This document shows positions 1 to 32,000 of a DNA stretch of 32,000 bases, piece by piece. The stretch lies in assembly GCF_000021865.1 (NCBI RefSeq), contig NC_014034.1:1080001-1112000 (forward strand), given 5' to 3'. The translations under genes were made by a program, and so were the position numbers. Position 1 is the stretch's first letter. Every line of letters starts with the position of its first letter. The notes under the pieces were generated by a model that ran no database searches, was not told where the DNA came from, and saw only the letters and a program-made list of their open reading frames with translations. Source of the DNA: Rhodobacter capsulatus SB 1003. GTDB lineage: Bacteria > Pseudomonadota > Alphaproteobacteria > Rhodobacterales > Rhodobacteraceae.

Positions 1-226
1 TCATCACCAGGGCGACACGGGGCTCATACTTCGCGGCCAACGCTTTCTTGGTCAGATCGCGCGATTGCTGGGCGGTGATGACCATGCCAGCCTTCGGAGT
101 AATGACGCCCGAGGCGGCAGTCAGGCCCGGCCCGATCGTCCATTTGCCCGCGGGGCACCGATAGGCCCGCAGGACATTGCCTTCTTCGAGCTCAAGCGCC
201 TCGACGCCTTTATCGCTGGTCTGCAT
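1..226 (-). CDS. Phage endolysin, GH24 (T4/lambda R-type) lysozyme, N-terminal 75 aa; the rest lies left of the window
   Basis: Reverse translation from ATG 226..224 gives MQTSDKGVEALELEEGNVLRAYRCPAGKWTIGPGLTAASGVITPKAGMVITAQQSRDL. This carries the GH24 signature E..EG..L.AY.CPAG.WTIG.G. The ORF is open to position 1 and is absent from the ORF track because it has no stop in the window. Confidence 0.85.
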   Translation of the reverse strand, partial: MQTSDKGVEALELEEGNVLRAYRCPAGKWTIGPGLTAASGVITPKAGMVITAQQSRDLTKKALAAKYEPRVALVM

Positions 227-265
227 TTCTTGCTCCGCGCGTTTTCCAACCTCTGGCACGCGCGC

Positions 266-297
266 GAAAGCAAAACCCCCGGACACAGGTCCGGGGG
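266..297 (-). terminator. Rho-independent terminator immediately after mor
   Basis: A 9-bp GC stem (276..284 cccccggac / 289..297 gtccggggg) with loop acag starts right after the mor stop codon (298..300). On the - strand it is followed by TTTTGCTTTC. Confidence 0.65.
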
Positions 298-666
298 TCA
301 GTCGTCGGGAAAGAGGGGGAGCTGATCGGGCGGCCTGTTCGCCAGCCGCCTGACATGGCGCTGTGAGATCCCGAGCGTGGCGGCGATCTCGCGCCGCCCG
401 CGCCCGGTGTCGGCCAGCCGCTGCACATCGAGACGGCGCATCCTGCTGCGGCCGTGGGGCACATAGAGCCGCTGCCCGGACAGGAAATGGCAGAGTTGCG
501 CCGCGACACCCTCGCCCAGGACCTTCACCAGCTCGGCCGAGGGCTTGCGGCGCGGAAACTCGACTTCCTGCCCCCCGAAATGTTGCATGAGACTGAGGGC
601 AACGCCAAGCCCAAAGGTTTCCGCCACATCGACAAGCGACTCGGGCACGTCAGGGCTGAGGGTCAT
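298..666 (-). CDS. mor: Mor/C-family transcriptional activator (122 aa)
   Basis: The size, the position as last gene of the early operon, and the C-terminal HTH (REIAATLGISQRHVRRL) match the Mu Mor family. ATG start at 666..664. Confidence 0.8.
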   Translation of the reverse strand: MTLSPDVPESLVDVAETFGLGVALSLMQHFGGQEVEFPRRKPSAELVKVLGEGVAAQLCHFLSGQRLYVPHGRSRMRRLDVQRLADTGRGRREIAATLGISQRHVRRLANRPPDQLPLFPDD

Positions 667-714
667 GATAATCTCCGGGGCGCGTGAGGGGAAAGCGTCA
701 GGGGTAGGACCATT

Positions 715-1392
715 TTAGTCCGGTTCGTTGACAGAAAGTGAGAGGCAATTTTTCGCTCCGGCGACACCGTGCGAAAGTTCCACTCTCTCCCCGGCCGCAA
801 GCCCCGCGAGCAGCGCCTTGCCGTTGCGCAGCTTGGCGGGCGCGGGACCCCTGACCGGCGTGCCGCCTGGAAACATCTGGTCCCGCGCCGACATGGCGAG
901 GCTGCGCGCTTCGGACGATCTGACACCTTCAAACAGCGCCTCAAGCTTCATCTGCAGACGCCGCACCATGGCATGCGTGAAGTCCTGGACAGCGCGACGT
1001 TTGCTGTCGATCGACCGGCGGCGCTTGTAATTCTGCGAGCCCTTGTATTCGGCAATCGCACCATCAATCGCCCGGCCGAGCACGACGAAAAGATAAGCCG
1101 CAATCTCAGGGCCGGGTCCGGCTCCGACAAATGTTGCCCGACCAAACTCATAAATCAGCGCGGTGTTGGTGTTGCGGGCCAGCGTCCCCCAGAGCGGATC
1201 GCGCGCCCCGTTACCGTTCGTCTTCGACTTCGCCGAGGCCTTCCCGAACAGGACATCAGCTTCGGTCAACCCGTGTTCCTGCATCAGTTGCGCCGCTTTT
1301 TCGGCGGCGGCCATCGCTTCGGCTTCCGAACAACCGCGGGCTTTGGTCATTCCCAGAAGGGCGGCGATCCTGCGTTTAACGTCGTCGGCCAT
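715..1392 (-). CDS. Hypothetical phage protein with DUF2786-like N-terminus (225 aa)
   Basis: The N-terminus KRRIAALLGMTKARGCSEAEAMAAAEKAAQLMQEHGL is the typical DUF2786 motif. Third codon positions are strongly G/C. The start overlaps the upstream stop (TGATG). Confidence 0.7.
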   Translation of the reverse strand: MADDVKRRIAALLGMTKARGCSEAEAMAAAEKAAQLMQEHGLTEADVLFGKASAKSKTNGNGARDPLWGTLARNTNTALIYEFGRATFVGAGPGPEIAAYLFVVLGRAIDGAIAEYKGSQNYKRRRSIDSKRRAVQDFTHAMVRRLQMKLEALFEGVRSSEARSLAMSARDQMFPGGTPVRGPAPAKLRNGKALLAGLAAGERVELSHGVAGAKNCLSLSVNEPD

Positions 1393-1499
1393 CAGCGCAG
1401 CCCCCAGAACACGGCGGCGGTGACGACGATCATCGCGCCCGGGGCGGCGACGGTCAGCCAGTAATGGGCGCGCAGATAGTCAAGCACGAAGGTCATCAT
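1392..1499 (-). CDS. Small hydrophobic protein (35 aa), below the ORF-track size cutoff
   Basis: MMTFVLDYLRAHYWLTVAAPGAMIVVTAAVFWGLR has one predicted TM helix. It is bracketed by an ATGA overlap with gemA (1496..1499) and a TGATG overlap with the next gene (1390..1394). Confidence 0.4.
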   Translation of the reverse strand: MMTFVLDYLRAHYWLTVAAPGAMIVVTAAVFWGLR

Positions 1500-1942
1500 T
1501 TCCGATCTCCCTCTCTGGGCAATTCGGTGGGGATGTTGTGGCGTTTGCACCAGGCCTGCAGGGCCTCGATCACGGTGCTGATCTGCTTGGCGTCGGTCAT
1601 CCGGTCGATGTCGATCGGCACCGCGCCCCAGGCGGCGCCATAGCGCGACCGGATGAAGGCGTTCAGCCCCTTCGCGCCCGCCACATTCGCGACGCCCGCC
1701 TTGTGCAGCAGGCCCCAGAGGACATGGCAGTAGCGAACATCGCGGCGGGCGGCGGGGGCGCGCTTGCCGCCGGTCTTCTGGAAGCCCATGCGCTTCATCT
1801 CGTCAAGAACCGCAGTTTTCTGACGGTCCGTCATCAGCTTCAGCGAAGCCTTCCCGGTCACCCGCTCCAGCATGGCGCGGTAATCGTCCTCGGCCATGCC
1901 GATCTGGCCCTTGGCGATGTTGATCACGGTGTTCAGGTTCAT
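1496..1942 (-). CDS. gemA: Mu gp16/GemA-like protein (DUF1018), 148 aa
   Basis: From the internal ATG at 1942: MNLNTVINIAKGQIGMAEDDYRAMLERVTGKASLKLMTDRQKTAVLDEMKRMGF...VIEALQAWCKRHNI matches the GemA pattern. The longer track ORF (to 2095) overlaps the upstream gene and is rejected. An ATGA overlap with that upstream gene supports the start at 1942. Confidence 0.75.
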   Translation of the reverse strand: MNLNTVINIAKGQIGMAEDDYRAMLERVTGKASLKLMTDRQKTAVLDEMKRMGFQKTGGKRAPAARRDVRYCHVLWGLLHKAGVANVAGAKGLNAFIRSRYGAAWGAVPIDIDRMTDAKQISTVIEALQAWCKRHNIPTELPREGDRK

Positions 1943-2154
1943 TTCAGCCCCGCATGCGCTTTGAGGATCGCGACCTCGATGTCGTCGGCCCCGAAGTTCG
2001 TCTGAGCCGCCTCGATGTGAAACACAGCGCCCGTGCACATCGTCACCCGCAGCGCCCGAAAGCCGCTGGGCTTGGGAGTGGGCCCCGTGACCCACTCCAT
2101 CGCCGCGACGAACTGCGGGTTGATATGCACCCCGAAGTCGGTCGAGATCATCAT
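1939..2154 (-). CDS. Hypothetical phage protein (71 aa)
   Basis: High GC3 in frame, with ATGA overlaps at both ends (2151..2154 and 1939..1942). I recognise no domain. Confidence 0.55.
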   Translation of the reverse strand: MMISTDFGVHINPQFVAAMEWVTGPTPKPSGFRALRVTMCTGAVFHIEAAQTNFGADDIEVAILKAHAGLK

Positions 2155-3035
2155 TTCAGGACACCGGCCCGGGCGCGCAGCACCTGCAGCAGCTGCGTCT
2201 GCCGCTCGATCGTCACGCCGTTCGGCGTCAGCGCGATGAAGCGCGCCTTGGCCTCGCCAACTTCCTTGCCGATCTCGTCAGCCACGACGGCCATCTGCTT
2301 GCCGCTCGCCAGACCTTCGACCAGCGCCAGATCGAGGCCCGCCGACCAGCCGCCGCGATAGCCGAGCTTGCCCAGGAACTCGGTCAGCTCGCGCCACCAA
2401 AGCGGCTTGGGCTCATCCTTTTGTGCGGACACGTCGGGCAGCGGGGCGATGGGCGCCACGAACGCCGCAACGGACTGCGTCGCCGCCTTTTTCTTCGCCC
2501 CAGACCAGGCCACATAGCGCCCGCGCAGCTTGGGCATGCTCACGCCCAGCGTCGCGGCGACTTCCGCCATATTCGACCCGCCTTCGACGGCCAGGAAGGC
2601 ATCAGCCCAATCCGCATCGCTCGGCTCGCCCCGCGGCGCGGCCACCTCGGCAACGGCGGCCTCGACGGGCGGCGCGACCTCTTCGACGGCGATGTCTACC
2701 GCATCATCCGCGACCTCGGCGGGCTTCGACGCGATGATGGCTTCGAGCAGCTTGTCGGCATCCTCCGTGCCCAGCGGCTCGAATTCCGTGTCATAATCGT
2801 CCGCGACGGCCGGATGCTCCTCGATCTCGATCGTCACGCCGTGAAAATCGGGGGCCGAGTCGTTTTCCAGAAGCTCGTCTGGCTGGTCGGGTTCTCCGAC
2901 GCGCAGGCTCTCAAGGTCATTCAGACCGTCAGCAACGGTCTCCGCAAGCGCGGCATCATAAAAGACCGCGACCGTGACCGGCCTCAGCGCGTAGAGCTCG
3001 ACGCGACCGTCTTCGAGCTGGTTCGTGTAATACAT
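2151..3035 (-). CDS. Highly acidic early protein with C-terminal HTH-like segments (294 aa)
   Basis: Start chosen at ATG 3035, which is preceded by GGAGGA (MYYTNQLEDGRVELY...). Residues ~40-150 hold 33 Asp/Glu against 4 Lys/Arg by my count. The C-terminal half contains MAEVAATLGVSMPKLRGRY and QMAVVADEIGKEVGEAKARF. Confidence 0.65.
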   Translation of the reverse strand: MYYTNQLEDGRVELYALRPVTVAVFYDAALAETVADGLNDLESLRVGEPDQPDELLENDSAPDFHGVTIEIEEHPAVADDYDTEFEPLGTEDADKLLEAIIASKPAEVADDAVDIAVEEVAPPVEAAVAEVAAPRGEPSDADWADAFLAVEGGSNMAEVAATLGVSMPKLRGRYVAWSGAKKKAATQSVAAFVAPIAPLPDVSAQKDEPKPLWWRELTEFLGKLGYRGGWSAGLDLALVEGLASGKQMAVVADEIGKEVGEAKARFIALTPNGVTIERQTQLLQVLRARAGVLK

Positions 3036-3081
3036 GCCATCCTCCGGCTGCTCATCAGGCCCCGGCCACCACGCCGGGACG

Positions 3082-3105
3082 ACGCCCCCGGTTGTCCGGG
3101 GGCGT
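3082..3105 (-). terminator. 10-bp GC hairpin directly downstream of the HU gene (terminator-like, weak U tract)
   Basis: acgcccccgg (3082..3091) / ccgggggcgt (3096..3105) with loop ttgt, 7 nt after the HU stop. No clear U run follows on the - strand, so this may be an attenuator or RNA-stability element rather than a full terminator. Confidence 0.4.
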
Positions 3106-3111
3106 TTCGCG

Positions 3112-3387
3112 TCAGGATTTCTTCGGCTTCGCGGGCTTGAAGGCGAGATGCGCGCTGGCGGGGATCTCGACCTGTTCCCCGGTGGCCGGGTTGCGGCCCA
3201 TGCGCGCCTTTTTCTGACGCTGTTCAAAGGAGCCGAAGCCCATCAGGGTCACCTTCGACCCGGCTTCGGTCTGGGCGGTGATCACGCCCAGCGTGGCGTC
3301 CAGCATGTCCTTGACGTTGGTCTTGGCAAAACCGGTCTGGGCCGCGACTGCGTCGACCAGGTCGGATTTCGAGAAAGTCTTGCCCAT
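3112..3387 (-). CDS. HU/IHF-family nucleoid-associated DNA-binding protein (91 aa), phage encoded
   Basis: MGKTFSKSDLVDAVAAQTGFAKTNVKDMLDATLGVITAQTEAGSKVTLMGFGSFEQRQKKARMGRNPATGEQVEIPASAHLAFKPAK aligns along its length to the HU consensus (GFG.F..R...AR.GRNP.TGE...IPA). AGGAGG lies 6 nt upstream of ATG 3387. Confidence 0.9.
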   Translation of the reverse strand: MGKTFSKSDLVDAVAAQTGFAKTNVKDMLDATLGVITAQTEAGSKVTLMGFGSFEQRQKKARMGRNPATGEQVEIPASAHLAFKPAKPKKS

Positions 3388-3479
3388 GGGGGCCTCCTGT
3401 TTGGTTCGGTTGGTCTTCTGAGTGGGTCCGCGAGTGGCGGGGTAGGCCCGGCCGGAGTGGACGGCCGGTAAAAGCGTTG

Positions 3480-3713
3480 TCAGTGATGGCGATCGATCTC
3501 TTTTGCTTTGCGCAGCCACGCCTTGACGGCGGCGCGATCGCCTTCGGTGCAGCTCGCGGTGATCCGGCACAGCCGTGCCGTGTATGTGCCGCTGGAAAAC
3601 CTGACGCTGCCGCCATAGCCCTGAAACACGTTCAGCAAGCTTTCGTCGGGCGCACCGTCCAAGCCGACGATCACCGCCTCCAGCACCTTCCCGCTATCTT
3701 GGTCCGCGCGCAT
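3480..3713 (-). CDS. Hypothetical phage protein (77 aa)
   Basis: ATG at 3713..3711 overlaps the gam stop (TGATG). The frame is open with GC-rich third positions. No recognisable domain. Confidence 0.5.
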   Translation of the reverse strand: MRADQDSGKVLEAVIVGLDGAPDESLLNVFQGYGGSVRFSSGTYTARLCRITASCTEGDRAAVKAWLRKAKEIDRHH

Positions 3714-4255
3714 CACACCCCCTCCGGCAGTTCGGTCTCGAACGGCTCCACGATGAAATCTTCGCCGTCGCTGCCGATCGTGACCCCGGCGATCGTCTTG
3801 GCGAGCTGGCGGTTGGCCAGCATCGCTTCCTTGTTCAGCTCTTCCTTGGTGCGAATGAACTGCGCTGCCAGACCCAGCTTCTTGATCGTGGCAAGCACCT
3901 CATCGACCTTGCGGATCGTCACTTTCGCGGGCCGCAGCTTCCAGCTGATCTCGCCCGTCGTGAAGCGCGCGAACTTGACCTTGTTGCCCCGCGTGAGCCG
4001 GTCGCGATTCACCTCGCAGAACATCTTCAGGCCTTCGGTCTTCGCCTCGATCTCGGCACGCAGCGGCTCGACCAGCGTCCCGTATTTTTCCTGCAGGGCC
4101 GCGATTTCGTCATTCAGATCCGCTTCGGCGCGGGCAATCTTCCGGTTCAGATCGCCGATCTCGCGAATGGCGCTGCGCGCCTCGCTGTCGTCTTGCGGGA
4201 TCGGCAAAGCGCTCGCCTTGGTCTTGGTCTTCTTGGACCTGTTAGACACCGTCAT
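3713..4255 (-). CDS. gam: Mu Gam-like host-nuclease inhibitor (DNA-end binding), 180 aa
   Basis: The length, the coiled-coil N-terminus (IREIGDLNRKIARAEADLNDEIAALQEKY) and the C-terminal core (KFARFTTGEISWKLRPAKVTI) match the Mu Gam family. Confidence 0.85.
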   Translation of the reverse strand: MTVSNRSKKTKTKASALPIPQDDSEARSAIREIGDLNRKIARAEADLNDEIAALQEKYGTLVEPLRAEIEAKTEGLKMFCEVNRDRLTRGNKVKFARFTTGEISWKLRPAKVTIRKVDEVLATIKKLGLAAQFIRTKEELNKEAMLANRQLAKTIAGVTIGSDGEDFIVEPFETELPEGV

Positions 4256-4607
4256 TTCCTTTCGTCGGGTTGATGGGGCAGGCCCGGCAGGCGCCCCAGT
4301 GCTTCAGCTTTTCGGGGTTCGAGGTGGACATCGGCGCGGTGGCGAAGGCCCGGCAGTCGTCGGCCGAGATGCCGCGGCGCAGGTGCGGGCACATCATCTG
4401 GGAGCGGTAGAGCTGCATCACGGCCGCGCCATGCTTGCGCGTCACCAGATCGAGGCTCTTGGCCGGATAGGTGCCGTTGATCAGCATCGAGACGGAGGGC
4501 CGCTTCATGCCAACTTCGCGCGCGATCTGCGCGATCGGCTTGCCCTTGGCCGCTTCGGCCTTCAGCAGCTCGATCCATTCCGGGTTCGGCAGCGAGATCA
4601 GCGACAC
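4242..4607 (-). CDS. Hypothetical DNA-binding protein, HTH plus Cys-rich C-terminus (121 aa)
   Basis: GTG start at 4607, preceded by GGGGAGG at 8-nt spacing. HTH-like segment PIAQIAREVGMKRPSVSMLING. The C-terminal half has four Cys (CPHL...C...GACRAC). Confidence 0.6.
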   Translation of the reverse strand: MSLISLPNPEWIELLKAEAAKGKPIAQIAREVGMKRPSVSMLINGTYPAKSLDLVTRKHGAAVMQLYRSQMMCPHLRRGISADDCRAFATAPMSTSNPEKLKHWGACRACPINPTKGNDGV

Positions 4608-5185
4608 GGGATATCCTCCCCGGTGTTGAAATCGTGCACGATGCCCAGTTTCGAACGATGCAGCGGCGCCCGGGGTCCGGTGTTGCGATCCAGGCGAAAC
4701 CGCTTCAGCCCATTCGACCCGGGCTTCGTGCCCTTCCGACGCCCGGGCAGCTCCGACACATACCCGGAGGATTTCAGGACGCGGATATAGCTCCCGGCGT
4801 TGGTCATCGCGTCGCGCTCGCCATCGACGGCATCGCAGACCACATCCGAGATCGTGAAGGTCCCGCGCAGCCGCATCGAGCGCCAGACGCGATCGCGAAA
4901 CCCGTTCGTTTCGGGGCGCGACAGCACATTGCTAGAGGCATCGACCGGGCCGCTGGTGATGACCTTGCCATCGGCAATGGCCTGTAACCCGCGGAAGGTG
5001 ATCTTGTAGATCCCGGGCCGATCGCGGGAGATATAACCGCGATCGACCAGCGACGCCGCCGCTTTCGACACCCGCTTCGGGGACACCTCCAGCGCAAGGG
5101 CGATCTGGATCGTCGGTGCCGTCAGCGGAAGCGCAAGGTGCTGCAGCACCTTCATCTGCAGCTCTCCGGGGCCAAAGCTCGCCAT
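4598..5185 (-). CDS. Hypothetical winged-helix (MarR-like) protein (195 aa)
   Basis: ATG 5185 overlaps the MuB stop (TGATG). The N-terminus LQMKVLQHLALP..TIQIALALEVSPKRVSKAAASLVDRGYISR looks like a wHTH. Confidence 0.6.
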   Translation of the reverse strand: MASFGPGELQMKVLQHLALPLTAPTIQIALALEVSPKRVSKAAASLVDRGYISRDRPGIYKITFRGLQAIADGKVITSGPVDASSNVLSRPETNGFRDRVWRSMRLRGTFTISDVVCDAVDGERDAMTNAGSYIRVLKSSGYVSELPGRRKGTKPGSNGLKRFRLDRNTGPRAPLHRSKLGIVHDFNTGEDIPCR

Positions 5186-5958
5186 CACGCCGCCACCGTC
5201 ACGATGATTTCCTTGCCGTTCGTGCGGTCGGTCATGATCGGCTGACCGGCCATGTCGGCCAGCGTCACACCGTCATCGTCGATCTCGGCGCGCAGGCCGA
5301 ACCGTTCGATATGCGCGATCGCGTCCAGGATTTCCCGGTTGAAGCCCTTCGAGGCCCGCCAGACATACTGGATCAGCTCCTCGGCGACCGGCACCTCGCA
5401 CCGCTCGCGAATGATGGCCCGGGCGTCGTCGATCGTGGCGGGGGTGAACGCGACCTTGTTCGGTGCCCGGCTCTCGATCTGCGGAAAGCGGCGCAGGTTG
5501 TCGCGCAGCGTTCCCATGCCGACAAGGATCGTCGGCAAGAACTTCAGGTCGGAAATACCGCGGATCGCCTCCATGATCTCGCCGCGCGACGACACCAGGT
5601 CGCATTCGTCGATCACGATGCCGAAGGTCCGATCCCGCAGCGCCGCCCGATCGGCCCGGTCTTGAAGCTCGCTCAGGACACGCGCGAACCGATCCCGCTT
5701 GCCGCGGATGCTCTTCGGGTCTACCGACAGTTCGGCCAGAAGCTCCTGGATGAACCAGCCGTAATCCCAGCCCTTCTGCGCCCGCAGATAGACGCTGCCA
5801 GTCTGGGTGACCCAGCGATTGAGCGTCGTGGTCTTGCCAAGGCCCGGCTTGCCATCGACAACGACCATGCAGGCCTCTTCGGCGCCGCGTTCGTTGAGCT
5901 TCTTAAGCGAGGCGTAGAATTCGCGGACGTTGCTCGTCTCGACAAAAACGTTTCTCAT
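5185..5958 (-). CDS. MuB-like AAA+ DNA transposition/target-capture ATPase (257 aa; alternative start 5973)
   Basis: Walker A DGKPGLGKTT and Walker B FGIVIDECD. It sits immediately downstream of the transposase, as in Mu. ATG 5958 has a GAGGGA Shine-Dalgarno; ATG 5973 has a poorer one. Confidence 0.85.
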   Translation of the reverse strand: MRNVFVETSNVREFYASLKKLNERGAEEACMVVVDGKPGLGKTTTLNRWVTQTGSVYLRAQKGWDYGWFIQELLAELSVDPKSIRGKRDRFARVLSELQDRADRAALRDRTFGIVIDECDLVSSRGEIMEAIRGISDLKFLPTILVGMGTLRDNLRRFPQIESRAPNKVAFTPATIDDARAIIRERCEVPVAEELIQYVWRASKGFNREILDAIAHIERFGLRAEIDDDGVTLADMAGQPIMTDRTNGKEIIVTVAA

Positions 5959-5990
5959 GTTATGCTCCCTCATCTTCCCAGTGAAGTTCG

Positions 5991-8291
5991 TCAGGCAACG
6001 GCGCGGAGGAGGTTTCGCAGCGCCTCCAAGTCGATGCCTGACATTCGAAACAGCTCCCGCGCGGTCGAGCTGTTCAGGCAGCCCCGCAAAACGGCGATCT
6101 GGTTAGGTTTCAGTTCTTCCGGATGCTCCAGCGCCCAGGCGGCGAGCGCCTCGTCCGAAGCGAAGGTCCGACGCTTCGCAGCGGGTGCCGATGCAGCTTC
6201 GACGGGCGCAATGCTGACGGTGCTCGGCGCGGTGATCGTCACCATCTCGGCCGCAGGCGCATCGAACATTCCTGCGGGGATGTTCTGAGCCCGCAGATCG
6301 ACCAGCTGCTGCCCCGCGCGCTCGGCTTCAACGGCCGCGACCTTGCGTTCCAGCCGCTTCAGCTGACCCTTGGCGCGGTTTTCGATGGCCTGCTGCTCAT
6401 AGCTGACCGGGAAATAGCGCTCGGCATTCGCCATGAAGCGGGCAACGCAGATCAGTTTGCCGGGCTGCCCGGTTTCCTTGTCGAACTCGCGCACCCAGAC
6501 CCGATCGGCCTGGTGATAGTCGTAACCGACCATCACCTTCGGCTCGTGATAGGGGGCAAGCGCGTGATCGAAATACTGGTTGGTGTTCCACAGCACCTCG
6601 CCGCGCCGTGTGGTACGGATCTCGTAGGGGCGGAAAAGATCGTCGGCCTCGGCCGGATCGACCGTCACGGGCTCGAAACCGCGCACCACATGGGCCTCCC
6701 AGCACTCGTTGGGCGACATGTGGCGCAGCTTGCCCGTCTCCGGGTCGCGGATCTGCGGCAGGCTGCTGTGCGGCTTGGCGTTGTATTCGGCGACCATGTC
6801 CTCGCACAGCTTCACGAACTCCGCCCAGGTCGGCAGGTTGCGCGACCGGCCGTATTCGCGGATCTCGCGACGGGTCAGCTTGTGGATCTTGTCGCCAGCC
6901 TCCTTGTCCATGTCGGTGCCGATGTAGGTCGGCAGGCGCTTGGCAAGCCGGTCCCAGATCGTGTGCTGAATGCGCTCGATGCGCCCCTTTGCCTGCGACC
7001 CATAGGGCGCGGCATGGGCCTTCGTGATGCCCAGCCGCCCCATCAGGCCGGACACGTCAGCATCCATCGCCTCGTTGCGATAGCCGGGGCCGCGGTCCAC
7101 ATAGAAGATCGCGCAGATCCCGTGCGAGACGCAGGACCGCCGCAGCGCCTCGGCCACGGACTTCTGATTTTCCGACCGGCCAAGCGAAATGCCAACCACC
7201 TTGCGCGTCACCAGATCCATGACCGTGGTGATTTCGGGCCGGATCGCATTGTGGCTGACCGGGTCCTCGATCTCGGCGTCGAAGGTCTTGCCGTCGGCGG
7301 TGTAAACCGTGGTCGGCCACATGTCGTCGGTGGTGCGGGTGACATAGGGCAGGCGCGAGCGCAGTGTCAGCATGCCTTCGCGGCCGACGTGCTTCTCGAT
7401 GTTGTTCATCCGCACCCGCAGGATGTATTCGACCTGCGACAGCGTCAGCGTCATCAGCTGCACACCGTCTTTCGCCGCGGCTTCCTTGAGATATTCGCGA
7501 TAGGCATCGGCGATCGACGGCTTGCTGGGCATAGCATAGTGCCGAAGGAAGTCCGCGAAGGCGGGCGGGATCGGCATTTCCTCTTTCGTCGCCGCAGGGG
7601 CCAGCGCCACGACGCCCTTTTCGTCGCGAGTCTTGAACCAGTCATAGATCGCGCTGCGACCGACAGAGGGCTTGCCGCGGCGGTCATTCGCCACCACGAT
7701 CCGCTCCGGGTCAATCATGAACCCGGTCTTCAGAAGCAGCGGCCGCGCCAGGCTGGCGATCTCGCGATCCGTCAGGATTTCCCCGCAATCCCGCCGCGCC
7801 TCGATTTCCTGACGCACGACCATCGCGGCCTGTGCGTTCAGGAACTGCGCCACGCCCCAGGCACGGCCCATCCCCTGCGAAATCGCATAGCCCTCGATCG
7901 CCTTCAGGATCTCGGCACGGGCTTCCATCACATTGCGGGCGCGGGCGGGCAGCGTGCTGGCCTTCAGCGCCGCGATCCGGCGATCATCCGCCGAGTGCTC
8001 GGCCTCCAGACGGGCTTTGAGGCCAGCAGTGATCAGACTGCCCTCATAGGCCAGCCGCAGCGGCTCCGGCATCAGGCTGATGTGGTACTCCATCCCGCCG
8101 CCGCCGACCTTTCCGGGGCGCTTGCGGGCCAGATTTTTTCCAAGCTCATTCCATCCATTGCGCGCGGCATAATCTCTGGCGCCGCGCTCGGCTTGCGGAA
8201 AGCACGTCAGTCCGCGCGCTTTGGAGATCTCAGCCAGCTCGCGTGCCGTGAAGAAGGTCTGAGGTGCGGAAGTCGTCACAAGGTCTTTCAA
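5991..8291 (-). CDS. MuA-type DDE transposase (766 aa)
   Basis: N-terminal HTH (FFTARELAEISKARG) and an rve/DDE core (VYTADGKTFD ... FYVDRGPGYRNE ... SQAKGRIERI), at Mu-A-like size. The annotated start is TTG, overlapping the upstream stop as TTGA (8288..8291). Confidence 0.9.
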   Translation of the reverse strand: MKDLVTTSAPQTFFTARELAEISKARGLTCFPQAERGARDYAARNGWNELGKNLARKRPGKVGGGGMEYHISLMPEPLRLAYEGSLITAGLKARLEAEHSADDRRIAALKASTLPARARNVMEARAEILKAIEGYAISQGMGRAWGVAQFLNAQAAMVVRQEIEARRDCGEILTDREIASLARPLLLKTGFMIDPERIVVANDRRGKPSVGRSAIYDWFKTRDEKGVVALAPAATKEEMPIPPAFADFLRHYAMPSKPSIADAYREYLKEAAAKDGVQLMTLTLSQVEYILRVRMNNIEKHVGREGMLTLRSRLPYVTRTTDDMWPTTVYTADGKTFDAEIEDPVSHNAIRPEITTVMDLVTRKVVGISLGRSENQKSVAEALRRSCVSHGICAIFYVDRGPGYRNEAMDADVSGLMGRLGITKAHAAPYGSQAKGRIERIQHTIWDRLAKRLPTYIGTDMDKEAGDKIHKLTRREIREYGRSRNLPTWAEFVKLCEDMVAEYNAKPHSSLPQIRDPETGKLRHMSPNECWEAHVVRGFEPVTVDPAEADDLFRPYEIRTTRRGEVLWNTNQYFDHALAPYHEPKVMVGYDYHQADRVWVREFDKETGQPGKLICVARFMANAERYFPVSYEQQAIENRAKGQLKRLERKVAAVEAERAGQQLVDLRAQNIPAGMFDAPAAEMVTITAPSTVSIAPVEAASAPAAKRRTFASDEALAAWALEHPEELKPNQIAVLRGCLNSSTARELFRMSGIDLEALRNLLRAVA

Positions 8292-8755
8292 CGGTTCACC
8301 CTCCGACGAGCGGCCAGAGCCGCCCGGCGTGCCTGCATTTCTTCGATGTGTTCTTCGAGAAGCCGCTCTTCGATCAGAGCGGCATATTCATCCTCGATCA
8401 CCGTCAGGCCGAACTCACCCGGCACGAAGCCAAGCAGGTCACGCGCCCCGGTGACCTTGACGAGCGCGATGAAGGCATCGAGCGGGATGCGGTGCTCCTC
8501 AGACCCTTCGGAACACCACTTGTTGAGGATTGCCTCTGACACCGGACGGCCAAGGAACTCAGCCATGTCGCGCGCGATTTGCGCTCTCGACTGACCACTA
8601 TCGCGCGCGTCGCGCAGCGCATGGGCAATGATCCGCGCAATCTTGCTGTCCAGCCGCCCGCGCCCGATGACGTCGGCGCTGTAACCGACGGCAACCTTCT
8701 TCGGCTGCCATTCGAACAGGTCTTTCGTCAGGGGATCACGGTGACGGGGGGGCAT
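8288..8755 (-). CDS. Hypothetical DNA-binding early protein (155 aa)
   Basis: HTH-like SRAQIARDMAEFLGRPVSEAILNKW. ATG 8755. High GC3. Lies between the ParB-like gene and the transposase. Confidence 0.6.
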   Translation of the reverse strand: MPPRHRDPLTKDLFEWQPKKVAVGYSADVIGRGRLDSKIARIIAHALRDARDSGQSRAQIARDMAEFLGRPVSEAILNKWCSEGSEEHRIPLDAFIALVKVTGARDLLGFVPGEFGLTVIEDEYAALIEERLLEEHIEEMQARRAALAARRRVNR

Positions 8756-8756
8756 G

Positions 8757-9608
8757 TCAGATCTTCCCCTGCCGACGCAGGGAGGCGATCACGCGCCCCT
8801 CATGGGCCAAGACCACCCGATCAAGCGTGTGATCGTCCAGCGCCTCGATCGCGCGATGCACCGCCTGGTAGCGCTTTTCGACCTCGCTCGGGCGCGATCC
8901 GGCCTCGATCAGCACCAGCGCATCTGCCACGCTGGCCGCGATCGGCGGATCGCTCAGCAACATGTCCATGATCCGCTCTTGTCGGGCCGGGCTTTGCTCG
9001 GACAGCGCCTTGATTTCCGACTGGTTCGAGGCGGTCTTGGTGCCCACCAGACGGCGGCGGCTGTCAGGCGTCAGGCCGGTCCAGATCTTGACGGCGATGT
9101 TGATCGCGCGCTTCGACATGCCGATTTTTTCGGCCACTTCCGTAGCAAAACCGAAGATTTGCACCTTCTCATCACCGGTGGGAAAAGTTTTCCCACCGCC
9201 GTTTGCGAAGTCAGGGTGCATCCGATCCCAGACCACCTTCAGCTCGTACAGGTGCTGCGCCCGGTCCAGCGCCGTCAGCTCGTTGCGGCCGAGGTTCTCC
9301 AGAACCTCATCCATCCGCGCTTCGTCGGTCGAGCGCTCGGAAAGCACCCGCGCCGGGATCGCCGCGCGCCCCAGCAGCTCGAAGGCGCGCAGCCGGTGCA
9401 GACCGGCGATCAGCACATAGATCGGATGGTCATCGGTGCTCGCAAAATGCGGCTTCACGGTGATCGGGTGCATCAACCCCTGCACCTCGATCAGCCCGGC
9501 CAGCGCCGCAGCGCCGTCCGCATCGAACGACCGCGCCCGATCCTCCGGAACACGGATCGCATCCAGCGCGATGTCAGTGAAAACTTCGGTCGTCATGCCT
9601 GTATCCAT
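8757..9608 (-). CDS. ParB/Srx-fold (ParB-like nuclease domain) protein (283 aa)
   Basis: The ParB N-terminal domain signature is present: MHPITVKP....YVLIAGLHRLRAFELLGRAAIPARVL. Confidence 0.8.
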   Translation of the reverse strand: MDTGMTTEVFTDIALDAIRVPEDRARSFDADGAAALAGLIEVQGLMHPITVKPHFASTDDHPIYVLIAGLHRLRAFELLGRAAIPARVLSERSTDEARMDEVLENLGRNELTALDRAQHLYELKVVWDRMHPDFANGGGKTFPTGDEKVQIFGFATEVAEKIGMSKRAINIAVKIWTGLTPDSRRRLVGTKTASNQSEIKALSEQSPARQERIMDMLLSDPPIAASVADALVLIEAGSRPSEVEKRYQAVHRAIEALDDHTLDRVVLAHEGRVIASLRRQGKI

Positions 9609-9617
9609 CTGAGTTTC

Positions 9618-9809
9618 TCAGCACACGGCGGCTGCGCGCCGCTTCGTGCGTGCCATGCCTGCAGCCAGTTGCAGCTGCAGGCCGATGTCTTTGGTTTCCG
9701 GCTTGGACGCCGCCTCGGCGGCGATCGCATCGACGGCGCTGACGAGCCGAAGATGCATCGCCACCAGGTCGGCGACCTCATGGGCATTCATCGCCACGAT
9801 CCCGACCAT
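9618..9809 (-). CDS. Hypothetical small protein (63 aa)
   Basis: ATG 9809 overlaps the upstream stop (TGATG): MVGIVAMNAHEVADLVAMHLRLVSAVDAIAAEAASK... The longer track ORF (to 9938) overlaps the upstream gene and is rejected. Confidence 0.45.
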   Translation of the reverse strand: MVGIVAMNAHEVADLVAMHLRLVSAVDAIAAEAASKPETKDIGLQLQLAAGMARTKRRAAAVC

Positions 9810-10099
9810 CACCGCCCCCGGCCTTTCGGCAGCTGCGGGCGCACCTCGTCTCTCAGCGCGCCGCCAGCCCCGCGGCACCGGTCGCACAGCCGGTTGTGAA
9901 ACCCCAGCGACAGGAACGGCTTGCGGCAGCACATGCACGAACGGCTTTGCGGCCGTTTCTTTTCGGGGATGGTCTCGAAGTGGCCCTCAAGCCAAGCTTC
10001 GGCCTTCTTCCGGCTGTCAAACTTCGGGGCCTTGCCGCCGACACCGGCGACAGAAAACCCCGCCGAGGTGCTCACGATATGCGGACGATGCTGGGTCAT
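9809..10099 (-). CDS. Small zinc-ribbon-like protein (96 aa)
   Basis: From ATG 10099: MTQHRPHIV...SCMCCRKPFLSLGFHNRLCDRCR, a CxxC...CxxC arrangement. ATGA overlap with the upstream small ORF. Confidence 0.5.
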   Translation of the reverse strand: MTQHRPHIVSTSAGFSVAGVGGKAPKFDSRKKAEAWLEGHFETIPEKKRPQSRSCMCCRKPFLSLGFHNRLCDRCRGAGGALRDEVRPQLPKGRGR

Positions 10100-10221
10100 T
10101 GCTGCACCACCACCGCATAGATGCCCAACCCCCACAGCGCCGTCCCGATCGGCAGGGCCACGATGACGATCAGCACCGTCAGCAGCTGCAGGAGGTCATC
10201 CAGACGCTTGCGGCGCGTCAT
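10096..10221 (-). CDS. Tiny single-pass membrane peptide (41 aa), below the ORF-track cutoff
   Basis: MTRRKRLDDLLQLLTVLIVIVALPIGTALWGLGIYAVVVQQ. The start overlaps the upstream stop (TGATG at 10219..10223) and the stop overlaps the next start (ATGA at 10096..10099). Confidence 0.35.
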   Translation of the reverse strand: MTRRKRLDDLLQLLTVLIVIVALPIGTALWGLGIYAVVVQQ

Positions 10222-10355
10222 CACGGCGCCACCCCGGCGATGCCGCCGAGCCCCCCGGCCAGAAAGCACCCGACCCAGATCGTCAGGACGATAGACGCCG
10301 CGCCGATCACGTCCTCGATCATCTCGACAAGCCCGAAGCGATCCTCACCGCCCAT
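10221..10355 (-). CDS. Tiny single-pass membrane peptide (44 aa), below the ORF-track cutoff
   Basis: MGGEDRFGLVEMIEDVIGAASIVLTIWVGCFLAGGLGGIAGVAP. GC-rich third positions. Overlaps the upstream gene by 11 nt and the downstream one by 1 nt. Confidence 0.35.
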   Translation of the reverse strand: MGGEDRFGLVEMIEDVIGAASIVLTIWVGCFLAGGLGGIAGVAP

Positions 10356-10662
10356 GACCGGCCTCCGTCACCAGCGCCACCGGCATCGCAACGCTCACCG
10401 GATGCGTCATCATCGACGCCACCGCCGCCCGCAGCAGCAGATCTTCACTGACCGCCGCGCGGCCATCCTGCTCATGCGCTTCCGCCACCAGGAACGACTG
10501 GATCTCGCGCAGCGCCTGGGCCAACCGCGACCGCGTCCACTGGTCGGGCGGCAAGCCACCCGACAGAACGGCGATCGCCTCGCCAAGATCACCGGCCGCA
10601 CGCCGAAAACCGGCCGCGGACCCGTCAAGAACGGGCGTGGGTTTGGACGAAATCGGGCTCAT
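10345..10662 (-). CDS. Hypothetical early protein (105 aa)
   Basis: ATG 10662 overlaps the ner stop (ATGA). No domain recognised. Confidence 0.55.
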   Translation of the reverse strand: MSPISSKPTPVLDGSAAGFRRAAGDLGEAIAVLSGGLPPDQWTRSRLAQALREIQSFLVAEAHEQDGRAAVSEDLLLRAAVASMMTHPVSVAMPVALVTEAGHGR

Positions 10663-10952
10663 GCTGCGACTCCCTTGTCAGGATCGAGACCCGCTTTTTT
10701 CCTTGCGATCCGGGCTTCATTCTCGGCAGAAAGAAGCGAGGATTTCCGCATGGGATAACGAGTCGGGAAAAGCTCCGCGGGCGGCACGCCAAGAAAATCG
10801 GCGAGGACCTTCTCGGCAGAGCGGACGGGGCGGCTCCAAACGGACCGCATCTGACTCGGGTTCATGTCGTTGAGGATGGCAAGGCCCGTCAGGGTCATGC
10901 CTTTCTCCTCAAGGGCGCACTTGATCTGGGCTTTCGTCCAGATTTTGCTCAT
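10659..10952 (-). CDS. ner: Ner-like DNA-binding regulator (97 aa)
   Basis: From ATG 10952, with AGGAGG upstream: MSKIWTKAQIKCALEEKGMTLTGLAILNDMNPSQMRSVWSRPVRSAEKVLADFLGVPPAELFPTRYP follows the Mu Ner/Nlp pattern (W....I..AL...G.SL..L ... IA..LG..P..I.P.RY). It is the first gene of the leftward early operon. Confidence 0.8.
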   Translation of the reverse strand: MSKIWTKAQIKCALEEKGMTLTGLAILNDMNPSQMRSVWSRPVRSAEKVLADFLGVPPAELFPTRYPMRKSSLLSAENEARIARKKAGLDPDKGVAA

Positions 10953-11096
10953 CTGGGACCTCCTGGGGAAAGTCGATGTTGGCGCATCGGCTTTTTTCGG
11001 TTTCGTTCGTTGCAATCGTCTGCGGCTCACGCCGCCGACACAGGTAAGGGATAACAGCGCTTCTCTGTTTAGTAAACAGAGAAAGTGAACTTATAG
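10953..11096. promoter_or_regulatory. Immunity switch: divergent promoter/operator region between ner and the repressor gene
   Basis: A 144-bp intergenic region between divergent regulators, AT-richer than its surroundings. It contains a 23-bp perfect palindrome and a T-rich tract (cttttttcggtttcgttcgtt). One candidate early promoter, TTTACT-N17-(TG)TATCCC on the - strand, is weak. Confidence 0.6.
11061..11083. promoter_or_regulatory. Perfect 11+1+11 palindrome TTCTCTGTTTA-G-TAAACAGAGAA (candidate operator)
   Basis: Read directly from the sequence. It lies 14 nt upstream of the repressor ATG and overlaps the candidate -35 of the early promoter. Confidence 0.6.
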
Positions 11097-11813
11097 ATGG
11101 GTAGAAAACCAGTATCAAAAACAGAGTTTTCCCAGAGACTTACGGCGGTCCGTGAGGCGTTAGGGCACGAAAGCAGGAAAGCATTCGCAGGTGTTCTTGG
11201 GATGAACCCAGAGACATTGGGGGGCTACGAGAGGGGAGACACCTCCCCTGACATGCAGTTCCTTGCTCGCTATAAACAGGATTTCGCTGTTAATCTGGAT
11301 TGGCTTATCACCGGTGATGGAGAGATGTTTCAGTCTTCAGCAGGGAGCTCCCAAGGGCTCCCCGCGCCGATCATGGATTTCAGCCAACCGGATTTCGTCA
11401 GATTGCCCGTTTACAACGATGTGCACGCCTCGGCCGGGTCGGGCATGGTGCCCGCCTCAGAACAGGCCGACGGCGTGGTCGCCTTCACCCGCCGTTTCCT
11501 CGCCAACCAGGGCGCAAGACCGGATCACTGCTCGGTCATCTGGGCGCGTGGAACCTCGATGAAGCCGACGATCCCGGACGGCGCGCTTCTCGTCGTCGAT
11601 CACAGCCAGCGCGAAGTCGAGCACGGCTGCATCTACGTCTTCAACGTCTCAGACCGGCTCCTGGTCAAACGCGCCAGATGGCGCCTCGACGGTCGTCTCG
11701 AACTCGTCTCGGACAATGCCGACGAGGGCTATCCGGTCGAGACCTTCGGCGCCGAATCCGTCGATCAACTGCGCGTCGTCGGCCGCGTCGTCTACTTTGG
11801 GAGGACGCCGTGA
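11097..11813 (+). CDS. CI/LexA-type prophage repressor: XRE HTH plus S24 self-cleaving peptidase domain (238 aa)
   Basis: N-terminal HTH (FSQRLTAVREALGHESRKAFAGVLGMNPETLGGYERG). Candidate cleavage site VHASA-GSG (Ala113-Gly114). Ser-Lys dyad in GTSMKPT (Ser154) and LLVKRA (Lys191), with the same 37-residue spacing as in LexA. Confidence 0.85.
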   Translation: MGRKPVSKTEFSQRLTAVREALGHESRKAFAGVLGMNPETLGGYERGDTSPDMQFLARYKQDFAVNLDWLITGDGEMFQSSAGSSQGLPAPIMDFSQPDFVRLPVYNDVHASAGSGMVPASEQADGVVAFTRRFLANQGARPDHCSVIWARGTSMKPTIPDGALLVVDHSQREVEHGCIYVFNVSDRLLVKRARWRLDGRLELVSDNADEGYPVETFGAESVDQLRVVGRVVYFGRTP

Positions 11814-11901
11814 TCGATCAACCGACCGATATAGCCCGCTCGCATGGTTCGGCATCAGCCTCATCGGCGGCGTGCTGGCACCGGCGGCAAAATTTAATCG
11901 C

Positions 11902-11930
11902 TTGACTTACTAACGCTACGTTAGTATAAG
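11902..11930 (+). promoter_or_regulatory. Near-consensus sigma70-type promoter TTGACT-N17-TATAAG, with the palindrome TACTAACG-cta-CGTTAGTA filling the spacer
   Basis: Read directly: -35 at 11902..11907, -10 at 11925..11930, palindrome at 11908..11926. It lies 45 nt upstream of the first cargo gene, whose RBS is GGAGAG. Confidence 0.65.
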
Positions 11931-11974
11931 GGGGCATGCAAACGGGGCATCCCCCCACGGAATGGAGAGCCAAG

Positions 11975-12355
11975 ATGACCAACCGCGCCACCTGCCGCAT
12001 CATCGAGACGCTGGGCAGCCCGACCACCGACGCTGCGATCGGCTGCCTGATTGGCCTCGGCCATCACGAACTGGCCGACAAACTGGCCGCCGCGGAATAT
12101 GACCGCGATTTCTGGCAGCGGTCGCTCGACAAGCTCCCGCGCAATTCCGAGCTGGCGGGCGCCGATGACAACGACAACGCGGATCCCTTCTGGGCGTTTA
12201 AATATAAAGACGTTGCGGCCGGAGACCTCGCATTCTCCAACCTCACGGCAGCCCAGAAAGAGGTCAACCGCCTCTCGGCCGAGGTCGAGGAGATCCGCCA
12301 GCAGATGATCTTGCAGCTTCCGCTCGGCACCTACGAAGATCATCTGGGCCTCTGA
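11975..12355 (+). CDS. Hypothetical protein, cargo operon gene 1 (126 aa)
   Basis: ATG 11975 follows GGAGAG. Strong GC3 bias in frame. The C-terminal part is coiled-coil-like (LTAAQKEVNRLSAEVEEIRQQM). No domain recognised. Confidence 0.6.
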   Translation: MTNRATCRIIETLGSPTTDAAIGCLIGLGHHELADKLAAAEYDRDFWQRSLDKLPRNSELAGADDNDNADPFWAFKYKDVAAGDLAFSNLTAAQKEVNRLSAEVEEIRQQMILQLPLGTYEDHLGL

Positions 12356-12411
12356 CCGCCCTGCCAGTGCGGCCCTACGGGGCTGCACCGCCGGACGATC
12401 AGGAGATGCTG

Positions 12412-12843
12412 ATGGCGCAGTATGACATCAAATATGCCTGCGGCCACACCGCCACCAAGCAGCTGTACGGCAAAGACGCGGATCGGCAGCGCTACATTGC
12501 CTGGGCGGGGCTCAATGCCTCGTGCCCGGCATGTACCGCCGCCAATGCGGCCACAGCATTGGCGGACCTCGAAGCCGAGTATGGGCTGCCTCCCCTCGAC
12601 GGATCGCTCAAACAGATCGACTGGTCTCGTCAGATCCGCGCAGACAAAATTCGGGAGTTTGTGGTGCTGATGGACAAGCAGCGCGCGGCGGTTCGGGAAG
12701 ATAAGCTTGAGCTTTTTGATGTGCAAAATGCAGTGGTCATTACCGCGATGTGCGGCGTGACAGCGGCAAAATGGTGGATCGATCACCGCGATGACGGCGC
12801 TTTTTCGGTGGCGCGTCAGCTGTTTGCCCAGGCCAAGGGGTAA
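12412..12843 (+). CDS. Hypothetical zinc-ribbon protein, cargo operon gene 2 (143 aa)
   Basis: ATG 12412 lies 6 nt after AGGAG. N-terminus YACGH...(26 aa)...CPAC, followed by the motif LDGSLKQIDWSRQIRADKI. No function recognised. Confidence 0.6.
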   Translation: MAQYDIKYACGHTATKQLYGKDADRQRYIAWAGLNASCPACTAANAATALADLEAEYGLPPLDGSLKQIDWSRQIRADKIREFVVLMDKQRAAVREDKLELFDVQNAVVITAMCGVTAAKWWIDHRDDGAFSVARQLFAQAKG

Positions 12844-12845
12844 CC

Positions 12846-13535
12846 ATGCTCATCCGCGACAGTCTGCGCATTACGATTAACAGCCTGCATGGCGGGGCGG
12901 CTGTGCAATTTCCCAAAGACACAACCCTGATCAGCAGTTTCAAAGCGCGCTTTCCGCGGGCGCGGTGGGGATCCGGCACCAGGTCATGGCACATTCCTGG
13001 CAAACTGGCGGCCGCGCGCGCTCAAATATGGGCCGAGGAGCAGTCGGACTATCTCGGCAGGCTCGAAATGGCGGCGCGTGATGCGGAGTGGGCAGATCAG
13101 TCCAAGCCCAGTCCCAGGCCCGCAATCCGGTCGATAATGTGGCACGCGATACCCGGGCAACCGTCTCGGCGCGCTACAGCGGCGCCACCTTCTGGCGACA
13201 TCGAGCGCGCGGTGCGGGCCGTCGAGGATCTGGCGCAGGACACCGTACGCCGCGTGCTTTGGGGATTCCTTTCACCGCCCTTCGGGGTGTGGCAGATCTA
13301 TCCTGCCGGATGGGAGACAGGCTACGGCGATAGCACATACATGGGGTTTTCGACCTGGCACAAGCTGACTGGCGGCACCGGTACGGTGCATTGGCGTTGG
13401 CAGGCCGTTTGCGGCGGCGACACCTGGCAGACAGATGGCTGGATGCCAGATGCCCTGTGGAGTAATCAGGCACTGGCTGGACACCGCGCCAAACTGTGGG
13501 CCGCGATCAATCCCAAACTAGGTATCGTGATATGA
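12846..13535 (+). CDS. Hypothetical Trp-rich protein with DUF5710-like N-terminus, cargo operon gene 3 (229 aa)
   Basis: The N-terminus VQFPKDTTLISSFKARFPRARWGSGTRSWHIPG resembles the small domain found at the N-termini of plasmid TraC-type primases (L.VPF..KD..K..GARWD...K.W.IP). The C-terminal 90 aa are very Trp/Gly rich. Confidence 0.55.
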   Translation: MLIRDSLRITINSLHGGAAVQFPKDTTLISSFKARFPRARWGSGTRSWHIPGKLAAARAQIWAEEQSDYLGRLEMAARDAEWADQSKPSPRPAIRSIMWHAIPGQPSRRATAAPPSGDIERAVRAVEDLAQDTVRRVLWGFLSPPFGVWQIYPAGWETGYGDSTYMGFSTWHKLTGGTGTVHWRWQAVCGGDTWQTDGWMPDALWSNQALAGHRAKLWAAINPKLGIVI

Positions 13536-13732
13536 CCGAGCTAACCATTTCGCCAATCAACGACCCTCGGCCGTTTTCGGATGTCCTGCGGACATGGCTC
13601 GATGCTCGCCAAATCACCGCGTACGCGGCTGCGCCCATACTGGGCACGACGCAACAGTCGATCGGGCGCTGGCTTTCTGGTCAGCCCTGTGCCCACGAGC
13701 GGGCGTATCGGGCGCTGCTGTCCATCTCGTAA
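13532..13732 (+). CDS. Small HTH protein, cargo operon gene 4 (66 aa)
   Basis: ATG 13532 overlaps the gene 3 stop (ATGA). HTH-like ITAYAAAPILGTTQQSIGRWLSGQ. Confidence 0.5.
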   Translation: MTELTISPINDPRPFSDVLRTWLDARQITAYAAAPILGTTQQSIGRWLSGQPCAHERAYRALLSIS

Positions 13733-13756
13733 CTGCATCCCAGTTCGACAACGGAT

Positions 13757-13925
13757 CGCTCTGCGTATTGTCGTGCTTTAATTGACGTCAGGATTGCCGT
13801 TTGCAGTCGATTCCTGACGCTTCCACCGGCGAGATAGACTGCCGACCTTAGTCGCCGTGCCGCCTCACCGAATGGCTATACATTTCTTTTACTATTCAGC
13901 GCTTTGCCTGTTTTCCGCGTGACCA
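13757..13925. repeat. Two imperfect direct repeats, candidate MuA-binding end sites; candidate prophage terminus at ...GTGACCA (13925)
   Basis: 13757..13776 reads cgctctgcgtattgtcgtgc and 13900..13925 reads cgctttgcctgttttccgcgtgacca. They share CGCTYTGC..GT.TT..CGTG. The reverse complement of the outer copy (TGGTCACGCGGAAAACAGGCAAAGCG) resembles the Mu R1 end (TGAAGCGGCGCACGAAAAACGCGAAAGCG) and starts with the Mu-type TG. Confidence 0.3.
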
Positions 13926-13957
13926 TATGCAAGGTCGGCACCGTTTGCCGACCTTGC
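13840..13957. repeat. Three copies of the 10-mer TGCCGACCTT (one inverted); two form a perfect 12-bp-stem hairpin at 13929..13957
   Basis: Copies at 13840..13849 (direct), 13931..13940 (inverted) and 13946..13955 (direct). The hairpin is gcaaggtcggca-ccgtt-tgccgaccttgc. Confidence 0.7.
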
Positions 13958-14604
13958 CATGCCCAAGACCGGCGCAGCAGCCTTTGCGATCATCCTCTAT
14001 GGCGCCTTTTATCCTTTATCCGCCAATATGTTACCATCTGCGGCCGGATGCAGTCTCTTTAGCGCTTTTCTGTCAGGAAATGTCGCCCCAATGTCGAGTT
14101 TTTCCGCCACTTTCGACACCAACTTGCAATCTTCTGCATGTCCTCGATGCATCCAAAAACGTCATATGTGTCAACGTTTTCAGCGCGTTCCACATCGCGC
14201 CTCGGGGTCGTCGCCTCGTCCGGAAGGTAGTCCCCCCCTACATATACTGCCATCGCCGCCAAGATGGCGCGCACCATTCACGCCGTGATCAAGTCCGGCG
14301 AACCCTATCGCCCCTTCTTCGAGGGGGCGAGCCCAGGCGGAAGGACCCCTCTCTGTAGAGCCGTGGAGGCAGCTTCCTGACCTCGTAGATAATGTTCGCC
14401 ATCGTCGGGGAAACGATCCCCCGGATCGTTCCCTGATCCTCCTCTGTCCGCTTGGGATTTCGGATCTCGTCTTGAGGACGGTGAGGGCGGCAATCAGGCC
14501 GACCCTGTATTTGCTATGGAAGAGACCACTTCTTGACGGCGGAGCCCGCCTGGGCAACTATTCAACAGGTACCCGGTCGCTCGGATGCCCCGTGATCTGA
14601 TGCC

Positions 14605-15120
14605 TCAAACGGCAAATCGTTCCCAACATAGGACGTTGTCAGAAACGATGCAGGCGGGTTTGCCGCGCCATTCGATGATCCGATCCAGGCTCCGGATGAC
14701 CCGCTCCGCTGGCAGTGAAAAGTCGACCTCGATGCCCAACCCTTCGCGGTTGAAATCATCCAGCACGTTCAGAAGCCGGAACTGTCGGCCATCGCCGAGC
14801 CGGTCAGCCATGAAGTCCATCGACCAGGTCACGTTCGGCGCATCCGGCACCGCCAAAGCGTCAGGTTTCTCTCGCTTCAGCCGTTTGCGAGGCTTGATCC
14901 GCAGGTTCAACTCAAGGGCGCAATAGATGCGGTAGACCCGCTTGTGGTTCCAAGGATAGCCCTTCACGTTGCGCAAATGCAGGAAACACAAGCCAAACCC
15001 CCAGGTCTTGCGGGCATCGGTCAGGCCGACCAGCAGGTCGGCGATCTCCTCGTTCTCGTCCTTCAGCTTCGGGCTGTAGCGATAACAGGTCTCGCTGACC
15101 TTGAAGGCCCGGCAGGCGCG
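14605..15120 (-). pseudogene. IS3-family transposase OrfB fragment, truncated at both ends
   Basis: Translation ...[66 protein letters not shown]...[12 protein letters not shown]...[20 protein letters not shown]...[10 protein letters not shown] is a typical IS3-family DDE core. Similarity stops right after SDN (about 14634). OrfA and the N-terminus are missing. Confidence 0.7.
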
Positions 15121-15594
15121 AACTCCTGGGCTGGCACCTGTCGCGCTCCGGCAAGGCCACGACCGCCAGCGCCGCGCTTGAACATGCCCTGATCCGCCGG
15201 TTCGGAACGCTTGGCCGGGTCAACCGGGCGTTCCTGCTGCGGTCTGACAATGGCGTTCGCCATGGGCCTCGGACCAGTGGCGGCACCATGGCTCACGCGT
15301 CACAAGCCGCCACTTCACGGCGCTGGTGCACAGCTATGGCCTGAAGCAGGAGTTCATCACCTCGCCATCGGGCTCGGACCGATGGCGCCTCGATGGCTCG
15401 ACCCGCAACAGAACGGCATGGTCGAACGCGTGATCCGCACGCTGAAAGAGCAGTGCATCCATCGCCAGCGCTTCGACAGCATCCAGCACGTGACGCGCGC
15501 CATCGGTGACTGGATCAGCTTCTACAACAACCGTCGCCCGCATCAGGCGCTGGACATGAAAACCCCCGCTGAGGCATTCGCATTAGCGGCTTAA
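15120..15594 (+). pseudogene. C-terminal fragment of a different rve/DDE transposase, 5'-truncated and frameshifted twice
   Basis: There are three in-frame blocks. [45 protein letters not shown] is in frame 0, to 15254. TSRHFTALVHSYGLKQEFIT is in frame 2, 15302..15361. PQQNGMVERVIRTLKEQCIHRQRFDSIQHVTRAIGDWISFYNNRRPHQALDMKTPAEAFALAA is in frame 1, from 15403. Confidence 0.7.
15257..15399 (+). repeat. Two related ~38-nt palindrome-ended insertions (15257..15294 and 15362..15399) that disrupt the transposase pseudogene
   Basis: tcgccatgggcctcggaccagtggcggcaccatggctc against tcgccatcgggctcggaccgatggcgcctcgatggctc: about 30 of 38 positions are identical by eye. Each carries 6-bp inverted repeats 20 nt apart near its ends (CCATGG...CCATGG; CCATCG...CGATGG). 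The gaps between coding blocks are 47 nt (9+38) and 41 nt (3+38). Each shifts the frame by +2. Confidence 0.6.
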
Positions 15595-15952
15595 CCTGTG
15601 CAGATTCAGATGGGTCGATACATGTATGTTTTGGTGAGCCCCGGTGCCACGCTTCAGCGCAAAGAGGGCAGGGGAGAGGGCGCGCTCACTACGTCGGATC
15701 GCCAAGATTTTGATTTTCCACGCAGAACTGCCCCGGGTTTTCCATCGAGACGTGACCCGCATGAGGGTCATGTTCCCGGGGTGCAGGTTCGGGGCAAGGG
15801 CTGGGTTGCCTCCTTCCTTTTGCGGGTCGCCACGGCGGCGCTGACCGTCATGATCCTGACCGGGTTCCGTGCCAATCTGGCCTGAGGTCCCTGCGGCTGC
15901 GCCGGGACTGTCCTGACCAGCATGCAGGCCGCAAGGCCAAGGGAGTCCGACC

Positions 15953-16906
15953 ATGATCGACACGTTCACCGCCCCCGGCCGGTTCTGGCGCGGCAATCTG
16001 CACGGCCATTCCGACCGCTCCGACGGGGCGCTGCCGCCCGAAGAGGTCTGCCGCCGCTACGCCGCCGAGGGCTATGATTTCCTGGCGCTGACCGATCATT
16101 TCCTCGGCCGCTACGGCTATCCGATCACCGACACCGCGCCGTTTCGCACCGAGCGCTTCACCACGCTGCCCGGCGCCGAGCTGCATTCCGGCGCGCTGGA
16201 AAACGGCGAGCTGTGGCACATTCTGGCGGTCGGTCTGCCCGCCGGTTTCGCGCCCTCGCACAGCCCCGATTTCACCCCGGTCGCGGGGCAGGAAACCGGG
16301 CCCGAGATCGCCGCGCGGGCGGTGGCGGCGGGGGCTTTCGTCGCGATCGCGCATCCGCACTGGTCGGGGCTGAGCCTCGCCGACGCCCGCAGCCTGACCG
16401 CCGCCCATGCGATCGAGATCTACAACCACGGCTGCGCCATCGGCGCCGACCGCGGCAACGGCGCGGCAATCGCCGATCTGCTGCTCTCCGAGGGGCGCCG
16501 GGTGACCCTGATCGCCACCGACGATTCCCATTTCACCGAGCCCGACCATTTCGGCGGCTGGGTGATGGTGAAAGCGCCCGAAAACACCCCCGAGGCGCTG
16601 CTGGCGGCGCTGAAGGCGGGGCATTTCTATGCCTCGCAGGGGCCCGAGTTGCACGCCATCCGCTTTGACGGGGCCGCGCTCGAAGTGGAAAGCAGCGCCG
16701 TCGTCAGCGTGATCGTGCAGGGGCGGGCCTCGGCCGTGGTGGCGCGGCACGGCGCTTCGATGACGCGCACGCGGATCTTGCTGGCGGCCGGGCTGGCGGC
16801 CTCGCCCTGGTTGCGGGTGACGGTCGTGGATGCGGCAGGGCGTCGCGCCTGGTCGAATCCGCTCTGGCGCGACGGCGCCGACGGGGCGGGCTTCATCGCC
16901 CGTTAA
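15953..16906 (+). CDS. PHP-domain metal-dependent phosphoesterase (317 aa)
   Basis: The N-terminus GNLHGHSDRSDGALPPEEVCRRYAAEGYDFLALTDHF is the PHP HxH...D..H signature. GGGAG RBS before ATG 15953. Confidence 0.8.
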   Translation: MIDTFTAPGRFWRGNLHGHSDRSDGALPPEEVCRRYAAEGYDFLALTDHFLGRYGYPITDTAPFRTERFTTLPGAELHSGALENGELWHILAVGLPAGFAPSHSPDFTPVAGQETGPEIAARAVAAGAFVAIAHPHWSGLSLADARSLTAAHAIEIYNHGCAIGADRGNGAAIADLLLSEGRRVTLIATDDSHFTEPDHFGGWVMVKAPENTPEALLAALKAGHFYASQGPELHAIRFDGAALEVESSAVVSVIVQGRASAVVARHGASMTRTRILLAAGLAASPWLRVTVVDAAGRRAWSNPLWRDGADGAGFIAR

Positions 16907-16949
16907 GACGGACCGGATAGCCGTCGGGAAAATTTGCGAGAGAGACGGG

Positions 16950-18728
16950 ATGCGAGACGACCTGCCGATCTGGTTGCACAATTTCGACTCCGAACAGTTC
17001 CTCAGGGATGTGGACCAGCATCTGATCATCGCCTTGCAACCTATCGTTGAGGCCAGCACCGGCGCCGTGGTCGCGCATGAGGCGCTGATGCGCGGCTTTG
17101 ACGATCTGGGCTTTCCCGATCCGGGCGCGCTTCTGGACGGATCGGCCGCACGCAAGCGGCTGCTGGAGGTGGAATGCTGCGTGATCGCGAAGGCGATCGC
17201 CGCGCGGGCGCGTCTGCCCAAGGCCGAGGGCGGCGCCCTGTTTCTCAATCTTGACGGGCGCAATCTGGCGAACTGGCGGGCCCTGCGCACGTTTCTGGAG
17301 CTGCGCTGCGACCAGCTCGATCTGTCGCCGCAAGATCTGTGCATCGAACTTTCCGAGGCGCATCAACCGCTTGCGCCCGAGGCCTTCGAAGAGGCGGTCC
17401 GCGGTCTGCGCTCTGCCGGGTTCCTGATCGCCATCGACGATTTCGGCACCGGCGTTTCGGGGATGCAGATGCTCTATCAGGCCGCGCCCGATTTCATCAA
17501 GATCGACAAGTTCTTCATCAAATCGATGCCGAGCGACGCGAAAAAGCGGCTTCTGGTCGGCTCGATCGTCGATCTGGCGCATACGCTGGGCAGCCGGGTG
17601 ATCGCCGAGGGGGTGGAGACGGTCGAGCAGCTGATCTGCTGCCGCGACGCCAATTGCGATCTCATTCAGGGCTATCTGATCGCGCGGCCCGCGGTCGATC
17701 CGGGCGAGCTTGCAACCGGCTATGCCGACCGGGTGCATGCCGGTACAGCGGCCCCCGAAAGCGGCGAAAGCCTGATGATCGAAAGGTTCATCGAAGATGT
17801 GCCGACGCTGCAGGAAAACACGCTTCTGGCGGTTCTGTTCGACCAGCTGACGCTTCATCCGGGCCGCAATGTCTATCCGGTTCTGGATCCCGAGGGCCTG
17901 CCGCGCGGCGCGGTCCGCGAAAGCGACGTCAAGCGGCTGTTGCATTCGCCCTACGGGCGCGATCTGGCGCGCAACCGCTCGATCGGGATGACGATCGATG
18001 ATTTCGTGCGGCCGATCCCGACGCTGGAAAGCAGCATGCCGATCGCGCAGCGGCTGGAACTGATCGCCGATCATGCCGAGGATGGCGTCGTGGTGACGAA
18101 ATCGCTGCGCTATCAGGGCTACATGTCCTCGGGCAGCCTGCTCAAGCTGGCCAACGAGGTCCGGCTGCAGCAGGCGGCGGCGCAAAATCCGCTGACCCGG
18201 CTTCCGGGCAACAATGCGATTGCCGGTTTTCTGGAAGGCTGTCGGCAGCGTGACGGCCTGCCGCGACTGGTTGCCTATATCGACATCGATCATTTCAAGG
18301 CCTTCAACGACCGATACGGTTTCGAAATGGGGGATCGGGCAATCCTGATCCTGGCCTCGATCCTGAAATCGCTGGAACGCGATCATGCGGCCTTTGTCGG
18401 CCATATCGGCGGCGACGATTTCTTTCTGGGGGCCGAGGGCGCGGCCTGCGACGCGCTCGACCGGATCTTGCAGACGATCGGGGCGCGGTTTCGCGACATG
18501 GCCGAGAGCCTTTACAGCCCCGAGGACCGCGCCGCGGGTTTCCTCGAGGGGCGCGCGCGCGATGGCACGCAGACCCGGTTTCCGCTTTTGTCCTGCACCG
18601 TCGCGGCGCTGCGGCTGGAACCGGGCAGTCACCCGCAAACGACGCTGGAGCTGACCACCCGGCTGACCGCGCTGAAATCGCTGGCGCGGCAGCAAAAGAC
18701 CAGCCTGCAAAGGGAGGCCTGTGTCTGA
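16950..18728 (+). CDS. c-di-GMP signalling protein, EAL - CBS pair - degenerate GGDEF (GGDDF), 592 aa
   Basis: EAL catalytic motifs are intact (HEALMRG, FLNLD, ELSE, DDFGTG, KIDK, AEGVET, QGY). The central region is CBS-like. The C-terminal GGDEF fold (NPLTRLPGNNAI...YIDIDHFKAFNDRYG...GHIGGDDF) has GGDDF in place of GG[DE]EF and lacks an RxxD I-site. Start set at ATG 16950, just before the EAL domain. Confidence 0.85.
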   Translation: MRDDLPIWLHNFDSEQFLRDVDQHLIIALQPIVEASTGAVVAHEALMRGFDDLGFPDPGALLDGSAARKRLLEVECCVIAKAIAARARLPKAEGGALFLNLDGRNLANWRALRTFLELRCDQLDLSPQDLCIELSEAHQPLAPEAFEEAVRGLRSAGFLIAIDDFGTGVSGMQMLYQAAPDFIKIDKFFIKSMPSDAKKRLLVGSIVDLAHTLGSRVIAEGVETVEQLICCRDANCDLIQGYLIARPAVDPGELATGYADRVHAGTAAPESGESLMIERFIEDVPTLQENTLLAVLFDQLTLHPGRNVYPVLDPEGLPRGAVRESDVKRLLHSPYGRDLARNRSIGMTIDDFVRPIPTLESSMPIAQRLELIADHAEDGVVVTKSLRYQGYMSSGSLLKLANEVRLQQAAAQNPLTRLPGNNAIAGFLEGCRQRDGLPRLVAYIDIDHFKAFNDRYGFEMGDRAILILASILKSLERDHAAFVGHIGGDDFFLGAEGAACDALDRILQTIGARFRDMAESLYSPEDRAAGFLEGRARDGTQTRFPLLSCTVAALRLEPGSHPQTTLELTTRLTALKSLARQQKTSLQREACV

Positions 18729-18749
18729 CGCCCCCCGGCGGTCCCGGGC

Positions 18750-19850
18750 CTAGGACCGCGGATCCGCCCCGGCGGCGATCCGGGACCGGGCGGCCGGATG
18801 CAGCGCCAACGGCAGGCGCAGCCCGGTCAGCGTGTCGAACAGATGCCAGGCCGCGGGATCGGCGCCCAGATGCAGCGCCGCGGGCAGATCCGCCCCCGCG
18901 GGCAGGGAGAGGCACAGCGGCTGATCCTCGAGAAAGCCATGCACCAGCCGCGTCGCGCCCAATTCCTCGACCCCGTCGACGCGAAAGGGCAGCCCGCCCG
19001 AGGGGCGCAGCCGCAGATCCTCGGCCCGGATGCCCAGCGTCACCATGCGCGGGCCGCTGTCCACCGCCCCCAGATCGACGCCCGCCAGCATGAGCCGCCC
19101 CGCCCCGATCCGCGCATCCATCAGGTTCATCGCGGGCGCGCCGATGAAAGCGGCGACAAAGGTCGAGGCCGGGCGGTGATAAACCTCAAGCGGGCGGCCG
19201 ACCTGTTCGATCTTGCCGCCGTTCAGCACCACCAGCCGGTCGGCCAAGGTCATCGCCTCGAGCTGGTCATGGGTGACATAAAGCGCGGTGGTGGCCAGAC
19301 GCTTTTGCAGCTTGCGGATTTCCCCGCGCATGCTGACGCGCAGTTTGGCATCAAGGTTCGAGAGCGGCTCGTCGAACAAAAACGCCGCGGGCTGACGCAC
19401 GATGGCACGGCCCATGGCGACGCGCTGGCGCTGCCCGCCCGAAAGCGCGCGGGGCTTGCGGTCGAGATGCGCCTGCAGCTCCAGCATCCGCGCCGCTTCC
19501 TCGACCCGGGCGGCGATCTCGGCGGCGGGGATGCGGCGGTTCTTCAGCCCCCAGGACATGTTTTCGCGCACCGTCATATGCGGATAAAGCGCGTAGTTCT
19601 GAAACACCATCGCGATGTCGCGCTCGGCCGGTTCCAGCCGGTTCACCACGCGCCCGCCGATCGTCACCGTGCCGGTAGTGATCTCCTCCAGCCCCGCCAC
19701 CATCCGCAAAAGCGTCGATTTCCCGCAGCCCGAGGGGCCGACGAGCACGATGAACTCGCCATCCGCCACCGACAGCGACACCGCGCTGACCGCCTGCAGC
19801 CCGCCCGCATAGGTCTTGCCCACGTCCTTCAGGGTCATCTCGGCCATCAT
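18750..19850 (-). CDS. ugpC: sn-glycerol-3-phosphate ABC transporter ATP-binding protein (366 aa)
   Basis: [17 protein letters not shown]...[13 protein letters not shown]...[14 protein letters not shown]...[11 protein letters not shown] plus a MalK/UgpC-type C-terminal domain. ATG 19850 overlaps the ugpE stop (ATGA). The 504-aa track ORF is an artefactual upstream extension. Confidence 0.9.
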
Positions 19851-20689
19851 TTGTCGCTTTCGGTCAGGCCCTTGACGAAGAGGCGCTGGAACACGATCAC
19901 CACCCCCAAAGGCGGCAGCATCGCCAGCACCGCAAGGGCGAAGGCTTCGTTGTAATCGGGGATCTGGCTGCCCACCCAGACCTGCAGGATCGTCTTGATC
20001 CCGCGCATCAGGGTGAAGAACCGCTCGTCGGTGGTCATCAGCATCGGCCAGAGATACTGGTTCCAGCCGTAAACGAACATGATGATGAAGATCGCCGCCA
20101 TCATCGGACGCGAGAGCGGCACAAGGATGCCCCAAAAGAACCGCCACGGCCCGGCGCCGTCGATCCGCGCGGCCTCCAGCAGCTCGTCGGGGACGGATTT
20201 GAAGAACTGCCGGAAGTAGAAGGTGCCGGTGGCCGAGGCCAGAAGCGGCACGATCAGCCCCCAATAGCTGTTCAATGCGCCAAGCTGGCTCATCACCTGA
20301 TAAGACGGCATGATCCGCACTTCGAGCGGCAACAGAAGCGTGGTGAAGATCGCCCAGAAGATCGGCGTGGCAAAGCGAAACCGGAAATAGACCAGCCCAT
20401 AGGCCGCCAGCATCGAGACGATCAGCTTGCCAAAGGCAAAGCCAAGGCCAAGGATCAGCGAATTCAGCGCCATCCTTGCCCCCGTCACCTCGCCGGTGAA
20501 GCCGCCCTTTTGCGTCAGCACTTTTTCGTAGGTGGCCAGCCCCTCGGTGCCGGGGGTCAGGTAAAGCCCGTTCATGTGGATTTCCGCCGCCGCATGGGTG
20601 GAGGAGAGGAACGCCATCAGCACCGGCGCCACCAGAAAGGCCGCGCCCAGAAGCAGGATCAGATGGTCAAGGGGTCGGAACCGTCGCAT
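19847..20689 (-). CDS. ugpE: sn-glycerol-3-phosphate ABC transporter permease (280 aa)
   Basis: MalG/UgpE-type permease with the EAA loop ([24 protein letters not shown]), in the ugpBAEC order. Confidence 0.85.
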
Positions 20690-20692
20690 GGA

Positions 20693-21637
20693 TCACCCGT
20701 AATGCACGCGCCGCTCGATCAGGCGGAACTGCGCGAGGGTGAGGGTTGCGACAACGATCATCAGGATCACCGATTGCGCCGAGGACCCGCCGATGTCGTT
20801 GCCCTTGAAGCCATCCAGATAGACCTTGTAGACCAGTGTGACGGGATTGTTGGCGGGCTTGTCCTTCACCATCACGTCGATGATCCCGAACGTGTCGAAA
20901 AGCGCATAGGTGATGTTGATCACCAGCAAAAAGAACGCGGTCGGCGCCAGCAGCGGCAGCGTCACATCGCGAAACTGCCGCCAGCCGGAGGTCGCATCGA
21001 TCCGCGCCGCCTCGCGCACCGCTGACGGGACCGCCTGCAGCCCCGACAGGAAGAAGATGAAATTGTAGGGGATCTGCTTCCAGACCGCGACGGTGATCAG
21101 CGCAATCGCCGTGTCCCAATAGTCGATGCCCACCTTCAGATCCCAGCCGAAGACCGCGGCGGCACGGGTGAAGGGGCCGATATGCATGTCGAACATCATC
21201 ATGCCGATCAGCCCGACGACCGGCGGCGCGATCGCATAGACAGAGATCAGCGCCGTCTTGTAGGCGCCCGCGCCGCGCAGCACCGCATCGGCCTTGACGG
21301 CAAGCAAAAGCCCCAGCCCCAGCGCCAGCGCGGTGACGGTGGCGGCAAAAAACGCGGTGAAGCCCGCGATCTGGCGGTATTCCGCTGACCCCAGCGCCTC
21401 GCGGTAATTGTCGAGCCCGACGAAAGAGGCACCAAAGCCGAACGGGTCCTCCAGGTAAAAGGACGAGGTCACCGCCTGCACCGAGGGCCAGTAAAAGAAG
21501 ATCGCCACGATCAAGAGTTGCGGCGCCACGAAAAGCCAGGGCGTCAGCTTGCGGTCGAACTGCGCCAGTTTCGCGGGCGGCTCTGCCCGGCGGGCGAACC
21601 AGCGGCGCGGTGCGGCGGCTTGGGGTGAGGCGGTCAT
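20693..21637 (-). CDS. ugpA: sn-glycerol-3-phosphate ABC transporter permease (314 aa)
   Basis: MalF/UgpA-type permease with the EAA loop (REAARIDATSGWRQFRDVTLPL). Start set at ATG 21637 (MTASPQAAAP...). Confidence 0.85.
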   Translation of the reverse strand: MTASPQAAAPRRWFARRAEPPAKLAQFDRKLTPWLFVAPQLLIVAIFFYWPSVQAVTSSFYLEDPFGFGASFVGLDNYREALGSAEYRQIAGFTAFFAATVTALALGLGLLLAVKADAVLRGAGAYKTALISVYAIAPPVVGLIGMMMFDMHIGPFTRAAAVFGWDLKVGIDYWDTAIALITVAVWKQIPYNFIFFLSGLQAVPSAVREAARIDATSGWRQFRDVTLPLLAPTAFFLLVINITYALFDTFGIIDVMVKDKPANNPVTLVYKVYLDGFKGNDIGGSSAQSVILMIVVATLTLAQFRLIERRVHYG

Positions 21638-21704
21638 GCGGTGGCTTTCATGGCAGGATGACCCCGGGGCGATCCACCCCGGGGCCAGAAGTCTGTCGCA
21701 GGGC

Positions 21705-23000
21705 TCAGTTCGCGGTTTTGGCGAATTTCGCCAAAAGCGCATTCGCCTCGGTCTGCACCGTGGCCAGCGCCTCTTTCGGCGCCACCTCGCCCGAGAAGAT
21801 GCGGTTGAATTCGCGTTCCTCGATCGAACGGATCTGCGGGAAGAAGCCCATCCGGTAGCCCCGGGTCCAGTCCCCCGCGGGCAGCATCAGCTGCTTGATG
21901 CCGACCTCGGCGACGGGGTGGCTTTCATACCAGCCCTCGGATTTCGCCAGCTCATAAGCGGCGGTGGTGATCGGCACGTAGCCGGTGGCTTCGTGGTAGA
22001 ATTTCTGCACCTCGGGCTGGGTCAGGAAGCTGAAGAACTCGGCCGTGCAGGCGGTGTTTTCCGCCGGCTTGCCCGCCATGGCGAAAAGCGCCGCACCGCC
22101 GATGAAGCTTTGCTTGCCCTCGCCAAGGGCTTGCCAATAGGGCAGGAAATCGGCCGAGAACGGCGCGGTGGCGGTTTTCGCAAGGCCGCCGAAGCTGCCC
22201 GAAGAGCCGATCCAGAGCGCGGCCTTGCCCTCCTCGAAGGGTTTCTGGTTGTCCGCCCAGCCCGCGCCGTAGAAACCGAAATAACCGGCATCGGCCCAGG
22301 CCTTGAGCTTGTCGAACATCATCACCGTATGGGCGTCATCGACGATGATCTCGGTGCCCTCGGTCGCGTCATAGCCGTTGCCATTCGTCGCGAATTGCTG
22401 GTTGTTGCGCGATTTGAAGTTTTCCACGAACTGCCAGGTCAGCTGCGAGGCGGTCAGCGGAATGTAGCCCGCCTCCTTCAGCTTCGGCGCGATCGCTTCG
22501 AACTCTTCCCAGGTCTTCGGCGCGGTGACACCGGCCTTGGCCAGCGCCTCGGTGTTGACATACATGATCGGCGCCGAGGAGTTGAACGGCATGCCGATGA
22601 ACTTGCCCGTGGCATCGGCATAAAAGCTGCGCACGCCCGGGATGAAAGCATTGCGGTCAAAGGGCTTGCCCGCGCCGGTGATCAGATCCTCGGCGGGGAT
22701 GGTGGCGCCCTTGGCGGCGATGATCGTGGCCGCGCCCGCGTCGAAGACCTGCAGGATGTCGGGCTGCTCGCCCGAGCGGAAGGCGGCGATGCCCGCGGCC
22801 AGCGCCTCTTCATAGGTGCCTTTCGAGAGCGGCGTCAGATGGCAGGCGGTCTGCGCATCGTTGAACTTCTGCGCGACTTCGTTGATCACCTCGCCATTAC
22901 GCCCGCCCATGCCGTGCCACCAGGTGATGTCGGTCTGGGCCAGGGCCGTGGTCGCGCCAAGCGCGGTCAGCATGGTGACGAAAGAAGCGGTTCTGAGCAT
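21705..23000 (-). CDS. ugpB: sn-glycerol-3-phosphate periplasmic binding protein (431 aa)
   Basis: Signal peptide MLRTASFVTMLTALGATTALAQ, then TDITWWHGMGGRNGEVINEVAQKFNDAQ...GIAAFRSGEQPDILQVFDAGAATIIA. This parallels E. coli UgpB (WWHSM...[26 protein letters not shown]). GGAGGG RBS before ATG 23000. Confidence 0.9.
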   Translation of the reverse strand: MLRTASFVTMLTALGATTALAQTDITWWHGMGGRNGEVINEVAQKFNDAQTACHLTPLSKGTYEEALAAGIAAFRSGEQPDILQVFDAGAATIIAAKGATIPAEDLITGAGKPFDRNAFIPGVRSFYADATGKFIGMPFNSSAPIMYVNTEALAKAGVTAPKTWEEFEAIAPKLKEAGYIPLTASQLTWQFVENFKSRNNQQFATNGNGYDATEGTEIIVDDAHTVMMFDKLKAWADAGYFGFYGAGWADNQKPFEEGKAALWIGSSGSFGGLAKTATAPFSADFLPYWQALGEGKQSFIGGAALFAMAGKPAENTACTAEFFSFLTQPEVQKFYHEATGYVPITTAAYELAKSEGWYESHPVAEVGIKQLMLPAGDWTRGYRMGFFPQIRSIEEREFNRIFSGEVAPKEALATVQTEANALLAKFAKTAN

Positions 23001-23417
23001 GGTGCCCTCCGGTTGCAAGGTTGCGCGGACCCTGCCTGTTGCGGGTGACATTTTGTTAACCACCGCGTTACAGCCGTGCAAAATCACCGCCGGACGCGCT
23101 GGGCCTGGGCGGGCGGCGGGGCGGTGACGGCCGCGCTGACGGTCCGGGACAGTGCCTCGTCGCAGATGACGCTCTTCATCATGCGGGTTTCGACGAGGAT
23201 CTTTCTGCCGGTCATCCTGGCCTGCACCTCCCGGGTCTGCAAGGTGCCTTGGGGCGGCTGCGCCCCGGGAGGCAGGCGGACCGGCGCCGCGACGGAGAGG
23301 TCCGAACGCGGGGGGCGCCTCGGGGCGATTTCGCCGCGCGGCCGCGCGGCGATCCGCCGGGGGCTCCGCCCCCGGACCCCCGGCGTATTTGGGCCAAGAA
23401 AAAACGGGGGCCGGGGA

Positions 23418-23987
23418 TCAGTCCTCGAAATCGATCATGCCGCCCAGGTCTTCGCCCGCCGCCTTGCGGGCGGCGAGTTTGCGCGCCAGCGTCCGGCGAT
23501 GCATGCCGAGACGGCGCGCGGTTTCCGAGACGTTGAAGCCGGTCTCGGCCAGGGTGCGCTGGATCAGCTCCCATTCCTGCGCCTTCACGCCGACCTGCGG
23601 CGTCTCGATTTCCGGCATCGCCATGCCCGCCCGGTGCGCGAAGGCGGCCTCGATCTCGCGCACCGTCGCCGGTTTCGCCAGATATTGCGTGGCGCCAAGC
23701 TTGATCGCCTCGACCGCCGTCGCCACCGCGGCAAAGCCCGTCAGCACCACGATCGCGGGCGGCGGATCCAGCGCGGCCAGCGCCTTGACGACGCCCAGCC
23801 CCGAGCCCTCGGCCAGTTTCAGATCGACGATGGCATGGCTTGGCCGCAGCCGCCGGGCAAGGGTGATCGCCATCTCCTCGCGCGGGGCGGTATGGACGGC
23901 ATGGCCGCGCCGGGCGAAGGCGCTGGCAAGGGTTTCGGCCAGATGCGGGTCGTCTTCGACGATCAGAAGGCAGCGGGGGTCAGTCAT
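23418..23987 (-). CDS. RegA/ActR-family response regulator (REC plus Fis-type HTH), 189 aa; a paralog, not canonical RegA
   Basis: REC domain (LLIVEDD...VDLKL...VVLTG...KLGATQYLAKP). The C-terminus NVSETARRLGMHRRTLARKL is nearly identical to the RegA HTH (NVSETARRLNMHRRTLQRIL, as I recall it), but the N-terminal part differs strongly. Confidence 0.85.
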   Translation of the reverse strand: MTDPRCLLIVEDDPHLAETLASAFARRGHAVHTAPREEMAITLARRLRPSHAIVDLKLAEGSGLGVVKALAALDPPPAIVVLTGFAAVATAVEAIKLGATQYLAKPATVREIEAAFAHRAGMAMPEIETPQVGVKAQEWELIQRTLAETGFNVSETARRLGMHRRTLARKLAARKAAGEDLGGMIDFED

Positions 23988-25248
23988 GCGGCGTCTCGTC
24001 GGTCAGGGGGGGATCGAGCAGCGGAAAGGCGATCTGCACCTCGGCGCCGGTGGGGGTGTTGCGCAGCTCCATCCGCCCGCCCAGACGGTCGATCGCATTG
24101 CGCGCCAGAAACAGCCCGAGGCCGCGCCCCGGCGCCCCGGACCCGGTCACGAAAGGCGCGGCCGGGCCGGTCAGGACGAAATCGGGAAAGCCCGGGCCGC
24201 GGTCGGTCAGGCTCAGGATCATCTGCCCGCCCCGGCCCAAGAGCTCGGCCGCGACCGTGCCCGGGGCGGCGCTTTCGGCATTGTCGAGCAGGTTGATCAG
24301 CGCCGCTTCCAGCACCGGGGCCGAGAGCATCCGCGCCCCGCGCAGGCTGGCGCCGGCCACCACCGGCACCCGCGACCGGCCCCGCGCGCCGCTCCAGAGC
24401 GCCAGGATGCGCCGGATTTCGGCTTCGGCGGGCACGGCGGCGGCGGCTTCCAGACGTTCCCGCCCCGCCGCCCGCAAGGTGCGCGACACGATCGCCCGGC
24501 AGCGGTGCAGCTGCGCGATCATCCGGTCCAGCTCGGCTTTCGCCGCCGGGCCCTCGGGCGGGCCGACCTCGGCCCAGTCGTCGAGCGTGACCGCAAGCGT
24601 GGTCAGCGGCGTGCCCAGCTCATGCGCCATCCCCGAGGCCAGAAGGCCAAGCCCCGCCAGCTGATCGGCCTCGGCCTTGGCCTTGCGCAGGGCCTCGATC
24701 GCGCGGGCGCGGGCGGCGGCGGCCAGCCGCAGCCGCAGCACGAACCAGGCCATCAGCGTCGAGGTCAGCACGAAGGCGGGCACAAGGGCGCTGCCCGGCC
24801 CGCCCGCGGGCGCGGGCACCAGCGTCACCAGCGCCCAGACCGACAGGTTCGACACCAGATAGATCGGCAGCGCCGCCGCCGGGGCGCAAAGCGACAGCGC
24901 CAGCAGCAGCGGCACCAGAAGCAGCACCACGAAGGGATTGGCCGCCCCGCCCGAAAGCGCCAGAAGCGCCGCCAGCGACAGCGTGTCGATGCCCAGTTGC
25001 GCCGCCAGCACGGCATCGGGCGGGCGCCGGTCGCGGCGCAGCGACGCCGCGATGATCAGGTTGAACCCCACCAGCCCGGCGATGATCAGCGCCATCCGCT
25101 CCAGCGGCAGCGGCAGGCCCAGAACGCGGGCGGCAAAAAGCGTCGCGAGGATCTGCGCCCCGATCGCCATCCAGCGGATCTGCACCAGCAGCAGGCCGGT
25201 TTCGCGCAGCGAGCGGTGCTCGGTTTCCTGGTCTTCGGCGCTCGGCAT
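23980..25248 (-). CDS. RegB/PrrB/ActS-family membrane sensor histidine kinase (422 aa)
   Basis: Multi-TM N-terminus containing GGAANPF (the GGXXNPF motif of RegB). H-box SGMAHELGTPLTTL. A Cys flanked by basic residues (LHRCRAIV), like the RegB redox box. ATP-lid motifs LLDNA...DRGPGF...GRGLGLF. Overlaps the response-regulator gene by 8 nt. Start set at ATG 25248; the track start at 25410 is a TTG. Confidence 0.8.
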   Translation of the reverse strand: MPSAEDQETEHRSLRETGLLLVQIRWMAIGAQILATLFAARVLGLPLPLERMALIIAGLVGFNLIIAASLRRDRRPPDAVLAAQLGIDTLSLAALLALSGGAANPFVVLLLVPLLLALSLCAPAAALPIYLVSNLSVWALVTLVPAPAGGPGSALVPAFVLTSTLMAWFVLRLRLAAAARARAIEALRKAKAEADQLAGLGLLASGMAHELGTPLTTLAVTLDDWAEVGPPEGPAAKAELDRMIAQLHRCRAIVSRTLRAAGRERLEAAAAVPAEAEIRRILALWSGARGRSRVPVVAGASLRGARMLSAPVLEAALINLLDNAESAAPGTVAAELLGRGGQMILSLTDRGPGFPDFVLTGPAAPFVTGSGAPGRGLGLFLARNAIDRLGGRMELRNTPTGAEVQIAFPLLDPPLTDETPHD

Positions 25249-25446
25249 CGGTCCGTTCGGGGCAGGGGGCGGCTGGGGGGGCTCTGGCAACCTGCCCGTT
25301 TCGCCGGTCCGGGGCAACCGGCAAGGCCGCGGAGCGGCGGCGGTCGGGCGCTTTTTGCCCGGGCGGTGAAAAAATGTCGCAGTTTCATTTGCCGTCTTGA
25401 CCAAGGTCAAGTTAGCTTGGGTGCGGATCTTCTAGTCAGGGCCGCA

Positions 25447-25887
25447 ATGCGCCTGAACCTGCCCCTCCTTGCCCGTCTGCGCCGCGGTTTCGCGGTTGGC
25501 CCGGGCTTTGTGCCCGCCCTCGTGTCGGGCCTGCTGGTGGTGGCGCTGCTTCTGTCCGGGGCGGTGCCGCAGGGGATGATGCGGGTTGCCGACGCCTACG
25601 GGCAGCGGCTGGTCCTGTGCACGCTTGATGGCCCGCATGACATCTGGATGCGGCCCGACGGCAGCTTGCAGGACCGCGCCCCCGCACCCGGGCAAAACCG
25701 CGACACCGGCAAATGCCTGCCGGTGGTGCTGGCGCTTGCGGCGGTGCAGCCCGATCTGGGCGATCTGCATCGCCGGGTCGATTTCGCCCGCTTCCGCCCG
25801 GTGCTGCGGGCCGCCGCGCGGATCCGCCCGCCGCTGCGCCTCGCGCCAGAGCCGCGCGCGCCCCCGTCCGGTCTCCGTCTCTCCTGA
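25447..25887 (+). CDS. Membrane-anchored small protein, DUF2946-like (146 aa)
   Basis: ATG 25447. Strong GC3 bias. N-terminal anchor (FVPALVSGLLVVALLLSGAV) followed by LVLCTLDGPHDIWMRPDG...GKCLPVV, which resembles DUF2946 proteins found next to metal-uptake genes. It is the 3' part of a much longer spurious track ORF. Confidence 0.45.
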   Translation: MRLNLPLLARLRRGFAVGPGFVPALVSGLLVVALLLSGAVPQGMMRVADAYGQRLVLCTLDGPHDIWMRPDGSLQDRAPAPGQNRDTGKCLPVVLALAAVQPDLGDLHRRVDFARFRPVLRAAARIRPPLRLAPEPRAPPSGLRLS

Positions 25888-25971
25888 CCCTCGCAAGGCC
25901 CGGCCCCCGGCGCCTGCGCTTTCCTGCGACCGGCGCCCCGGCGTACCGGTCCCCCATTCCCGGAGACAGAG

Positions 25972-27078
25972 ATGAAACTTGCCTCTTTTGCGGTTCTGGC
26001 CGCGCTTTTGCTGGGCCCTGCCGCGATCCCCGGCCCCGCCCGCGCCCATGACATGATCACCGATCTGGACGGCCGGACGGTGATGATCCACGCCGTGCCC
26101 AAACGCGTCGCGCTGGGGTTTTACTACGAAGACTATCTGGCCGTGACCGGCCCCGAAGGCGCCGCAAAGATCGTGTCGCTGTCGCGCGCGCCCTGGGCCG
26201 ACTGGCGGCCGCAGCAATGGGCCGCCTATGTGAAGGTCTTTCCGGCGCTCGAGACGCTGCCCGATTTCGGCAATGCCGATGACAACAGCTTTTCGGTCGA
26301 GGCGCTGATCGCCTCGAAGCCCGAGGTGGCGCTGCTCTCGACCTGGCAGACCGCGGCGATCGGCGCGGCGGGGGTGAAGCAGATCGAGGATGCGGGCATC
26401 ACCCTTGTCGCCCTTGATTACAACGCGCAGACGCTGGAACGGCACCTGCTCTCGACCCGCATCCTCGGGGCGGTGATGGGGCAGCCCGAACGGGCAGAGC
26501 AGCTGGCCGGGATCTATGCGGCAAAGACGCAAGACACGCTGGCGCGGATCGCCAAGGCCGGGCCCTCGCATCGCAAGGTCTATGTCGAACTGGCGCAAAA
26601 AGGCCCCGACGAGATCGGCAACACCTATGGCAAGGGCATGTGGGCGGCGGTGATCGACCTGGTCGGCGGCGACAATATCGCCAAGGGGCAGATCGAGAAC
26701 TGGGGGCCGCTTTCGCCGGAATATGTGCTGGCCAGCCAGCCTGACGTGATCCTGCTGGCCGGGTCGGAATGGAAGAACAAGCCGCAGGCGGTGATCCTGG
26801 GCTTTGGCGCGACCGAGGCGGCGGCGCAGCCGAAGATGGCGGCCTATGCGACGCGGCCCGGCTGGGCCGATCTGCCGGCGGTGAAACAGCGCGAGGTCTA
26901 CGGGATCTATCACGGCGGCAACCGCACGCTGTCGGATTTCGTCTATGTCCGCACCGTCGCCAAGGCGCTTTATCCCGAGGCCTTCGCCGATGTCGATCCG
27001 GCGGCAGAGCTGCGCGCCTATTATCAGGCCTGGCTGCCGGTGGTCCCCGAGGGCGTCTTCGTGACGAAACTGCAATGA
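25972..27078 (+). CDS. Periplasmic substrate-binding protein, FecB/FepB/BtuF (siderophore/cobalamin-type) family (368 aa)
   Basis: Signal peptide MKLASFAVLAALLLGPAAIPGPARA. Family-typical layout (...PKRVALGFYYEDYL...EALIASKPEVALLS...PDVILLAGS...WADLPAVKQREVYGI). GGAGA RBS. Confidence 0.85.
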   Translation: MKLASFAVLAALLLGPAAIPGPARAHDMITDLDGRTVMIHAVPKRVALGFYYEDYLAVTGPEGAAKIVSLSRAPWADWRPQQWAAYVKVFPALETLPDFGNADDNSFSVEALIASKPEVALLSTWQTAAIGAAGVKQIEDAGITLVALDYNAQTLERHLLSTRILGAVMGQPERAEQLAGIYAAKTQDTLARIAKAGPSHRKVYVELAQKGPDEIGNTYGKGMWAAVIDLVGGDNIAKGQIENWGPLSPEYVLASQPDVILLAGSEWKNKPQAVILGFGATEAAAQPKMAAYATRPGWADLPAVKQREVYGIYHGGNRTLSDFVYVRTVAKALYPEAFADVDPAAELRAYYQAWLPVVPEGVFVTKLQ

Positions 27079-28127
27079 CCGCGATGCCCGTTCCCGTCCT
27101 TGCACGATGGCGGGCGCGGGCGGCACGGCAGGGGGGGGCGGTGCTGACCGCCGCCCTCGTGCTGGCCGCCCTTGCGCTGGCCGATCTGGTCACCGGCCCC
27201 TCGGGGATGTCGCCCGGCGCGGTCTGGCAGGCGGCGCTGGCGGGCCCCGAGGGGCTTGACCGCGCCGCCGCGACGATCTTCTGGCAGATCCGGCTGCCGC
27301 AGCTGGTGATGGGCGGGATCGTCGGCGCCTCGCTGGGTCTGGCGGGGCTCTTGATGCAGACGATCCTGGCCAATCCGCTGGCCTCGCCCTTCACGCTGGG
27401 GTTTTCGGCCGCCGCGGGCTTTGGCGCGGCGCTGGCGATCCTTTTCGGTTCGGTCGTCGCCCTGCCGCTGCCGGGCTGGCTGATCACCCCGGCCGCCGCC
27501 TTTGCCGCGACGCTGGCCGCCACCGCGCTGGTCTGGCTGGTGGCGCGGGCGAAAGGCACGGCACCGGAAATCCTGGTTCTGGCCGGGATCGCGGTGATGT
27601 TCTTCTTTCAGTCGCTGCAATCGCTGATGCAGTTCATGGCCTCGCCCGAGGTGCTGCAGCAGATCGTGTTCTGGCTGTTCGGATCGCTGCTGAAGGCCAG
27701 CTGAAATTCGGTCGCGGTGTCGGGGGCGATCCTGATGCTGTGCCTGCCGCTTGTCGCGCGCGATCTGTGGGCGCTGACCGCGCTGCGGCTGGGCGAGGCG
27801 AATGCCGCCTCGCTGGGTCTGGATGTCGCGGCGCTGCGCCGCCGGGCCTTCCTGATCACCGCGCTGCTGACGGCGGGGGCGGTCAGCTTCACCGGCACCA
27901 TCGGCTTTGTCGGCCTGATCGCGCCGCATCTGGCGCGGGCGCTGGTGGGAGAGGACCACCGCTGGGCCGCGCCGATGGCGGCGATCGCGGGGGCGCTGAT
28001 CCTGATTGCCGCCTCGGTGACCGGCAAGATCCTGTCGCAGGGCGCGGCGATCCCGGTGGGCATCGTCACCGCGGTGGCGGGGATTCCGATGCTGATGGTG
28101 GTGATCTTGCGCCACCGCACCGTTTAG
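27075..28127 (+). pseudogene. FecCD/BtuC-family ABC permease interrupted by one in-frame TGA (27702..27704)
   Basis: ATG 27075 overlaps the upstream stop (ATGA). Track ORFs 26769..27704 and 27717..28127 are in the same frame. Read-through gives ...FWLFGSLLKAS*NSVAVSGAILMLCLPL..., with the stop at the position of the conserved Trp in the family motif GSL....W. Confidence 0.8.
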
Positions 28128-28136
28128 GGGAATGCC

Positions 28137-28883
28137 ATGCTGACACTTGATCTGCCCGCCCTGTCCCGCGGCGCGACGCCGGTTCTGGCGCCCTGCCGTC
28201 TGACGCTGGCCGCGGGCGAGGTGCTGGCCCTGGTCGGTCCGAATGGCGCGGGAAAGACCACGCTCTTGCAGGCGATCGCGGGGCTGGCGCCGGAACGGGT
28301 GCGCCGACGGCTGGGGAACGCCGATCTGGCGCGCGCGGAAATCGGCTTTCTGCCGCAGGCCTTTGCGGTGCGCGCGACGCTGACGGTGCTCGACTGCATC
28401 CTGCTGGGGCGGCGCGAGGCGCTGGGGCTGCGCGTCGCGCCGCGCCTGATCGCCGAGGCGGAGGCGCTGCTCCTGCGCCTTGGCCTGGCCGATCTGGCCG
28501 ACCGGCCGATGATCGACCTGTCGGGCGGCCAACAGCAGCGGGTGCTGATCGCGCAGCGCCTGTTTCGCCGCCCGAAGCTGCTGCTGCTCGACGAGCCGAC
28601 CTCGGCGCTTGATCTGCATCATCAGCTGGAGGTGATGGCGCTTTTGCGGGCCCAGGCGCAGGCGACGGGCGCGCCGGTTCTGGCGGCGCTGCACGATCTG
28701 AGCCTGGCGGCGCGCCATGCCGACCGGGTTCTGGTGCTGGCCGGGGGGCGGCTTCTGTCCGAGGGCCCGCCCGAGGCGGTGCTGACGCCGGACTGTCTGG
28801 CGCGGCACTGGCGCATCACCCCCGAGATCCTGCGCGACCGCGACGGCAAGCCGGTGATCGTGCCGCATCTGCCGTCCTGCTGA
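28137..28883 (+). CDS. ABC transporter ATP-binding protein, FecE/FepC type (248 aa)
   Basis: Walker [10 protein letters not shown], signature LSGGQQQRV, Walker [13 protein letters not shown]. Confidence 0.85.
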
Positions 28884-28885
28884 CC

Positions 28886-28928
28886 GGGCAGGGGCGATCG
28901 GGGCAGGGGGCGATCGGGGGGGCGATCA
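28886..28928 (+). repeat. G-rich imperfect tandem repeat (GGGCAGGGGCGATCG x about 3)
   Basis: gggcaggggcgatcg / gggcagggggcgatcg / ggggggcgatca, in the convergent gap between the ABC ATPase stop (28883) and the nikO stop (28926). It has at least five runs of three or more G. Confidence 0.7.
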
Positions 28929-29690
28929 GGGGGCGGTGCCGTCAAATCCGGGCAGCAGCCGGGCCCGGCGCAACAGCGCGGTCCTGGCCAGAACCTCGGC
29001 GGCCGGTCCCGCGGCCGCCACCTTGCCCGCCTCCAGCACCACGACATGATCGGCGATCCGCGCCACCAGATCGAGATCATGGCTGGAAAAAATCAGCGTG
29101 CGCCCCGGGTTGCGGGCGCCGAATTCGGTTTCCAGCAGCGCCGCGATGTCGTCGGTCGCCTGCGGGTCAAGCGCCGCGGTGGGCTCGTCCAGCAGCAGCA
29201 CCTCGGGATCGAGGATCAGCACCGAGGCCAGCGCCACCCGCTTTTTCTCGCCGCCCGACAGCCGGTGCGGCGGACGCCCGGCCAGCGGGCCAAGGCCGAA
29301 TTGCGCGATCGCCCGGGCCACGCGGGCGCGGATGCGCTCCTTTGGCCAGTGCAGCTGCAGCGGTCCGAAGGCCAGTTCGTCGAAGACCGAGGGACAGAAA
29401 AGCTGCACCTCGGGGTTCTGGAACACGAAGCCCACCCGGCGGCGAAAGGCGATGGCGGCGGCCTCGTCTGTAAACATCGCCTCGGTCAGCGGCGTGCCGA
29501 ACGCCGAAATCCGCCCCGCCGCGGGGAACTGCAGCCCGTCGAGCAGCCGCAGCAGCGTGGATTTGCCCGAGCCGTTCGCCCCCAGAAGCGCCGTGCGCCG
29601 CCCCAAGGGCAGCGTCAGATCCAGGCCGTTCAGCGCGGGCACGCCCTTGTAGGCGAACTGCACGCCCTGCAATTCGAAGGCGGGGGTCAT
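28926..29690 (-). CDS. nikO: ECF-type Ni/Co transporter ATPase (CbiO/NikO), 254 aa
   Basis: [32 protein letters not shown]. It is the last gene of an M(N)-Q-O operon. The nickel assignment rests on the NikR-type operator upstream. Confidence 0.8.
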
Positions 29691-30541
29691 GGCCAGACAC
29701 TCCCGGCCCAGACCACCCCGGCAAGGATCGCCGCCGCCAGCACCAGCGCCCCGCCGTCGCGCGGGCGAAAGCGGAAATCGTCGATCAGATGCACCTCGCC
29801 GCGCCAGCCGCGGGCGAGCATCGCCAGATGCACCTCGCTCGACAGCGCCAGCGCGCGTTCGAACAGCGCCCCGGCGATGCCGGTGGCCAGACGGCGGGCC
29901 TCGGCGGGGGAGAGCCGCCCGACCAGACGGCTGCGCCGCGCCTCGAACAGATCCAGCGCCAGATCGGCCAGCACGAAGATGTAGCGATGCGTCATGCCAA
30001 GGATCATCACCGCCGCCCGCGGCACCCCAAGGCAGCGCAGCGCCTTGAGCACCTGCGGCCAGGGCGTCGTCAGCACCAGCGCCAGAGCCAGCGTGGCCGT
30101 GGTCTCGGACCGTCCGGTCAGGAACGCCGCCGCGCGCAGTCCCTGTTCGGTGATCGCCAGACCGAAGGGCAGCGAAAGGACCGGCGTGCCGGGCACGAGG
30201 ATCAGCGCGGGCAGTGCGATCATCCCGGTAAAGCCCAGAACGACGATCCAGACCTGACGGGCCAGCCGGGCAGGAGAGATCTGCGACGCCGCCGCCAGCG
30301 CGGTGGCCAGCACGAACAGCGCCAGCAGCACCAGAAGCGACCGGGTGGCCACCGCCGCCAGGATCAGCGCGAAGGCCCCGGCCACCTTGGCGCGCGGGTC
30401 AAGGCCCTGCAGCAGGCCCGGGCGCTGCGCCAGACCGGCGGCCTCCTCGGCGTGCTGCATGAGGCCGCGAACCCCCGCGCCAAGGCGCCCGATCCGGTCG
30501 GGCGCAGGCGCGCGGGCATGGACGACAGAAGGGTCGGTCAT
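29687..30541 (-). CDS. nikQ: ECF transporter transmembrane T component (CbiQ/NikQ), 284 aa
   Basis: Polytopic membrane protein between the M and O components. ATGA overlap with nikO. ATG 30541. Confidence 0.75.
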
Positions 30542-30551
30542 GCGCCGGGGC

Positions 30552-31595
30552 TCAGCCCGCGCGCCGGGTCAGTGCCCGCAGACCCGCGCTCAGCCCGATC
30601 CCGGCCACGATCAGCGCCACGCCCAGCAGCGCCGACAGCACATAGCCAAGCGGCGCGTTCTGCACGAAGGCGGGGGCGTAATCGGGCAGCGGCGCCGACC
30701 AGAGCTCGGCAAGCCGCGCGAACCCGCCCGGCAGCCCCGCCGGAGGGGCGACCCCGCCCGAGGCCCCGGCCATCGCGGCCCGGCCCGCCTCGGAGGTGAA
30801 ATCCTCTGCGCCCCATTCGCCCCAGGCCGTGCCCGCGGCGATCAGCCCGAGCGGGCAGAGCACGACAAGCGCGCCGATCCCCGCCCAGAGCCGCAGGTGG
30901 CGCTCCGGCGCGGCGGGGGCCCGCCGCGGCGCCAGCAGCTCGGGGTTGCTGCGCTGCAGCCAGGCGACAAGCCCGGCGGTGACGATGAACTCGGCCGCGC
31001 CGGCGATCGTCAGATGGGTCAGCGCCATGGCGGGCACCGCGACCGACAGCGGATAGGGCGCATAAAGCGGGGCCCCGGCGGCATCGTGGAAAAACAGCGG
31101 CTGGACGCCGAATTCGACCGCCGCCAGCAGCGCCGCGGCGTTCAGCCCCGCATAGCTCGCCAGCCCGGCCATGATCACCCGCCGCCGCGACCCGATCGCC
31201 GCCCCCCGCGTGCCAAGCGCATAGACCGCCGCGGCGACCATCGGCCCGACCACCGCCATGTTCAGGCAATTGGCGCCAAAGGCGGTGATGCCGCCATCGC
31301 CAAAGAAGATCGCCTGGATCAGCAGCGCCACCGAGATCGCCGGCACCGCCGCCCAGGGGCCGAGAAGCACCGCCGCGATGCCGATCCCCGCCGCATGGGC
31401 CGTCGTGCCGCCCGGAATCGGCAGGTTGAACATCATGATCACGAAGCTGAACGCCGCGACCAGCGCAACCAGCGGCAGATGCTGCCCGTTCAGGTCGCGG
31501 TCCAGCTTGCGCATCGACACATACCAGAACGGAACCGTGGCCGCGAAGGTGACGGCACAGGTCACCGGGCTCAGATAGCCGTCGGGAATATGCAT
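30552..31595 (-). CDS. nikMN: Fused CbiM/NikM-NikN substrate-capture component, Nik(MN), 347 aa
   Basis: The N-terminus [10 protein letters not shown] is the CbiM/NikM hallmark. After about 220 aa of M-type TM core comes a C-terminal extension (...[12 protein letters not shown]...PLPDYAP...[18 protein letters not shown]) that resembles the NikN/PDGLE module. Confidence 0.85.
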
Positions 31596-31615
31596 CGCGG
31601 GATCCTCGGGTGGGG

Positions 31616-31643
31616 GTATGATTTTCAGATCATTTCGTCATAT
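31616..31643. promoter_or_regulatory. NikR-type operator GTATGA-N16-TCATAT
   Basis: Read directly. It matches the E. coli NikR operator GTATGA-N16-TCATAC at 11 of 12 half-site positions with exact 16-nt spacing. It lies 20 nt upstream of the nikMN ATG. Confidence 0.7.
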
Positions 31644-31657
31644 TCTTCTCCTGTCAA
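31629..31657 (-). promoter_or_regulatory. Candidate nik promoter TTGACA-N17-AATGAT (- strand)
   Basis: -35 TTGACA is the reverse complement of 31652..31657. -10 AATGAT is the reverse complement of 31629..31634. The -10 lies inside the NikR-type operator. Confidence 0.55.
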
Positions 31658-31688
31658 GAAATTCGACGCCGCCCGCCGCGCCCGGCGG

Positions 31689-32000
31689 TCAGACCTGTGC
31701 CTGATCCTTCAGATGGATCTCGGCGATGGCCACGCCAAGCGAGCCCCAGCAGGACAGGAAGCTCAGCACGCCAAGGACCGCCGCCGGGATCATGTAGGTG
31801 CTCTTGTTCAGGGCCGGGATCGCCAGGAACCGCAGCGCCTGGCCGGGAACAAGGTTCAGAATGCCCCGGCTGAACGCCAGCTTGTTGCGCGTCGTCTGCT
31901 CCTGATTGGCGAAATGCACCGAGAGCATGATCAGATAGGCCACCCCCCAGGCGGTCTGGGTCAGCTCGCCGGTGGTGATCTTCGCCTCGCCGGTGATCCA
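31689..32000 (-). CDS. Membrane protein, C-terminal part only (open to the window end), function not recognised
   Basis: The frame is open from 32000 down to the stop at 31689: ...WITGEAKITTGELTQTAWGVAYLIMLSVHFANQEQ...YMIPAAVLGVLSFLSCWGSLGVAIAEIHLKDQAQV. It has hydrophobic helices. A short GC hairpin (31673..31688) follows the stop. Confidence 0.5.
   Translation of the reverse strand, partial: WITGEAKITTGELTQTAWGVAYLIMLSVHFANQEQTTRNKLAFSRGILNLVPGQALRFLAIPALNKSTYMIPAAVLGVLSFLSCWGSLGVAIAEIHLKDQAQV

Follow-up and report, generated by a model that had tools for sequence, protein, structure and literature searches.

A four-gene cassette at the left end of the prophage RcapMu looks like an acr-aca-like counter-defence operon, which would be horizontally exchanged between mobile elements and autorepressed by its last gene product, ORF4, at a palindrome embedded in its promoter. 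We give this reading about an even chance of being correct. It is built on the anatomy of the cassette, the homologies of its proteins, the linkage of its genes and its accessory status, all of which are established below. In the literature, RcapMu serves as a model transposable phage of Rhodobacter capsulatus, the gene-transfer-agent host, and its genes 2–5, which make up the cassette, have been "hypothetical" since 2011.

Organization of the locus

The window is the whole 32,000-nucleotide stretch of the R. capsulatus SB1003 chromosome that was analysed, which carries RcapMu, and all coordinates refer to it. ORF1–4 are 100% identical to RcapMu5, 4, 3 and 2 of NC_016165 and correspond to RCAP_rcc01012-01015. 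All four are annotated as hypothetical, and a published transcription-unit table enters them as a single unit. The features are:

11097..11813, + strand: c repressor (RcapMu6, rcc01011), HTH + peptidase S24
11902..11930, + strand: predicted cassette promoter; -35 TTGACT 11902-11907, 17-nt spacer, -10 TATAAG 11925-11930
11908..11926, no strand: putative operator, perfect 8-3-8 palindrome TACTAACG-CTA-CGTTAGTA
11975..12355, + strand: ORF1 (RcapMu5, rcc01012), 126 aa; GGAGAG Shine-Dalgarno upstream
12412..12843, + strand: ORF2 (RcapMu4, rcc01013), 143 aa; AGGAG 6 nt upstream
12846..13535, + strand: ORF3 (RcapMu3, rcc01014), 229 aa
13532..13732, + strand: ORF4 (RcapMu2, rcc01015), 66 aa

The first-pass annotation had described four tightly packed, co-oriented ORFs of 126, 143, 229 and 66 aa, and all of their coordinates and junctions were verified. 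ORF1 and ORF2 are separated by a 56-nt gap, ORF2 and ORF3 by a 2-nt gap, and ORF3 and ORF4 overlap at ATGA. Two of the starts have alternatives. An ATG at 11936 would extend ORF1 to 139 aa, and this form would be leaderless because that ATG is the expected transcription start. For ORF2, homologues begin at the same MAxY as the 12412 call; GenBank instead uses a GTG at 12367 (158 aa). The repressor is recognized by Peptidase_S24 (E=7e-18) and phrog_4 (E=3e-45). As it ends at 11813 and attL1, the prophage end, is at about 14217-14240, the four genes do lie between repressor and prophage end, and their direction is, as was claimed, opposite to that of the lytic genes ner, A, B and gam.

The promoter and its palindrome

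A near-consensus promoter had been proposed for the cassette, and TTGACT-N17-TATAAG, as read from the sequence, is present upstream of ORF1–4 and matches the consensus at 10/12 positions. Four matches of this type occur in the window, where 0.42 would be expected from shuffles, and three of the four are in the immunity region. A stock promoter scan did not call the cassette promoter because its -10 hexamer does not have the conserved final T; the early promoter facing ner has the identical -10 hexamer, TATAAG. The cassette promoter sits in a local AT-rich dip with a GC content of 45-47%.

The spacer is filled by the 19-bp palindrome originally reported, which has perfect 8-bp arms and extends over the first two bases of the -10 hexamer. 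This palindrome is unique in the window (0.01 expected), and folding of its hairpin scores z = -3.0. The intergenic region of c and ner has another 8-3-8 palindrome, at 11063-11081, whose sequence is different. The core of the cassette palindrome, TAACG-N3-CGTTA, was not found in 26 other loci searched, and no similar palindrome was found at L024, the locus of the single ORF4 homologue. In addition, the 5' UTR of the cassette has no significant RNA structure of the type described for the Aca1 and Aca2 operons. The inverted repeat overlaps the predicted promoter, as in acr-aca operons, and its combination with a terminal small gene for a putative DNA-binding protein matches the layout of these operons.

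ORF2 is a distant relative of AcrIF23

ORF2, the best conserved of the four proteins, is composed of an N-terminal zinc ribbon followed by a six-helix domain. A C..H/CxxC zinc ribbon and the LDGSLKQIDWSRQIR motif had been singled out in this protein; both are confirmed, the ribbon as C10-G-H12 ... C38-x-x-C41, and both are conserved. The six-helix domain carries the motifs LxGSxKQIxWAxxIR and (S/T)AKWWIDxRD. ORF2 belongs to phrog_16123 (E=6e-59) and to a family of 1209 protein clusters at E<=1e-3, found on mobile elements; a Pfam domain was found in none of the 1209 clusters. The genes of this family lie in variable accessory regions, with an orphan Dam-type methyltransferase nearby in two loci and a PAPS-reductase/ParB gene in another.

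The best PDB match to ORF2 by profile is the validated anti-CRISPR AcrIF23 (7FIA; E=2.4e-5), with both motifs aligned. These are, in order, LTGTARQKEWAEKIRAEK and TAAKFWIENRND in AcrIF23, and LDGSLKQIDWSRQIRADK and TAAKWWIDHRDD in ORF2. AcrIF23 is also the best match in a single-sequence search of the PDB (E=0.0016) and in a Foldseek search with the ORF2 model (pLDDT 93.4), where it was found with E=0.043, probability 1.00 and TM 0.44/0.40, the second match having E=1.3. The similarity of ORF2 to AcrIF23 in sequence and fold is significant, remote (23% identity across 97 aligned columns) and consistent across three methods, which makes ORF2 a distant relative.

The alignments span residues 54-123 or so of AcrIF23 only. 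AcrIF23 contacts Cas2/3 via a loop of residues 17-28 (PMC9270243), which falls outside these alignments, and the N-terminal region of ORF2 holds the Cys3-His zinc ribbon. A second anti-CRISPR, AcrIE7, has the first ORF2 motif (E=0.003 with the family profile), and AcrIE7 K6, which is inside the segment aligned to this motif, is needed for ssDNA binding (PMC12002350). A scaffold common to ORF2 and AcrIF23 is no proof that they act alike, and in a family of this size the members could differ in action.

ORF3 joins a DUF5710/HARP-like domain to a novel one

The N-terminal domain of ORF3 (residues about 6-87) is DUF5710/HARP-like, with the order beta-beta-alpha-beta-beta-alpha. Residues 87-106 form a disordered linker, after which comes a C-terminal alpha/beta domain (about 108-229) that is novel and rich in Trp. 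The pLDDT of the model is 76.8 overall and >90 for the N-domain. ORF3 matches no PDB entry by fold or by sequence, a profile search of the PDB with the N-domain gave no sequence match, and none of the best 50 whole-model fold matches is a HARP-containing structure.

Full-length-type relatives of ORF3 number 10 among 5.8 billion clusters. In a profile search, 185 of 1.84 billion representatives matched, and a domain tally was taken over the best 150 of these 185 together with six further full-length-type relatives. In this set, the N-domain is present in 135, the C-domain in 27 (19 of them stand-alone) and both in 8. On pAtC58, proteins with the N-domain adjoin Ku/LigD.

The N-terminus of ORF3 had been called DUF5710-like. 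For ORF3 itself the match is under the cut-off (E=0.1; 12.8 bits vs 26.5), and the part of the claim that stands is that the resemblance recurs in relatives. DUF5710 is matched by 7/36 N-domain segments and 7/48 full-length proteins, and HARP by 6/48 full-length proteins, each match that was examined individually being below the Pfam cut-off. There are also relatives in which a first copy matches DUF5710 and a second copy HARP. The likeness of the N-domain to DUF5710/HARP is recurrent, without formal membership.

ORF1 and ORF4

ORF1 has no match in Pfam, PHROG, PADLOC, NCBIfam or the PDB. Its description as a coiled-coil protein has C-terminal heptad-type matches as its sole basis, and these are weak. 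A single homologue was found, the C-terminal portion of a 192-aa protein (32% identity, E=1.5e-10), which is encoded between the ORF2 and ORF3 homologues of locus L027. In its N-terminal portion the 192-aa protein is similar to small proteins whose genes directly follow the ORF2 homologues in L030 and L032. By eye, these small proteins may be HTH-like.

ORF4 was described as a small HTH protein, and matches to HTH_31 (E=0.017) and HTH_3 (E=0.072) point that way, both of them sub-threshold. Its one homologue, of 64 aa (36% identity, E=2e-8), is the product of a gene immediately 5' of the ORF2–ORF3 pair in L024. No sequence match to ORF4 was found among PDB chains, solved Aca proteins among them, and in PADLOC it has a noise-level match alone (PDC-M64B, E=0.047). 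This small putative HTH gene is the last gene of the RcapMu operon, and in the homologous cassettes of L025, L026, L028 and L029 the last gene is a small RHH gene.

ORF2 and ORF3 co-travel in an accessory unit

The idea that the four genes form a conserved cassette did not survive, as ORF2 and ORF3 alone co-travel. Their homologues are side by side in at least nine unrelated phage, plasmid or ICE-like contexts, which include ICE/plasmid-like loci with PcfJ or ParA, phages with GH19 or GH108 lysins, and Rhizobiales genomes. ORF1 and ORF4 are sporadic partners: for each of them, a single other locus has a homologue, and the gene order there is different. A third partner, a 150-aa family, is present in 6 of 10 ORF2–ORF3 loci and absent from RcapMu; besides this family, the sole other recurrent partner is one short ORF family in the three Rhizobiales loci. 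The related cassette of L028 and L029 is at a prophage end, and others are found in ICE/plasmid-like elements and in the early regions of phages. PADLOC gave no matches to the proteins of the homologous cassettes. In L015-L019, an HU-like gene is found upstream of the cassette.

The phage RcWaterboi has the same immunity as RcapMu and 90% ANI to it (PMC8601537). The repressors of the two phages are 94% identical in nucleotide sequence, and homology stops at position 11821 of the window, just past the repressor stop codon, so that the repressor is the last gene common to both before a variable slot. In RcWaterboi the slot holds a single, unrelated protein of 156 aa with a signal-peptide-like N-terminus, and the swapped segment takes in the cassette promoter and palindrome. 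RcWaterboi is a viable phage without the cassette. The first-pass annotation had reasoned that its proposal would fall if the genes were conserved core genes of all related Mu-like phages and needed for lytic growth or transposition; as the cassette is absent from RcWaterboi, they are not core. These results support the view that the cassette is a self-contained accessory unit in a variable slot, with no core Mu-like function. Consistent with this, cassette-region DNA matched RcapMu alone among 50,697 phage records, and tblastn of these records with ORF2 found RcapMu, a Bifidobacterium phage gene with 31% identity, and nothing else. The GC3 of ORF2–4 is 0.69-0.72, vs 0.82-0.84 for the transposase genes.

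Function of the cassette

From the evidence above, we infer the pairing of regulator and operator, an anti-defence role, its target and the timing of expression. A strong sigma-70-type promoter would drive ORF1 through ORF4. A dimer of ORF4, made from the last cistron, would bind the 8-3-8 palindrome over the spacer and the start of the -10 hexamer, shutting the promoter after an initial burst and leaving expression low in the lysogen. The working parts would be ORF2 and ORF3, moving together between mobile elements. Of these, ORF2 is built on an AcrIF23 scaffold in which a zinc ribbon replaces the Cas2/3-binding loop, and ORF3 adds its novel C-terminal domain to a DUF5710/HARP-like domain of a kind that recognizes DNA structure in other proteins. 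Their most likely action would be to shield the DNA of the element from a nuclease-based host defence; the target bound would be either the nuclease or the DNA intermediate under attack (single-stranded DNA, an R-loop or a fork).

According to a 2026 preprint, operons under Aca control repeatedly hold distant acrIF23 homologues, alongside helicases, nucleases and RM systems; an RHH-type Aca, Aca14, occurs most often with AcrIF23, and inverted repeats overlap the promoter (bioRxiv 10.64898/2026.07.27.740549). In R. capsulatus, a type VI, RNA-targeting system has been described. Several points count against an acr-aca operon: the similarity to AcrIF23 is remote and excludes the Cas2/3-binding loop, the HTH of ORF4 is sub-threshold and like no solved Aca protein, the palindrome has no counterpart at the locus of the ORF4 homologue, the 5' UTR has no significant RNA structure, and a position beside the repressor, in the same direction, is the classic slot of lysogen-expressed exclusion genes and not of early anti-defence.

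A bolder form of the counter-defence reading, which we put forward tentatively and consider unlikely, is that ORF2 and ORF3, joined in some elements by the 150-aa family, are an undescribed multi-protein counter-defence module that acts on a DNA substrate and not on the defence protein, and that phages, plasmids and ICEs of alphaproteobacteria widely carry. A helical protein of the AcrIF23/AcrIE7 type would act together with a HARP-like, structure-specific DNA binder to cover ssDNA, an R-loop or a fork, resulting in broad protection against Cas3-type or other processive nucleases. The ORF2 family, with >1200 clusters, would then be a general anti-nuclease scaffold and AcrIF23 one specialised offshoot.

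It is also possible, at a similarly low probability, that ORF2 and ORF3 bind structured DNA as a module for DNA handling or regulation, which works for the element itself and is involved in no immunity conflict. Such a module might modulate host repair or recombination, protect ends or forks, or have an anti-repressor or establishment function. The relatedness of the ORF3 N-domain to the DUF5710 and HARP modules, the Ku/LigD neighbours on pAtC58, the ssDNA contact made by the motif that AcrIE7 has in common with ORF2, and the HU-like gene before some cassettes would all suit this role. However, the sister phage dispenses with the cassette, the cassette moves among elements that differ in replication mode (transposable phage, lytic-type phages and plasmid/ICE-like elements), and the DUF5710 and HARP matches are all below Pfam thresholds, with no support from the PDB.

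The first-pass annotation favoured a lysogen-expressed system, such as superinfection exclusion or abortive infection, in a rexAB-like position. As a defence or exclusion system that guards the host of the prophage against other phages, it would have ORF2 and ORF3 as sensor and effector and ORF4 as regulator; this we regard as quite unlikely. The location fits, since the cassette adjoins the repressor at the prophage end, in the same direction and with its own predicted promoter. The slot is a moron hot spot, in RcWaterboi its occupant is of a signal-peptide-like type often used for exclusion, and the cassette of L028 and L029 is likewise at a prophage end. Indirect expression data can be read in the same direction: in a microarray-based co-expression study most RcapMu genes are in modules of low expression and rcc01012 is outside them, in a module different from that of the repressor and from that of the silent early genes; neither rcc01014 nor rcc01015 is assigned to a module. 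However, ORF1–3 have no PADLOC match at E<=1, and no effector domain (nuclease, NTPase, membrane protein or toxin) was recognized. That no cassette protein belongs to a described defence family had been anticipated, and PADLOC-DB v2, Pfam and NCBIfam are indeed negative. Further, related cassettes are found in ICE/plasmid-like elements and early phage regions as well, and the four genes are not kept as a set. The sole characterised relative, and with it the sole functional anchor, is an anti-CRISPR, which points the opposite way. The cassette thus looks more like self-regulated counter-defence than host-protecting defence.

Small DNA-binding genes in operon with a palindromic operator in the promoter are the usual layout of type II toxin-antitoxin systems, and the small HTH or RHH gene, co-operonic with uncharacterized proteins behind such a promoter, could make ORF4 or the RHH protein an autoregulating antitoxin and a larger protein the toxin of an addiction module; this is highly improbable, as Pfam, NCBIfam and PADLOC gave no toxin-family match, the DNA-binding gene stands at the end, behind three or four others, instead of being paired with a single toxin, and AcrIF23, the relative of ORF2, is a non-toxic inhibitor, assayed by expressing it in Pseudomonas.

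Whichever of these holds, the analysis ties RcapMu4 to AcrIF23 and assigns it to a family of >1200 clusters without a Pfam model. It also identifies the ORF3 protein, with its DUF5710/HARP-like domain, as the fixed partner of this family in alphaproteobacterial elements, and the 150-aa family as a recurrent third partner. The acr-aca reading offers a concrete, clonable anti-defence candidate from outside the Pseudomonas and enterobacterial systems in which nearly all Acr work has been done. If the proteins act on DNA intermediates and not on a Cas protein, substrate shielding, so far proposed only for AcrIE7, would be extended; if the anti-defence reading is wrong, the region is an ordinary variable-slot moron. 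In either case, "repressor-adjacent moron" should not be equated with "defence".

Comparison with known systems

AcrIF23 is an anti-CRISPR directed against the type I-F Cas2/3 nuclease, and it has both ORF2 motifs in the same order. Both proteins are all-helical after an N-terminal beta-hairpin region, are about 140-160 aa long, are found on prophages or other mobile elements and have a neighbour of about 228-229 aa (AcrIF24, which is 228 aa long, and ORF3). They differ in that AcrIF23 has the loop 17-28 where ORF2 has the Cys3-His zinc ribbon, and in how far apart the two motifs are; they are about 23% identical, with a TM of about 0.44. The neighbours are unlike each other, as AcrIF24 and ORF3 show no similarity in PDB searches and ORF3 has no HTH. 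AcrIE7, which binds R-loop ssDNA, has the GSxKQxxWAxxI helix in common with ORF2; however, about 30 residues align, and AcrIE7 has neither the zinc ribbon nor the WWIDxRD motif.

The likeness to acr-aca operons is in the promoter-embedded inverted repeat, the small accessory gene(s), the terminal small HTH or RHH gene and the location in variable regions of mobile elements. The differences are that ORF4 does not match the tested Aca proteins and that the RcapMu cassette has no structured 5' UTR. The acr loci of Pseudomonas Mu-like phages are not known to lie beside the repressor at a Mu-type left end, as the RcapMu cassette does. The accessible part of the acr-aca preprint makes no mention of the ORF2–ORF3 pair or of the 150-aa partner family (bioRxiv 10.64898/2026.07.27.740549).

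The ORF3 N-domain is like DUF5710 (PF18974) and HARP (PF07443) in its small beta/alpha layout and its F-P-x-A-R-W ... W-x-V-P signature. DUF5710 is found at the N-termini of plasmid primases. HARP domains are found in the fork-remodelling enzymes SMARCAL1 and T4 UvsW (PMC4666394). In ORF3 the domain comes without an attached primase or helicase.

Finally, lambda rexAB and other repressor-adjacent exclusion genes are, like the RcapMu cassette, non-essential accessory genes that lie beside the immunity repressor in the same direction. They have no sequence or domain similarity to the cassette, which would be transcribed from its own predicted promoter, with a separate putative operator, and not together with the repressor.

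Location and gene organization

Positions 11000–14000 of the window match Rhodobacter phage RcapMu (NC_016165 / JN190960; 243–3243, opposite strand) with 100% identity, so the window is a stretch of the SB1003 chromosome that carries the RcapMu prophage. Pfam identifies a minus-strand, Mu-type early region encoding a Ner-like HTH_35 protein, a ParB-like protein, Mu transposase, an AAA+ MuB-like protein and Gam. In the phage record, the prophage end is marked by the attL1 repeat, which falls at about 14217–14240; the four genes under study (ORF1–4) are thus flanked by this end and the repressor, as the first-pass annotation had it. The sequence likewise confirms the lengths given there for the ORFs, both gaps (56 and 2 nt) and the ATGA overlap. 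The genes are RcapMu5, 4, 3 and 2, each annotated as "hypothetical protein". The host annotation gives them, as RCAP_rcc01012–01015, as a single predicted transcription unit; the locus tags rcc01011–01015 are absent from the main texts of the literature.

Features of the immunity region, the cassette and the prophage left end
11063–11081: palindrome CTCTGTTT-AGT-AAACAGAG between c and ner, perfect 8-3-8, unique in the window
11097–11813, plus: c repressor (HTH and peptidase S24)
11902–11907 and 11925–11930, plus: -35 TTGACT and -10 TATAAG (N17 spacer) of the cassette promoter, predicted from sequence
11908–11926: palindrome TACTAACG-CTA-CGTTAGTA, perfect 8-3-8, unique in the window
11975–12355, plus: ORF1 (126 aa)
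12412–12843, plus: ORF2 (143 aa)
12846–13535, plus: ORF3 (229 aa)
13532–13732, plus: ORF4 (66 aa)
14605–14991, minus: rve-domain fragment, outside the prophage left end
15211–15594, plus: rve-domain fragment, outside the prophage left end

IS remnants lie directly outside the left end (13900–15600). The rve fragments are pseudogenes in the host record (rcc01016–01018, including an IS110-family fragment), and RcapMu is thus inserted within or next to the remains of an IS cluster.

The ORF1 ATG at 11975 is preceded by a GGAGAG Shine-Dalgarno sequence. An alternative ATG at 11936 is the expected transcription start position and would therefore be usable only on a leaderless mRNA. For ORF2, the ATG at 12412 has an ideally spaced AGGAG (12401–12405) and agrees with the N-termini of homologues. 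On this basis, RcapMu4 as given in GenBank/RefSeq (GTG 12367, 158 aa) probably starts 15 codons too early (12367–12411).

Predicted promoters and putative operators

The cassette promoter had been described as having its spacer filled by a palindrome, and this holds: TTGACT-N17-TATAAG embeds the perfect palindrome at 11908–11926. A stock promoter scan misses this promoter, owing to the absent final T of its -10 hexamer. The window contains 4 sites that agree with the promoter consensus at 10/12 positions or more, versus 0.42 expected, and three of the four fall inside the immunity region. The 5' UTR of the cassette has no structure above that of shuffled sequence.

The second palindrome, at 11063–11081, lies just downstream of a predicted leftward early promoter (TTGATA-N17-TATAAG, minus strand, -35 near 11118), the -10 of which is identical to that of the cassette promoter. 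AAACAG half-sites occur 15 times in the window versus 6 expected, with four clustered at 11065–11279. The 11063–11081 palindrome is probably the RcapMu immunity operator and, as it differs from the one at 11908–11926, the putative cassette operator is probably read by another protein. In an 8-3-8 arrangement, half-site centres are 11 bp apart, which would suit a dimeric HTH protein. The core of the cassette palindrome, TAACG-N3-CGTTA, was found in RcapMu only among 27 loci compared.

The cassette is an exchangeable module

RcWaterboi is a sister phage of RcapMu with 90% ANI and mutual immunity (PMC8601537). Its match to the window ends at 11821, just beyond the repressor stop codon, and its slot (gp2, 4940–5410 of the phage locus) encodes a lone, unrelated protein of 156 aa whose N-terminus (MRKILFLAPILLAGTASGA...) resembles a signal peptide; this is a candidate moron for exclusion or surface modification. 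The whole cassette, with promoter and palindrome, has therefore been swapped as a module in a variable slot, and this slot is a moron exchange point. In addition, GC3 is lower for ORF2–4 (0.69–0.72) than for the transposase genes (0.82–0.84). The cassette is accessory rather than core, so the first-pass annotation stands on one of the points that it had named as able to refute it. Among R. capsulatus assemblies, the exact ORF3 protein occurs in the RcapMu context only. In the single expression dataset found, where rcc01014 and rcc01015 have no module, the co-expression module of rcc01012 differs from those of the repressor and of the silent early genes.

ORF2 is a distant relative of AcrIF23

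When all four proteins were searched against Pfam, PHROGs, NCBIfam and PADLOC, the sole match was that of ORF2 to phrog_16123 (E=6e-59), a family of unknown function. Relatives with 31–37% identity come from viral contigs, including those of the gut, and from Bifidobacterium phage BigBern1. The 1209 protein clusters retrieved by a profile search all lack Pfam domains, and matches in a viral predicted-structure library are all uncharacterised viral proteins. The family conserves a zinc ribbon (CxH or CxxC, then CxxC) and two motifs, LxGSxKQIxWAxxIR and (S/T)AKWWIDxRD. The AlphaFold model (pLDDT 93.4) has two hairpins followed by six helices.

The best solved-structure match is AcrIF23 (7FIA), and this was reached by three routes: the family profile (E=2.4e-5, both motifs aligned in the same order), the single sequence (E=0.0016) and Foldseek with the model (E=0.043, probability 1.00, TM 0.44; next match E=1.3). 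AcrIF23 blocks Cas2/3 nuclease activity via a loop, residues 17–28 (PMC9270243), a segment that ORF2 does not conserve. The two proteins are thus distantly related in structure but differ in their N-terminal modules. The first family motif is also present in AcrIE7 (E=0.003), an R-loop ssDNA binder that needs K6 (PMC12002350), a residue that lies inside the common motif. The target of ORF2 cannot be deduced from homology.

Long ORF2-family proteins (265–376 aa) have other C-terminal extensions, neither ORF3 nor the 150-aa family described below, and so give no fusion evidence for the pair. In a 300-aa member from a Mu-like prophage (L032, 6001–6903), the zinc ribbon is degenerate and the helical domain occurs twice in tandem, each copy with both motifs.

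ORF3 is a two-domain protein

ORF3 is rare, with 10 matching clusters among 5.8 billion, and back-translated patterns found no relatives in IMG/VR. An exhaustive profile search gave 185 matches and revealed two separable domains. These were scanned for in 156 proteins, namely the best 150 of the 185 and six further relatives. The N-domain (about 6–87) is present in 135 of the 156, sometimes in tandem and with diverse C-termini attached. The C-domain (about 108–229) occurs in 27, of which 19 are stand-alone proteins of 108–147 aa, and both domains occur together in 8. In the model, the N-domain folds as beta-beta-alpha-beta-beta-alpha (pLDDT above 90) and is joined by a disordered linker to a C-domain of alpha/beta type.

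No credible fold match exists in the PDB (best E 0.19). The ORF3 and N-domain profiles match no PDB sequence either, which disfavours ORF3 as a relative of AcrIF24. The ORF3 N-terminus had been called DUF5710-like. This is a fair description for the family as a whole, since 7 of 36 N-domain segments from relatives match DUF5710 (best E 1.5e-4); it does not amount to formal membership, as all are below Pfam cut-offs. No informative paper on DUF5710 was found in the literature. In tandem proteins, the second N-domain copy matches HARP, again below Pfam cut-offs; the fork-remodelling enzymes SMARCAL1 and T4 UvsW contain HARP as a small beta/alpha domain (PMC4666394).

Plasmid At of Agrobacterium fabrum C58 encodes a 288-aa protein with two ORF3-type N-domains (ATU_RS24220; L034, 5962–6828). 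Its gene adjoins those for LigD and Ku (NHEJ), a hint that the N-domain family acts on DNA ends or structures.

ORF2 and ORF3 form the conserved unit

The closest ORF2 relatives (47–48% identity) are encoded directly 5' of ORF3 relatives (37–39%, E about 1e-41) in metagenomic loci, the other genes of which are ICE/plasmid-like (PcfJ, DUF6915, DUF6166, HU-like). L-numbers below denote comparison loci.

ORF2–ORF3 adjacency and other ORF2-family genes
L024, L027: adjacent; phage contexts with GH19 or GH108 lysins
L025: adjacent; with ParA, SNase and Dam methylase
L026: adjacent
L020, L021, L023: adjacent; Aquamicrobium and Mesorhizobium genomes, upstream gene is the ORF2 helical part only
L028, L029: ORF2-family gene at prophage ends, beside tail and host genes
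L030, L031: ORF2-family gene in early regions with ParB/PAPS-reductase genes and repressor
L032: ORF2-family gene in a Mu-like prophage of a Hyphomicrobiales MAG, between Dam methylase and early region, lysozyme adjoining

When ten loci were compared all against all, ORF3-like genes were present in all ten, ORF2-like genes in nine and a family of 145–156 aa, here called the 150-aa family, in six. One further short ORF family is limited to three Rhizobiales loci; the remaining common ORFs are confined to the closely related pair L015/L019 or are opposite-strand shadow ORFs. The 150-aa family has the C-terminal signature (A/C)-(V/L/I)-A-W-(A/T/G)-W-(F/L/I/M)-(E/D) and was not found in the window; RcapMu lacks it.

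Genes of the 150-aa family
L015 7133–7603; L019 3177–3644; L023 about 10800–11270; L024 572–1033; L025 3798–4235; L026 2037–2483; L028 5947–6408

ORF1 and ORF4 have one homologue each. That of ORF1 makes up the C-terminal portion of a 192-aa protein encoded between ORF2-like and ORF3-like genes in L027, and that of ORF4 is encoded upstream of the ORF2–ORF3 pair in L024, where no repeat comparable to the cassette palindrome precedes it. Against PDB sequences, ORF1 gave coiled-coil noise only and ORF4 nothing. What is conserved is thus the ORF2–ORF3 pair and not all four genes together. No ORF1, ORF3 or ORF4 homologue was detectable beside the ORF2 homologue in gut-phage loci L004–L014. Plasmid records contain distant N-domain proteins only, beside VapBC or Ku/LigD (Rhizobiales plasmids), with no ORF2 partner.

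In L024, an element of ~50 nt is repeated upstream of two consecutive genes (about 205–270 and 517–570). It contains a GC-rich hairpin (GCAGCCC-TTCG-GGGCTGC) and may represent an RNA or a repeat located between genes; the last gene of the operon is the ORF4 homologue.

Small terminal genes of homologous cassettes give weak RHH or HTH matches (Pfam/PADLOC), and a small RHH gene closes the cassette in L025, L026, L028 and L029. The 150-aa family and the 129-aa, 192-aa and other partner proteins have no Pfam or PADLOC match. The contexts of the ORF2 family are variable accessory regions, of a type that a 2026 preprint reports as hot spots of anti-defence genes (10.64898/2026.07.27.740549).

Proposed function and comparison with acr-aca operons

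The most economical reading, which we judge about as probable as its negation, is that the cassette is an acr-aca-like counter-defence operon carried as an RcapMu moron. Here, ORF4 would be the autorepressor, and the products would have an anti-defence role against some target; these points are inferred, whereas the sequence analysis itself shows that the cassette is accessory, that ORF2 is related to AcrIF23 and linked to ORF3, that ORF3 has two domains and that a palindrome is embedded in the predicted promoter. As the first-pass annotation stated, there is no assignment to a described defence family: no PADLOC model is matched by the cassette proteins, nor by those of homologous cassettes.

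A DNA-handling role serving the element itself, to which the Ku/LigD neighbourhood of an N-domain relative could be related, is unlikely for an accessory module that RcWaterboi lacks. The earlier proposal of a rexAB-like, lysogen-expressed defence or exclusion system has solely positional support, and no effector-type domain was found in the cassette proteins; we consider it quite improbable. A toxin–antitoxin system is very improbable.

The counter-defence operon would offer a candidate that is amenable to study, in an alphaproteobacterial model phage, and that may act by substrate shielding; every function proposed here is inferred. The analysis also brings to light ORF2–ORF3 as a previously unnoted conserved gene pair. 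According to the preprint, operons under Aca control repeatedly contain distant acrIF23 homologues, together with helicases, nucleases and RM systems, AcrIF23 is the commonest associate of the RHH regulator Aca14, and inverted repeats that overlap the promoter serve as Aca operators (10.64898/2026.07.27.740549). The RcapMu cassette shares this anatomy, with an inverted repeat in its predicted promoter and a small putative HTH gene, ORF4, in last place.
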